Positions 1-64,000 of a DNA stretch of 64,000 nt are shown piece after piece. A program made the position numbers and the translations under genes. The notes under the pieces were generated by a model. It ran no database searches. It was not told the origin of the DNA and worked only from the letters and a program-made list of their open reading frames with translations. Numbering within the stretch: the stretch's first letter is position 1; every line of letters begins with the position of its first letter. Location of the stretch: the NCBI GenBank assembly GCA_030390025.1, contig CM059441.1, positions 24,738,001-24,802,000 of the forward strand, read 5' to 3'. The DNA is from Squalus acanthias (taxonomy: Eukaryota).

Positions 1-183
1 TGGTGACCCCAGCTTGCCCTCGCAGTCTATACGCACCAGAGAAGCGGGTAAGTGAGCAAGTTGGGCGCCTCCAGTCTTCATTTGTGACCCTAAATAATAA
101 TCTGATGTGACTTACTGCAAACCCCTCAAAAAATATTTTGTACATTCCTGTAAAACCTCAGCAAATATTGGCACACAAACTCA

Positions 184-320
184 AAAGCAAAATACTGTGG
201 ATGCTGGAAATTTGAAATAAAAACAAAAAAATGCTGGAAATACTCAACAGGTCAGGCAGCATCTGTGGAGAGAGAAACAGAGCTAACGTTTCAGGTCGAT
301 GACCCTTCAAAACTGGGAAA
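184..320 (-). mobile_element. Penelope family A 3' tail
   Basis: Same tail sequence as 30600-30710; hammerhead core partly deleted. Confidence 0.75.
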
Positions 321-323
321 AGG

Positions 324-602
324 AATAATGGCACACTCCCGGAGACCCCCCAGCAAATAATGGCACACTCCTGGAGACCCCCCAGCAAATAATGCCACAC
401 TCCCAGAGACCCCCAGCAAATAATGGCACACTCCCAGAGACCCCCCAGCAAATAATGCCACACTCCTGGAGACCCCCAGCAAATAATGGCACATTCCCAG
501 AGACCCCCAGCAAATAATGGCACACTCCCGGAGACCCCCCAGCAAATAATGCCACACTCCTGGAGACCCCCAGCAAATAATGGCACACTCCCGGAGACCC
601 CC
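324..602. repeat. Minisatellite, 30-31 bp unit, ~9 copies
   Basis: ATAATGGCACACTCCCGGAGACCCCCAGCAA repeated. Confidence 0.93.
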
Positions 603-1179
603 AACTCACGCCGTGTCACTTAATCCCCTGAACCTGCTGGCCAATTAATAACGGCGTGCCTCGTTAACACGCTGTTATTTTTCCAGCAAGATTCAGCCCA
701 ATGTGTTAGTATGTCAACAAATACAGAAAATCTAGGAAAAAATGATTGAAAGTAGAATTGTTGTGCTTACAATCATCAGTATGGCTGACCCCAAATCGAT
801 AGAAATCTAATGACCTTGTGGATCCACAGACCGCACTTTGAAAATCTATGGCTTAATGTATGAGGTTGGAATTGAGGTTTGCACCATGTTGAGTCTGCTA
901 GTTGTTTTCATCACTCAGCCAGCGAGCTGAACTAAGAAGGTCCTGAATGAGCATGAAGATATCTTTATTCTTTCAAATTTCATTGAATTCCTGATAAATG
1001 TGTTAAATAACTTGGTAGCTATTTTAATTTCTCCCTCCCGTTTGGTTTTACACATCCATGTTCCCAGGCTGAAAGCTAGTCCAGAAAATCTGGCCATCAG
1101 TCTTGAACTAACTCAATTGGTAGCGTGCTCACCTCTAGGTCAAAGGGTTGTGGTCCGACACACCGGTGCATTAATAAAA

Positions 1180-1630
1180 AGAAAGAATTGTGTTTATGTA
1201 GCATCTTTCACAACATCAAGATGTCCCAAAGCCAATGAAGTACTTTTGACGTACAGTCGCTGTTGCAATGTAGGAAAAGCAGCAGCCAATTTGTGCACAG
1301 CAAGCTCCCACAAACAGCAATGAGATAAATGGCCACATAATCTGTTTTAGGTGTCAAGGGATAAATATAGGCCAGGACACCAGGGAAAACTCCACTATTT
1401 ATTCTTCAAATAGTGCTGTGGGATCTTTTATGTCCACCTGAGAAGGCATACAGGACCTCGGTTTAATGTCTTACGTGAAAGACGGCACCTCCTGACAGTG
1501 CAGCGCTCCCTCAGTACTGCACTGGGAGTGTCGGCCTAGATTTTTGTGCTCAAGTCTCTGGAGTGGGACTTGAACCCACAACCTCTGACTCAGAGGCGAG
1601 AAGTGCTACCCACTGAGCCACGGCTGACAC
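1180..1630 (-). mobile_element. SacSINE1-like DeuSINE
   Basis: tRNA head, Deu core cagtactgagggagcgctgcactgtc, L2-like tail; the most abundant repeat in the window. Confidence 0.8.
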
Positions 1631-2069
1631 TTACTCGAGTGCGGCACTGTTAGAGGCACTGCCTTTCAGATGAAACGTAAACCAAGAGCCCGTCCGTGTG
1701 TTCAGGTCGATGTTGAAGATCCCATGGCACAATTTGAAGAAGAGCAGGGGGAGTTCGCCCAGTGTTTTGGGCCAACATTCCTCCCACAATCAGCAGCACG
1801 AGAAACAAATTAACTTGACTTATTCATCCAGTTGTTATTTGTAGGGTGAAAATTGGCTGCTGCATTTGCCGAAGTAACAACAGTCACTGGGGCAGATCTT
1901 GATAACTTTGTGCGACGCTGTGAAACGAGCGAGAGCGAGTCGGCAGCCCGTTTTACATCTCTCCCCATGTTGGTTTCCATTGGAGTCTGAAACACGTCAT
2001 GACACCAGACGAGCTCTTGCACTTGCGTATGTTTTTATGGTTCAAGATATTCCACTTTGTGTCCCCCAG

Positions 2070-2140
2070 CTCCCACAGTTGCTCCATCAAGCATCACCGG
2101 TGGAGGCGGAGATCAGCACGAGGTCACAATTCTGTGGGCG
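2070..2140 (+). CDS. CNTN2: Contactin-2 internal exon (start of second FN3 domain)
   Basis: cccccag| acceptor, |gtaagt donor; encodes (A)PTVAPSSITGGGGDQHEVTILWA, matching contactin-2 APSVAPSGLSGGGG...W; ends phase 0. Confidence 0.93.
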
Positions 2141-2504
2141 GTAAGTAATCAGGAAAGCCCGAGACTGAAACTGGAGAGGAGAGCAGGCTCACAGTGGGGA
2201 GGGTCCTTGTGTGGTGAACTGCAGAGTGGAGGATTTAGGCTAAAAACCAGAGATTTATTTATTTTCAACTGAGAGACAAAACCTTTATTGTCCCTTCCCC
2301 CTTCCCTCCACGTTCAGGGCTTGGATACAGAACTAAAGGACACACGCACAAAATCAACAGATCTCACGTGGGACTGGAGAATGCCAGAAATGTTTTTCCC
2401 CACGAAACAATTGTTTCGTGGGTCAGATTTCCTACTTTATCTCACCCTATCAGCATAACCTTCTATTCCTTTCTCCCTCATGTGTTTTTCTAGCTTCCCC
2501 TTAA

Positions 2505-3565
2505 ATGAAACAAAAAAAGAGGGTGTATGATGCATGTCAGGGGAATTCTTCAAGGGAGAACCAGACCAAATACAATAAGTTGAGAGGGGATGTGAAGATG
2601 AAAATAAGACTGGCAAAGAAAGAATATGAGAGTAGACTGGCAGTTAACATAAAAGGGAACCCAAAAATCTTCTACCGGCATGTAAACAGTAAGCGGGTAG
2701 TAAGAAGCGGGGTAGGGGCCTATTAGAGACAAAGAAGGTGATATATGCTTAGAGGCGCAGGCTAGAATACTCAATGAATACTTTGTATCAGTGTTTACTA
2801 AGAAGGTGGATGCTGACAAAATATCGGTAGAAGTGGAAAAGGTTTTAAAGAGTGTGCAGGGACAGAGGGACCTGGGAGTTAATGTGCATAGGTCCCTGAA
2901 GGTGGCAGGACATATTGAAAGAGTGGTTAACAAAGCATATGGGATCTTGGGCTTCATAAATAGAGGTATTGTGTACAAAAGTAGGGAAGTTATGCTGAAC
3001 TTTTATAAAGCGCTGGTTAGGCCACAACTGGAGTATTGCGTCCAGTTCTGGTCACCACACTTTAGGAAGGATGTGAAGGCCCTTGAGAGGGTGTAGAGGA
3101 GATTTACCAGAATGGTTCCGGGGATGGGGGATCTTAGCTACAAGGACAGATTGGAGAAGCTGGATTTGTTTTCATTAGAGCAAAGGAGGTTGAGGGGTGA
3201 TTTGATAGAGGTGTACAAGATTATGACGGATTTGGATAGGCTAGACGGGGAAACGCTGTTCCCACTAGTTGATGGTACAAGGACTAGGGGACACAGATTT
3301 AAGGTTTTGGGCAAGAGACACAGGGGTGATGTGAGGAAAAAGAATTTTACGCAGCGAGTAGTGAGGACCTGGAACTCGCTACCGACGGAAGTGGTGGAGG
3401 CGGAGACACTCAATGTTTTCAAGGGGAGACTGGATAGGCACTTGAGGGAAATAAACTTGCAGGGCTACAGGGATAGAGTGGGGAAATGGAACTGACTGGA
3501 TTGCTCTACAGAGAGCCGGCACGTGCTCAATGGGCCGAATGGCCTCCTTCTGTGCCGTTATGACT
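2505..3565 (+). mobile_element. CR1 LINE fragment with internal deletions
   Basis: LVRPQLEYCVQFWSP, RRLRGDLIEVYK, FTQRVVRTWNSLP motifs. Confidence 0.9.
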
Positions 3566-3569
3566 CATT

Positions 3570-4823
3570 GGACTGGATTTTGTGAATGGAGGCGAGTTGG
3601 AGGTGGGACTGCTGCTTGTCATAGAAACATAGAATCTAGGAGCAGGAGTAGGCCATTCAGCCCGTCGAGCCTGCTCCGCCATTCAATACGATCATGGCTG
3701 ATCATCCAAATCCAGTACCCTGTCCCTGCTTTAATCCCCACAGTACACATATCCCACCCTACCCCCGTAACCCCACGTATTTAATTCCCCCTAACATATC
3801 CCATCCTATCCCCATAACCCCACATATTTAATCCCCCCTAACACTAAGGGTCAATTTATCATAGCCAAATCAACCTAACCCACACATTTTTGGACTGTGG
3901 GAGGAAACCGGAGCACCCGGAGGAAACCCACGCAGACACGGGGAGAATGTGCAAACTCCACACAGACAGTCACCCGAGGTCAGATTCGAACCCGGGTCTC
4001 TGGCGCTGTGAGGCACCAGTGCTAACCACTATGCCACCGTGTTGTCGTGTCAATGTCCCGCCTCCATCCTCGCCTGACCATTCAGAGGGATTTTCCCCTG
4101 ATTGAGCTTATTAAGCCCGCCCTGCGGGCTCAGCAGGCCAATTAGGGAAGAAGTCACTGACAGATCACGTCAACGTCAGACGTGCTATCTGTCAAGGCTT
4201 CTTGAAAGAAGAAATGACAGCGTTTGACAGCTCTGTGAAACTGTCAAACACTGACATTCTCTTTAGTTTGATGAGTCTTTGAGGTGAGGACTCATCAAAC
4301 ATTGCAAATTTGTAAATTTCTGATGGATCGGAGGGTCCATCAGCCATTACCTGAAATTGACAAGCAGGATGTCGGCTCTCCCGATCCTCCGCGGCTAAAG
4401 GCTATGGAAGGAAAACAAGGTAAGTGAACACTTTTTTAAACTTATCACTCACCTTGCATACTTACCACTCCACACTTGCGCCCATCACTCACCTCTACAC
4501 CTTACTTCCAGGTGCCTCCGACCGCCGCAGACCTCCTCCACGTCTCCTCCAACCCGGCGGGGTTCTCCGAGGTCGGGAAGCCTTCACCTGTGAAGGTAAA
4601 ATGGCACTAATCCTTTTTCCTGCCTGTTAACAGGCAGTTAAAAGGATTAAATGCCTTTCCCGCCTCCAGGAGACGGGACCCGAAGCTGCATATCTTCCCG
4701 CCTCCTGGCAAGTGGGCACGGAGGCGGGATGGGGGCGGGTTTGCCATCCGCCCCCAATTTCTCCAAGTTTACCAGCAGTCCCGCCTCCATGCCCGCCTCC
4801 TCGGGGCTTGGAAAATCCAGCCC
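3570..4823. mobile_element. MITE (PIF/Harbinger-like), interrupted by V-SINE
   Basis: Termini GGACTGGATTTT / AAAATCCAGCCC; homologous in reverse orientation to 42790-43623. Confidence 0.7.
3621..4040 (-). mobile_element. HE1-like V-SINE (tRNA head, CR1 tail)
   Basis: A/B boxes, V-domain gtgtctgcgtgggtttcctccgggtgctccgg, CR1-like 3' tail; near-identical to 41828-42246. Confidence 0.85.
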
Positions 4824-4844
4824 TATGACTCGAAATGTATCTAT

Positions 4845-5110
4845 GCTATAGCTCCTCAACAACTCCATGTGGTAGCGAGTTCCACGTTCTAACCACACTC
4901 TGGGTCAAGAAGCTGCCCCTGAATTCCCCATTGGATTTACTAGTGATCTGATATTTATGACCCCCTGGTTTTGGTCTCCCCCACAAGTGGAACCATCTTC
5001 TTTACATCTACCCTCTCGAACCCTTTCATAATCTTAAAGACCTCTATCAGGTCACCCCACAGTCTTCCCTTTTCTAGAGAAAAGAGCCCCAGCCTGTTCA
5101 GCCTTGCCTG
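4845..5110 (-). mobile_element. CR1 fragment
   Basis: RLGLFSLEK...GDLIEVFKIMKG on minus strand. Confidence 0.85.
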
Positions 5111-5487
5111 GTCAGTATAAAAACTTGTGGTACTGGATTTGGTCTCGGCAGGGCTGGGACAGGAAAGAGAAAATATTCCGCCAGTGCCCCCACTCTTGAT
5201 CACTATCAACTGACCCCCCCCCCATTACTCTAAAGGGTGTGGATATTGGGCGAGGATCAGGTTTGCATGTGATGCTGCTGTAGTTGAGCAGCCCACTGAA
5301 ATTCACAGTTGAGTCTTACTCATGAACTTTGGACACATGCTTGAGGTGGGGAAAGGATTGCTGGTGCCAGGGGAACTCAATCCCAGTACGAGTCAGCTCC
5401 TTCAAAAGAAGAGGATGAGGGGGGGTGGAGGGGGGATTAGAAAGCTTCTCCGGATTTTAACTTTCCTATTTATTGATTTATTTTAAG

Positions 5488-5722
5488 CCTGTGCCACGCG
5501 AGTACCAGAACGGCGAGGGCTTTGGCTACATCATCACCTTTCGAAAGGAGGAGACGAAAGACTGGAGGAACGCAAAGGTTCTGGGCGCAGAGTCCTCACG
5601 GTACGTTTACCGGAATGATACGGTCGCATCGTACAGTCGATTTGAAGTGAAGGTGAAGGCCTTCAACAACAAGGGTCAGGGACCGTACAGCCAGACTACA
5701 GTCGTCTACTCAGCAGAGGAAG
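5488..5722 (+). CDS. CNTN2: Contactin-2 exon (FN3)
   Basis: ttttaag| and |gtaagg; PVPREYQNGEGFGYIITFRK...FEVKVKAFNNKGQGPYSQTTVVYSAEE; phase 0 in, phase 1 out. Confidence 0.96.
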
Positions 5723-5849
5723 GTAAGGCTGGTGATCCCAACTCTCTGTCATCGTCCGTACTTTTGTCCTCAATTTCGTACAATCATTTAGGCTTTCTTC
5801 TATAGTTGCACCTCCCCCACCATTGTTTTATTAGGGTAATATATTCATT

Positions 5850-6380
5850 GAATCACGCTGCACAGAAGGCGGCCATTTGGCCCATCGTGCCTGTGCCGGC
5901 TCCTTGAAAGAGCTATCCAATTAGTCCCACTCCCCACCCCCACTGCTCTTTCCCCATAGCCCTGCAAATATTTCCCTTTCAAGTATTTATCCAATTCTCT
6001 TTTGAAAGTTACTATTGAATCTGCTTCCACCACCCATTCAGGCAGCGCATTCCAGATCATAACTACTCGCTGCATAAAAAAAAATTCTCCTCATTTCTTC
6101 CCTGGATTTTAATTAGCTTAAATATGTTTTCTCTGTTTACCAACCCTCCTGCCAGTGGAAACAGTTTCTCCGTATCTACGCTACCAAAACCCCTGATGAT
6201 TTTGAACACCTCTATCAAATCTCTTAACCTTCTCTGCTCTAAGGAGAACAACCCAGCTTCTGCAGTCTCTCTATGTTATTGTAGCCCCTCATCCCTGGTA
6301 CCATCCTCGTAACTCTTCTCTGCACCCTCTCCAAGGCCTTGTCATCCTTCCTGAAGTGTGGCGCCCAGAATTGGACACTG
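5850..6380 (-). mobile_element. CR1 3' fragment
   Basis: VQFWAPHFRKD, FSLEQRRLRDLIEVFK, WNALP motifs. Confidence 0.88.
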
Positions 6381-6647
6381 CATTTCAGGAAGGATGTCAA
6401 TGGTGTGATTTCTTGGTGGGGCACCTTAACAAACGGAAAGGAGACTGAATGGACAATGGTCGTCCTCCATTATCTCGTCCATCTTCATCTGTTAGCCAAG
6501 CTGGTGAACGTTGGTAGCCTAGTAAATCTCCTCTGCACCCTCTCCAAGGGGTGGAACCCATTCATTGTCTAATCTGATGGGCTAGTCTGCCAACCTGCAC
6601 GTCCATCTCACAACGAATTGAAAACAAATTTTTCTCCCTCCCCTCAG

Positions 6648-6763
6648 AACCGAGCGTTGCCCCCTCTGGGGTGTCGGCCAGCAGCCTCTCCTCCTCCGAA
6701 ATCGAGGTGAGCTGGAAGCCAGTCGGACAGGTCACCATGAACGGTAAACTGCTGGGCTACGAG
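6648..6763 (+). CDS. CNTN2: Contactin-2 exon (FN3)
   Basis: ccctcag| and |gtgagc; (E)PSVAPSGVSASSLSSSEIEVSWKPVGQVTMNGKLLGYE; phase 1 in, phase 0 out. Confidence 0.96.
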
Positions 6764-7127
6764 GTGAGCTGCTCTTTTTTGCCTTTACCCCTTTCCCAGC
6801 GGGGAGGGCGTTGTGTTCAGGGCCACGGGACGCGGAAAAATTATCTCGGAGCTGCTCCCGCATTCCCCCCCGCTCCCCCGGGAGGTTTCCCGCCGTGCTT
6901 CTGTGAAGTCATGTCGTCAGAGCTCCAAGGAGTTTCCCCGCCACGGTGAGGCTCTTATTAATAAATCCACGGAAGTCTACTTGCTTCATGGAAATAGGTA
7001 GAAACCGAAGAAAATAGTTTGATTTCAAAGACGTTAATTTTTATTAAACAAAAAGTCTTTGATAAATGGTCTTATGATTCTATTGGGAAGTGTAGGAACG
7101 ATTGTGGGAGCCAGCTTTGAATTAACT

Positions 7128-7540
7128 GTGTCAGTTGTAGCTCAGTTGGTAGCACCCTCGCCTGAGTCAGATACTTGAGCGCATAATCTAGGCTAACACA
7201 AAGTGCAGTGCTGAGGGAGTGCTGCACTGTCAGAGGTGCCGTCTTTCGGATAAGATGTTCACTCGCGGGCCCCGTCTGCCCGCTCAGGTTAATGGAAAAG
7301 ATCCCATGGCACTCTTTCGAAGAAGAGCAGGGGAGTTCTCCTCGCTGTCCTGGGCCAATAGTTATTCCTCAACCAACATCACTAAAACAGAGGAACTGGT
7401 CATTATCACGATGTTGTTTGTGGGAGCTTGCTGTGCGCAAATTGGCTGCCACGTTTCCCACATTAGAACAGTATTTATTGGCAGTAACGTGCTTTGGTTG
7501 TGAGGCCGTGAAAGGTGCTATATGCAAGTTCTTTCTTTCT
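7128..7540 (+). mobile_element. DeuSINE
   Basis: Same family as 22375-22835. Confidence 0.78.
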
Positions 7541-8075
7541 AACTTGATCTGAGTTGGAGCAAGAGGTACGGCACTATGGTTGAGGTCAACACTACTGGAA
7601 GGGGAAATAAAATCTGCCTGGGTTTCCTCTCCTAACCGCTATCTAGCGATTTCTGGTGAGCATGTATACATGGGGCGCGGACAGGATCGGGCTTTGCTGT
7701 GATGCTCCCACAGTCGAATAACCGGCGGACCCTCGCTTCTAGACTCGCGCGAAAAGAGCGGTGACTTTGGTGAGGTGGTGGAGGCACTCAGCAGGAGTCA
7801 GTACCTTCGGGGAGAAAGGTTGAGAGGCTTGCATCTCAACCCAATGTTCATTTCCACTGACTTCAGTGGGGGAGAGACGTAAAACAGGCTGCCGACTCGC
7901 GATCACCCATTCTACACGATCGCGCAGAGTCAAAACTGCCCCCAGACAGGCTGGTTTGAAACACCCTAATGGGCAGCTTACCTACAGCTTGTTTTTTCGC
8001 TTCATTATTTTCTTTTAACGCTCTCCATTCTTCTTTCCTTGGTTTTTGTTTTGTACATTTTTCCCATCTCCAAAG

Positions 8076-8262
8076 ATCAGGTACTGGAGAGAGAACGATA
8101 AAGAGGCTTCAGCGGATCGAGTGAGGACCCTTGGGCTTGAAACGTCAGCCCAGGTCCCAGACCTGAAGCCCAGCACTCTGTACCACGTGAAGGTCAGGGC
8201 CTACAACAGTGCTGGCAGCGGCCCTTCCAGTCCCTCCACAATCGTCGTCACCAAGAAAGCGC
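8076..8262 (+). CDS. CNTN2: Contactin-2 exon (FN3)
   Basis: ccaaag| and |gtgagt; [25 protein letters not shown]...[18 protein letters not shown], close to CNTN2 IRYWKAGDKEAAADRVRT; phase 0 in, 1 out. Confidence 0.96.
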
Positions 8263-8324
8263 GTGAGTACGGTGCTGCTGTTTAAGGGTTTAGCGCTTGG
8301 AGGAGAGCGATTTACAGAAGAGAA

Positions 8325-9150
8325 AGAAGATTTACAAGTATGATACCAGAAATGCGAGGGTACACCTATCAGGAAAGGATGAACAGGCTGGGTCTCTCTT
8401 CTCTTGAAAAGAGAAGGCTGAGGGGTGACCTAATAGAGGTCTTTAAAATCATGAAAGGTTTTGATAGAGTGGATACAGAGAGAGTGTTTCTGCTTGTGGG
8501 GAAGAGCATAACTGGAGGACATCAATATAAGATAGTCACCAAGAAATCAAATAGGGAATTCAGAAGAAACTTCTTTACCAAGAGAATGTGGAACTCGCTA
8601 CCACAGGGAGTGGTTGAGGCGAATAGTAGAAATGCATTTAAGGGGAGGTTAGATAAGCTTATGAGGGAAAAGGGACTAGAGGGTTATGCTGATAGATTTG
8701 GATGAGGAAAGACGGGAGGAGGCTCGAGTGGAGCATAAACGCCGGCATGGACTGGTTGGGCCGAATGGACTGGTTGGGCCGAATGGCCTGTTTCTGTGCT
8801 GTATGCCCTATGTAATCCTGTGTAATGAATGGCATTGGCGGTCCAAATCCTCCACTTGTGCGGGAATCCAAAACCAGGGGGTCATAAATATAAGATAGTT
8901 ACTAATAAATCCTATAGGGAGAAATATCTTTGCCCAGAGAGTGGTTACAATGTGGAACTCGCTACCACAGGGAGTGGTTGAGGCAAATAACATAGAGGCA
9001 TTTAAGGGGAAGCTGGATAAACACATGCGGGAGAAAGGAATAGAAGGTCATTCTGATAGGGTGAGATTAAGTAAGGTGGGAGGAAGCTCGTGCGGAGGGT
9101 TAACCAGTCAGGCCGAATAGCCTGTTTCTGTGCCGTAAATTCTATGTAAA
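8325..9150 (+). mobile_element. Two tandem CR1 3' fragments
   Basis: ORF 8340-8705 with CR1 motifs and tail to ~8825; second older tail ~8870-9150. Confidence 0.88.
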
Positions 9151-9467
9151 GATTCAAACTCACTGTATCTACTGGAGAGTATTTGGAATATGGTGGGCCA
9201 CCTTTGTTATCCTACATGTGGAAGGACATTGATGAACTGGAGTAGGTTCAGAGACAAGCAACAAGGATTAGGAGAACTGAGTTTGTGGAAAAGAAAATGG
9301 AGGGGAGACATAGCCCAAGTCTTTAAAATGCTCAGAGGTATAAATAATATAAGTGTCTGACTTGGACTGTGAGCACAGACTGGAGGACGCAAGTTTAACA
9401 TTAACAAATCTCAAATGAGTCAAGTATAGGCACAATTACTGATAAAATGATGGTAACCCCGCCTATA

Positions 9468-9716
9468 AATATGCCCCACCCATGCTAATACCCAGCCCAC
9501 ACGCTTGCCCTGCCCACACATATACACCGCCCACACGCATGCCTCGACCGCACACAAGCCCTGCCCATGCCCCGCCCATGCACATGCCCCACCCACACAC
9601 ATGCCCCGCCCATACATATGCCCCACCTACATGCATGACCCACCCACGCACATGCCCCGCCCATACATATGCCCCGCCCCTCCACATGCCCCGCCCCACA
9701 CATGCCCCGCCCATGC
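9468..9716. repeat. Degenerate C-rich minisatellite
   Basis: CACATGCCCCGCCC / CATACATATGCCC units. Confidence 0.85.
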
Positions 9717-10834
9717 TCCTGCTCCATCCACCTTTTTTCTCCTATCCAGATGCCTTTTTCTCAACGCTAACTCAAGCCAATTACCATTCTTCACAAAACT
9801 ACCTGATCCCGCAGTTCCCAGACCTCTTTCGGGCAGGGTCTCACAAAAAAAGTGTCAGCTTCCCACACTTCTCTGGGGGTGGAAATAGTGGTAGGACTGC
9901 AAAAAATGTTTCATTCTCCTCCCTCGCTTCTCTTTCTCTCCAGCTCTCCTCCTTTATGTTTTGCCACCTCTCCTTCCATTGTTGCCCTCTCACTCTCCTC
10001 CTTCAATGTCGGAGCTCTCCCGACTTATTAAGACGAGGCCCAAGGTCCAAATTTTGGTGGCCCTCGGGCCCAGCCTCTTCTGGTGCAGTCAGCGTTACAC
10101 GCCACCCAATTCGCGTCCGTAAACGGGCTTGAACAAATTTATTCCCCTGGGGTGTCACTCGGTGGGAGCGCTGATTGGGGAATCTGGCGTGGAAGCGGGA
10201 ACACCTCAGTCAGGACACCTCCTGATTTTGCCAGTAATATTGACTGGCGAATCTGGAGTCCTGCAAACCAGGAGCGCTGGAGCACCACATGCAGTCTCTG
10301 ATGTGTTCTCCCATCAAGCGAGACGCCCCACTTGGCACACAGGCTCGATGAGTTCATCCCTTGTTCCCCTCCTAGTGGTGGATGCAGACACCTGCCAAAA
10401 TTAACGGAGCAAGCTTAGATTAACCTCGGAAAAAGAACTGAATAAATATCTTGTGGGGAAGCAGAAGTTATTGGAGGGGTACAGAACAATATGGTCAGAT
10501 ATTCATGGCACACAATGGATGCACTGTTGACGAGGCTTCAGGGGTCTGTGGTGTCTGTGGAGAGCCGTAGGCTGGTGTTGATTAAGTGGAGATGGATGAA
10601 TATTCTGGAGTTTTGCTTTCGGAATCGGGGAATGTTTCGGCAGAATTTGGTCTGGAATTAAATGGGAGGGTTAGGACCTTTCCATGCTGTAGTACAGTGG
10701 TAGTGGGACTAGACTAGCGACCCTGAGGTCATGAGTTCACATCAAAACCATGGCAAGTTGTGACATCAAATTCAATAAATCTGGCAGTTTACAGGAAAAT
10801 ATGATCGTGAAAACTGCTCCAATGTCATAAGAAT

Positions 10835-11205
10835 TTTTTTTTTTATTCGTTCATGGGATGTGGGCGTCGCTGGCAAGGCCAGCATTTATTGCCCATCCCT
10901 AATTGCCCTCGAGAATGTGGTGGTGCTCCCACAGTGCTGTTAGGTAGGGAGTTCCAGGATTTTGACCCAGCGACGATGAAGGAACGGCCGATATACTTCC
11001 AGGTCAGGATGGTGTGTGACTTGCAGGGGAACTTGGAGGTGGTGGTGTTCCCATGCACCTGCTGCCCTTGTCCTTCTAGGTGGCGGAGGTCGCGGGTTTG
11101 GGAGGTGCTGCCGAAGAAGCCTTGGCGAGTTGCTGCAGGGCATCTTGTAGGTGGTACACACTGCAGCCACGGTGCGCCGATAGTGGAGGGAGCGAACGTT
11201 TAAGG
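10835..11205 (-). mobile_element. 3' end of a second CR1/L2-group LINE family
   Basis: SLHYRRTVAAVCTTYKM and RSFIVAGSKSWNSLP; poly-A tail; tail shared with SINEs at 35040 and 59105. Confidence 0.75.
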
Positions 11206-11766
11206 TGGTAAGGTAATAATTCAACTGGTTGGCTAATGTCCTCCAAGGAGTTGGACTTTCTTATGACCAAGTAAGGCTCAAACACTAGAGTAAGCTACGA
11301 TAACACCTCATTAGCGCAGAAGCACGGCATTCATAAGCAATGCGTCTATACTCACAATTGGAAGCCCCATTGGGAGTTTTCTTGCTGCTACCTCGCGCGA
11401 AGCCAAGACCCTTGGGAACAGAGTGCTCCTCGCCCCTTGGGCAGTTTACATGCTTCTATCAGAACAAAGCCATGCTCATTAGCACCAACTATCATAACAT
11501 ACCATGAATGTTAAACCTCCTCCCTCTGGAAAACCAGTCCTAAAGTCTGCATCTTGCACCTTCTCGGCGCCTTAGCTTGTTTTTCACATTCTGAACCCTT
11601 TTCCACTGGCTCTGACTTGTTTATCCCTCTAAGTATGCGCTCATCCCTGTTATAGAGAAGAGTTAAGGGTTCCCAGTCCCCGTACCCAGTAATTTACCAT
11701 CACGAGTTCAGCACAAGCAGAGTATATTTGTTCCCGATAGCAATGTGTCTGAAATTGAGTTTGAAA

Positions 11767-12109
11767 ATGCCTGAGGAGAAGAAAGCAGCTCCCAAGAAGG
11801 GCGCCAAAGAAAGCCCTGAATAAAGCGGCAGCAAAGGGCGGCATGAATGGGAGAAGGTGGAGGAAGGAGAGTTACTCCATCTACGTCTACAGAGTGACGA
11901 AGCAGGTTTGCCCCTCAACACCCCGGCTTCTCCTCCTAGACCATGAGTATCGTGGCCTCGTTTGCGAACGGTACTTTTGAGCGTGTGACGGGGTGAGGCT
12001 TCCTGCCTGGCCCATTACAACAATCGCTCGACCATCAGCTCCCAGGAGATCCAGACCGCTGTGCGCCTGCTGCCGCCCCAAGGAGCTGGCCAAACACACT
12101 GTGTCGGAG
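11767..12109 (+). pseudogene. Histone H2B pseudogene, frameshifted and 3' truncated
   Basis: MPEEKKAAPKKGAK...RKESYSIYVYRV...[22 protein letters not shown]...ELAKHTVSE across several frameshifts; runs directly into a CR1 fragment. Confidence 0.92.
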
Positions 12110-12400
12110 TAGACTAGGCCTATATTCTCTAGAGTTTAGAAGAATGAGAGGTGATCTCATTGAAACATACAAAATTCTTACAGGGCTTGACAGGGTAGAT
12201 GCAGGGAGGATGTTTGCCCTGGCTAGGGAGTCTAGAACCAGGGGTCACAGTCTCAGAATAAGAGGTCGGCCATTTAGGACTGAGATGAGGAGAAGTTTCT
12301 TCACTGAGAGGGTGGTGAATCTTTGGAATTCTCTACCCCAGAGGTCTGTGGAGGCTCAGTCGTTGAGTATATTCAAGACAGAGATTGATAGATTTTTGAA
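12107..12400 (+). mobile_element. CR1 fragment
   Basis: MRGDLIETYKILTG...WNSLPQR. Confidence 0.88.
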
Positions 12401-12860
12401 TATTATATATAAAAAAAACCATCACATTAATAAAATAAGTATAGTTAAATAAATTAACCATTTTAAATAAAAAATTAAATTTTTGAAAAAATTTAAAATC
12501 TTTTAAAAAGTTATAAAAATAAACTTACCTGTCTTTAAAGTCTCTAAAAAAGATATACCTGTTAAAAAAAATTCAAAAAAATACTTAATTCACTACTTAC
12601 CTTGTTAAAAGTGGGTCTTACTCCTCCTTTTTCCATTTCTAAAATCTTCCGTACTTACCTGCGCGTCCAAAGCATGAAGTGCACAGCGTGCGCGCAGCCT
12701 GTAGCGCGCACGCAATGCACCGAGGAACCGCCCCCTTTTCAAAAGACCAATTGCCGGTTTTCAGCGCATGCGCAGGGCATGCAGAAAACCGGCAATTGGA
12801 GTGGGAATACGCGAGAGTACGCAGTGCGTACTCTCGCGTCGCGGGATGAATTTTTGGCCC
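12400..12860. mobile_element. Partial MITE-like element
   Basis: AT-rich block then GC-rich imperfect palindrome (TGCGCG motifs) ending GAATTTTTGGCCC. Confidence 0.45.
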
Positions 12861-13448
12861 ATTGTTTTACAAATAGCCAATATGCTAATCTTCCTTCGGT
12901 CGTGAGTGTAGTCAAGTATCAAGTTAGGAAAACACGATAAAACAGAGAGCCTCTTAGATTTCAACAACCGCAGGCAAAATGGAATCCCCATCAAGAATTC
13001 TCCCCTTCCCCCACCAACCACGCTCATTAAATATTAGTAATGGGCTCCATATAATGTCAAACACCTTACCCTCGCCCCATACAAATGAGAGAAATCTTCA
13101 CAATCAGCTATTACTCCGGTTAGGGAGATCTGTTCCTACACTGGAGGATGGGGCCTGTTTTATTTTGCTCCGAACTCTTATTAGTTAGTGCTTGCACACA
13201 AATAGCCTGAGGGTGCATACTCAACCAGGGACTCGGAGGATTTGAGTACTCAACTCACCTGTTCTTTGCTTATTTAATAAGGTATTAATAGTAGATGACG
13301 CCAATTATTTCTTTTCCACAGTTAGTTTGATTGACTCTGGGATTCCCAAGGCTGATCCTATTGAATGCCTTCCACTGTTTGTGTAGATCTGGTTCGGCTT
13401 TAGCTTGAAGTCATGGGTTTCATTTGCCACTCTCTCTTGTGTTTTCAG

Positions 13449-13561
13449 CACCTAACCGGCCACCAAGTAAAATCTCTTGGAAGTCATTCGGCTCCTGGGT
13501 CAGAATCAAGTGGGATCACGTCAAGGCCTTTGAGAATGAATCTGCTGTAGCCGGATACAAG
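13449..13561 (+). CDS. CNTN2: Contactin-2 exon (fourth FN3, first half); absent from ORF track
   Basis: ttttcag| and |gtagag; (P)[37 protein letters not shown]; phase 1 in, 0 out. Confidence 0.94.
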
Positions 13562-13804
13562 GTAGAGTCTGGGAAGTTCCACCTCTAATATTCAGGATCC
13601 ATCCCTAATGCAGTCCTATATACAGCAGCAGAACAGGACTGATTGCTTTTTACTTGAGCTGGACAGTAGGCAGGGTCCTATCCTGCATGTCACTAAGGAA
13701 AGTCAACAACAACTTGCATTTATGTAGCGCATTTAATGTAGGAGAATATCCCAAGGTGCCTCACCGTACCATAAGGGAAAAAAAATCAAATGCCAAGCCA
13801 AAGA

Positions 13805-14190
13805 ATCATAGAATCAGAGAAATTTATGACACAGAAGGAGGCCATTCGGCCCATCGTGTCTGTGCCGGCCGAAAGAGCTCTCCAGCCTAATCCCATTTCC
13901 CAGCTCTTGTTCCATAGCCCTGTAGGTTACGGCACTTCAAGTTCATATCCAAGTACTTTTTAAATGTGATGAGGGTTTCTGCCTCTACCACCCTTTCAGG
14001 CAGTGAGTTCTAGACCCCCACCACCCTCTGGGTGAAAAAAGTTCTCCTCAACTCCCCTCTAATCCTTCTACCAATTACTTTAAACCTATGCCCCCTGGTT
14101 ATTGACCTCCCTGCTAAGGGAAATAGGTCCTTCCTATCAACTTTATCTAGGCCCCTCAGAATTTTATACACCTCAATTAAGTCTCCCCTC
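13805..14190 (-). mobile_element. CR1 3' fragment
   Basis: CR1 ORF2 end and ATTCTATG-type tail on minus strand. Confidence 0.82.
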
Positions 14191-14407
14191 AGAAGGCATT
14201 ATTAGGAGGCGTGACCAAAAGCTTGGCCGAAGGGCTGGGTTTTAAGGAACGACTTAAAGGAGGAGAGGGAGGTGGAGAGGGGGAATGGTTTAGGAAGGGA
14301 ATTCCAGATCAAGGGCTGGAGGGAGTTGAGGAAGTTGCACAGGAGGCGGAAATCAGAGGAACAGAGAGTTTGGGAGTGGGTGTCGGGCTGGGGGAGGTTA
14401 CAGAGGA

Positions 14408-14872
14408 AAAGAAAGTCTTGCATTTCTATAGCGCCTTTCACGACCACTGGATGTCTCAAAGCGCTTTACAGCCAACGAAGTACATTTTGAAGTGTAGTCA
14501 CTGTTGTAATGTAGGAAACGCGGCAGCCAATTTGCGCACAGCAAGATCCCACAAACAGCACTGTGATAATGACCAGTTAATGTGTTTTTGTTATATTGAG
14601 TGAAGGATAAATATTTGGCAGGACACCGGGGATAACTCCTCTGCTCTTCTTCGAAATAGTGAAATGGGATCTTCTATGTCCACCTGAGAGAGCAGACGGG
14701 GCCTCGGTTTAATGTCTCATCCGAAAGACGGCTCCTCCGACAGTGCAGCGCTCCCCTCAGTACTGCACTGGAATGTCAGCCTAGATTTTTGCGCTCAAGT
14801 CTCTGGAGTGGGACTTGAACCCACAACCTTCTGACTCAGAGGCGAGGGTGCTACCTACTGAGCCACGGCTGG
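14408..14872 (-). mobile_element. DeuSINE, full length, inside L2 fragment
   Basis: Complete head, core and tail. Confidence 0.82.
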
Positions 14873-15589
14873 CAGGAAAGGAGAAGTAAGGCCATGAAGG
14901 GATTGAAGTAGAAGAAGGAGAATTTTAAACCTGCGGTCTTGGGGGATAGGGAGCCAATGGTAATTGACAAGAATCCATGCTGGATATTCCCTGCAATTAG
15001 GAGATGTTTGCTCTTACTATTCAGTGTCAACACTGTAACTCCACTATAAAACTCAACTCCTGTGCTGACCTGGGTTTATTTAATTTACTACTGCCCCTTC
15101 TAGACTTCACCATCGCCTTGTGCCATTTTCGGGCTTGCAAATAAATCACTCCCAGGCCTCTGACAATGTTCAGCAGGGGTAACTATCCCAATTATTTTCC
15201 TTCCCTTCCTTATTCTTCGAGGCTGTGCATTCCCAAGAATCCATGATGTCAGGAAGGCACTGCGAAATTTGTCAATGAATTTGATATTGTTTTCTGTAGG
15301 TTTTACTCCAGGGACTCTGCACGATAAGTACAGGCAGTGTCGAGCGTACTCATTATGATCAGCCCCATCCTGTAACAATGCACCTGAGGTCAAGAATTTA
15401 TTGTGTGGGAACACAATGGAGCTTCTGGCAAGGCTCATTGTGCACGACACCTCGTCAGAATGCACTGTGTTCCTCTGTCAGGCCCGAGATTAATGCAGAA
15501 GGTTGGCTGGTGGAGGGGTCGGGGGGTCACAGGACAAGCCTATAAGCAGTGTTGCGCACTATATTGGCCTTGGGTTGATCTAGTAAAGG

Positions 15590-16692
15590 TGTCAGCCAGT
15601 GGCTCAGTTGGTAGCACTCTCGCCTCTGAGTCAAGAAGGTTCAATGAGTTCAAGTCCCACCCCAGAGACTTGAGCACACGATCCAGGCTGACACTGTGGT
15701 GCAGTACTGAGGGAGGTGCAGTCTTTCAAATGAGACGTTAAAGCGAGGCGCTGTCTACCCTCTTGGGTGGATGTAAAAGATCCCATGGCACTATTTTAAG
15801 AGCAGGAGAGTTCTCCCCGGTGTCTCGGCCAATATTAATCCCTTAATCAACATCATTAAAACCGATTATCTGGTCATTATCACATTGTTGTTTGTGGGAG
15901 CTTGCTGTGCGCAAATTGGCTGCCAAGTTTCCCCACATTACAGCAGTGACTACACTTCAAAAGTACTTCAAGGTACAGCAAGCAGTTAGGAAGGCAAATG
16001 GCATGTTGGCCTTTATTGCAAGGGGTTTGGAGTACAAGAGTAAGGAAGTCTTACTACCAGTTGTACAGGGCTTTGATGAGATCACACCTGGAGTACTGTG
16101 CACAGTTTTGGCCTCCTTACCTGAGGAAGGACATACTTGCCTTAGAGGCGGTGCAGTGAAGGTTCACTAGATTGATCCCTGTGATGAGAGGGTTGTCCTA
16201 TGAGGAGAGATTGAGTAGATTGGGCCTATACTCTCTGGAGTTTAGAAGAATGAGAGGTGATCTCATTGAAACATACAAAATACTGAGGGGGGATTGACAC
16301 GGTAGATGCTGAAAGGTTGTTTCCCCTGGCTGGAGAGTCTAGAACTAGGGGGCATAGTCTCAGGATAAGGGGTCGACCATTTAAGACTGAGATGAGGAGG
16401 AATTTCTTCACTCAGAGGGTTGTGAATCTTTGGAATTCTCTATCCCAGAGAGCTGTGGATGCTGAGTCGTTGAGTATATTCAAGGCTGAGATAGATAGAT
16501 TTTTGGAATCGAGGGATATGGGGATCGGGCGGGAAAGTAGAGTTGAGGTCGATGATCAGCAGGCTCGAGGGGCCGTATGGCCTACTCCTGCTCCTAATTC
16601 TTATGTTCTTACGTTCTTATGTTCATTGACTGTAAAGCATTTTGGAACGTCCTAGGGTCGTGAAAGGCACTATTTAAATGCAAATCTTTCAT
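15590..16692 (+). mobile_element. DeuSINE interrupted by CR1
   Basis: Head and core 15590-15970, tail 16623-16692. Confidence 0.8.
15970..16622 (+). mobile_element. CR1 3' fragment nested in a DeuSINE
   Basis: KANGMLAFIARG, FFTQRVVNLWNSL; SINE tail resumes afterwards. Confidence 0.88.
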
Positions 16693-17019
16693 TCTTGAAT
16701 GGGTGGATGATTGGGTGGGGTGGGGGGTAGAAGGCTGTGTGAATGGTGGGTGAATGGATATATGGGTAGCTGGGTGAACAGATGGGCGATGCTGGGTGGA
16801 TGGGTAGGTGGAGTCATTGATGAACATTCACAATCCAACTTAACAGATGTGCTTTCTGTGTCAGCTTGACTCAGTTGGTGGCACTCTCACCCCTAAATCA
16901 GAAGGTCATGGGTTCAAGCTCCATCCAATGACTTCAACACATAATCTAGGCACTCCAGTGAGCAAGTGGGCAACATTGTCAGAGGTATTATCCTTTGGAT
17001 GAGTCATTAAATCAAGACT

Positions 17020-17612
17020 GGGGGCATTGAATACAAAAACAAGGCAGTCATAATTGCCTTTACAAATTGCTGGTTAGGCCTCAGCTGGAGTATTGCGTAC
17101 AATTCTGGGCACCACACTTTAGCAAGGATGTCAAGACCTTGGAGAGGGTGCGGAGGAGGTTTACCAGGATGATAACAAGGATGAGAGAGTTCAGTTATGT
17201 GGAGAGATTGGAGAAGCTGGGATTGTTCTTCTTAGAGCAGAGAAGGTTAAGGAGAGACCTAATAGAGGTATTTAAAATTATGAGGGGTTTTGATAGAGCA
17301 AGTAGGGGGAAACTGTTTCCTCCGGCAAGTGGGTCGGTAACCAAAGCTCACAGACTTAACATAACTGGTAAAAGAACTAGAAGAGAAATGAGAAATGTCT
17401 TCACGCAGAGGGTTGTTAAGATCTGGAACGCACTACCTGAAAGGGTGGTGGGAATCTGATTCCAGAGGAACTTTCAAAATGCAATTGGACACGTACTTGA
17501 AGAGGACTAATTTGCAGGGTTATGGGGAAAAAGCTGGAGTGTGGGACTAAATTGGAGAGCTCTTTCAAAGAGCCGGCACAGGCACGATGGGCCGAATGGC
17601 CTCCTTCTGTGT
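17020..17612 (+). mobile_element. CR1 3' fragment
   Basis: ORF 17067-17459 with LVRPQLEYCVQFW motif. Confidence 0.88.
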
Positions 17613-17791
17613 CGACTGTTTCGACCTGTTCTGGTGATTCCAGTGGACATTAAAGATCCCATGGCACGACTCAAAGAAGAGCAGGAAATGCTTTTGTTGT
17701 CCTGGCCAATATTTATCCCTCAAATCACCACCAAAAAAACAACTCAAGAAGCAGTTCATTGCATGCAAAGCACTTTGAGATGATTCTGAGA

Positions 17792-18220
17792 AAAAGACTT
17801 ACATTTCTAGAGCACCTTTCACAAGCTCAGTGTGTCCCAAAGCGCTTTACAGCCAATGAAGTACTTTTGAAGTGTGGTCACTGTTGTAACGTAGGAAATG
17901 CGGCCGCCAATTTGTGCACAGCAAGCTCCCACAAGCAGCAAAGTGAGAATGACCAGATAATCTGTTTTGATGACGTTGATTGAGGGATAAATATTGGCCC
18001 TTCTTCAAAATAGTGCCATGGGATCTTTTTACGTCGACCTGAGAGAGCAGACGGGGCCTTGGTTTAATATCTCATCCGAAAGACGGCACCTCCAACAGTG
18101 CAGCATTCCACTGGAGTGTCAGCTTAGAGTTTTGTGCTCAAGACTCTGGAGTGGGATTCGAACCCACAACCTTCTGCCTCAGTAGGCGAGAGCGCTGCCC
18201 ACTGAGCCACAGCTGACACG
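17792..18220 (-). mobile_element. DeuSINE
   Basis: Same family, minus strand. Confidence 0.8.
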
Positions 18221-18315
18221 GCTGAGAGATGCGCTACAGAGGGTGTGATAAATGCAAGTCTTTCTGTGTACTCTGTCCTAACAGCTGTACTAATAGAAGC
18301 TGCTCGTTGTTCTAG

Positions 18316-18481
18316 GTGTTGTACAAGCCTGAGGATCAGTCGGCCATCAAAATAATAGAAACCAGCAAAAACTCTGTGCAGCTCCCGCTGCCCGATGACA
18401 TGAGCTACCTGGTGGTGATCCGCGCGTCAGGAGAAGGAGGAGACGGAGCAGCTGCGAAAATCAGAATATCGAAAAGCTCAG
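18316..18481 (+). CDS. CNTN2: Contactin-2 exon (fourth FN3, second half)
   Basis: ttctag| and |gtcaga; VLYKPEDQ...LVVIRASGEGGDGAAAKIRISKSS(G); phase 0 in, 1 out. Confidence 0.93.
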
Positions 18482-18804
18482 GTCAGAACCCAGTCGCAGC
18501 TTTGAGCAGAGACTAGAACCCAAAGGCGAGAAGACTGGCGACAGAGCCAGTGGGAATGGTGTTGTTTGCTCTCAGTACTGGGCTTTGAATCCAGCCCATC
18601 TACAAGGAGTGAAGCTCTCCCCTCTCTGCTACCGCTTGCGATCCTAAAGTGAAATGGGTTTGAGCACACTCAATTCGCTCTCTACCAATTGGTACTAAAT
18701 TGGTAATCGTCCTGAGAAAGCCCACAAAGGTGTGGGAGATCTCACACCCGTCCAGTACGGAGATTCTTCCGAGGTTTGGAACTAAAATGCAATGTTGGGG
18801 CAAA

Positions 18805-19135
18805 GTTACATAGGATTACATAGGATATATGGCACAGAAACAGGGCATTCGGCCCAACCAGTCCCTGCTGGCGTTTATGCTCCACTCGAGCCTCCTCCCG
18901 TTTTTCCTCATCTAACTATCAGCATTTCCCTCTATTCCCTTCTCCCTCATATGCTTGTCGAGCCTCCCCTTAAATGCATCTATACTATTCGCCTCAACCA
19001 CTCCCTGTGGTAGCAAGTTCCACATTCTCACCACTCTCTGGGTAAAGAAGTTTCTTCTGAATTCCCTATTTGATTTCTCGGTGACTATCTTATATTGATG
19101 GCCTCTAGTTTTGCTCTTCCCCACAAGTGGAAACA
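18805..19135 (-). mobile_element. CR1 3' fragment, same subfamily as 8325-8825
   Basis: FPLVGKSKTRGHQYKIVT...; TATGTAATCC tail. Confidence 0.88.
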
Positions 19136-19937
19136 GTGTGTGTGTGTGTGCGTGTGTGTACGTGTGTGTACGTACCATTCCTCTGTGGCTAACCCATGCT
19201 GCACTTCAGAGCAATTGAAGCATACTTGGTTTAGAACTTGCACCTAACTCCTTATACCCAATCTGAGAGTGCTTGCTGCTCATAGTCAGTGTACCTCTTG
19301 GGTCAATGTTCCATTCTCCAAACACTGACATCCCTCATCTGCAAGAAGAAAATTTGCAACGGTTGGGGGTGGCTGGTGGGGGGGGGGAAGTAAAACAGAA
19401 ATAAAGAGACAATCGAGGGGGGCAAGGAAGAGGTCTACACACGTTGAAAGATTAACAGGAGTCCGTGTAGTGGCATGTTTAGCGTTCATCATCTCTGCTT
19501 CGTTAAAAGCTCCCGCACCCTGTCGATATGAAATTGAAAGAAAGGGCCCCTCGTTGGACCACCGAGGCACTGCTGATGCACCCTCACAGGCACGGGCAGC
19601 CTGACCCGACCTCGCGAATGAATCCGTCCCTGCAATTCAGGACGGGTTCTCTAGGTCGTCTAACCTCAGCGGACTTGCAGCCAGCTCCACCGGATTTCCG
19701 CCGGTCAGTACAGCTGACCCGTCGGAAATTTGGCGGCCCCGTCTTTCATTGAGAAGTTACGGTGAAGGACCGAGGCCCAAAGCACAGGATTGTCCTGCAG
19801 GAATGAAAAGAGTAAGATATATAATGAGTCAAATCGAGGAGCGGGGATTAAACATTCATTAAGACACTTTGGCCACGGCAATTCCACGGGGGTTTTCCCG
19901 GAACTTTGGCGGGAAACGGGCGGACTCTCCAGAGAAG

Positions 19938-20295
19938 GAAAGACCTGCCTTTATATTACGCCTTTCACACACTCAGGATGTCCCAAAGCCAATGAAGCAC
20001 TTTTGAAGTGTAGTCACTGTTGTAATGTAGGAAACGCAGCAGCCAATTTGCGCACAGCAAGCTCCCACAAACAGCAATATGATAATGACCAGATAATCTG
20101 TTTTTTGGTGATGTTGGTTGAGTGATAAATATCAGCCAGGACACCGGGGAGAACTCCCCTGCTCCTCTTCGAAATAGTGGCCATGGGATCTTTTACGTCC
20201 ACCTGAGAGAGCAGACGGGGCCTCGGTTTAACGTCTCATCCGAAAAGACGGCACCTCCGACAGTGCAGCACTCCCTCAGCACTGCACTGGGAGTA
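19938..20295 (-). mobile_element. DeuSINE lacking head
   Basis: Core and tail of the family. Confidence 0.8.
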
Positions 20296-20750
20296 TCGGG
20301 GGTTCCTCCAACATTTCCACCGAAGTTCCGGGGAGAGACTGGGAGAGTGGGTTTTTTTCAAGTTACTTTTCAGCCTGATTATGGGCAACTGCCGGGCTCC
20401 TTCTCCCCTTCCCCCTGGACCTCATTGGCGTGTTTGTTTCTCTCTGTCTGCCTTGCTGGCGGACTCTCCTGAGAACAGCCGCAGGTCAGATTACCCTCGC
20501 AGGGAATCTCTAACAGGCCTCAGACAGATTGAATTACCATTACCTCATGCTGCATCGCCAATATGTAATGTCTGCTGGGGCATTCACAGCGTCTTCATCT
20601 GCTTGTAAACATGGGGGAGCGGGGAGGCTCATCTCAATCTCACGCGTTTTTTTATTGGCTTAACTGCTGATGTCAGATGTTTGTAAGAAACAGTATGGAT
20701 TCGTTTAAATGTGCAAAAAACAAGCCGCCACTCACTCTTATCAACAGTTT

Positions 20751-21706
20751 GGGCCCCAATTTTAACTCCCCGGCCAGGAGAAATTGGGCATGGTGGTGGG
20801 GGGGGGGGGGGGGGGGGGGCGGGGGTTTAAAATGAGGGGAACAATTTAACCCCTGTCTTCCCACCGCCTTCCCGCCATGTCCCGATGTTAACCGATGCAG
20901 GGCGCTCGCAGGTAGGCAGCGGGAGTCTCCTTTAAATATGCAGAGTGGGTCCTGATGACAGCAGCAGGGTCCGACTGCGATATTAGTTCGAGACCTGAGT
21001 GGGGGGGAGGTTAGGGGATGGGGGAAGGGCGTGAGGGGTGCGGGGGAAGTGGGGGTGGGGGAAGGGGGTGAGGGGTGGGAGGGAAGTGGGGGTGGGGGAA
21101 GGGGGTGAGGGGTGGGAGGGAAGTGGGGGTGGGGGAAGGGGGTGAGGGGTGGGAGGGAAGTGGGGGTGGGGGAAAGGCGTGGGGGAAGTGGGGGTAGGCG
21201 AAGGGGGTGAGGGAAGTGGGGGTGGGGAAAGTGAGGGTGGGGGAAAGTGGGTTGGGGAAGTACACTGGGGGCAGGGGGGTGGGCGCAGTGACGGCTTCCT
21301 GCTCACACCAGACCTGCCGGGAAGGGGGAATCGTGGGCCAGAAGAGGTAAGACTTTAAATTTTTTATTTTAGGTTTCCTTGTGGCCCAGGAGGGGGTAGG
21401 AGTGCTCCTCCAGGGCCCTACATGGAAGCTTTGGGGCCTCCCTTACCCCAAGATTCCCCCTCTCCCGATCACCTTCGTCCACCTCTTCCCCCACTGCACC
21501 CCCTCACCCCCCCCCCCCCATTCCCCCACCTCCTCTTACCATTTACCAAGCTGTGGGGGTCCGATCCCGGCTGCGGCCTCCTGCCTGCGATATTCCGCTC
21601 CCACCCGCCGACCAAGGTAATGGATCTGGCCAGGGTTCGGGCAGTTCGCCGATGAAAGCTTCGGGGATTGCGCGCACCGTACTCGCCACCCCTTTAAAAT
21701 CGGCCT
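20751..21706. mobile_element. MITE-like element with expanded G-rich core
   Basis: Ends GGGCCCCAATTTTAA / TTAAAATCGGCC; GC-rich body. Confidence 0.5.
21000..21260. repeat. G-rich minisatellite, ~37 bp unit
   Basis: GGGAAGTGGGGGTGGGGGAAGGGGGTGAGGGGTGGGA repeated. Confidence 0.88.
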
Positions 21707-22372
21707 TTAACTGTGTGTGTGTTCAGGCTCTGCCACATAGGGCCAGGCATCAGTCAGTTGTCTGTTTTTACCTGGGAGTTGAAAATTGTACTAAACATAG
21801 TGTGCAGGTTAACAATGTTCACCTCAAGTTCCTGCGTGTTATTGTAATGATGTTCATAACCTATCTAAAATAAACAAGTTAATAACTGTCACGATACAAC
21901 ACGCAGGATCTTGATGCATGTGCTAACCCAGCGCATTAAGAGTAGTCCACACAAGGGTTTGAGGGGCTATTAGACATTCAGTTGTGTCCCCACTGCCACT
22001 GTATCTGAGATTGGCTCCCTCAGCAGAGACCAGGGATGCGAACATATGGCCTTCCTAGTCTGTCTGGCTCACACACACTACGCTGCCTATTTACCCGCTG
22101 TACCATAAGGAAAGCCATCAATCGTTTGCCGTTACCCAATGTACAACTTAAATTCACCGGTCCCTCACTCCCAGTGGGGAGCCAAGGGATCATGAGTCAG
22201 AGATAGGGCTACAACACTGTAGCCCCAATTCCCTGACCCACACTCGCTTGGCGCACACCTCCCTACTCAAAGCCTGGGATCACTGAATTCTCCCGCGCTC
22301 CCCTTTCCATGCACAGAAGTTAACAATGAGAGACCCACAAGCTGTGGGTGAGTGAAGAGTTGATGTTTATCT

Positions 22373-22832
22373 GACCTGTGGCTCAGTGGGTAGCACCCTC
22401 ACCTCTGTCTAGTCTGGAAGGTTGTGGGTTCCAGTCCCACTCCAGAGACTTGAGCACTCCAGGCTGACACTCCCAGTGCAGTACTGAGGGAGGGCTGCAC
22501 TGTCGGAGGTGCCAGCTTTCAGATGAGACGTAAAACCAAAGCCCTGTCTGCTCTCTGAGGTGGGAGTAAAAGATCCCATGGCACTATTTCGAAGAAGAGC
22601 AGGGGAATTATCCCCGGTGTCCTGGCCAATATTTATCCCTCAATCAACATAACAAAAAACAGATTATCTGGTCATTATCACATTGCTGTTTGTGGGAGCT
22701 TGCTGTGCGCAAATTGGCTGCCGTGTTTCCCATATTACAACAGTGACTACACTTCAAAAAAGTACTTCATTGGCTGTAAAGTGCTTTGAGACATCCACTG
22801 GTCGTGAAAGGCGTTGTAGAAGCGCAAGCCTG
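22373..22832 (+). mobile_element. DeuSINE, full length
   Basis: TGGCTCAGTGG A box, B-box-like GGTTCCAGTC, Deu core, tail. Confidence 0.82.
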
Positions 22833-22972
22833 TCGGTCTTTCCTTTCTGTGCTGTGCATGTACGGGAGTTGACACTGAGATGTACAGTCCGGTTTTCTGA
22901 CCCTAACATGCATTGTGACATAGTCTTGCTGGAGCAAGTTTTCTGAATGATAATGTCCTTCTTGATCTGCAG

Positions 22973-23073
22973 GCACCAGCATGATGGTGGACAACTCAGG
23001 GGTGCAAGTCCTCCACAACGTCCTCTTCACTGCCATACTAACACTTACTGCCATTGGCTGCCTGGAGCTCTGA
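22973..23073 (+). CDS. CNTN2: Contactin-2 terminal coding exon, GPI-anchor signal
   Basis: ctgcag| acceptor; (G)TSMMVDNSGVQVLHNVLFTAILTLTAIGCLEL-stop. GTSMMV and IGxLEL* match the CNTN2 C-terminus and identify the paralog. Confidence 0.95.
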
Positions 23074-24655
23074 CTGCGACCACTCACCTGCATCTTTGCT
23101 GCACGCCATTTCCCAGCGGAGGATGGGTCATCCAACACCAAACTGTTTATAGTATTAAAAAAAAAAATGTGACATTTGTCTTACGATTTTAAGTAGAAAA
23201 TTTCATACATTTGGTGACTGGGGAAAGTCTTACTGAAGAAACGTAAAAAAAACTTTTTTTTGTAAAAAAAAATCTGTGTGGAAAGCATCAACGATAAGTT
23301 TTCATAATCTGTTTGGTTTGAAGGTAGTAACCTGGGAAGTTAAATATAGCAGAGACTGAGCTGTATAGAACAATCTTTCTTTTTACTATGCACAGTGCTG
23401 TACATTTGTATATACAACGCATAATCGAAGCAAGAGATCTTGGTTACAGGGTTTCCGAGTCCCAAGGAGATTTTGTGAGGTACCAGCTACTCTGCGGAAT
23501 GTATTCCATTCACGCAGTTTCAAATCTCACTTTTTTTTGGCTCTAGGATCTTGAAGGTTCCTGGGTTTCTCTTTCCATTGATTTCACCAGTGAATCTACT
23601 CGAATGATACTTCCTTCCAAACTGAGCCTCCCCTCCCCCACTTCCCCACTCCACCCCCACAGGTTTTCCTTCTGAACCCATTGAGATAACATCCATGGGT
23701 TGTCATGGGTGGGCATCAATAGATTGGGTGAACTGTTTCATTGAGCTTGATCTTTGAGCAGATGCAGGATATTTCTGTGGCTTGGTCTGCACTTCCTTGC
23801 CAAGGCCAGATCTGGAAGGTGTCTGTAGGTCCTACCTGGGTCAGCAATATTGAATGTGGGCAAATCTTTGTTAGGCAGTGGGGTATTAAGGGTTACGGAA
23901 CCAAGGAGGATAGACGGAGTTAAGATACAGATCAGCCATGATCTAATCGAATGGCGGAACAGGCTCAAGGGGCTGAATGGCCTTCTCCTGTTCCTATGTT
24001 CCTTCCTATGTGCCTGAACGTTGGAGCAGGTCCTGACTCAGGAACTTTAGGAGCCAGATGGAGGGATCGCAGAATTGGCTATGTCAATAAATCTGCCACC
24101 CGTAGCTCATCTGTATAGAATCAGAGTCATTCAGTGATCATATCTATTGACCCCCAAAGACTCTTCTTCTGTTTGGATAAGCAGTGTTGGGGGAATATTC
24201 TGATTGCTAAAGTAGTAAAGAAAAAATGAAAATGTACTAGTTTGTAACTGAGTGAAGGTGACCTAAGTGAAGGGACAAGATCACCGAGTTCCGATCTGCC
24301 CACACTCAACTACAACCTAAAGCAGCAATGTGTATTTGATATTGTTAGCCAATCACATCATCAAGAGACTTTTTTTTGGTCCAGATTACATGGTATGTCT
24401 CACACTACATCACACCACCATTTTGATATCATCTGATGTCCTTAATCCACCTCAACCCCGCCTTCAATCAAAATGGAAGGCAGCATAGCAACCAATCAGA
24501 TGTTGACGTTCAAGATGAGATGTGATTGAGTAACAAATCAAATAATAGTGTCATTACTGCAACGAAACAGTGATTAGCTTTTGGCCAGCCTTGTAGTGTA
24601 TTGGCTGTTCGTGCCTATTTGGCTCCATGTGTGGAATTGGTTGTCAATCACCATT

Positions 24656-24968
24656 GGGGAAGAGTAGGGTAGAGGTGGGAAGGGAAGGGTAGGGAAGAGT
24701 AGGGTAGAGGAAGGGTAGGGTAGAGGAAGGGGAAGGGAAGGGTTGGGTAGAGGAAGGGGAAGGGTTGGGTAGAGGAAGGGGAAGGAGAAGGGAAGGGTCG
24801 GGTAGATGAAGGATAGGGGAAGGGTAGGGTAGAGGGAAGGGAAGGGTAGAGGGAGGGGAAGGGTAGGGTAGAGGGAGGGGAAGGGAAGTGTAGGGTACGG
24901 TAGGGAAGGGTAGGGTAGAGGGAGGGGAAGGGAAGTGTAGCATAGGGTATGGGAAGGGTAGGGTAGGT
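24656..24968. repeat. Purine-rich GGGAA/GGGTA/GAGGA pentamer array
   Basis: Direct inspection. Confidence 0.9.
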
Positions 24969-27159
24969 ATGAAAGAGGCTGGTGATTGTTCTGTGAGAAT
25001 GGAAGAATGTAGTAGTTGAGGTTAGTTTAGCCTGCAGCAGTAAGAGTAGGATGGAGGATAGAAGCAGTTTGTAACACTTAGGTGGGGTTGATTATTGGTT
25101 TGTACAGGATGAGGTCATAGTTCAACTCTTTCCCTGATGGGAAGGAGATTAATATGTTTAATTTATTTAATTTAATTATATGTTTTAAATTTGTTTTGGA
25201 GGCATAGAAGCCAAGTGTTTGGGCTGATGGTTCAATATTTGAAAGGCTTGTGGCTGTCATAGTTCAGGGCCCCTGCTTCCTCTGCCAGGTTTGCTAGTTT
25301 TGACTCCCAGTAGAATACAGTCTGCTAGCTGAGTCCAAGTGGCAGGGGTGGGGGGAGCATTGAGAATCACTGAATGGGCTGTTTTGCAAGGCTATTACAA
25401 TGGAGGAGAGACTGATGCTGTTCAGTGTGTGATATTCACAGTGTTGCTGTGTTGCTCCTGATAACTGAACGCAAAAGAGAACTGCCCTTCACTGTGACAA
25501 GTGGCTAGCATTCACACGAGCAATCAGTGACGGCCACTTCCAGACCCTTGGGTGATAATCTAGAGTTCCTGGAAAACCATTCCCATCACACCTCTCCATA
25601 CACTCTGGATGAAGTTGTAAAGACATTTGGAGACTCGGAAGAGCTACATTTTCAGAGTTTCACTCAACGGGAGCAGTGGGAAAGTTAATGACTGGCATGC
25701 CTCATTCTCCAAGTCAGGCTTCTGTCAAGTGAGGCTCCACACTGGGAGCAGAATCTCCCAAACATTTATTTCGCAAGCCCCTTGCTGACTGTGCCCTAAC
25801 TGGAGTCCCTCCTACATATTAGCTAACAGCTCACAATGGTAGAGAGACTCTCAAAGGCATTGTCAAGTCCTGAAGCTCTCTGACTATAACAAGATTATAG
25901 TCAAAGGCAAAGGGCTCATGGGGGCTGGGGGAGAGAGAACAATGGCGAACTGAGCTATGCTGAGTTGAGGAAAGAAGGAAGCTAAAAATATTAAGCCTGT
26001 TTTTCATGGTCTCATCAGACATGCTAAGTACCGAGACACTCAACCAATACCCCTCTATGGTCTAGTGGGTGAAGACACTATCAAGTGTATTGTTGGACCT
26101 GAAGGCTCTAGGTTCAGTTCCCAATTCTGTGTTCAGTTAGCAACCCACAGGTATGGGGTGAGTAGGAGGTGCTACATATGCATCGACGAACCTGAGATAG
26201 AGAGGGAAAATCCACCAGGAATCTCATTCCAGATTACTAGCCATTGATTGCTGAAAAAAATGTAAGAGGACAGGATTGAACTTTCTCTACATTTACATAG
26301 GCTGCCTAGCACTCGTGTCTAAGCTGATTCAGACGTGTAGATGGGGTACCAGAGGGTTTCCAGCACCTATGGACTCCACTATGAGGCAGGGTCTCGCAGG
26401 AGCAGGGGAGAAACTTGGACAAAGAATTTGATGATTCCTCATGTCCCACAAGCCCACCCCTCCTCTCCCATGAGGAGCAAACAGGAGAAAAGTGGTTATG
26501 CTTTAGTTCGAAGTAGTTTGTCAGTGATATTCATGGGCTGGTGTTGAGGGCTAATTCACTACTGATGACTCCGCTTCCCAATCGCATCCACCGAGGGACC
26601 TAACAGTAAATATTCTTTTGCCAGGCACAACTGCGCTTAAATTAATTCTGTTCCCTGACAAAACGCAAGGGCAGAAATTATGATGTATTGTACGAACACT
26701 TAACGCCTCCATTGAAATAGCAGCAAGGAAGGAAGTTGATATGTGTGTTAAGGACGTCGGCAGTAGTAATCTATACCCTGTCAACTTTCTTCTGAAAAGG
26801 AAACCTTTTTTAAGAGCATTGAAAATTTTCTATCATTATTATGCTCGTCAATGTGCTGTGAGTAATATGGCCCTGTGATAGTCACACTTGAGTCGGTCCA
26901 TTTATAGTGGGTGGTCAGCCACACTTGAGTGAAGTCATAGATCTGGATGATGATAGCAATTTGTCCTTCCTGTTAATGAGACCGTTAAACAAAACTCAAA
27001 ACTACACAGGTTAAGAACATAATATACATGACCAGGGTCGACCATTCACATCCATTTGATTGATACCATAGTTCAAAGGAGCCATACACTACTTTATGGA
27101 GTTGATTCAGCGATCCAGCACTCTCATCATGGAACCTTACTCAACAGGTCTCCCTCTCA

Positions 27160-27605
27160 TAACAAAAACAGAAAGTGCCAGAAACACTCAGCAGGTCAGG
27201 CAGCATCTGTGGAGAGAGAAACAGAGTTAACGTTTCAGGTCAGTGACCCTTCGTCAGAACTGGAAAAAGTTAGAGATGTAACAGGTTTTTAAGCAAGTGC
27301 AGGGGCAGAGAAAAGGGGGAGGGGAGGAAAGAACAAAAGGGAAGGTCTGTGATAGGGCAGAAGGCAGGAGAGATTAAGAGACAAAAGGGATGATGGTGCG
27401 AGGCAAAAGGAGATGGTGATGGGGCAAGTAAAGAAACAATAGATGGATCTAGAGGAGGTGTAAATGGGAATATCAGAATCATCAGTAACAGCTGCCATCC
27501 GGAAAAAGGGGAGCAGAGATTATGATCTGAAATTGTTGAACTCGATGATGAGTCCGGAAGGCTGTAAAGTGCCTAATCGAAAGATGAGGTGCTGTTCCTT
27601 GAGGT
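27160..27605 (-). mobile_element. Penelope family A 3' fragment inside putative 3' UTR
   Basis: Reverse complement matches 30275-30710, including EQHLIFRLGTLQPSGL endonuclease end. Confidence 0.8.
27225..27261 (-). ncRNA. Minimal hammerhead ribozyme motif (Penelope family A), intact core
   Basis: AGUU-CUGACGA-AGGGUC ACU GACCU-GAAA-CGU-U-AACU. Confidence 0.75.
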
Positions 27606-28543
27606 CTCCCTCTTTTGCCTTCTCTTCCCAAGAAAAGGAGCTGGCAGCTAAGTGCGATGATGGAATTGTTTCTGGAGCAGCATCAATGCCTTGGAAACCT
27701 AATAGTAAGGATGCTTGGCTCATCATCAGGGTGTTGATACATCGATTTACTCCATTAACAGTGTTGCTGTGTGAGCCTTCTGCAAAATACAGGGATCACT
27801 GGGGTTCAGTCTCAGTGGAGCTTTAAACTGAACACGTAAACTAAGTAGATGGCCCAGTGCAGTACAGCGGGAGTACTGTATTGTTGGAGGTACTGTCCTT
27901 CAGATTAGGGATTAAACTGAGGTCCCATCTGCCTGCGCCAGTGGTTTGGATAGACGTTAAAGATCCCATGACACAAAAGTTTCAAAACTGAGATCGATAG
28001 GTTTTTGTTCAGCAAGGGTATTAAGGGAGATGGAGCTAAAGCGATCAATGGAGTTGGGATACAGATCAGCTACGATCTAATTGAATGACGGAACGGGCTC
28101 ACGGGGCTGAACGGCCTCCTCCTGTTCCTATACTTCAGTTCTGGCAATATGGCCGTCTGTATCCGGTTGTATTTTATCAGACCTTGGGCTGAGTGCTCAG
28201 TCGACCGAGTGTCCCAGGAGATAAAGGCTTGGACTTTTACCTTTCTCATTGGCAAAGAAAAACATGTAGGCAATTACTGTACCGATGCCTTTGGGAGTCA
28301 GGGAATGGCAACTGGTGGAAATATGTAAATAAATTCACTAATTAAGATGAATGAATGTTACTTTCTTTAATTAACGCTTCATATTAAGTGCAAAAACAAT
28401 TGGACCCGCATCTGTAACTCTGACAGGGAGATCAGCAATTCCAAATGAAAAACACAAGAGGTTTCTGTCGCAGTTTGAATGAATCATCTTCATAAGCTCA
28501 GAATATCTGACACACTAATGTACTATATTGTATTTGATTTATA

Positions 28544-28580
28544 AATAAAAACCTGGCCTCCACAACCTCTTCCTAATAAA
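28544..28580 (+). terminator. Candidate polyadenylation signals
   Basis: Two AATAAA hexamers (28544-28549, 28575-28580) preceded by TGTA motifs. Confidence 0.5.
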
Positions 28581-29727
28581 GTATTACAAGGACTACCAAC
28601 CGACTTGAGTGAAATTTATTCTCAAATTGTCTCCAAAATTGAGGCCACCTGCATCCCACATCCCTCAACCGCTTTCACCTTTGCCCCTAGCCTAACCCCC
28701 ATCCTGACAACACCCAATAGGTTCTCCCACATCTTCCCTGCCAGCCCTCATTAGAATCATCATCGCCGTGAGACTCCCTTCCAGCTCCCTCAATCTCCCC
28801 CAACTAATCTCTCCTCAGCCCAACTCCGTGAGACTCCTTTCCAGCTCTCTTAATCTCCCCCAGCTCAGCTCCTCCCCACCCAACTAATCTCTCCTCAGCC
28901 CTAAACCCACTGATATAGTGAACTGCTATTTCTCCAAAGATGTTCCTCCCACTCAACCACTTCAAAACCGCTGCCATCATTGGCCCCCCCTCCTCCTATC
29001 CTCGGCCTCTTTGCTCTCTCCAGTTGCCGCCCTATTTTTAAACTCCCCTAAGGTCGTGGAATGCATCGTTGCCACCCAGATCCGTGCACTCTTCGACTAC
29101 TTCCCCTTGTTCGAATCCCTTCGGCCTGGTTTCCATTCTGTCGACAGTATCAAGACCACTTTCATCAGTCACCAATGCCATTCATTGCGGCTGATAACAC
29201 AGCATATTATCCTCCCTGGACCTCCTCAACGTCTCTGTACCTTTTCCTACGGTCAACCAAACCATCCTCCTCCACCACCTCTCTTTTGGTCAAGCTTCAT
29301 GATACCACAGTCCCATTGTTGCGCAGTTACTTGTCCCAGCATAGTCAGTACATCCCCTTTAATGGCTTTTCCACCCGCCCCCACATGACCACCTCAGGCA
29401 TCCACTAAGAATCTTTTCTTGGGTCCCTTCCAATCATGGCCTGCATTCTGCCCCCCGGTAAGCATGGAGTCAGTTTCCTTACAGAAATCGAGTGGTTGTT
29501 CAGATTAACACTGGAAAGACCAAAGCGCTCTCCACCAGAATCTTTGCACACTATACTACACCCTGGGTGGCATCTACCACCACACCCCCAAAGCTGAGCA
29601 CTCAGGTTAACATGACAGTGTGTAATGTAGGAACACAGGAACAGGAGGAGGCCATTCAGCCCCTCGAGCCTGTTCCACCATTCAATTAGATCATGGCTGA
29701 TCTGTATCTTAACTCCATTTACCCGTG

Positions 29728-30710
29728 GAAGCGCAGATGCAACACCTGCACTTTTACCTCCTCCCTTCCCACTGTCCAGGGCCCCAAACACTCCTTCCAG
29801 GTGAAACAGCGATTTACTTGTGCTTCTTGCAATTTAGTATACTGTATGACGTAAGAAAACTACTAGGCACTTGGTCTAAGCGTTAAACAAAGCTTTAATC
29901 AACTGTTTTTCAACATGGAGATCTAGTTGTGTCCTTCACTAGTTCCTGTTGAGGAATGTCCTACGCAAGCTGGGCCCATGCCCGAGTATTTATACTCTCC
30001 CTGGTCAGCGCCACCAGCAGGCCGCCTAGTATTACTTCATACATGAATGACAAGATTCATGTCACTGTATTTGCTGCTCACGATGCGGTCTCCTCTACAC
30101 TGGGGAGACCAAATGCAGATGGGGTGACCGCTTTGCGGAACACCTCCGTTCAGTCCGTAAAGGTGACCCTGAGCTTCCGGTCGCCTGTCACTTTAATTCC
30201 CCGCTCCACTCCCACTCTGACCTCTCCACCCTCAGCCTCTTATACTGTTCCAACGAAGCTCAACGTAAGCTCGAGGAACAGCACCTCATCTTTCAATTAG
30301 GCACTTTACAGCCTTCTGGACTCAACATCGAGTTCAACAATTTCAGACCATAACCTCTACCCCTATTTTTCCACATGGCAGCTGTTGATGATTCTGCCTT
30401 TCCCATTTACACCTCCTCTAGACCCATCCTTTGTTTCTTAACTTGTCCTATTGCCCTCTCCTTTCGCCTTGCATCATCATCCCTTTTGTCTTTTAGTCTC
30501 TCCTGCCTTCCATCCTATCACAGACCTTCCCTTTTGTTCTTTCCTCCCCTCCCCCCTTTCCCTGCCCCTGCACTTGCTTAAAAACCTGTTACATCTCGAA
30601 CTTTTTCCAGTTCTGTCGAAGGGTCATCGACCTGAAACGTTAACTCTGTTTCTCTCTCCACAGATGCTGCCTGACCTGCTGAGTATTTCCAGCATTGTCT
30701 GTTTTTACTC
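29728..30710 (+). mobile_element. Penelope family A 3' part with decayed GIY-YIG, interrupted by small LTR
   Basis: [15 protein letters not shown]|ICCSRCGLLYTGETK...RFAEHL and RKLEEQHLIFQLGTLQPSGLN remnants. Confidence 0.85.
29847..30064 (-). mobile_element. 218-bp solo LTR-like element
   Basis: TGAC...GTCA termini, CTGTA duplication (29842-29846, 30065-30069), TATAAATA and ATTAAA on minus strand. Confidence 0.75.
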
Positions 30711-31349
30711 CATCTACCCTGCCTTGGTTCCATAACTCTTAATACCCTTGCCCAACAAAAAAATGAGCTCAGTTTCAATGTTGGTGTCTTGATCCATGAC
30801 TAAGACTCCCTACTTCCACTGCAGTAATATTGCCCACCCTCGACCCTACTCTGCCCCACCACTGCTCAAACCCTTATACACAACCTAGCCAGCTCCAAGC
30901 TCGACTTCTTCAATGTTCCTCTTGCCAGCCTTTCTCACTCCATCCTACATAAAATCTAACTTGTTGGAAACTCCACCTCCCGTAACCTACCCCATACTAA
31001 GTCCCACTCACCTCTCACCGCTGTCTTTGCTGATCACTGGTATTAATTTCAAAATCCTTGTCCTCATTTACAAATCCCTCCATGACCTTGCCCAACCCAA
31101 GCTCTGCGATGCCCTCCAGCCCCCTGTCCCAGCAAACGTCCTCTGCTCCTTCTCCGATTTCAGACTACAGCACACTTCCACCACCCTAGTTCTCCGAAAC
31201 ACTCTTCCTAAACCTTTTCGCCTTGCTACATCTCTCACCAACCTCGGAAGCCTTCTCTAAATTTGTCACCTTGAGCACGCCTTCGATCACATCCCTTCTC
31301 AGCCGTGGCACTCTCGCCTCTGAGTCAGAAGGTTGTGGGTCCAAGTGTG

Positions 31350-31796
31350 TTGTATTTATATAGCCCCTTTCACACACTCAGGGCATCACTAAGCACGTTG
31401 CAGCCAATGAACTACTTTTTGAAGAGTAGTCACTGGTAATGGAGGAAACGGGGCTGCAACTTGCGCAGAGCAAGATCCCACAACCAGCAATGTGATAATG
31501 ATCAGATCATCTGTTTGTAGTGATGTTGGTTGAGGGATCCATGTTGGCCCCAGGACACCGGGGAGAACTCCCCTGCTCTTCTTCGAAATAATGACGTGGG
31601 AACTTTTACGTCCACCTGAGAGGGCAGACGGGGACTCTCATCCGAAAGACGGCACCTGCGACAGTGCAGCACTCCCTCAGTACCACACTGGGAGTGTCAG
31701 CCTGGATTTTGCCCTCGAGTTCTTTGGATTGGGAATTTGATCCCTCGACCTCCTGACTCGTAGGTGAGAGTGCTACCCACTGAGCCACAGCTGACC
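31350..31796 (-). mobile_element. DeuSINE
   Basis: Same family. Confidence 0.78.
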
Positions 31797-32964
31797 TTGC
31801 AAGGGAGAGGAAGAGTCAGTAAGAGCTCCTGCAGCTGATCGCTATCCAGCCGCACCACCTTCTGGAAAGGGTGTGCAGATGAACATCAGATGAGGATCGG
31901 ATTGGACTCCACCGTGATGCCCCGTGTAGTTGAATAGCCTACTCACGCTCGAGGGTGTCAGAGGGCAGCCGTTACCTGTGTAACCGTGCCCCCAGCAAGA
32001 GTCAGTGGAGGGAAGAACAACAACGTGTATTTATGTAGCAGTAGGACAGTCTCAGTGAGGGGGAGGATATGGGGTCGGAAGCTCAGCTCGGGGTCAAACA
32101 GGACATCGAGGCTGTGAACAGTCTGGATCAGGCTGGGACAGTGGCCGGCGAGGTGGGTGGAATCAATGGTGAGGGAACAGAGTTTGTGGTGGGTGGGGAG
32201 GGACCGAAGGCAACGTCTACCGTCTTCCCAGTGTTTAATTGGAGGAGATTTCTGCCCATCCAGTACTGGCTGTCGGACAAGCATCCTGACAATTGCAGAG
32301 GTAGTGGAGGGAGAAAAACCAGGAGCGTATCAAAAACATGGCATCACCTCAGGTTCTAGTGTCGAGCACTGTGAACAGACCCAAACCGCACAGCTTTTAA
32401 ACGTCAGGGATATTTTCTAATTGGTCTGGTGGCTTCGTAACTCAACGTATCAGAGTCACATGAAGGGATGAAAACTGTGAGGTCTTCGTCTTTTCGCTGT
32501 TCCCTTTGGGGAACAGTGTGGATTAGTGGAAGGATTAGCAGGCTGATTAACAGTCTGACTGGCTGCGTTAACACTCCTTCCACGGCCGCAACCATCTTTA
32601 TACCAGCCGATAGGGTGGTTAGTCCTATACAGTGGGAGGGTTTTATGGGCTCCCATAGCCCATACAATGAGTGTGGGGGGCGGGGGGCGGGGCGGGGGGG
32701 GGGGGGTTGGGGGGCCACCCACACCCACCGGACGCGAGTATCCTGCTGGATGTCAACCCAGAATTCAAAGCCGGAGCTCCGACTCCACTCGCCGGGACTG
32801 TCTAGAGTGGGGTTCGAACCCTGCACCTTCTGGCTCATCACTAAAAACAGATGATCTGATCACTGGCTCACTGCGCCAAAGCTTCACTCCCACTGTGAGG
32901 TCAACAACACAATAAAAAAAGAATTGATATAGCACCTTTTTTTCGACCTCAGAATCTAAGTGGG

Positions 32965-34585
32965 GTAGAAGAGCAAAGGGATCTCGGAGTACTAATGCAC
33001 AAATCACGAAAAGTAGCGACCCAGGTTAATAAGGCCATTAAAAAAAAGCAAACCAAGCACTAGGGTTTATTTCTAGAGGGATAGAATTGAGAAGTAGTGA
33101 AGTTATGCTAAACGTGCATCGAACCTTGGTTAGACCACACTTGGAGTACTGCGTACAGTTCTGGTCGCCATATTATAAAAAGGATATAGAGGCACTGGCG
33201 AGGGTGCAAAAATGATTTACAAGGATGATACCAGAAATGCGAGGCTATACCTATCAGGAAAGGATGAACAGGCTGGGGCTGAGGGGTGGCCTAATAGAGG
33301 TCTGTGAGTCAGTCAAGTGACCTCTCAGAGTTCTTGGACAAGACACCAATAGGCAGCAGCCAGTATGTTTGAGCAATAGATCAGATTTATTAAGTTTACA
33401 GCGTAATCAATACTTAACATTAGGCAATAGTCAAAATGAATAGCTCGCAGCCCTTGATCTCTGGAGCCCTTCGGCCACAGGCAACGTCGTCATAAGTCTG
33501 TCCCTTTTCTTCGCAGCAAATCTCTGTGTGAAGTTGTTCTTTGAGTATCGAGGTTTTAACCCTTTCCTTATCAACAGTTCATTTGGCCAGTGTCCATATA
33601 TGGTCTTTAACAAAATCACCTTCTTTAATTGGTTCTAATGGTCAAAATACCATTGTCACTCAGGTTAAGGCTAGTAACCTGGCCACTCCTTTTCCAGTAC
33701 ATTTCCACTAACTCTGCTCCGCTGTCGTGTTATCTTGTTTATAGCTTTTCACCCCATTGGAATTTACCATTTCTCTTTCATTTCATGTCTCCCTGGTACA
33801 AGGCCTTTATACCAAGGGCCCATATCAGCGCTGTTTTACTTGTCTTGAGCTGTCCAGACTATCTCACTTTAATCTAACCATGATCTCTCTCATTTTATGT
33901 CCTTATACTAATTATCCTTTAAATATTGTTGCAATTAGTATTGTTAAGTGAATTCTAAGTTTTATTCAGCATCATAATATGTTATTTAATGATTTGACCT
34001 TCACTTGCAGCCTGTAGCTGTTTGTTATCAAAGCTTAGTCAAAACTGCATTTGACTGTCCTTGTAGCTGCATTCTGAACAAGTCTTAGCTTTTTAGTTAC
34101 CCAGGAGTAATTATGGGTAATATTATTTGGTCAATGGCTACACTTGAAGTTATACAAATATGATTTTCATCTACTAAATATCTTTAAATATCAGCCTTTC
34201 CTACAGGTCTTTAAAATTATGAAAGGTTTTGATAGAGTAGACACAGAGAGAGTGTTTCCACTTGTGGGGAAGAGCAAAACTAGAGGCCATCAATATAAGA
34301 TAGTCACCAAGAAATCCAATAGGGAATTCAGGAGAAACTTCTTTACCCAGAGAGTGGTGAGAATGTGGAACTCGCTACCACAGGGAGTGGTTGAGGTGAA
34401 TAGTATAGATGCATTTAAGGGGAGGCTAGATAGACATATGAAGGAGAAGGGAATAGAGGATTACGCTGATAGATTTAGATGAGGAAAAGATGGGAGGAGG
34501 CTCGAATGGAGCATCAACGTTGGCATGGACTGGTTGGGCCAAATGGCCTGTTTCTGTGCTGTATGTCCTATGTAATCCTATGTAG
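32965..34585 (+). mobile_element. CR1 3' fragment interrupted by solo LTR
   Basis: CR1 ORF2 motifs continue across the 33303-34205 insertion. Confidence 0.88.
33303..34205 (-). mobile_element. 903-bp solo LTR inserted in a CR1
   Basis: TG...CA termini, GGTC duplication (33299-33302, 34206-34209) splitting CR1 sequence atagaGGTCtttaaa; minus-strand AATAAA near 33390. Confidence 0.85.
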
Positions 34586-34885
34586 GATGTCCCAAAGAGC
34601 TTTACAGCCAATGAAGTACTTTTTTTGAAGAGTAGTCACTGTTGTAATGTAGGGAAACGCGGTAGCCAAATTGCGCAGATCCCACAAACAGCAATATGAT
34701 AATGACCAGATCATCTGCTTTTTTAGTGATGTTGGTTGAGGGATCAATATTGGCCCAGGACTCCCCTGCTCTTCTTCGAAATAGTGCCGTGAGATTATTT
34801 AATGTCCACCTGAGATGGCAGACGGGGCCCTCGGTTTAACATCTCATCTGAAAGACGGCACCTCCGACAGTGCAGCGCTCCCTCA
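34585..34885 (-). mobile_element. DeuSINE fragment
   Basis: Core and tail. Confidence 0.75.
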
Positions 34886-34945
34886 GAACATAAGAAATAG
34901 ATGCAGAAGTGGGCCATTCGAGCCTGCTCCGCAAATAAATAGCGC

Positions 34946-35025
34946 CGCAACTGCTGGCGTTCGAACCCACCCCGCAGAGACTGAAGCCTTAATCCAGCCG
35001 CCTTAGCCCACTCGGCCACACTACC
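34946..35025 (-). pseudogene. tRNA-Leu(AAG) pseudogene
   Basis: Minus strand GGTAGTGTGGCCGAGTGGGCTAAGGCGGCTGGATTAAGGCTTCAGTCTC...GTGGGTTCGAA follows vertebrate tRNA-Leu(AAG); acceptor and T stems damaged. Confidence 0.8.
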
Positions 35026-35039
35026 ACACAAAGGCTGCC

Positions 35040-35470
35040 TGAGTACGGTAGCATAGTGATTATGTTACTGGACTAGTAATCCAGAGGCCTGGACTAATAA
35101 TCTCAGAGATGTGAGTTCAAATCCATAGTATCAGTAATGGTGACCATGAAACTACTGGATTATTGGAAAAACCCAACTGGTTCACTAATGTCCTTTAGGG
35201 AAGGAAATCTGCCGCCCTTACCCGGTCTGGCCTATATGTGACTCCAGATCCACAGCAATGTGGTTGACTCTTAACTGCCCTCTGAAATGGCCTAGCAAGC
35301 CACTCAGTTGCACCAAACCGCTACGATAAAGTCAGCACTGTGGGATTACCTTCACCTCAAGGACTGCAGCGGTTCAGGAAGGTGGCTGACCACCACCCTC
35401 GGAAGGGCAATTAGGGACGGGCAATAAATGCCAGCCTTGCCAGCGATGCCCACATCCCGTGAAGAAATAA
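35040..35470 (+). mobile_element. tRNA-derived SINE sharing tail with LINE at 10835
   Basis: GGTAGCATAGTG and GAGTTCAAATCC boxes; tail agggcaattagggacgggcaataaatg; second copy at ~59105-59585. Confidence 0.7.
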
Positions 35471-35483
35471 ATATTTTTTTAAA

Positions 35484-35543
35484 TGGGCTTTGAACCCACG
35501 CCTCCAGGAGAAACTGTGATCTGAACCGTTCGGCTATCCCGGC
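35484..35543 (-). pseudogene. tRNA-Leu(CAG) pseudogene with internal deletion
   Basis: Minus strand ...GTTCAGATCACAGTTTCTCCTGGAGGCGTGGGTTCAAAGCCCA follows tRNA-Leu(CAG); about 14 nt of D/anticodon arm missing. Confidence 0.75.
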
Positions 35544-36449
35544 TCCTGTGCTGGCACTGGGGGAGTGGCAGCCTAGATTGTTCAATGATCTGTCGCCGTC
35601 CCCATTGTCGGAATTTGGACATCTACCGCTCAGAATCCTCCCTACAGCCGCGCACCAGAGCAAGCTCACATGGTTCGGCTCAGGGTCCCTTGTTTCTCTT
35701 GAGTGAAGAGCAGCTTCTCTGGTCCTGCTGCCCGTGTTTGTTTGTTGTCTCACTGGACTTCCTGCCGGCAGTGTCACCTACACAAACACACACAGAGGCT
35801 GCGGAGGTCAGGGATTGCAGTGAAGCATCCCAAGGAACAACGTCCTTGTGTTTCTGCCCCAGGCCACCCAGCTCGCTGCCGCTGAGCTCCACAGTCTCGA
35901 GCGTGGAGACGCAACCAGTGCTTCATCAGCATCATGACATTTACGGGCGTGTAAATCATGCAGCAGGCAGGCAATCCCTCTCCCAGCTGTCACTCAGGCA
36001 GACCGCAGTCCATTGTAAATAGACACACTTCCACGTGTCACTAACTTAAACTCGCCTTTATGGCTGTTGTCTTTAGGACAGTTCCTCTTTTTAATTGTGC
36101 TCTGCAGGGTATGTGTTATCTGTTCGAGCCAAAGTTTGGGCTGATGGTGAGGTGGAAAGCAAAGAGAGAAATGATGCGAACAGGCTGATCACAAGACACA
36201 CGTTTAGAAGCCATAAGGAGCCCGAGGGAATCGTGATTTGGAAATGTTGGGGAGTAAAGAGTATTCAAATCGGAAACAAAACCAAATAAAATAATACTGC
36301 CAGCTCTGTTCCTGTAGCTGCAGAGAACTGCTGTAAGGGGACAGGGATGGAGCTTAGCTCTCGCTGTAGAGGAACGCTCTCATTCTCACTCTGACCAGTA
36401 GCTCTGGGCGTAGATAGGACGCATTCTGCTCATTAACTCTGGGTGCAGA

Positions 36450-37135
36450 ACCGACAGTGCAGCGCTCCCTCAGTACTGCCCCTCCGACAGCGCAGCGCTC
36501 CCTCAGTACTGCCCCTCCGACAGAGCAGCGCTCCCTCAGTACTGATCCTCCGACAGTGCAGCACTCCCTCAGTACTGACCTTCTGACAGTGCAGCACTCC
36601 CTCAGTACTGACCCTCTGACAGTGCAGCACTCCCTCAGTACTGATCCTCCGACAGCGCAGCACTCCCTCAGTACTGACCCTCTGACAGTGCAGCACTCCC
36701 TCAGTACTGATCCCCCGACAGTGCAGCACTCCCTCAGTACTGACCCTCTGACAGTGCAGCACTCCCTCAGCACTGCCCCAGCAACAGTGCAGCGCTCCTC
36801 AGTACTGACCCTCTGACAGTGCAGCACTCCCTCAGTACTGATCCTCCGACAGTGCAGCTCTCCCTCAGTACTGACCCTCCGACAGTGCAGCTCTCCCTCA
36901 GTACTGACCCTCCGACAGTGCAGCTCTCCCTCAGTACTGACCCTCCGACAGTGCAGTGCTCCTTCAGTACTGGCCCCCCCCCGCGCCCCCCGACAGTGCA
37001 GTGCTCCCTCAGTACTGCCCCCCTCCGACAGTGCGGCGCTCCCTCAGTACTGCCTCTCCGACAGTGCAGCGCTCCCTCAGTACTGCACCGCCCCCCCCCC
37101 CCACCGACTGTGCAACACTCCGTCAGTGCTGAGCA
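36450..37135. repeat. Minisatellite, 33 bp unit derived from DeuSINE core
   Basis: CCGACAGTGCAGCACTCCCTCAGTACTGACCCT, ~20 copies, continuing into the SINE head on the minus strand. Confidence 0.93.
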
Positions 37136-38112
37136 CTGGGATTGTCAGCCTGGATTATATGCTGAAATCTCTGGAGTGGATCTTGAACCTCTAACCTTCT
37201 GACTCAGAGGCGAGAACACTACCCACTGTGCCACGACTGACACTGACCAGGGGCAGAAGTCGTCACCGTGCAAACTTTCACGGGGAGGAGTCTGTGTTTT
37301 TAAAAAATATATATTTAAACCGCTCATTCCTTAACGCAGAAGAAATATACCAACGCCTAAAATATGGTTGGTGCACGGAGGGAAGTTTACGGTGGAGATC
37401 TTTGGCTCCGGTGGAGGGGGGTTGGGCTGGCGTGTGGGGTAGGGAGGGAGGAGCTGTGATCAAGATAATGGGGCATCCTCTGGAGAGGGAGCAGAGCAGG
37501 CCTGCTTCACGGGAGGCCGTGAGCTCAAAGGCAGAAGCTTTAAACTCCTCACTAATTGAAAAAGCTCCAGATCACATCAGCAATAAGAACATAAGCTGAG
37601 GTTTACAACGCTGTCCTCTGTGAACATAAGAAGGAACTTAAGAAATAGAAGCAGGAGTAGGCCCCTCGAGCCTGCTCCGCCATTCAATAAGATCATGGCC
37701 AATCTTGTTCCTCATCTCCACTTTCCTGCACTATTCCCATATCCCTTGATTCCCTTAATATCCAAAAATCTATCGATCTCTGTCTTGAACATACTCAACG
37801 ACAAACACAAATGCAGTAGCTCACTCACTGCATCAGGCCTGAGCAATGCCTTTGTGCCGTCTGCTATGTGAGGGGCTCAGGGTTCGCCAGTTTATAAACA
37901 CCGAGGATCTCACCTTTGCTGTTTTCAACTCCCTCCATGGCCTCGTCCCTCCCTATCCCTGCAACCTCCACCAGCCTCACAACTAATGTTCCCTCTAATT
38001 TGTTTTATTGGGCCCGCGCGGCCCCATTATTGGGCTCCGTGCCCCATTCAAAATTCCGCGCATGCGCGGTTTTTCCATTTAAAAGCCGGTAAGCCGGCTG
38101 CTCGAGACGTCC

Positions 38113-38832
38113 AACAACAACAACAACACTGTATTTATATAGCGCCTTTAACGTAGTAAAACATCTCAAGGCGCTTCACAGGAGTATTATAAGCCAAAAA
38201 AACATTTGACACCGAGCCACATAAGGATAAATTAGGGCAGGTGACCAAAAGCTTGGTCAAAGAGGTAGGTTTTAAGGAGCATCTTAAAGGAGGAGAGAGA
38301 GATTGCGAGGCGGAGAGGTTTAGGCAGGGAATTCCAGAGCTCAGGGCCTAGGCAACAGAAGGCACGGCCACCAAAGGTTGAGCGATTATAATCAGGGATG
38401 CTCAAGAGGGCAGTATTAGAGGAGCGCAGAGATCTCGGGGGGTTGTGGCTGAAGGAGATTACAGAGATAGGGAGGGGCGAGGCCATGGAGGGATTTGAAA
38501 ACAAGGATTCCAGAGCACTGTGCAGCCGCACAGCATAAAGGGAACATTGCCTACAGCCCCCCGAGATCTCTGCGCTCCTCCAATTCTGGCCTCTTGCGCA
38601 TCCCCGATTTTCAGCGCTCCACCATTGACGGTCGTGCCTTCAGCTGCCTGGTCCCCATGCTCTGGAATTCCCTCCTTAAACCTCCTTTAAGACACTCCTT
38701 AAAACCTACCTCTTTGACCGACCTGTCCTAATTTCTCCTTACGTAGCCCAGTGACAAATTCTGTTTCATTACGCACCTGTGAAACACCTTGGGACGTTTT
38801 TACTACATTTAAAGGCGCTATATAAATGCAAG
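38113..38832. mobile_element. Inverted pair of L2-type LINE 3' tails
   Basis: Minus copy 38113-38507 (RSLRSS...GGRAF...LWNSLPK...FK.LLKTYLF) and plus copy ~38553-38832; TTG-repeat tail. Confidence 0.8.
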
Positions 38833-39115
38833 TTTTTTCTCCTTCAAGTATTTATCGAATTCCCTTTTGAAGGCTGCTATTGACACCCTATCAGGCAGTG
38901 CATTCCACATCCTAACCATTCCGCTCATTCCAGCTTGCAATTTCTTTTCTTCTGGGCCTTCCTGTGCATTCCATCCCGTCCACCCCGCGTCGCCGCCCCC
39001 CCCACCCCCGCCTCCGCTCCACCATGAGTGGCAGAACCTGGCCACGACCCTGACTCTTAAATGCAAGAATTCTCCAACTGCGCTTGTTCGGGCGCAATAG
39101 CAAAGAAATTAGTTC

Positions 39116-39250
39116 TTCTGACGAAGGGTCATCGACCTGAAACGTTAACTCTGTTTCTCTCCCCACAGATGCTGCCTCACCTGCTGAGTATTTCCAGCAT
39201 TTTCTGTTTTTATTTCAGATTTCCAGCATCCGCGGTATTTTGCCTTTGTA
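39116..39250 (+). mobile_element. Penelope family A 3' tail starting at hammerhead core
   Basis: CTGACGAAGGGTCATCGACCTGAAACGTTAACT followed by the shared family tail. Confidence 0.75.
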
Positions 39251-39374
39251 TTAGTTCTTCTGACGTTTTATTGCATTATTGTGCGCATTTATTTGAATAA
39301 TTTATCCTCACTGAGACATTTTCTGTTTCTTCTCTGGCATCAGTACAAGTCACTTTAAAAATGGAAAAGCTTCT

Positions 39375-39872
39375 GGAGTTTAGAAGAATGAGAGATGATC
39401 TCATTGAAACTTAAAAGATTCTGAGGGGGATAGGCTAGATGCTGAGAGGATGTTTCTTCTAGGCCTTCCTGTGTATTCATCCCGCCCACCCCGCGTCACC
39501 GCCCCCCCCCCCACCCCCCACCTCTGCTCTACGATGAGTGGCAGAACCTGCAGCAACCAAGGCATGAACTCTGGATCCTGGGGAGTCTAGAACCAGGGGT
39601 CACAGTCTCAGGATAAGAGGTCGTCCATTTAGGGCTGAGATGAGGAGAAATTTCTTCACTCAGAGGGTTGTGAATCGTTGGAATTCTCTACCCCAGAGGG
39701 CTGTGGATGCTCAGTCGTTGAGTATATTCAAGGCTGAGATCGATAGATTTATGGACTCTAAGTGAATCAAGGATATGGAGATTGGGCAGGGAAGTGCAGT
39801 TGGAATCGAAGATCAGCAGCCTCGAAGGGCCACATGGCCTACTTCTGCTCCTATTTCTTATGTTCTTATGTT
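39375..39872 (+). mobile_element. CR1 3' fragment with foreign insert
   Basis: CR1 motifs either side of 39458-39575. Confidence 0.82.
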
Positions 39873-40216
39873 GTTATGTTCCCTAACTCGCACCAAGTCC
39901 CGTTCGCCCATCACCCTTGTGCTCGCTGACCTACATTGGCTCCCGGTTAAGCAACGCCTCGATTTCAAAATTCTCAGTCTTGTTTTCAAATCCCTCCATG
40001 GCCTCGCCCCATCCTATCTCTGTAATCTCCTTCAGCCCCACAACCCCCCGAGATATCTGCGCTCCTCTAATTCTGCCCTCTTGAGCATCCCTGATTATAA
40101 TCGCTCAACCTTTGGTGGCTGTGCCTTCTGTTGCCTCGGCCCGAAGCTCTGGAATTCCCTGCCTAAACCTGTCCGCCTCGCTACCTCTCTTTCCTCCTTT
40201 AAGACGCTCCTTAAAC

Positions 40217-41745
40217 TATAGACCGGTTAGCCTAACATCTGTGGTAGGTAAAATTTTGGAGTCCATTATTAAGGAGACAGTAACGGGACATTTGGATAAT
40301 CATAATTTAATAGGACAAAGTCAGCATGGTTTTATGAAGGGGAAGTCATGTTTGACAAATTTGAGGAAGTAACACACAGGGTGGATAAAGGGGAACCAGT
40401 GGATGTGGTGTATTTAGACTTCCAAAAGGCATTTGACAAGGTGCCACACAAAAGATTATTGCTTAAGATAAAAAATCACGGGATTGGGGGTAATAGTCTG
40501 GCATGGATAGAGGATTGGCTATCTAACAGAAGGCAGAGAGTTGGGATAAATGGTTCATTCTCAGACTGGCAATCAGTAACTAGTGGTGTTCCGCAGGGGT
40601 CAGTGCTCGGTCCCCAACTCTTTACAATCTATATTAACGATTTGGAGGAGGGGACCGAGTGTAACATATCAAAGTTTGCAGATGATACTAAGATGGGAGG
40701 GAAAGTAGTGAGTGAGGAGGACATAAAAAATCTGCAAGGGGACATAGACAGGCTAAGTAAGTGGGCAGAGATTTGGCAGATGGAATACAATACTGGAAAG
40801 TGTGAGGTTATGCACTTTGGCAGGAAAAATAGTAGAGCAAGTTATTATCTAAATGGCAAGAAACTGGAAAGTACTGAAGTACAAAGGGATCTGGGGGTCC
40901 TGGTGCACGAAACTCAAAAGGTTAGTATGCAGGTGCAGCAAGTGATTAAGAAGGCCAATGGAATGTTGGCTTTCATTGCTAGGGGGATAGAATATAAAAA
41001 TAGGGAGGTATTGCTTCAGTTGTACAAGGTATTGGTGAGACCGCACCTGGAATACTGCATACAGTTTTGGTGTCCATACTTAAGAAAAGACATACTTGCT
41101 CTCGAGTCAGTACAAAGAAGGTTCACTCGGTTAATCCCGGGGATGAGGGGATGGACATATGAGGAGAGGTTGGGTAGATTGGGACTCTACTCATTGGAGT
41201 TCAGAAGAATGAGAGGCGATCTTATTGAAACATATAAGATTGTGAAGGGGTTGGATCGGGTGGATGCGGGTAGGATGTTCCCGATGATGGGTGAAACTAG
41301 AACTAGGGGGCATAGTCTTAGAATAAGGGGCTGCTCTTTCAAAACTGAGATGAGAAGGAACTACTTCACTCAGAGGGTGGTAGGTCCATGGAATATGCTG
41401 CCCCAAAAAGCTGTAGAAGCTACATCATTACATAAATTTAAAACAGAAATAGACAGTTTCCTAGAAGTAAAGGGAATTAAGGGTTACGGGGAGCGGGCAG
41501 GAATTTGGACATGAGTCTAGGTTCGGATCGGTCATGGCCCTATGGGTAGCGTAGCGGGCCCAGGGGCCGTGTAGCCTGATCCTGCTCCTATTTCGTGTGT
41601 CCAATTATGTTAGGTTCAGGAGATGGTTCTGTGATAGTAGATTGGCGGTTAGGATCAGATCAGCCATGATCTTATTGAATGGCGGAGCAGGCTCGAGGGG
41701 CCAATTGGCCTACTCCTGCTCCTATTTCTTATGTTCTTATGTTCT
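40217..41745 (+). mobile_element. Young 5'-truncated CR1 LINE with reverse transcriptase
   Basis: 388-aa ORF with LDFQKAFDKV, GVPQGSVLGP, FADD; TTCTTATG tail; splits an L2 tail. Confidence 0.95.
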
Positions 41746-41827
41746 AAAACCTACCTCTTTGACCAAGCTTTTGGTCACCTGCCCTAATTTATCCTTATGT
41801 GGCTCGGTGTCAAATTTTTTGTCTTAA

Positions 41828-42246
41828 ACACGGTGGCATAGTGGTTAGCACTGGTGCCTCACAGCGCCAGGGTCCCGGGTTCGAATCTGACCTCGGGTGA
41901 CTGTCTGTGGAGTTTGCACATTCTCCCCGTGTCTGCGTGGGTTTCCTCCGGGTGCTCCGGTTTCCTCCCACAGTCCAAAAATGTGCGGGTTAGGTTGATT
42001 TGGCTATGATAAATTGACCCTTAGTGTTAGGGGGGGATTAAATATGTGGGGTTATGGGGATAGGATGGGATATGTTAGGGGGAATTAAATACGTGGGGTT
42101 ACGGGGGTAGGGTGGGATATGTGTACTGTGGGGATTAAAGCAGGGACAGGGTACTGGATTTGGATGATCAGCCATGATCGTATTGAATGGTGGAGCAGGC
42201 TCGACGGGCCGAATGGCCTACTCCTGCTCCTAGATTCTATGTTTCT
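41828..42246 (+). mobile_element. HE1-like V-SINE
   Basis: TGGCATAGTGG A box, GGTTCGAATC B box, V-domain and CR1 tail; inserted in an L2 tail. Confidence 0.85.
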
Positions 42247-42789
42247 AAAATACTCCTGTGCAGCGCCTTGGGACGTTTTACTACATTAAAGGCGCTATAT
42301 AAATACAAGTTGTTGTTGTTGTTGTTGATTGTAGGTTCCTGAAGCTGCTGTACCTGAATGAAGGTTCAATGAGTTAAAATTTAACTTTTATACATAAATA
42401 TCCTGGTGTGGATTTGATGCTTTCGTTGGGTCCCGATTGTTTATGCTGATTTCTGCCCATTTTAAGTTCGGTGTACCCTAATGACGTCGGGAGGATACTT
42501 GAGTGTTACTTGATGTCGGCAAATTGGCGGCATTTTCAGGTCTAATTTCCAGATTGTGGCCAAGGAGGAAACTCCAAGCTTGGACGTCTTGTCTTAAACC
42601 TCTCCCCCTGCCTCTTCTTTCCCCACCTTCCGAAGCCTCCTTAAAACCTGCCTCTTCGATCACGGTGCTGGTCACCTCCCTTCCTTCCTCTCCGACTCAT
42701 CTTCATGGGTCTGTACTCTGCTTCTCCACAGGTCAGGCCAGTGGAAGGCCAACTGTATCTCTACAGCGGACTGCACTTATAAAGATATA

Positions 42790-43623
42790 GGGGGCGATCT
42801 TGCCAGCCCTGGGGAGGCAGGACTGCCGGGAAAATGGCAGAATCTGGGGGCAGGTACCCATCCTACCCCCAACCCGCCTCCGTGCCATCTTCCCAGGAGG
42901 CGGGTACCCAACCCGCGCTGGGTCCCGCCTCCTAGAGGCAGGAAGGGGATTACAGCCACTTAACTGCCTGTTAACAGGTAGTTAACAGCCAGTTAAGAGG
43001 ATTATCCTCATTTTTCCATCAGAGGTGTGGGCTTCCTGACGTCGGGAAACCCCGCCAGGGTCAGCGAGGCGAGCAGTGGGTCCGCAGGGGTGAGAGGGGT
43101 CCAAAAGTGCGCTGTGGAGGTGAGAGATGGGTGCAAGTCTGGAGAAGTAAGTATGTGAGGTGAGTGAAAAGTGTTAGAAAAAGTTTCCTTACCTTTGTTT
43201 CTTCCTGCAGGCTTCAATCGTTGGGGATCCAGAGGCTTCGGCATCTCCGCAGCAGAGATGACAGAATGGCTGCTGCATTCTCCGATGCAACAGCCATCTG
43301 CTTTCTGCTCAGAAAATAGGTTTGGTGAGTCTTCAGTACAAGGACTCACCAAACAACAGAGAATGTCAGTGTTTGACAGCTTCTCAAAGCTGTCAAACGA
43401 TGATAATTCATCTGTCAAAAATTTTTGACAGATGAAACGTCATACGCTGATGTTCTCTGTAACCAGCTTCCCCTTAATTGGCCTGCTAAGCCCGCTGGGC
43501 GGGCTTAACAAGGTCAATCAAGGGAAAATAGCGTGGGTTGGCCACAAGTCGATGGAGGCGGGACTGAAACTGAACAAGCAGCAGTCCCGCCTCCAATACG
43601 CCCCCATTGGCAAAATCACCCCC
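42790..43623. mobile_element. MITE (PIF/Harbinger-like)
   Basis: TIRs GGGGGCGATCTTGCC / GGCAAAATCACCCCC flanked by ATA on both sides. Confidence 0.75.
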
Positions 43624-43729
43624 ATACAGTGGGATTCAGAGATTTTAATCGACAATTAAGGTGCAAGTCACGTGTGTGACTTTTAATCAGTGCAAATTAT
43701 GCCCAGAACCTGTCCACCCTTTACTCTAG

Positions 43730-44272
43730 GAACATTCGGAACAGGAGCAGGCCATTCAACCCCTCGCTACTCAATCAGATCATTGCTGATCTACACCTCA
43801 GCTCCATTTCTCACCGTGGCTCCATATCCCTTTATACACTTACCTAACAAAAATCTATCGAGCTCAGTCTCGAAAGCTCCAGTTGTCCCCCAGCATCCAC
43901 AGCCTTTTGGGGAGGGGGGGGGGGAGAGTTCCAGATTTCCACTCTACTTTGTGTAAAGAAGGTGCCTCCTGATTTCCCTCCTGAACGGCCCGGCTCGAAT
44001 TTGAAGATTCTGTCCCCTTTGTCCTTGACTCACCCGACCAGAGGAAATAGTTTCTCCGTATCGACCCTATTGCATCCTTTTAACATTTTAAACACCTCGA
44101 TCAGAGCATCCTCGACCTTCAACACTCAAGGGAGTACCAGCCAGGTTTATGCAACCTGTCCTCATAATTTATCCCCTTTTAGCCCCGGGTGTCATTCTGG
44201 TCAATCTGCGCTGCTCCCCCTCCAAGGCCAATACATCCTTCCTGAGGTGCGGGGCCCAGAACTGAACGCGGT
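43730..44272 (-). mobile_element. Older CR1 3' fragment
   Basis: Degenerate CR1 ORF2 end and tail on minus strand. Confidence 0.75.
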
Positions 44273-44467
44273 TACCCCTGCTCAATGTTCCTTGTCATTT
44301 TGCATTGGTGCCGTGCGGCCCCTTCAAGCAAAATGCCGGTAACTGTTGGATTTTTGAGGGAGACGGCTCTGGAAACCAAATGTGCGATGATGCTTTTAGA
44401 TGTATTACTGGCAGTTTCTCACCCAGCTCGTCAGATTGGGATGTACAAAGCCTACCTTTATTAAAAT

Positions 44468-45463
44468 GAGAAGTCGCACAACACCAGGTTATAGTCCAAC
44501 AGATTTATTTAATTTTACAAGCTTTCGGAGCTTTCGCTCCTTCCTCAGGTAGGTTAGCAGTGAGAGAATCTCCCAGAATTCACAATTTAAACACAGACAA
44601 AATCTATTCAAATCTTTCCCTACATCAAAGACACACTAAGAGCACAGCCAAGACAATGAGATGTGTCCCAGGGGGTCCAACGTGTCAAACCACCTGCTGG
44701 CTGCATATCCTGTCAATTTGTGTTGGTTCTTGTGTTAGTCTTTTTAAAAAAAAAAACACCTGGGAAGACCGGCCATGATGTCAAGTCACGTTCTGTATCG
44801 TGACATGAACCCGATATCGCGATTGAGGCCATCCTCATGAGTGCGGAACTTGGCTATCAGTTTCTGCTCTATGATTTTGCGCTGTCGTGTATCCCGAAGG
44901 CCGCCTTGGAGAACGCTTACCCGCAGATCCGAGGCTGAATGCCCCTGGCTGCTGAAGTGTTCCCCGACTGGGAGGCAACCCTCCTGCCTGGCGATTGTTG
45001 CGCGGTGTCCGTTCATACGTTGTCTCAGTGTCTGCATGGTCTCACCGATGTACCATGCTCTGGAGCATCCTTTACTGCAACGTATCAGGTAGACAACGTT
45101 GGCCGAGTCACATGAGTATGTACCGTGTACCTGGTGGGTAGTGTCCTCACGTGTGATGATGGTATCTGTGTCCATGATTTGGCATGTCTTGCAGCGGTTG
45201 CCGTGGCAGGGTTGTGTGGTGTCTTGGTTGCTGTTCTCCTGAAAGATGGGTAATCTGCTGCGAACGATGGTACTTTTGAGGTTAGGCGGCTGCTTGAAGG
45301 CGAGTAGTGGAGGCGTGGGGATGGCCTTAGCAAGGTGTTCGTCGTCATCGATGACATGTTGAAGGCTGCGAAGAACAAGGCGTAGTTTTTCCGCTCCGGG
45401 GAAGTACTGGACGACGTAGGGTACTCTGTTGGTTGTGTCCCGTGTTCGTCTTCTGAGGAGGTC
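44468..45463 (-). mobile_element. Penelope-like element, 3' part with GIY-YIG endonuclease
   Basis: ORF 44786-45175 has VVYLIRC...YIGET...RQRMNGHR...EQKLI...GLN; downstream UTR carries hammerhead motif and AATAAA. Confidence 0.9.
44516..44551 (-). ncRNA. Minimal type I hammerhead ribozyme motif (Penelope family B)
   Basis: UAC-CUGAGGA-A-GGAGC GAAA GCUCC-GAAA-GCU-U-GUA: both core boxes, helix II with GAAA loop, palindromic helix III. Confidence 0.82.
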
Positions 45464-45788
45464 TTATTAAAGGATGGCCTGCAAATTCTAAATTGTCCTT
45501 TGAGTTTTTGCTATCCTTAAGCATACCTTGACCCCTTTAAGGGGCCGCGCGGGCTGTTCAAAATACCGCACGTGCGCTGCAAAGCCGGCTGCGCGGGGTC
45601 CCTTGAGCGCTGCACGCCCGGCGTACAGGCAACCTTGCCCCCCCACTGGGGTCTGACTATGGCTCCATACGAAAGAACTCTCATGTAGAAAAAGGACTTG
45701 CATCCTGAAGACGTCCCAAAGCACTTTGGAGCCAACAAATTACTTTGGAAATGTTGTTTTGTAGGTCAAGAACCAAGCAGTCTGCTGC

Positions 45789-46250
45789 TGTCAGCCTTTG
45801 GCTCAGTGGGCTAGCACTCTCACCTCTCATGAAGGTTGTGAATTCACATCCCACAGCATGAGACTCAAGCACTAAAATCTAGGTTAGCACTCCTAGTGCA
45901 GGACTAAGGGAGTGCTGCACTGTCGGAGGTGCTGTCTTTCGGATGAGATGTTAAACTGAGGTCCCGTCTGCCCCCTCAGGTGAACGTAAATAGATCCCAT
46001 TGGCCACTATTTCGAGAAGAGCAGAGCGGGGGAGTTATCCCTGGGGCCAATATTTATTCCTCAATCAACATCACTAAAACAGATTATCTGGTCATTATCA
46101 CATTGCTGTTTGTGGGAGCTTGCTGTGTGCATATTGGCTGCCGCATTTCCTACATTACAACAGTGACTACACTTTAAAAAAGTGCTTAATTGGCTGTAAA
46201 GCATTTGGAGACGTCCGGTGGTTGTGAAAGGCGCTGTATAAGTCTTTCTT
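45789..46250 (+). mobile_element. DeuSINE
   Basis: Head, core and tail. Confidence 0.8.
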
Positions 46251-46484
46251 TTCTTTTTAGGACTTCGCATTCACGCACTGTTACACTTGACTTTGATCTG
46301 TCTGCCACTGTCGTTACTGTAACTGAGTGGCGTACACTGACCTGAGATTCAGTGACATGGGAGATTCAATCAGCCTATTGCTCTTATTACCAGAACCGAG
46401 CACAGTACCAAGACAGGACATGTTTCCTGCTGTCTGTACTTGCATACCCTAATATCACCATGGTAACTGTAGTGAAATCCAGTT

Positions 46485-46860
46485 TTGTTTTCAAATCCCT
46501 CCATGGCCTCGCCCCTCCCTATCTCTCTAACCTCCTCCAGCCCTACAACCATTCGTGATCTCTGCGCACCTCCAATTCTGACCTCTTGAGCATCCCCGAT
46601 TTTAACCGCCCGCCCCACCATTGGCGGTCGTGCCTTCAGCTGCCAAGGAACTAAGCTCTGAAATTCCCTCCCTAAATCTCTCCGTCTCCCTACCTCTCTT
46701 TCCTCCTTTAAGACGCTCCTTAAAACCTACCTCCTTGATCTGTCCTAATATCTCCTTATGTGGCTCGGTGTCAAATTTTGTTTGATAATCGCTCCTGTGA
46801 AGCGCCTTGGGACATTTTACTACGTTAAAGGTGCTATATAAATGCAGGTTGTTGTTGTGT
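46485..46860 (+). mobile_element. L2 3' fragment
   Basis: FKSLHGLAPPYL motif and tail. Confidence 0.8.
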
Positions 46861-47293
46861 TGCTGAACTGTAATTTATGGGGGATGGGGCACCCTAGAAA
46901 ATGGCCTCAGAACCTCATTGTCAATATACTTTCCAATTTTACATTTTGCGGTGGGGTGCACACAGAGAGGGATTGAGAAATAAAATTGCTTAATGTGGAT
47001 ATCTGACCCATGTCTGGCACAGATTAACTAGCTGGCTCGAAAATCTTCGGACACACTCTGACCAATGAGAAAAGACTAAAGACCTCGTCCTCGTCTCTAG
47101 ACTGAGAACGAAAAAGGAAGAGTTACCCTAAAAACAGCTAACAAGCAACAGCAAGGTTTTCGATGGCAAGACAGCAGATATTGCTAAGAGTTAGTCAACA
47201 CCACGTTAATCACATCATTTGATTCACTAGACAACAACACTAACTTGCATTTATATAGCACCTTTAATGTAGACAAAATGCCCCAAAGCGCTT

Positions 47294-48193
47294 GTCACCC
47301 CATGGCTCAGTGGGTAGCACCCTCGCCTCTGAGTCAGCAGGTTGTGGGATCAAGTCCCAATCCCGAGACTGGAACACAAAAATCTAGGTTGACACTCCAG
47401 TGCAATACTTACAATTTTGTTTAATAACAATCCTGTGAAGAAAGACTTGCATTTCTACAGCGCTTTTCACAATCACCGGACGTCCCAAAGCGCTTTACAG
47501 CCAATCAAAGTACTTTTTGAAATGCAGTCACTGTTGTAATGTAGGAAACGCAGCAGCCAATTTGCGCACAGCAAGCTCCCACAAACAGCAATGTGATAAT
47601 GACCTCTACTTACCATAGACCAACCCTTTTGTTCTTTTATTCCTCCCCCCAGCTTCCCCCTTGCATTTTTATCTGTTTAATTTCTTGCTTTTCGCTCAGT
47701 TCCGACGAAGGGTTTCGACCTGAAACGTTAACTCTGTTTCTCTCTCCACAGATGTTGCCTGGCCTGCTGAGTTTTTCCAGCGTTTTCTGCTGTTATTTCG
47801 GATTTCCAGCATCCGCAGTATTTTGCTATCATACTGAGATTAACTAGCTGGCTGCACTGTCGGAGGTGCCGTCTTTCGGATGAGATGTTAAACCGAGGCC
47901 CCATCTGCCCTCTCAGGTGGCTGTAAAAGATCCCATGGCCACTATTTCGAGGAAGAGCAGGGGAGTTATCCCCGGTGTCCTGGGCCAATATTTATCCCTC
48001 AACCAACATCACTAAAACAGATTATCTGGTCAATATCACATTGCTGTTTGTGGGAGCTTGCTGTGCGCAAATTGGCTGCTGCGTTTCCTACATTACAACA
48101 GTGACTGCATTTCAAAAAGTACTTTGATTGGCTGTAAAGCGCTTTGGGACGTCCGGTGATTGTGAAAAGCACTGTAGAAATGCAAATCTTTCT
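47294..48193 (+). mobile_element. DeuSINE split by templated inverted insert and Penelope tail
   Basis: Head 47294-47409, remainder from 47851. Confidence 0.75.
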
Positions 48194-48598
48194 TCACAGG
48201 ATTGTTATTAAACAAAACTTGACACCGAGTCACATATGGAAATATTAGGACAGGCTTGGCCAAAGGGGTAGGTTTTAAGGAGCGTCTTAAAGGAGGAGAG
48301 AGAGGCAGAGAGGTTTAGGGAGGGAATTCCAGAGCGTAGGGCCCAGGCAGCTGAAGGCACGGCCGCCAATGGTGGAGCGATGGAAATCAGGGATGAGCAA
48401 GAGGCCAGAATTGGAGGAGCGCAGAGATCTCGAAGGGTTGTAGGGAAAAGGTTACAGAGATAGGGAGGGGCGAGGTCATGGAGAGATTTGAAAACAAGGA
48501 TGAGAATTTTAAAATCGAGGTGTTGCTGGACCGGGAGCCAGTGTAGGTCAGCGAGTACAGAGTGATGGGTGAACGGGACTTGGTGTGAGTTAGGATAC
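48194..48598 (-). mobile_element. L2 3' fragment
   Basis: ILTHTKSRSPIT motif on minus strand. Confidence 0.8.
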
Positions 48599-48824
48599 GT
48601 GCAGCACGCCAGTTATTGGAAGAAATAAAATCCCACATAACAGCACAGCTTTCAGTCTGAAGTAGAATCTCAGGCTTCGACTGCCCATTGTGACTGATAA
48701 CCCTCTCAACCTCTGCCAAAGTACTCTTGCCATTTAAACGGTTTACAATTGTACAACATCTGAGAGATGCTTGTAGATAGTGGAGTTAGAAACATAGAAA
48801 TTTACAGAACAGAGAATGAAAGAA

Positions 48825-49230
48825 AGAAAGAATTAGTATTTATATAGCACTTTTCACAACCTCAGGACGTCCCAAAGCGCTTTACAGCCAATGAAGTACT
48901 TTTTGAAGTGTAGTCACTGTTGTAATGTAGGAAACGCAGCAGCCAAATTGTGCACAGCAAGCTCCCACAAACAGCAATGTGATAATGACCAGATAATCTG
49001 TTTTAGTGATGTTGGTTGAGGGATAAATATTGTCCAGAACACCGGGGAGAACTCCCCTGCTCTTCTTCGAATTAGTGCCATGGGATCTTTTATGTCCACC
49101 TGAGAGAGAGCAGACGGAGCCTCGCTTTAACGTCTCATCCGAAAGACAGCACCTCCGACAGTGCAGCACTCCCTCAGCACTGCACTGGGAGTGTCAGCCT
49201 AGATTTTGCGCTCAGCTTTCTGGAGTGGGA
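48825..49230 (-). mobile_element. DeuSINE
   Basis: Same family. Confidence 0.8.
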
Positions 49231-49232
49231 GC

Positions 49233-49712
49233 AGAGGAGGCCATTCGGCCCATCGTGCCTGGCCCAGCTCTTTGCTACAGCAATCCCAAATTAATCTCAC
49301 TGCTCCACGCTCTCGCCTTAGCCCTGTATTTTTCCTCTGCTTCAAATATTTATCTACCCTTCTCTTAAAAGGTGCAGTCATCTCTGCTTCAATTGCTCCC
49401 ACTGGTAAAGCATTCTGCGTTCCAACAGCTCCCCACAGAGAGACATGTCTTCCGCCATCGCTCCTCACTTTCTTAGTGCAATTTCAAATGGTGGCCTCTC
49501 ATCCTTGTCTCCTGTATTCACTCTATCAAAACTCTTCATAATTATATTAAAAATAAACAATAAATCCTCTCTCCACATTCTCTCCTCCAGAGGAAATGCT
49601 CCCAGTATCTCAGGTCTTTCCTCATTACTGGATTCCCATGTCCCTAGTATCACCCTGGTGAGTCTTTGCTGAATGCTTTCTACAACTTTAATGTCCCTTC
49701 TACAATGGGAGG
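49233..49712 (-). mobile_element. Older CR1 3' fragment
   Basis: Degenerate RRDIKVVESIQQRLTR...MKSFDRV. Confidence 0.72.
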
Positions 49713-49889
49713 CCAAATTCCTGCAACTGTGACTTTATTGTTGTCTTTTACAATTTTTTCATTTCTATTTTTGCTCTTGTACTCTATGCCACTGTTTATA
49801 AAATCCAAAATGCCACAAATTCCGAGTAGTTATGCATCAATTTCATTCTGTGAATTGGGGAAGGATACTCCCATGTGATAGTTGCCTTT

Positions 49890-50755
49890 ATACCTTCTCT
49901 ACATTCTACTGAAACCGTACACCTTCTCTACGTTCTAATGAGAGACTGTACACCTTCTCTACATTCTACTGAAACCCGTATACACCTCTCTACATAACCG
50001 TACACCTTATCTACATTCTATGAGGACTGTACACCTTCTCTACATTCTACTGAGAGACTGTACACCTTCTCTACATTCTACTGAAACCGTACACCTTCTC
50101 TACATTCTACTGAGAGACTGTACACCTTCTCTACATTCTACTGAAACCGTACACCTTCTCTACATTCTATTGAGAGACTGTACACCTTCTCTACGTTCTA
50201 TTGAGAGACTGTACACCTTCTCTACATTCTACTGAGAGACTGTACACCTTCTCTACATTCTACTGAGAGACTGTACACCTTCTCTACATTCTACTGAGAG
50301 ACTGTACACCTTCTCTACATTCTACTGAGAGACTGTACACCTTCTCTACATTCTACTGAGAGACTGTACACCTTCTCTACATTCTACTGAGAGACTGTAC
50401 ACCTTCTCTACATTCTACTGAGAGACTGTACACCTTCTCTACGTTCTATTGAGAGACTGTACACCTTCTCTACGTTCTATTGAGAGACTGTACACCTTCT
50501 CTACATTCTACTGAAACCGTACACCTTCTCTACATTCTACTGAGAGACTGTACACCTTCTCTACGTTCTACTGAGAGACTGTACACCTTCTCTACGTTCT
50601 ACTGAGAGACTGTACACCTTCTCTACGTTCTACTGAGAGACTGTACACCTTCTCTACGTACTACTGTGAGACTGTACACCTTCTCTACGTTCTACTGTGA
50701 GACTGTACACCTTCTCTACGTTCTACTGAGAGACGGTACACCTTCTCTACGTTCT
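49890..50755. repeat. Minisatellite, 31 bp unit with 29 bp variant
   Basis: TGAGAGACTGTACACCTTCTCTACATTCTAC and TGAAACCGTACACCTTCTCTACATTCTAC. Confidence 0.95.
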
Positions 50756-51120
50756 AGGCTGACACTCCAGTGCTGAGGGAGCGCTGCAATGTCGGAGGTG
50801 CCGTCTTTCAGGAAAGACGTTAAACCGAGGCCCCGTCTGCTCTCTCAGGTGGACGTAAAAGATCCCATGGGCACTATTTCGAGGAAGAGCAGGGGAGTTC
50901 TCTCCGATGTCCTGGGGCCAATATTTATCCCTCAACCAACATCACTAAAACAGATTATCTGGTCATTATCACATTGCTGTTTGTGGGAGCTTGCTGTGCA
51001 CAAAATTGGCTGCCGCGTTTCCTACATTACAACAGTGACCACACTTCAAAAAGTACTTCATTGGCTGTAAAGCGCTTTGGGATGTCCTGAGATCGTGAAA
51101 GGTGCTGTAGAAATATAAAC
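50753..51120 (+). mobile_element. DeuSINE at end of minisatellite
   Basis: Core and tail; head missing. Confidence 0.8.
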
Positions 51121-52170
51121 TTTTTACTACGTTAAAGGCGCTGTATAAAAACAAGTTGTTGTTGTTGTGCTTCTTTCTCTCTTTCTTTCTTTCTTTCTCT
51201 CTTTCTCTCTTTCTTTCTCTCTTTCTCTCTTTCTTTCTCCGCACACCTTCTCTACATTCCACTGAGCGATGGTAACCCTTTGGCCAAGCTGTCACCCTTT
51301 CCTAATATCCCCTTCTTTGGCTCGCCGTCCATTTTCCTTTCCTTTCTGTGAAGTACCTGGGGACGTGTTGCTACCCCAAGGTGCGCTGTTACATAAATGC
51401 AAGTTGTTGTCAGTGAGCGGCGAGGATTGGGAGGCAAGAATTTTAAAAAGAGAAAAAAGGAAGAGGGGAAAAGTAATAAATACTTTAACAACGAAAAAAA
51501 CTCGCACTGATTACAGCATTACCTCATGTGGGAATACCCCTTTAACCCTTCCCAACACTGCCTGTTTAGATAGCCAACACATATCTCAGTCTGCAAACTC
51601 CAAAAGAAAATCTGGTTAATGAAAGACTTTAAGGATCCATAGAGGATTTCCTGTACAGGGCTGGGTTTGTTTCCCAATAACTGTGAGCTAGATTAGCCAC
51701 ACTCAAAACACAATGGCTGGCCTGCTGGGCACAATAAGATTATTGGATTGACGGAGGGCACTGGGGAGGATTTCCTAAATCACTTCCTTCTGCAGCTATC
51801 AACTGCTTTGTAATTTATTATCGAGCAGGCTACAGCCCACAGGCCCTCAGCATGGAATAATTTATTCACCAAACACACTGGGAAAGCATTAGGCAAAGCA
51901 GTCAGGCACATCAGACCCTTCATTAGCACCAGTAAATGCGCCTTAAGAGAGACCCCAGCTGGTGTCGGCCTGCAGGGAGGGCTTCAAACACTCTCAGTCC
52001 CCCACCCCGCCCCCACCACTCCCCACAAACTAAATAAACAAATGTGCTTCATTAAATAAGCCCAACAGTTGTCCATTTCAGTTGGTCAGTGACACTGCTC
52101 GAGTGACAAGAGGGAAAGAACGAGAGGGACTTCAGAAGAGGTCTCGGTTTCTTTCGCGAATTTCTTTCAG

Positions 52171-52278
52171 GTTGCGACCTTCGTCGCTCCAGCGTCAGAT
52201 CTGCTTCCTTCAGAAGTTCACCAGCACGCAAGCTCCATTACGATGTTGCTGGTGTTGTCCTCCTGTGACCATATCAAG
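52171..52278 (+). other. Orphan exon-like segment of unknown transcript
   Basis: tttctttcag| acceptor and aag|gtaagg donor around 108 bp of unique sequence; two open frames; no protein recognised. Confidence 0.4.
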
Positions 52279-52327
52279 GTAAGGCCTCTTGTTAACCAAG
52301 ACAAATGTATATAGAGAAACGGAACGA

Positions 52328-53145
52328 CAGACTTGCATTTCTCTAGCGCCTTTCACAACCTCAGGACATCCCAAAAGCGCTTCACAGCCAATTAAGTTCT
52401 TTTTGAAGTGTAGTCACTGTCGTAATGTGTGAAACGTGGCAGCCAATTTGTGCACAGCAAGCTCCCACCAACAGCAATGACCAGATAATCTGGTTTAGTG
52501 ATTTTGGTTGTGGGATAGATATTGGCCAGGACACCAGGGAGAGCTCCCCTGCTCTTCTTCGAATTGCAGTGATATCTTTTACGTCCACTTGAGAGGGCAG
52601 ACAGGGCCTCGGTTTAACGTCTCATCCGAAAGACTGGAGTGTCAGCCTAGATCAGGTGCTCAAGTCTCTGGAGTGGGACTTGAACCCACAACCTTCTGAC
52701 TCAGAGGTGTTGAGCCACAGCTGACACAAGGAAGCAACAGCAGAAGTGTCAGCCATGCCTCTGTGGGCAGCACTCTCGCCTCTGCATCAGAAAATATTTG
52801 GTTTAAGTCCCACTCCAGAGACTTGAGCACAAAAATCTAAGCTGACTCTCCAGTGCAGTGCTGAGGGAGCGCCGCACTGTCGGAGGTAACTCTTTCAGAT
52901 GAGACACTAAACCAAGGCTCCAACTGCCTTCTTTGGCCAACGTTTATCCCTTAACCAACATCACTAAAACAGACGATCTGGTCATTTTAATTCATTGCTG
53001 TTTGTGGGAGCTTGCTGTGCGCAAATTGGCTGCCATATTTCCTACATTACAACAGTGACTACACTTCAAAAAGTATTTCAGTGGCTGTGAAGCGCTTTGG
53101 GACTTCCTGAGGATGGGACGGTGCTATAGAAATGCAAGTCTTTTC
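52328..53145. mobile_element. Head-to-head DeuSINE pair
   Basis: Minus copy 52328-52727 and plus copy 52747-53145. Confidence 0.78.
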
Positions 53146-53789
53146 TTTCTCTTTCACCTGTCGGTGCTGTGGTCACCCAATGTGCGGGCCTTGCTCAGGT
53201 GTAGCCCAAGTAGACCTGCTGGATTTGATAAGGCCGGTTGCCAGAAAGGTTGTGGGGCTGGAGGAGGTTACAGAGATCGGGAGGGGCGAGGCCGTGGAGG
53301 GATTTGAAAACAAGGATGAGAATTTTGAAATCGAGGCGTTGCTTAACCGGGAGCCAATGTAGGTCAGCGAGCACAGGGGGTGATGGGCGAACGGGACTTG
53401 GTGCGAGTTAGGATACAGCACAGAAGGACACCATTCGGCCCATCGTGCCTGTGTCGGCTCTTTGAAAGAGCTACCCAAATAGTCCCACTTCCCCTGTTCT
53501 ATCCCCATAGTTCTGCAAATTTTTCCTTTTCAAATTTATCCCCAATTCTTTCTTTTTATCCAAGAAGGTGCTCATGGGGAGCAATCATCAGAAGCACCTG
53601 AGCGAGAGAGGAATGAGAATTGCTGAACCAGTATTTCTGCTTGTAGCCCCGGTTTCAGAATGACAAAGATTTGCATTTATATAGCGCCTTTCACAACCTC
53701 GGGACGTCCCAAAAGCTCTTTACAGCCAATGAAGTACTTTTTGATGTGTCGCAGGTAGTGAGATGCCATTTCGCCACAAGACCTTCCAA

Positions 53790-54015
53790 CGGTGGCTCAG
53801 TTGGAGTTCCAGGTTCGTCTCTCAGTCGACGCTAAGTTAACTGATTCGAGGCAGGGCAGCAAATAAGACTGGCCTCGGCATCCCCCTGGCGACGGTCCCC
53901 GTTCCTGATCGCTGTCCACTCAGCCCTGCCGAAAGCGCTCCCGTCGTTCAGCTGTGCTGCCCCCTGCGGCCGAATAGTCTGCTGGCACTGGGCTCGTGCA
54001 TAAAGCAGGGGCTGT
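53790..54015 (+). mobile_element. Decayed LF-SINE-like copy
   Basis: ccaggttcg...ttcctgatcgctgtcca...ccgaatagtctgctggcact pattern; related remnants near 7550-7830, 21990-22090, 26085-26420, 31800-32000, 58670-58860, 61770-61940. Confidence 0.55.
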
Positions 54016-54959
54016 CTCCGAGTTACCGTGGAGCTCCCATGGGACCGAGCTGTGGTACGAGTCAGGGAGAGGGGCTGAGAGACAGCTCTATGAATTTGAA
54101 CGCAGCGGGATGAAAGTGGGTGAAACAGTGGCAAGTGGCAGGCACGCGATTGGGGGACATTATCCCCGTTTGCATTATCATCTTAGTCCTTCTGTTGCCT
54201 GGGCCCTAAGCTCTTGAATTCCCTCCCTAATCCTCTCCGCCTCTCCGCTTCTCTCTCCTCCTTTAAGACGCTCCTTAAAACCTACCTCTTTGACCAAGCT
54301 TTTGGTCATCTGCCCTAATTTCTCCTTATATGGCTCGGTGTCAAATTTGTTGTCTTATAACACTCCTGTGAAGCACCTGGGGACGTTTTACTACGTTAAA
54401 GGCGCTATATAAATACAAGTTGTTGTTGTTGTTTTGGAAAAGGAGCCTGGAATTTGCGCAAGTTAAATTTCGCACTTCTACCGCACAAGTACTGTGCCCA
54501 AAAGCGGCAAAAAATAAAATTGCGGGAGGGTGGGAAGAATGGTCACCTTTTTGTGAGCTTGTATTATTTCGGTAAGATTTTTATTTTGTTTGTGACTGAA
54601 GGTGAGCTCCAGCACCAAGATCGGGACTGAGGGCTGGAAGCACACTGGTAAAGTGCTAGCTCATTACTTTTCGCCTCTATCCCTTGATTGGGGTATTAAT
54701 CCCATTTAAAGGGCCCCGCCCCATATTAAAAGGAGCAGATGCACTGCAGTGACGAGTGTTGTTCTCCTTAAAAGAAAGACTTGCATTTCTACAGCGTCTT
54801 TCACGACCTCAGGACGTCCCAAAGCGCTTTACAGCCAATGAAGTGCTTTTTAAAGTGTGGTCACTGTTGTGATGTAGGAAAAGTGGCAGCCAATTTGCGC
54901 ACAGCAAGCTCCCACAAACAGCAATGTGATAATGACCAGATCATCTGTTTTAGTGATGC

Positions 54960-55555
54960 CTTAGAGCAGAGAAGGTTAAGGGGAGATTTGATAGAGGCGT
55001 TCAAAATCATGAAAGGTGTTGATAAGAGTAAATATGGAGAAACTGTTTCCACTGACAGGAGGGTCGGTAACCAGAGGACACAGATTTATGGTAATTGGCA
55101 AAAAAAACCAGGGGGGGAGATGAGGAGAATTATTTTACGCAGCGAGTTGTTATGATCTGGGAAATGCGCTGCTTGAAAGGGTGGCGGAGGCAGCTTCAAT
55201 AGTAACTTTCAAAAGGGAATCGGATACATACTTGAAAAGGAAGAATTTACAGGGAAACAACAACAGAAAACACTGGAAAAACTCAGCAGGCCAGGCAACA
55301 TCCGTGGAGAGAGAAACAGAGTTAACGTTTCAGGTCGAAACCCTTCGTCAGAACTGAGAAAAAAGCAGGAAATGAAACAGATAAAAAAGCAAGGGGGAGG
55401 CTAGGGGGAGGAATAAATGTGGTAAGTAGATATACAGGGATATGGGGAAAGAGCAGGGGGGGAGTGGGACCAATTGGATCGCTCTACTAAAGAGCCGACA
55501 CTGGCACGATGGGCCGAATGGCCTCCTTCTGTGCTTTGTGGTTCTATGATTCTGT
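54960..55555 (+). mobile_element. CR1 3' fragment interrupted by Penelope tail
   Basis: LEQRRLRGDLIEAFK; Penelope tail at ~55255-55430. Confidence 0.8.
55320..55355 (-). ncRNA. Minimal hammerhead ribozyme motif (Penelope family A), intact core
   Basis: AGUU-CUGACGA-AGGGU UUCG ACCU-GAAA-CGU-U-AACU. Confidence 0.75.
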
Positions 55556-56257
55556 GTCGAATGATTGCCTTACAGCGCTGCTGATCAGTAGCGTTAGTCT
55601 TAAACATTTATGGTGTTTTGGGAAGCTTAAGCACTATGGCTGGGAGGAAGAAATGTAACAGGTAAGGCAAACCCAAATCATTACTTCAAATTAAGGCAGG
55701 AAAATAGGACCAGAGGGACATTAATTGAAATGAGTGAAAAGTAAATTTAAAACAGATATTCGGAAGAACTTCTTTGCTAAACAAAAATAAATGGTTGAGA
55801 TAATCTGTCAAGCAGGATAATAGGGACAATGGCACTAGTTTGTTTATATAGGACTTGCTTTCATTTGGGTTCGGGGAGATGGGTTTACCGATGAGTCCGT
55901 TTCTGGAAATCCCATTACTAAATCCAGCTTCCTTATCCCAATAGCAGTCTGGTAGAATCCAGTATTTGTCCTGGGTCTACAATTCTGCCCTTGGGATTTA
56001 GTTAAGGAAAACACATTTGAGGTAATTGGCAAAAAAGCCAGAGGGGAGATTTTTTTTTTACTCAGCGAGTTGTTATGATCTGGAATGCGCTGCCTGAAAG
56101 GGTGGTGGAGGCAGATTCAATAACAGCTTTCAAAAGGGAACTGGGGATAAACTTGAAAAGGAAAAATTTTGCAAGGCTATGGAGCAAGAGCAGACAAGTG
56201 GGACTATTTGGATAGCTCTTTCAAGGAGCCGGCACAGGCATGATAGGCCTAATGGCC

Positions 56258-57155
56258 TACATAGGATTACATAGGATATATGGCACAGAAACAGGCCATT
56301 CGGCCCAACCAGTCCATGCCGGCGTTTATGCTCCACTCGAGCCTCCTCCTGTCTTTCCTCATCTAACTCTATCAGCATAACCCTCTATTCCCTTCTCCCT
56401 CATATGCTTGTCTAGCCTCCCCTTAAATGCATCTATACTATTTGCTTCAACCACTCCCTGTGGTAGTGAGTTCCACATTCTCGCCACTCTCTGGGTAAAG
56501 AAGTTTCTTCTGAATTCCCTATTGGATTTCTTGGTGACTATCTTATATTGATGGCCTCTAGTTATGCTCTTCCCCACAAGTGGAAACATTCTCTCTGTAT
56601 CCACTCTATCAAAACCTTTCATAACTTTAAAGACTTCTATTAGGTCACCCCTCAGCCTTCTCTTTTCCAGAAAAAAGTGAACCAGCCTGTTCATCCTTTC
56701 CTGATATGTATACCCTCGCATTTCTGGCATCATCCTTGTAAATCTTCTCTGCACCCTCTCCAGTGCCTCTATATCCTTTTTATAATATGGTGACCAGAAC
56801 TACACGCAGTACTCCCAAGTGTGGTCTAACCAAGGTTTGATACAGGTTTAGCATAACTTCCCTACTTTTCAATTCTATCCCTCTAGAAATAAACCCTAGT
56901 GCTTGGTTTGCTTTTTTTATGGCCTTGCTAACCTGCGCCGCAGCTTTTAGTGATTTGTGTATTTGTACTCTTCGATCCCTTTGTTCCTCTACCCCACCTA
57001 GACTCGCACCCTCCAAGTGATAAGTGACCTCCCTATTTTTCCTACCGAAATGTAATACCTCACAATTATCTGTGTTGAACTTCATTTGCCAATTATTTGC
57101 CCATTCTGCAAGTTTATTAATGTCCTCCTGTAACTTGTTGCAGTCTTCTTCTGTG
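56258..57155 (-). mobile_element. CR1 3' fragment
   Basis: ORFs 56359-56754 and 56780-57187 with WQMKFNTDNC, LVRPHL, WNSLP. Confidence 0.9.
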
Positions 57156-57429
57156 CTGTATCCTAATTCGCACCAAGTCTCGTTCACCCATCACCCCTGT
57201 GCTCGCTAACCTGCATTGGCTCCTGGTTAAGCAACGCCTCGATTTTAAAATTCTCATCCTTGTTTTCAAATCCCTCTACGGCCTCGCCCCTCCCGATCTC
57301 TGTAACCTCCTCCAGCCCCACAACCTTTCTGGCAACCGGCCTTATCAAATCCAGCAGGTCTACTTCGGCTACACCTGAGCAAGGCCGGCACATTGGGTGA
57401 CCACAGCACCGACAGGTGAAAGAGAAAGA

Positions 57430-57877
57430 AAAGACTTGCATTTCTATAGTGCCTTCCCGTCCTCAGGGAGTCCCAAAGCACTTCACAGCCAATGAAATAC
57501 TTTTTGGAATGTAGTCACTGCTGTAATGTAGAAAACGTGACAGCCAATTTGCACACAGCAAGCTCCCACAAACAGCAATGTGATAATGACCAGATCATCT
57601 GTTTTTTAGTGATGTTGATTGAGGGATAAATATTGGCCCCAGGACACCGGGGATAACTCCCCTGCTCTTCTTCGAAATAGTGGCCATGGGATCTTTTACG
57701 TCCACCTGAGAGAGCAGACTGGGGCCTCGGTTTAACGTCTCATGTGAAAGCGGCACCTCCGATAGTACAGCGCTGGAGTGACAGCCTAGATTTCGAGCTC
57801 ACGCCTCTGCAGTGGGGCTTGAATCCATGACCTTCTAACTCAGAAGTGAGAGTGCTACCCACTGAGCCACAGCTGAC
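57430..57877 (-). mobile_element. DeuSINE
   Basis: Same family, full length. Confidence 0.8.
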
Positions 57878-58377
57878 GACTTATGACAAATATGGGGCCT
57901 GAGGGGAGTGTTTGCATGTGGAGTTGTCTGTATGTAATGTATGAAGGTATTTGAAAGATACTAATTGATTTGATTAAGAAGAAAGATTTTGTGTTTGCCA
58001 GGCAGGCTGCCTGCCATCTCAGCCTGATGAGATTTGGCCATTTGGGGCCTGCTGTATGCTAATAGAGTTTAGACTGATAAATAGCCTCCACTAGCCAAAC
58101 CATTTGTCCAGACCTCGTCTACAAGTAACAACAGGGCCCAGCTGGGGTTAATATCTCCAGGGCCAGTGTCAAAATCACATTAAAGGTGCCCATTCCCCTG
58201 TGTACAAGGACAGTGCGGAGAGAAGATAAACTGAGCAGGTCCGAGGTGTTTAGGCATTTTTGAGCCTCTTTGTCGAAACCTGCGCTATTGCCACTGGTCC
58301 CTGAAGCACAGGGCAACCATGGGTACTGCCGTATCACGCTTATGTTACTGGTCTAGTAATGCCTGGATTACTAATGT

Positions 58378-58655
58378 TTACAGAGGGTCCCTGGGTGTAT
58401 GTTAATATTTAGAGAGGGTCCCTGGGTGTATGTTAATATTTACAGAGGGTCCCTTGGTGTATGTTAATATTTACAGAGGGTCCCTTGGTGTATGTTAATA
58501 ATTACAGAGGGTCCCTGGGTGTATGTTAATATTTACAGAGGGTCCCTTGGTGTATGTTAATATTTACAGAGGGTCCCTGGGTGTATGTTAATATTTACAG
58601 AGGGTCCCTGGGTGTATGTTAATATTTACAGAGGGTCCCTGGGTGTATGTTAATA
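58378..58655. repeat. Minisatellite, 31 bp unit, ~9 copies
   Basis: TTTACAGAGGGTCCCTGGGTGTATGTTAATA repeated. Confidence 0.95.
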
Positions 58656-59104
58656 ATCAGTCAGGGCCCCCACCCCTTCTCACTATCCAGTGACCCTATG
58701 CTGCAAAATGCCCCATATGTTCAAATGAGATCTGGATTGGGCTCGGCTGTGATGCTTCCCACAGCCAAATAACCCGGCAGCACTCACTGCGTAGGCTCAC
58801 ACACAAACAGTAGCGGCTTGGGTGAGGTCATGGGCCCCAGCGCAAGTGGCTTCAATAAAGAGCAGTGGAGAATACTGGAGAGAGGAAGGAACAAAGAGAT
58901 TGGTCTATAATTGAATTGGAAACCAGACCAGACTGACAGGCTGACTCAATATACAAAAGATGAGCTAAATATTCATGAGGTGGCCGGTTTAAATGAAGAG
59001 GTCTCCAAGATCTCCAGCTATCTTACTTGGGCATTGAGGACACACCAAACAATGAGACCCAAGGAGAGGGTGCAGAGTTTGTGGACAAAACAATAAGCAA
59101 ATGG

Positions 59105-59585
59105 GAACGGTAGTGTAGTGGTAATGTCACTGGGCTAGTAATCTCAGAGGCCTGGATTAATGATCCAAGAAATGTGAGTTCAAATCCCATCATAGCAGCT
59201 GGGAACATTTGAATTCAATTAAATAAATCTGGAATAATTACTATTATCAGTAATGGTAACAGTGAAACTATCTGGATTGTCATAAAAACCCATCTGGTTC
59301 ACTAATGTCCTTTAGCGGAAGGAAATCTGCTGGCCGAAATGTGACTCCAGACCCACAGCAATGTGGTTGACTCTTAACTGCCCCTCTGAAATGGCCTAGC
59401 CAGCCATTGTAACAAACCACTACAAAACATAATAACTCCCTACCTAACAGCACTGTGTGGTGGTACCTTCACCACATGGACTGCAGTGGTTTAAGAAGGC
59501 AGGTCACCACTACCTTCTCGAGGGCAATTAGGGATGGGCAATAAATGCTGGCCTTGCCAGTGATGCCCATAAATGAATAAAACAT
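59105..59585 (+). mobile_element. tRNA-derived SINE, same family as 35040-35470
   Basis: Colinear similarity to 35040-35470. Confidence 0.7.
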
Positions 59586-59984
59586 TTTTTTTTAAATCTC
59601 ATTGAACCGGCCCACTGAATGAGCCTCCAGAATTTATAAATGGGATGCAAGTCCCTGAAAGCGCAACGGTGAGGAGAACCTGTCAGCTTTCAGATGTATG
59701 TGTTCGATGCTGAATTACGGATTGATCAAGGGAGATAAATTCCTCCCACCCATGATCTGTTCAGCAGAGGCCAACGCATATATAATTCGAAAAATGTGTA
59801 CAAGATCGTGCTGCTGTGAGTTCTTACCCGCTACTGTACTTGACAAGCTATTCAGTGCACTGCCCATTACATGGACTCGAACATGTGAAGGAGAGACTGA
59901 TTATTCACAGCGTAGACACAGTCCTCCCTCTGTCTCCCTCCCTCTGTTTAGAGGTGGTTCTGTAATGTAAGCGAGACTATCTGA

Positions 59985-60697
59985 GGCTGAACCAGACTGT
60001 TCGCAACCTTGGCATCCTATTTGACCCCGAGCTGAGCTTCCGACCCCGTATCCTCTCCCTCACCAAGACCGCCTACTTCCACCTGCGTATAATTGCGTGT
60101 CTACGCTCCCGTCTCAGCCCGTCTGCTGCTGAAACCCTCGTCCATGCTTTTGTTACCTCCAGACTCAGCTATTTCAACGCACTCCTGGCTGGCCTCCTAT
60201 CTTCCACCTCTGCTCACAGGCTCTGCTGCCCCGTGTCCTAACTCGCACCAAGTCCCGTTCGCCCATCACCCCCTGGGCTCGCTGACCTACATTGGTTCCC
60301 GGTCCGACAACGCCTCGATTTTAAAATTCTCATCCTTGTGTTCAAATCCCTCCATGGCCTCGCCCCCCTCCCTATCTCTGTACCTTCCTCCAGCCCTACA
60401 ACCCCCGAGTACTCTGTGTTCCTCCAATTCTGGCATCTTGTGAATTCCCAATTTCTTTCGCCCCCTCCTAGGCCTTAAGCTCTGGAAATTCCTCCCTAAA
60501 CCTCTCCGCCTCTCTACCTCTCTCTCCTCCTTTAAGAACCTCCTCAAAACCTACCTCTTTGACCAAGCTTTTGGACTCCTGTCCTATCATCTCCTTATGT
60601 GGCTCGGTGTCAAATATTGTCTGGTTACACTCCTGTGAAGCACGTTGGGACGTTTTTACTACATTAAAGACACTATCTAAATGCAAGTTGTTATTGT
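59985..60697 (+). mobile_element. L2 3' fragment
   Basis: VRNLGILFDPELSF and L2 tail. Confidence 0.82.
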
Positions 60698-60861
60698 GGA
60701 GACAGCGAAGGTGGCAAAGTGCCATTGGCATCTAAGTTGGGTGGGTGTTTTCAGCAGGGCTGGGTGGGTGCTGCTGACTACCAGAAACTCTCTGCCTGCC
60801 CACAACTGGTCAGATCAGCAAGCTGGAGTTTACAAAGCTGTCCTCTGTGAACATAAGAGAG

Positions 60862-61213
60862 AACATAAGAAATAGGAGCAGGAGTCGGCCGTACGATCAA
60901 TAAGATCATGGCTCATCTTCAACCTCAACTCCACTTTCCCGCCCGATCCCCCATATCCCTCGATTCCCTTAGTGTCCAGAAATCTCTCGATCTCTGTCTT
61001 GAATATACTCAACAACTGAGCCTCCACAGCCCTCTGGGGTAGAGAATTCCAAAGATTCACCACCCTCTGAGTGAAGAAACTTCTCCTCATCTCAGTCCTA
61101 AATGGCCGACCCCCTTATTCTGAGACTGTGACCCCTGGTTCTAGACTCCCCAGCCAGGGGAAACATCCTCCCTGCAGCTGCCCCGTCAAGCCCTGTAAGA
61201 ATTTTATAACTTT
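60862..61213 (-). mobile_element. CR1 3' fragment
   Basis: RMFPLAGESRTRGHSLRIRG, FFTQRVVNLWNSLP. Confidence 0.86.
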
Positions 61214-61956
61214 CAGTGTTGGGGGAAGGTCCACGCTGGACAAGTAAAGTGACAGTCGCCACGTTTAAGCAGCAGTGTCGGTGCGATCCTGAATCGTCAG
61301 CTATCAGAATCCACCCCTGCAATGTAAACAGCGTGAGTTCAGACAAAAGAAAAATAGAAAGACTTGCATTTATAAAGAGAGAGAGCACCAGAATCCTTAA
61401 CACGCTGGAGGGCCACATCCGACTCCACAGTATAAATGTGCCCTAGCTCTCTCTCTCTCTTTCCTTTCTCATGCCTTTCTTTATCACACTCTCTGTTTAT
61501 GTCTGTCTCATTCTCTCTCTCTACACTCTGCGGGCAGGACCTGCTAGCTGCCTCATCCTGTGCTGTGTCAATGCCCCACTTCCCGTTGTGGATTAAGCTC
61601 TTCGATCGTGTCGGAGAAACCCCGAAGCTGCACATTCCCTCCTCTATTCATTTTGATTTTTAAAAGTTCTCGTTAATTTTCACCTGAAGGCACTGACTCC
61701 TTGTTGGGGCAGCGTTCTTCACAGGCACCAGCCATCCTCCGGTACCTCCCCCCAACTGTTCACAGCTCGTGTTGAAGACGAGCATTAGCAGGCTGTTCGA
61801 CTGCAAGGTGCATCACAGCGAAGCCTGATCCTGGATTCACTCGGTGCACGCGTGCTTCCAGTAGGGGTTGTTACACAGTGATCAGGAGCAGGAACCCCTG
61901 GCCGATTTTTCTTTCTCTGGCCCAGAGGTGCTGAGGCTATTTGCATGGTCTCCTGC

Positions 61957-62105
61957 CAATGTTCCCTCTTTTTATTTTGGTGCGTGGTCCCTTTAACTGG
62001 CTGCGCTGCCCGTTCAAGTTTTCGTGCATGCGCGGTGAGCGGCCTGCACGGGACCTCTAGGCTGCTGCGGGGGCCGTGTGGCCACGCAACTTAGCGGAAA
62101 CATTG
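61957..62105. mobile_element. Small hAT-like MITE
   Basis: CAATGTTCCCTCT / AGCGGAAACATTG termini; flanks TCTCCTGC / TTCCCCGC (5 of 8 match). Related start near 37985. Confidence 0.5.
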
Positions 62106-62193
62106 TTCCCCGCCCCACCTCCGCCTCTCATAACTGAGATCGAATAATGCAGCACCACTGGTCTGGGAGTCAAACCTGGGACCTTCATAGTTT

Positions 62194-62828
62194 ATAAAAT
62201 AAAAACAGAAAATGCTGGAGATACTCAGCAGGTCAGGCAGCATCTGTGAAGAGAGAAACAGAGTTAACGTTTCAGGTCGATGACCTTTCGTCAAAACTGG
62301 AAAAAAGCAGGAAATGGAACAGATTTTCAAGCAAGTGTAGAGGCTGGGAAAGGGGGGAGGGGATGAAAGAACTAAAGGGAAGGTCTGTGATGGGATAGAA
62401 GGCGGGAGAGGTTAAGAGACATTAAGAGATGTTCAAGGCAAAAGGAGATGGTAATGGGACAGGTTAAGAAACAAAGGATGGCTCTAGATGAAGTGTAAAT
62501 TGCGCTGGTGAAGAACACCTCGAGTCTCTTCACCGGGAGCAAGTGGAAGCCAAGCGCAAACAGTGGAAGGAGCGCACGTCAACCCAAGCACCCCACCCAC
62601 CCGCCCCTTCAACCACCGTCTGCCCCACCTGTGACAGAGACTGCAGGTCCCGCTTCGGACTCATCAGTCACCTGAGAACTCATTTTTAATGTGGAAGCAA
62701 GTCATCCTCGGTTCCGAGGGATTGCCTCAGAAGAAGAGAAGAGAAGAAGAAATTGCGCTGGCAGAATGAAAGACAGCTGCCATGTGGGAGAGAAGAACAG
62801 AAGGCACAAACAAAAAGTGTGGATATTT
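62194..62828 (-). mobile_element. Penelope family A 3' fragment (host of RTE insertion)
   Basis: Reverse complement matches 63320-63700. Confidence 0.8.
62509..62749 (+). mobile_element. RTE-type LINE 3' end with 12-bp TSD
   Basis: CPTCDRDCRSRFGLISHLRTH zinc finger, GAA-rich tail, AAATTGCGCTGG at 62497-62508 and 62750-62761. Confidence 0.85.
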
Positions 62829-63227
62829 GGCTCCGCGACATGTATTGGGCAAATTCGCCAAGTCGCGAAGTGGAGCCTTGCACCCTCATTTCCCTCCCTA
62901 AACCTCTCCGGCTCTCTGCCTCTCTCTCTCCTCCTTAAAGGCGCTCCTTAAAACCGACCTCTTTGGCCAAGCTGTCCTATATCTCCTTCTGTGGCTCGGT
63001 GTGTGTTTGATAATCGCCCCTGTGAAGCGCCTTGGGACCTGTTAAAGGCGCTGTATAAATACAAGTTGTTGCTGTTGTATCCGGATACCCGAGGGTGTTA
63101 ATTATCCCCAACAATCAATTAATTATCCAACAGGACGTTTCATCCAAAGACAAATCTGGTCCTTTACTGCCTCCCAGTGGCAAGAGAAGTGAACAGGCAG
63201 AAGAGCAGGGAGCTGTCTGCAGCAGCG

Positions 63228-63730
63228 ATTAGGCATTCTACAGCCCTCTGGACTCAACATAGAGTTCAACAATTTCAGATCATAACCTCGGCCCCTATCA
63301 CACATATATATATATTTTATCCACACTTTTTGTTTGGCCTTTTTTTCTTCCCTCCCACATGGCAGCTGTTCATTCTGCCAGCGCAATTCACACTTCATCT
63401 GGAGCCATCCTTTGTTCCTTAACCTGTCACATTACCACCTCCTCTTGTCTTGAATATCTCTTAATGTCTCTCAATGTCTCTCAATCTCTCCTGCTTTCTA
63501 TCCTGTCACTGACCTTCCCTTTTGTTCTTTCATCCCCTCCCCCATTTCCCAGCCCCTAAACCTGCTTTAAAATCTATTCCATTTCCTGCTTTTTTCCAGT
63601 TCCGACGAAGGGTTTCGACCTGAAACGTTAACTCTGTTTCTCTCTCCACGGATGCTGCCTGGCCTGCTGAGTTTTTCCAGCGTTTTCTGTTGTTATTTCG
63701 GATTTCCAGCATCCACAGTATTTTGCTATT
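63228..63730 (+). mobile_element. Penelope family A 3' fragment
   Basis: Endonuclease end plus shared tail; hammerhead core variant CCGACGA. Confidence 0.8.
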
Positions 63731-64000
63731 GTAATAGTTTCTCTCTGTCTACCCAATCTGCGTAACATTTTAAACAACTCGATCGGATCACCCCTCAATC
63801 TCCTACACTCGATGTCGGGGGGATTACGGGTCAGATTTCATCAGCCTGACACTACTCCTTGTCTAGGCTCGCACATGCTCACTTGCTGAGAAACCGGAGG
63901 GTAACTCAAGAATAAAAACAGAAAAATGCTGGAAACACTCAGCGTCTGTGGAAGGAAGAAGACTTGCATTTATATCGCGCCTTTCACATTTCTAAAGTAC

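Follow-up and report, generated by a model that had tools for sequence, protein, structure and literature searches.

Two copies of a Harbinger-type element in the analyzed window

The analyzed window, a stretch of 64,000 nucleotides from Squalus acanthias, contains two diverged copies of one MITE family, which lie in opposite orientation and share 72% identity over 759 columns (Table 1). Copy A is interrupted by a nested insert, a putative SINE with a tRNA-like head; a free twin of this insert lies 38 kb away on the other strand. The window also holds minisatellites with a 31–33-bp period (324–603, 36451–37085, 49892–50756, and 58372–58655).

Table 1. Features of the two MITE copies, in window coordinates.
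Feature	Positions	Strand	Remarks
Copy B, full-length Harbinger-type MITE	42790..43623	-	Subfamily F17, 834 bp; 5' (Myb-side) end at 43623
Copy B TIR, Myb side	43612..43623	-	12 bp; same TIR type on the Myb + transposase elements L343–L345
Copy B TIR, transposase side	42790..42801	+	TIR type as on L343–L345
Copy B TSD	42787..42789	.	3 bp, ATA; partner 43624–43626; from sequence and family statistics
CCAAT-box block, palindromic	43475..43520	-	Putative part of the former Myb promoter
Stem 1, copy B	43407..43436	.	30-bp palindrome, perfect; joined across a 24-bp deletion that removed the TATA-like TTAAAG region
Stem 2, copy B	43364..43398	.	Inverted TGACAG pair with invariant flank; former Myb 5' UTR, immediately ahead of the start-codon position
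Stem 3, copy B	43320..43354	.	Remodelled Myb codons (~residues 3–16); perfected independently in two clades, from opposite arms
Stem 4, copy B	43266..43297	.	Remodelled from Myb coding DNA; two or three Watson-Crick types at several pairs
5' splice-donor-like AAGGTAAG	43188..43196	-	In 9 of 12 MITE consensuses; F4–F6 without it
Palindrome, transposase-side end of copy B	42961..42996	.	From the sequence
Copy A	3570..4823	+	Subfamily F10; in a TATGACTC-repeat tail; unequal flanking 3-mers, ATT left and TAT right
Nested SINE-like insert in copy A	3622..4041	-	~420 bp; 98% identical to 41827–42247
Copy A stems	4192..4343		Stem 1 (remnant) 4192–4205; stem 2, 4222–4249; stem 3, 4266–4300; stem 4, 4320–4343

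The initial annotation of this DNA had described four adjacent stems in both copies, with compensatory changes between them. All of the arm sequences that it listed were found where it had placed them, and the G-C to C-G swap in stem 4 was as described. In stem 3 the A-T to G-C swap was real, but the different loop reported there came partly from reading copy B on the opposite strand. Copy B has all four stems, whereas for copy A the description was overstated, its stem 1 being a remnant of 5–7 bp; the same state extends across the clade of copy A, and in the F10 consensus 4 of the 12 central pairs of stem 1 are mismatched and one more is G.T. Element positions 170–420 gave DNA-fold z-scores of −8.3 in copy B and −8.1 in copy A (30 dinucleotide shuffles), as against a mean of −0.24 and a minimum of −3.1 for 25 random 250-mers of the window. 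Beyond the four stems, the first 150 and last 230 element bases also fold (z from −5.6 to −7.1), and the only non-folding part is a pyrimidine-rich, intron-derived linker of ~130 bases. The hairpins and paired changes of the family are real, and the folding is far above chance.

Copy number and assignment of the family

The element is a non-coding PIF/Harbinger MITE of ~840 bp with a 3-bp TSD, and its TIRs, TSD, and high copy number bear out the earlier view of a non-autonomous DNA transposon family. Short TIRs, a 3-bp TSD, an extended target preference, and autonomous relatives with Myb and DDE proteins are given for PIF/Harbinger in the available text of PMC2836001. In the 3.7-Gb genome, the repeats of which resemble those of cartilaginous fishes, the exact stem-2 pattern occurred at 20,233 sites and its reversed control at 1, so that the family has at least 20,233 copies; the TIR pattern, which includes sister families, occurred at 48,512 + 48,744 sites, compared with 1,805 + 1,930 for the control. 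The 189 non-redundant copies collected were a non-random sample, taken from the best BLAST hits (F17, F10, and F3), from the stem-2 pattern, and from the TIR pattern on contig C1; 181 of them fell into 14 clusters of at least three members, and 8 were left out. All 12 MITE consensuses are ~820 to 870 bp long. On contig C1 the TIR motif also recurs at 565187, 569434, and 573681, a fixed spacing of 4,247 bp that may reflect a tandem array.

A perfect 3-bp TSD was present in 61 of the 114 MITE copies for which both ends and flanks were scored, while shuffled pairs would give 7.3; in 28 of the 114, the flanking 3-mers agreed at no more than one position. The same copies revealed an extended palindromic target, GA(C/G)(A/T)C-WWW-G(A/T)(G/C)TC, reaching 8 bases out (G at −8 in 70, A at −7 in 90, C at −4 in 86, G at +4 in 81, T at +7 in 91, and C at +8 in 64 of 114).

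Coding elements with the same terminal inverted repeat

Elements L343–L345, 4.2–4.3 kb in length, have the same 12-bp TIR and contain a transposase gene and, convergent with it, a Myb gene; in a profile comparison, each end of the MITE matched an end of these elements. The transposase piece of elements of this type belongs to PF13359 (DDE_Tnp_4, E 2e-31), and same-TIR elements encode PF13873 (Myb_DNA-bind_5), starting at the equivalent of the MITE 5' end. A search by TIR had been recommended for finding the autonomous partner. The L343–L345 copies are frameshifted, and a direct parent with stem 2 and an intact transposase was not found among the same-TIR elements, the L343-type Myb ends being without stem 2 and TGACAG clusters. 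The L343-type elements are best regarded as relatives of the MITE and not as its proven parent, and their Myb/transposase pair would mobilize the MITE in trans.

The transposase-start pattern of the same-TIR elements was found at 1,981 sites, and the DDE core was present in 3 of 30 sampled. The other 27 were Myb-only derivatives, which resemble helper elements; such derivatives, with fused N- and C-termini of the transposase and a deleted DDE core, are abundant (L136, L137, L113, L118, L153, and L261–L290). A first look for PF13359 genome-wide gave 63,886 candidates. The top matches (30 of 150 listed loci; L061–L090) are a young Harbinger family, mostly 93–100% identical, with open transposase frames of ~391 codons; this family was rejected as partner because its termini differ and it does not match the MITE profile. 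Also rejected were the L056-type transposase family, which has other TIRs, and the transposase at L171, which is part of an adjacent element.

Descent of the stems from a Myb gene

Subfamilies F3 and F1 are ~1.7-kb derivatives in which the Myb exon is still readable, and one copy of this type has an ATG directly after the invariant CACTGACA flank of stem 2. Subfamilies F4–F6 are 73–75% identical to F3/F1 over ~245 bases; their translation still gives recognizable Myb residues, and the TTAAAG TATA-like box is kept. The nine other subfamilies have lost 24 bases at this box, and stem 1 closed over the gap. Comparison of the 14 subfamily consensuses showed a graded series from F3/F1 through F4–F6 to the nine TATA-deleted subfamilies. 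By this series, stem 2 is former Myb 5' UTR, and stems 3 and 4 are former codons. The proposal that the stems are foreign cargo is therefore not supported; they descend from the Myb gene of the element itself.

A consensus built from the Myb ends of six coding elements was unstructured (z of −0.4 and −1.0), whereas the transposase-end consensus of 20 copies already folds (z of −4.7). Since the latter folds, the absence of folding in single autonomous copies was set aside as partly an effect of decay. In the older F3/F1 derivative, the still readable former Myb exon has its own, different perfect hairpins (z from −5 to −8), next to an unstructured left end.

Covariation between subfamilies

Among the 12 MITE consensuses, 17 of 69 core pairs showed at least two Watson-Crick types, compared with 5–7 in six slid registers, a count biased upward by hand alignment of stem 3 in four subfamilies and by derivation of the structure from the same sequences. 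Fifteen of the 17 are transversion pairs, which lie beyond the reach of CpG decay. When the 3' columns were permuted among the 26 doubly variable pairs, a mean of 7.4 and a maximum of 16 were obtained in 5000 permutations. When each subfamily was represented by one genuine copy and the alignment was left unedited, an automated count gave 12 of 58 pairs as covarying, a value reached by 2 of 500 shuffles, with 4–8 in slid registers. Two clades are out of register in the MAFFT alignment, so that RNAalifold did not recover stem 3 from it.

Parsimony placed ~6 Watson-Crick to Watson-Crick and ~4 mismatch to Watson-Crick double changes on single branches; the slid registers gave 0–1.3 and 1–2, respectively. 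The double changes cluster at the adjacent stem 3 pairs 153–159. At pair 158/186, two clades resolved an ancestral A.A mismatch differently, one to T-A and the other to A-T; in the F10–F17 clade it was fixed from the 3' arm, in the F7–F9/F15 clade from the 5' arm. The initial annotation had seen compensatory changes between two copies; across subfamilies, true double changes exceed the controls. Its broader statement that the structure is maintained found support for pairing across subfamilies, but not for the four stems as a single structure, stem 1 having decayed in one clade.

Sequence conservation and stem 2

Runs of invariant sequence in the 12 consensuses comprise the TIR core, the CCCGCC motifs, the palindrome at the CCAAT box, the motif ACGTCA, and 10 + 17 bases in stem 2 and the adjoining flank. 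The most conserved 50-base bin is the CCAAT block, with 78% invariant columns, and positions 301–450, which hold stems 3 and 4, are the least conserved, with 14–16%. All 12 consensuses have the inverted TGACAG pair of stem 2 unchanged; this invariance is inflated by the picking of most copies outside F17/F10/F3 through the stem-2 pattern, seven subfamilies also having members found independently of it. The idea that all four stems are maintained as sequence-specific sites found no support for stems 3 and 4, given the low conservation of their part of the element. Because stem 2 is invariant while the region of stems 3 and 4 is the least conserved, stem 2 is the sole candidate for a sequence-specific function. 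It is likely a selected cis element that aids mobilization, and it may bind a protein or mark the transcription start.

Origin of the hairpins

We consider it probable, though well short of certain, that the hairpins are strand-symmetric DNA palindromes formed from the Myb 5' UTR and first codons by template switching in master copies, and that only stem 2 is likely under selection. Once the coding constraint on Myb was lost, quasi-palindromes would have been free to be perfected, one arm being copied onto the other by template switching during DNA synthesis in master copies that were still transposing; selection on mobility would likely keep the promoter block and stem 2. Elements that move by cut-and-paste are copied anew during gap repair, and the switching may have occurred in repair synthesis of the excision gap or in transcription-linked repair. 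The perfection of stem 3 on two occasions, from opposite arms and in multi-base blocks, points to template switching in transposing master copies. Hairpin-templated conversion, which the initial annotation had listed as an alternative to its own proposal, gives the best fit to stems 1, 3, and 4. Template switching produces multi-base compensatory changes according to the available text of PMC8794818, and transcription-linked cases are described in that of PMC3820800.

In eight subfamilies with at least 8 copies, private non-CpG changes were equally frequent in stems 1, 3, and 4 (106/10,400) and in unpaired positions (97/8,826; p 0.62). Inserted copies are therefore unconstrained, and the paired changes date from the master lineages. 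An apparently lower mutation rate in the stems (2.9% vs. 5.0%) vanished once variants shared between copies were removed, and many single-copy “compensatory” doubles proved to be CpG pairs decaying on both arms. Resident copies contained 5 private doubles, 4 of them compensatory, compared with ~2.8 doubles expected, a comparison of low power; at this power they gave no clear sign of ongoing conversion, which counts against template switching.

The main rival, which we regard as unlikely, is that all stems are a selected DNA structure that raises transposition whatever its sequence, through nucleosome exclusion, bending, cruciform formation, or single-strand folding in repair. Such selection would agree with the retention of pairing where sequence is least conserved, with the narrow length range of all 12 consensuses, and with the gain in the MITEs of palindromes that are absent from the coding Myb end; in addition, internal regions tune the mobility of mPing without shared sequence (PMC9921582, available text). 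However, pair losses (55) exceed single-step gains (32) in the parsimony reconstruction, stem 1 decayed in the successful F10–F12 clade, and 7 of 13 same-TIR sister MITEs are without a long internal inverted repeat. In the remaining 6 of 13 (L114, L121, L134, L141, L145, and L147), which form a second MITE lineage with this TIR, an inverted duplication of 45–110 bp starts at ~position 159, immediately after the Myb promoter block, and its loop is often (AG)n. This arrangement, together with the palindromic exon but non-palindromic left end of F3, hints at a position-specific benefit or a transcription-linked process. In master copies, the traces of mutation and those of selection are alike, and our tests separate them only partly.

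In another same-TIR MITE (L138:291-6138), the internal (AG)n loop has grown to ~5 kb.

Strand symmetry and transcription

It is quite improbable that the stems are a selected structured RNA whose transcription starts at the Myb promoter that the element has kept, such as a capped hairpin RNA or a small-RNA precursor. The promoter motifs are conserved, and both raw RNA runs (X16 and X17) covered the MITE family well. In X17, first mates located downstream of stem 2 were strongly one-sided (up to 1986 vs. 146), leaning the other way upstream, and at positions 588–620 of an F7 copy the strand ratio was 739:29; the bias was weaker in X16. If the library follows the usual convention, this indicates that some copies are transcribed in the sense direction from the former Myb promoter. 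RNA depth follows sequence conservation, a few loci may dominate it, and only 12 and 50 reads in the two runs were at least 99% like copy B. The strand-biased RNA extends over stems 3 and 4 and beyond, and stem 2, being invariant, gives no G-U information.

The asymmetry between G-U and A-C pairs that had been suggested as a sign of RNA was absent: 21 G.T and 15 A.C states were counted among the unique non-Watson-Crick states (p 0.41). Nor did the sense strand have a folding advantage, since z ranged from −3.6 to −13.0 for sense and from −6.5 to −15.5 for antisense, and antisense was the more stable in 8 of 12 consensuses. The untranscribed ends of the element fold equally well. A search of Rfam gave 5 matches with E of 0.26–0.94, all far under the gathering score (best 21.9 bits vs. 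84), and neither consistent transcript ends nor a splice joint were seen in the X16 and X17 reads over the family. Stems of 10–17 bp are also short for Drosha substrates. On present evidence, the MITE stems are probably not a structured RNA.

Least probable of all is an array of symmetric TALE-type sites for the element or the host (TGACAG being a putative TALE homeodomain-type motif): the MITE consensuses have 4–6 TGACAG/CTGTCA hexamers each, mostly at positions 160–380, compared with 0–1 among the initial 450 bases in each of three coding elements, and stem 2 is invariant, but at stems 3 and 4 the motif occurs in few subfamilies and the sequence changes freely, the pair arose by palindrome completion at the origin of the MITE (F3 has CTACAG), and the neutral decay of inserted copies argues against host-level constraint.

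Mismatched target-site duplications and comparison with known systems

The agreement of the flanking 3-mers depends on the clade. In F7–F9, 24 of 27 TSDs were perfect and none had 0–1 matches, whereas in F10–F17 only 30 of 74 were perfect and 25 of 74 had 0–1 matches (p 1.2e-5 for the clade difference). When only pattern-picked copies were counted, perfect TSDs amounted to 23/26 and 15/29, respectively. Copy A of the window is an example of a mismatch (3567–3569 vs. 4824–4826). Gap-free empty homologues were available for 17 mismatched copies; the 3-mer that most of the empty sites carry equalled the left one in 7 cases, the right one in 2, and neither in 8. Differences from the empty sites lay mostly in the three TSD positions (5–8 of 17 each, vs. 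0–5 elsewhere); matched copies, too, differed from the empty site at the third TSD position in 7 of 23 cases. Ectopic recombination is disfavoured as the cause, the flanks joining gap-free in homologous empty sites.

Donor-overhang transfer by piggyBac at non-canonical sites was reportedly observed by Li and coworkers in 2013. That system is alike in having target bases at one end and foreign bases of the same length at the other, with otherwise contiguous flanks; the present case differs in superfamily, involves 3 bases, is clade-dependent, and is known from genomic patterns alone. The mismatched TSDs suggest a similar carry-over of the donor 3-base overhang. The mPing model has staggered cutting at the TSD (PMC4561436, available text); with such cutting, an element would carry donor bases, visible only where targets are degenerate.

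The element belongs to a known superfamily and shows unusual internal evolution. In the available descriptions, mPing/Ping/Pong of rice, Harbinger3N_DR of zebrafish, and Tourist-like MITEs have similarly short TIRs, a 3-bp TSD, and an extended target, and PIF/Harbinger non-autonomous elements are likewise deletion-derived, non-coding, and of high copy number, with Myb + DDE autonomous relatives. Unlike in these MITEs, the internal DNA here is a remodelled Myb 5' UTR and exon with covarying palindromes in at least 12 subfamilies, the target 3-mer is degenerate (WWW), and one clade often has non-matching flanking 3-mers. No description of the family or of mismatched Harbinger TSDs was found in the literature searched, the scope of which lay outside Repbase/Dfam and most subscription journals. 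Template-switch mutations, as far as the available parts of PMC8794818 and PMC3820800 go, show the same multi-base arm completion on one branch with either arm as template; those reports concern RNA genes and yeast reporters, whereas here the changes are in the lineage of a DNA transposon that shows no sign of selection at the RNA level.

The family provides a clean natural series from a coding exon to covarying hairpins in tens of thousands of copies, and it offers a system in which template-switch mutation can be weighed against selection within transposons. It also warns that covariation alone is no proof of RNA structure. If the hairpins were selected for mobility, they would represent RNA-like covariation in a DNA parasite. 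We regard as doubtful, with an outside chance of being correct, the combined possibility that a dead Myb exon was rebuilt into sequence-free hairpins selected for mobility and that the Harbinger transposase carries over three donor bases in the manner of piggyBac. Evidence on the cutting and joining by Harbinger transposases has so far come from yeast genetics, judging by the available text of PMC4561436; if the mismatched TSDs do reflect overhang carry-over, they would add genomic evidence on both steps.

Follow-up and report, generated by a model that had tools for sequence, protein, structure and literature searches.

Copy junctions and single-base insertions suggest partial in vivo cleavage by the minimal hammerhead of a young Neptune-type Penelope-like element in Squalus acanthias

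Minimal hammerheads (min-HHR) have been described in the pseudo-LTRs (pLTRs) of metazoan Penelope-like elements (PLEs) by Cervera and de la Pena (2014, PMC4209133), with fishes, coelacanth, frog and reptiles as the named hosts. In the accessible sections of that paper their activity in vitro is low and no in vivo evidence for the PLE hammerhead is given, and two of its supplement files contain no shark names. The function of the PLE hammerhead has been called unclear (PMC8557442, available part). In PAc, a Poseidon element of the green anole, the hammerhead cuts only with protein and is dispensable for insertion, according to the available text of Frangieh et al. (2024, PMC11167929). R2 elements carry HDV-like 5' ribozymes; there almost every full-length copy owes its 5' end to cleavage, and the junctions follow the places where the ribozyme cuts (Eickbush et al. 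2013, PMC3774820, accessible sections). Hammerhead-bearing retrozymes and PLEs have also been reported in one cartilaginous fish (10.64898/2026.07.22.740005, available part).

The hammerhead described here lies in a 64,000-nucleotide stretch of S. acanthias DNA (the window, with positions counted from its first letter). As far as the available parts of the papers above allow comparison, it has in common with the min-HHR of PMC4209133 both core boxes, an extra nucleotide that separates position 9 from 10.1, the pair G10.1-C11.1, a palindromic 15.2-16.2, a short helix I, the position in the pLTR and the occurrence in thousands of mostly single copies; it differs in its host and in reaching tens of thousands of copies. 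With PAc the shark element shares a pLTR hammerhead, AT-rich targets, templates that are mostly uncut and two internal sites of RT initiation separated by about 35-40 nt, which give a tail. However, the hammerhead of PAc lies inside the ORF, whereas here it stands 91 nt before the ATG, with a tail ending at the start codon and a Neptune-type linker, and while no reads ending at the cut are reported in the accessible text on PAc, genomic copies in the shark mark the cut. The Neptune clade (PMC8557442) has the same RT, CX2-5CxxC linker, C-terminal GIY-YIG endonuclease with CCHH motif, partial tandems, inverted 5'-truncated arms and tail, but its targets are clear microsatellites and those found here are AT-rich. 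As in R2, 5' junctions and untemplated bases would record the ribozyme cut, although the ribozyme is of another class and only 1-2% of the copies start at the cut. We consider it fairly probable, judging from sequence, that the hammerhead of this young Neptune-type PLE cuts a minority of its RNAs in vivo at U17^G1.1, likely as a dimer or aided by protein, and that scars in the genome record this cutting. The scars at the predicted cut are what is new here, the kind of hammerhead itself being published; in the literature searched, no account was found of junctions or insertions piling up where PLE hammerheads cut.

The window copy of the element consists of the following parts.

44463..45464, minus strand: 5'-truncated PLE copy of Neptune type, about 1.0 kb, without RT and without the 35-nt tail
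45464..45471, minus strand: left copy of the target-site duplication, 8 bp, AT-rich, overlapping the first base of the element
44458..44465, minus strand: right copy of the target-site duplication, 8 bp
44786..45463, minus strand: last 225 codons of the PLE ORF, encoding the end of the thumb, the linker and the GIY-YIG endonuclease and matching the end of the 887-892 aa ORF
45182..45208, minus strand: CX4CxxC zinc-finger-like linker in the translation, a Neptune/Nematis mark as defined in the available part of PMC8557442
44789..45109, minus strand: GIY-YIG endonuclease domain, in which VVY...YIG encloses two cysteines, with R, H, E, N as well
44463..44785, minus strand: 3' untranslated part of the pLTR, the same sequence standing upstream of the ORF in tandem copies

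The best genomic matches to the window copy are 96-99% identical over the same span and extend further upstream, so the copy is 5'-truncated; its 3' end falls in the commonest end class. It is a dead stub that spans the cut, a passive product whose own hammerhead is probably without a role. No second copy of the same PLE family was found within the window beside this solitary RT-less stub. The first-pass annotation had recognized a GIY-YIG ORF of Penelope type, and this is confirmed by a homologue of 83% identity that passes the PF01541 cut-off and by the predicted fold, which best matches I-TevI (TM 0.78 of target, E 0.018). The window ORF itself had no Pfam match, and its full length gave no match by sequence to solved structures. 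All ORF homologues with a species name come from sharks. Full copies hold a single ORF of 887-892 aa with RT (RVT_1 above cut-off), the CX4CxxC linker and, at the C-terminus, a GIY-YIG domain, and both the CX2-5CxxC linker and the CCHH motif, as defined in the accessible text of PMC8557442, are present in the translations. The pLTR tandems, inverted truncated arms and 30-40 nt tail of EN+ PLEs are found as well. By the motifs of that source, as far as available, the element is best assigned to the Neptune type, the assignment formally leaving room for Nematis. A non-LTR retrozyme, in which every one of the tandem, non-coding units has a type I hammerhead, was considered and rejected, as the window copy derives from a coding element and is truncated.

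Within the pLTR part, the hammerhead and its surroundings are built as follows.

44516..44551, minus strand: minimal type I hammerhead with a 3-bp helix I, an extra A after A9, a 5-bp helix II and the palindrome AGCU
44551-44549, minus strand: 5' strand of helix I
44548-44542, minus strand: CUGAGGA box, C3 being 44548
44541, minus strand: unpaired A
44540-44527, minus strand: helix II, 5 bp, with GAAA loop
44526-44523, minus strand: GAAA core box, with GC next and then U16.1
44520, minus strand: U16.1
44519, minus strand: U17
44518-44516, minus strand: GUA, the 3' strand of helix I
44518..44519, minus strand: predicted cleavage site U17^G1.1 (GCUU^GUA), where the junction and +G pile-ups of other copies are found
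44504..44509, minus strand: AAUAAA polyadenylation signal, beginning 10 nt past the predicted cut, with poly(A) after the signal in loci L267 and L268
44489..44491, minus strand: putative poly(A) addition site, 13-15 nt past AAUAAA, placed from the A-run in L267 and L268

On inspection of the sequence, all parts of the 36-nt motif were found on the minus strand where the first-pass annotation had placed them, and the stop codon of the ORF lies 235 nt upstream of the hammerhead, as it had stated. A descriptor search, which it had proposed, picked out four minimal hammerheads in the window, where 200 dinucleotide shuffles gave 0.03 on average and one at most, and a tight hammerhead pattern matched the genome 43,927 times (sister families included) against no matches of the reversed control; the motif is therefore not due to chance. 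The proposed covariance-model check (Rfam) did not detect the hammerhead and gave seven weak unrelated matches, a miss that is to be expected because the motif lacks a closed helix III. The CUGANGA and GAAA boxes, U16.1 and H17, the unpaired base between 9 and 10.1 and G10.1-C11.1 of a min-HHR are all present. The 15.2-16.2 step is palindromic: it reads GC or CG in 23 of the 24 haplotypes that recur, the remaining one being an unrelated sequence that matches by chance. An intramolecular helix III is absent. The 6-bp helix I, closed helix III, loop-loop contact and Rfam match of a canonical type I hammerhead are not found, and loop II is variable. The annotated structure, a minimal type I hammerhead with palindromic helix III and a cut at GCUU^GUA, is thereby borne out, with the cleavage predicted from sequence, and the motif is a new instance of an already published kind. 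Of the annotated GNRA loop, the GAAA loop on the 5-bp helix II of the window copy stands, but not as a family trait: a GAAA loop II occurs in only 7 of 164 copies and in none of the 85 flank-anchored copies. We rejected it as a conserved feature; it is an incidental rare variant of a loop II that varies. In fold predictions the hammerhead monomer formed helix II only (z -1.67 vs shuffles), monomer and tail folds were no better than shuffles (z -0.1 to -1.7), and the hammerhead dimer was not obtained in a two-molecule cofold. The computed energy of the AGCU duplex is -2.5 kcal/mol.

A second family, whose palindrome is ACGU, also has minimal hammerheads in the window, at 27233-27257 (minus strand), 39118-39142 (plus strand), 55328-55351 (minus strand) and about 47702-47730 (plus strand), the last with U4 changed to C. 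Elsewhere a 402-codon reverse transcriptase fragment (40306-41514, plus strand; RVT_1, E 2e-20) is presumably of a CR1-type LINE, and a short frame at about 11770-11830 (plus strand), which stops after about 18 codons and is likely a pseudogene fragment, resembles the N-terminus of histone H2B. Minisatellite arrays of 31-33 nt units occupy 49886-50845, 58310-58701 and 36402-37102.

At least 9,876 family copies in the genome keep both hammerhead flanks. The first-pass annotation placed the hammerhead downstream of the ORF, which is correct for the window copy; it is, however, a feature of the pLTR and in tandem elements also stands 91 nt before the start codon. Thirty loci that include the ORF start were taken by best score: 26 of them span the upstream cut, one starts at the cut and three start past it, and because so many span it, self-cleavage is at most partial and not obligatory. 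Twenty of these 30 loci, selected for an upstream hammerhead, were extended. Both hammerheads were present in 18 of the 20 extended full-length loci, in both flanking repeats and 3,011-3,045 nt (about 3.0 kb) apart, and 15 of the 20 had an open ORF. The upstream repeats end at scattered positions, up to 1 kb or more upstream; in L055 and L076 they begin at the CUGA box. The 3' ends of 187 copies, whose flanks are AT-rich at the copy ends, lay near the repeat end (95), near the ATG (67, the tail), in the ORF (20) or elsewhere (5), and the two end classes fit the pair of RT start sites described for the anole element in the accessible part of PMC11167929. In L071:1474-1531 the tail can pair over about 9 bp with sequence just past AAUAAA, giving a stem around the two RT start sites that is no better than in shuffles. 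The family is present in the contigs of three RNA runs, contigs that may derive from DNA.

In the 85 flank-anchored copies, an inherited variant (one in at least two copies) was seen at none of the 12 core positions and at 12 of 33 unpaired non-core positions (p 0.012, for sites that are not independent). Across genomic copies the core is thus better kept than the unpaired positions outside it, in line with the first-pass annotation. Both boxes are intact in 82 of the 85 copies, and N7 is C, G or A among copies. Three inherited changes were found in helix II, every one giving G-U pairs, and across families both sides have changed in helix I (UAC/GUA, UCAC/GUGA, AGUU/AACU) and in the palindrome (AGCU, ACGU). 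Compensatory changes were counted with a core-anchored script; a pair count on a MAFFT alignment was out of register and was discarded. A purine occurs at position 17 in only 97 of the 43,927 pattern matches. The core is thus under selection, with helices I and II kept by compensatory change.

Such strong selection on the core, together with the paired hammerheads, 3.0 kb from each other, of 18 of the 20 loci, could also mean that cleavage is a regular step: both hammerheads of a tandem RNA would cut, and the RNA would be circularized by ligation before being copied, intact junctions hiding a cut that was rejoined (the model of Cervera and de la Pena 2014). Precise rejoining or jumps would indeed be traceless, but the scattered ends of the upstream repeats, up to 1 kb or more upstream, are also what read-through RNA yields, AAUAAA is in use, cleavage was not needed for insertion in vitro (PMC11167929, available part), and ligation does not predict the extra G described below. 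We regard this model as quite unlikely, and return to the cutting of a minority of RNAs.

Copies of the window copy's own family that start at the cut were sought as 5' junctions with patterns excluding intact upstream sequence, and the first 100 listed places were tallied by hand; pile-up counts here and below are samples from the first chromosomes listed. In the interval from -8 to 0 before G1.1 (370 places), 19 of the 100 listed junctions start exactly at G1.1, a tally that omits one C17 variant and of which a script confirmed 6 among the first 30. Two control intervals of the same design each gave 6 of 100 listed (140 and 718 places), an even spread predicts 7%, and the excess at the cut has a Fisher p of 0.001; the downstream control, with more junctions overall (718), is common to more families. 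In an interval on the downstream side, 15 junctions retain the G against about 11 beginning at the following base (hand tally among the matches listed). By our estimate about 130-210 copies, i.e. 1-2% of the family, start at the cut. One full-length copy with an 888-aa ORF (L422) starts exactly at the upstream cut. The base before the exact junctions is mostly A (17 of 19), not G; an inverted arm adjoins 11 of the 19 and is absent at 8, and about 11 fold-backs at AAGCTT occur among the same 100 listed junctions. In L267 and L268, which belong to two subfamilies, a unit ending in 9-10 A, 13-15 nt past AAUAAA, is joined to a unit starting with G1.1, the join in L267 carrying an extra G. The AAUAAA noted in the first-pass annotation a few nt past the cut is therefore present and also used, as poly(A) in these two copies attests. 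Insertion of Tx1 was considered as a cause of the exact junctions and rejected, as the low-match junctions compared had no common non-PLE flank. In L253, L256 and L266 the first bases past the cut are repeated and stacked before the junction, as if the RT had restarted repeatedly at the RNA 5' end.

In sister families the cut is marked by insertions. Over a 14-nt interval, 147 places were one base longer, and the 100 listed comprised 91 simple insertions after nine rearrangements had been dropped (hand tally). At the cut were 57 G, 2 A and 4 T, the remaining listed insertions lying in the A run (10), at the foot of helix II (12), in the T run (3) and elsewhere (3). Forty-five of the 57 +G loci were fetched and comprise at least six stem-loop backgrounds. 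An inverted partner arm had the same G in none of 23 fetched +G loci, and since partner arms never carry the G, it arises anew at each insertion. The 5' strand of helix I is missing on the same DNA strand in 14 of 34 +G loci examined, which argues against templating in finished DNA. There is no partner arm in the fetched flank of 22 of the 45 loci, and the partner in L335 and L345 does not reach helix I. A purine precedes G1.1 in about 22 of 100 listed sister-family junctions, several of them ambiguous through helix I homology, and the ACGU family has about 11-13 of 100 junctions at the cut, a weak signal with about 40% contamination by another repeat context. In the window copy's own family no +G was found at the cut among 100 listed places, and one +T, where about four +G were expected; one possible explanation, though post hoc, is that the products come apart because helix I is weaker. 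A metagenome scan for +G gave a single match, an unrelated chance one. Among single sister-family loci, three A are inserted exactly at the cut in L294:1511, and H17 is replaced by A exactly at the cut in L283.

The +G is known from one assembly, and the pile-up could be a context-specific consensus error, especially as T insertions before G12 lie at a CpG, where mixed alleles could yield a two-base call. Yet an added base is much rarer in the runs of three A or T (10 and 3) than at the single G (57), the G was duplicated in none of 390 copies in a second TTGTG context (an underpowered comparison, about one being expected), and the junction excess and poly(A) joins would be left unexplained, so that we find such an error very improbable. 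Copying of the cap by RTs as an extra base is established, and as the extra base here is G, G1.1 might instead be a minor capped transcription start at which the RT copies the cap and stops. This we hold to be hardly credible, given that only one of the 30 ORF-start loci starts at G1.1, that the +G copies run precisely into U17 and would require an RNA ending there, and that A mostly precedes the exact junctions.

A second insertion hot spot was observed at the 11.1/G12 step, at the foot of helix II (L331-L360, L423-L430; 12 listed, 9 T). Its insertions, too, are absent from partner arms and hence de novo, which means that stalls can add bases without a break; it may reflect RT stalling or a mixed-allele call at the CpG. 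This hot spot bears on a further explanation, namely that the hammerhead, though conserved, rarely if ever cuts the copied RNAs, the scars arising where the RT stalls at the folded core and short self-complementary stretches (the helix I strands, AAGCTT) switch the cDNA end to a partner cDNA, templating the G as well. Since C3 lies beside helix I, precisely a G would be predicted; palindrome fold-backs are common, also in one control interval, inverted junctions through helix I homology occur in a sister family, and the cut is spanned by most copies. However, 8 of the 19 exact junctions lack the inverted arm, as do 22 of the 45 +G loci in the fetched flank, and the partners in L335 and L345 stop short of helix I. 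A free 5' end is required for joining poly(A) to G1.1, the cut exceeds the second hot spot by 59 listed insertions (G or A) to 12, and AT microhomology would stack junctions after the G, where 15 include it against about 11 one base later. On balance we think stalling and fold-back a rather doubtful source of the scars, and prefer occasional cutting.

Untemplated base addition by RTs is a known property. With it, cutting of a minority of RNAs could leave scars in the following way. Transcription of the element would give read-through or tandem RNA, some of which would receive poly(A) immediately beyond the hammerhead. Of this RNA, a minority would be cut at U17^G1.1, either by a dimer formed through AGCU or with the element's protein, as the accessible parts of PMC4209133, PMC6765202 and PMC11167929 would suggest. 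The RT would start at two internal sites on read-through RNA, about 53 and 93 nt past the cut, and on uncut RNA read through to give most copies, the window copy included. On cut RNA it may run off at G1.1, giving copies that start there, or may add one base and jump to an RNA 3' end: a jump to the 5' product still held alongside would give the +G scars of the sister families, and a jump to a poly(A) tail the joins in L267 and L268. That the genome is in this sense a fossil record of cleavage in vivo, through copies starting at the cut, joins of poly(A) to it and a recurrent +G left by an RT jump from the 5'-OH end of the 3' product to the 5' product, is a proposal to which we would give an even chance.

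Scars in young copies would provide in vivo evidence from DNA alone and would show that the RT of PLEs jumps between RNA ends. Precise jumps would be invisible if this is true, and many intact-looking copies may then stem from cut RNA. Counts of scars would, in the same case, gauge ribozyme activity per family in any genome, and the shark family, young and with many open ORFs (15 of the 20 extended loci), offers a test system.
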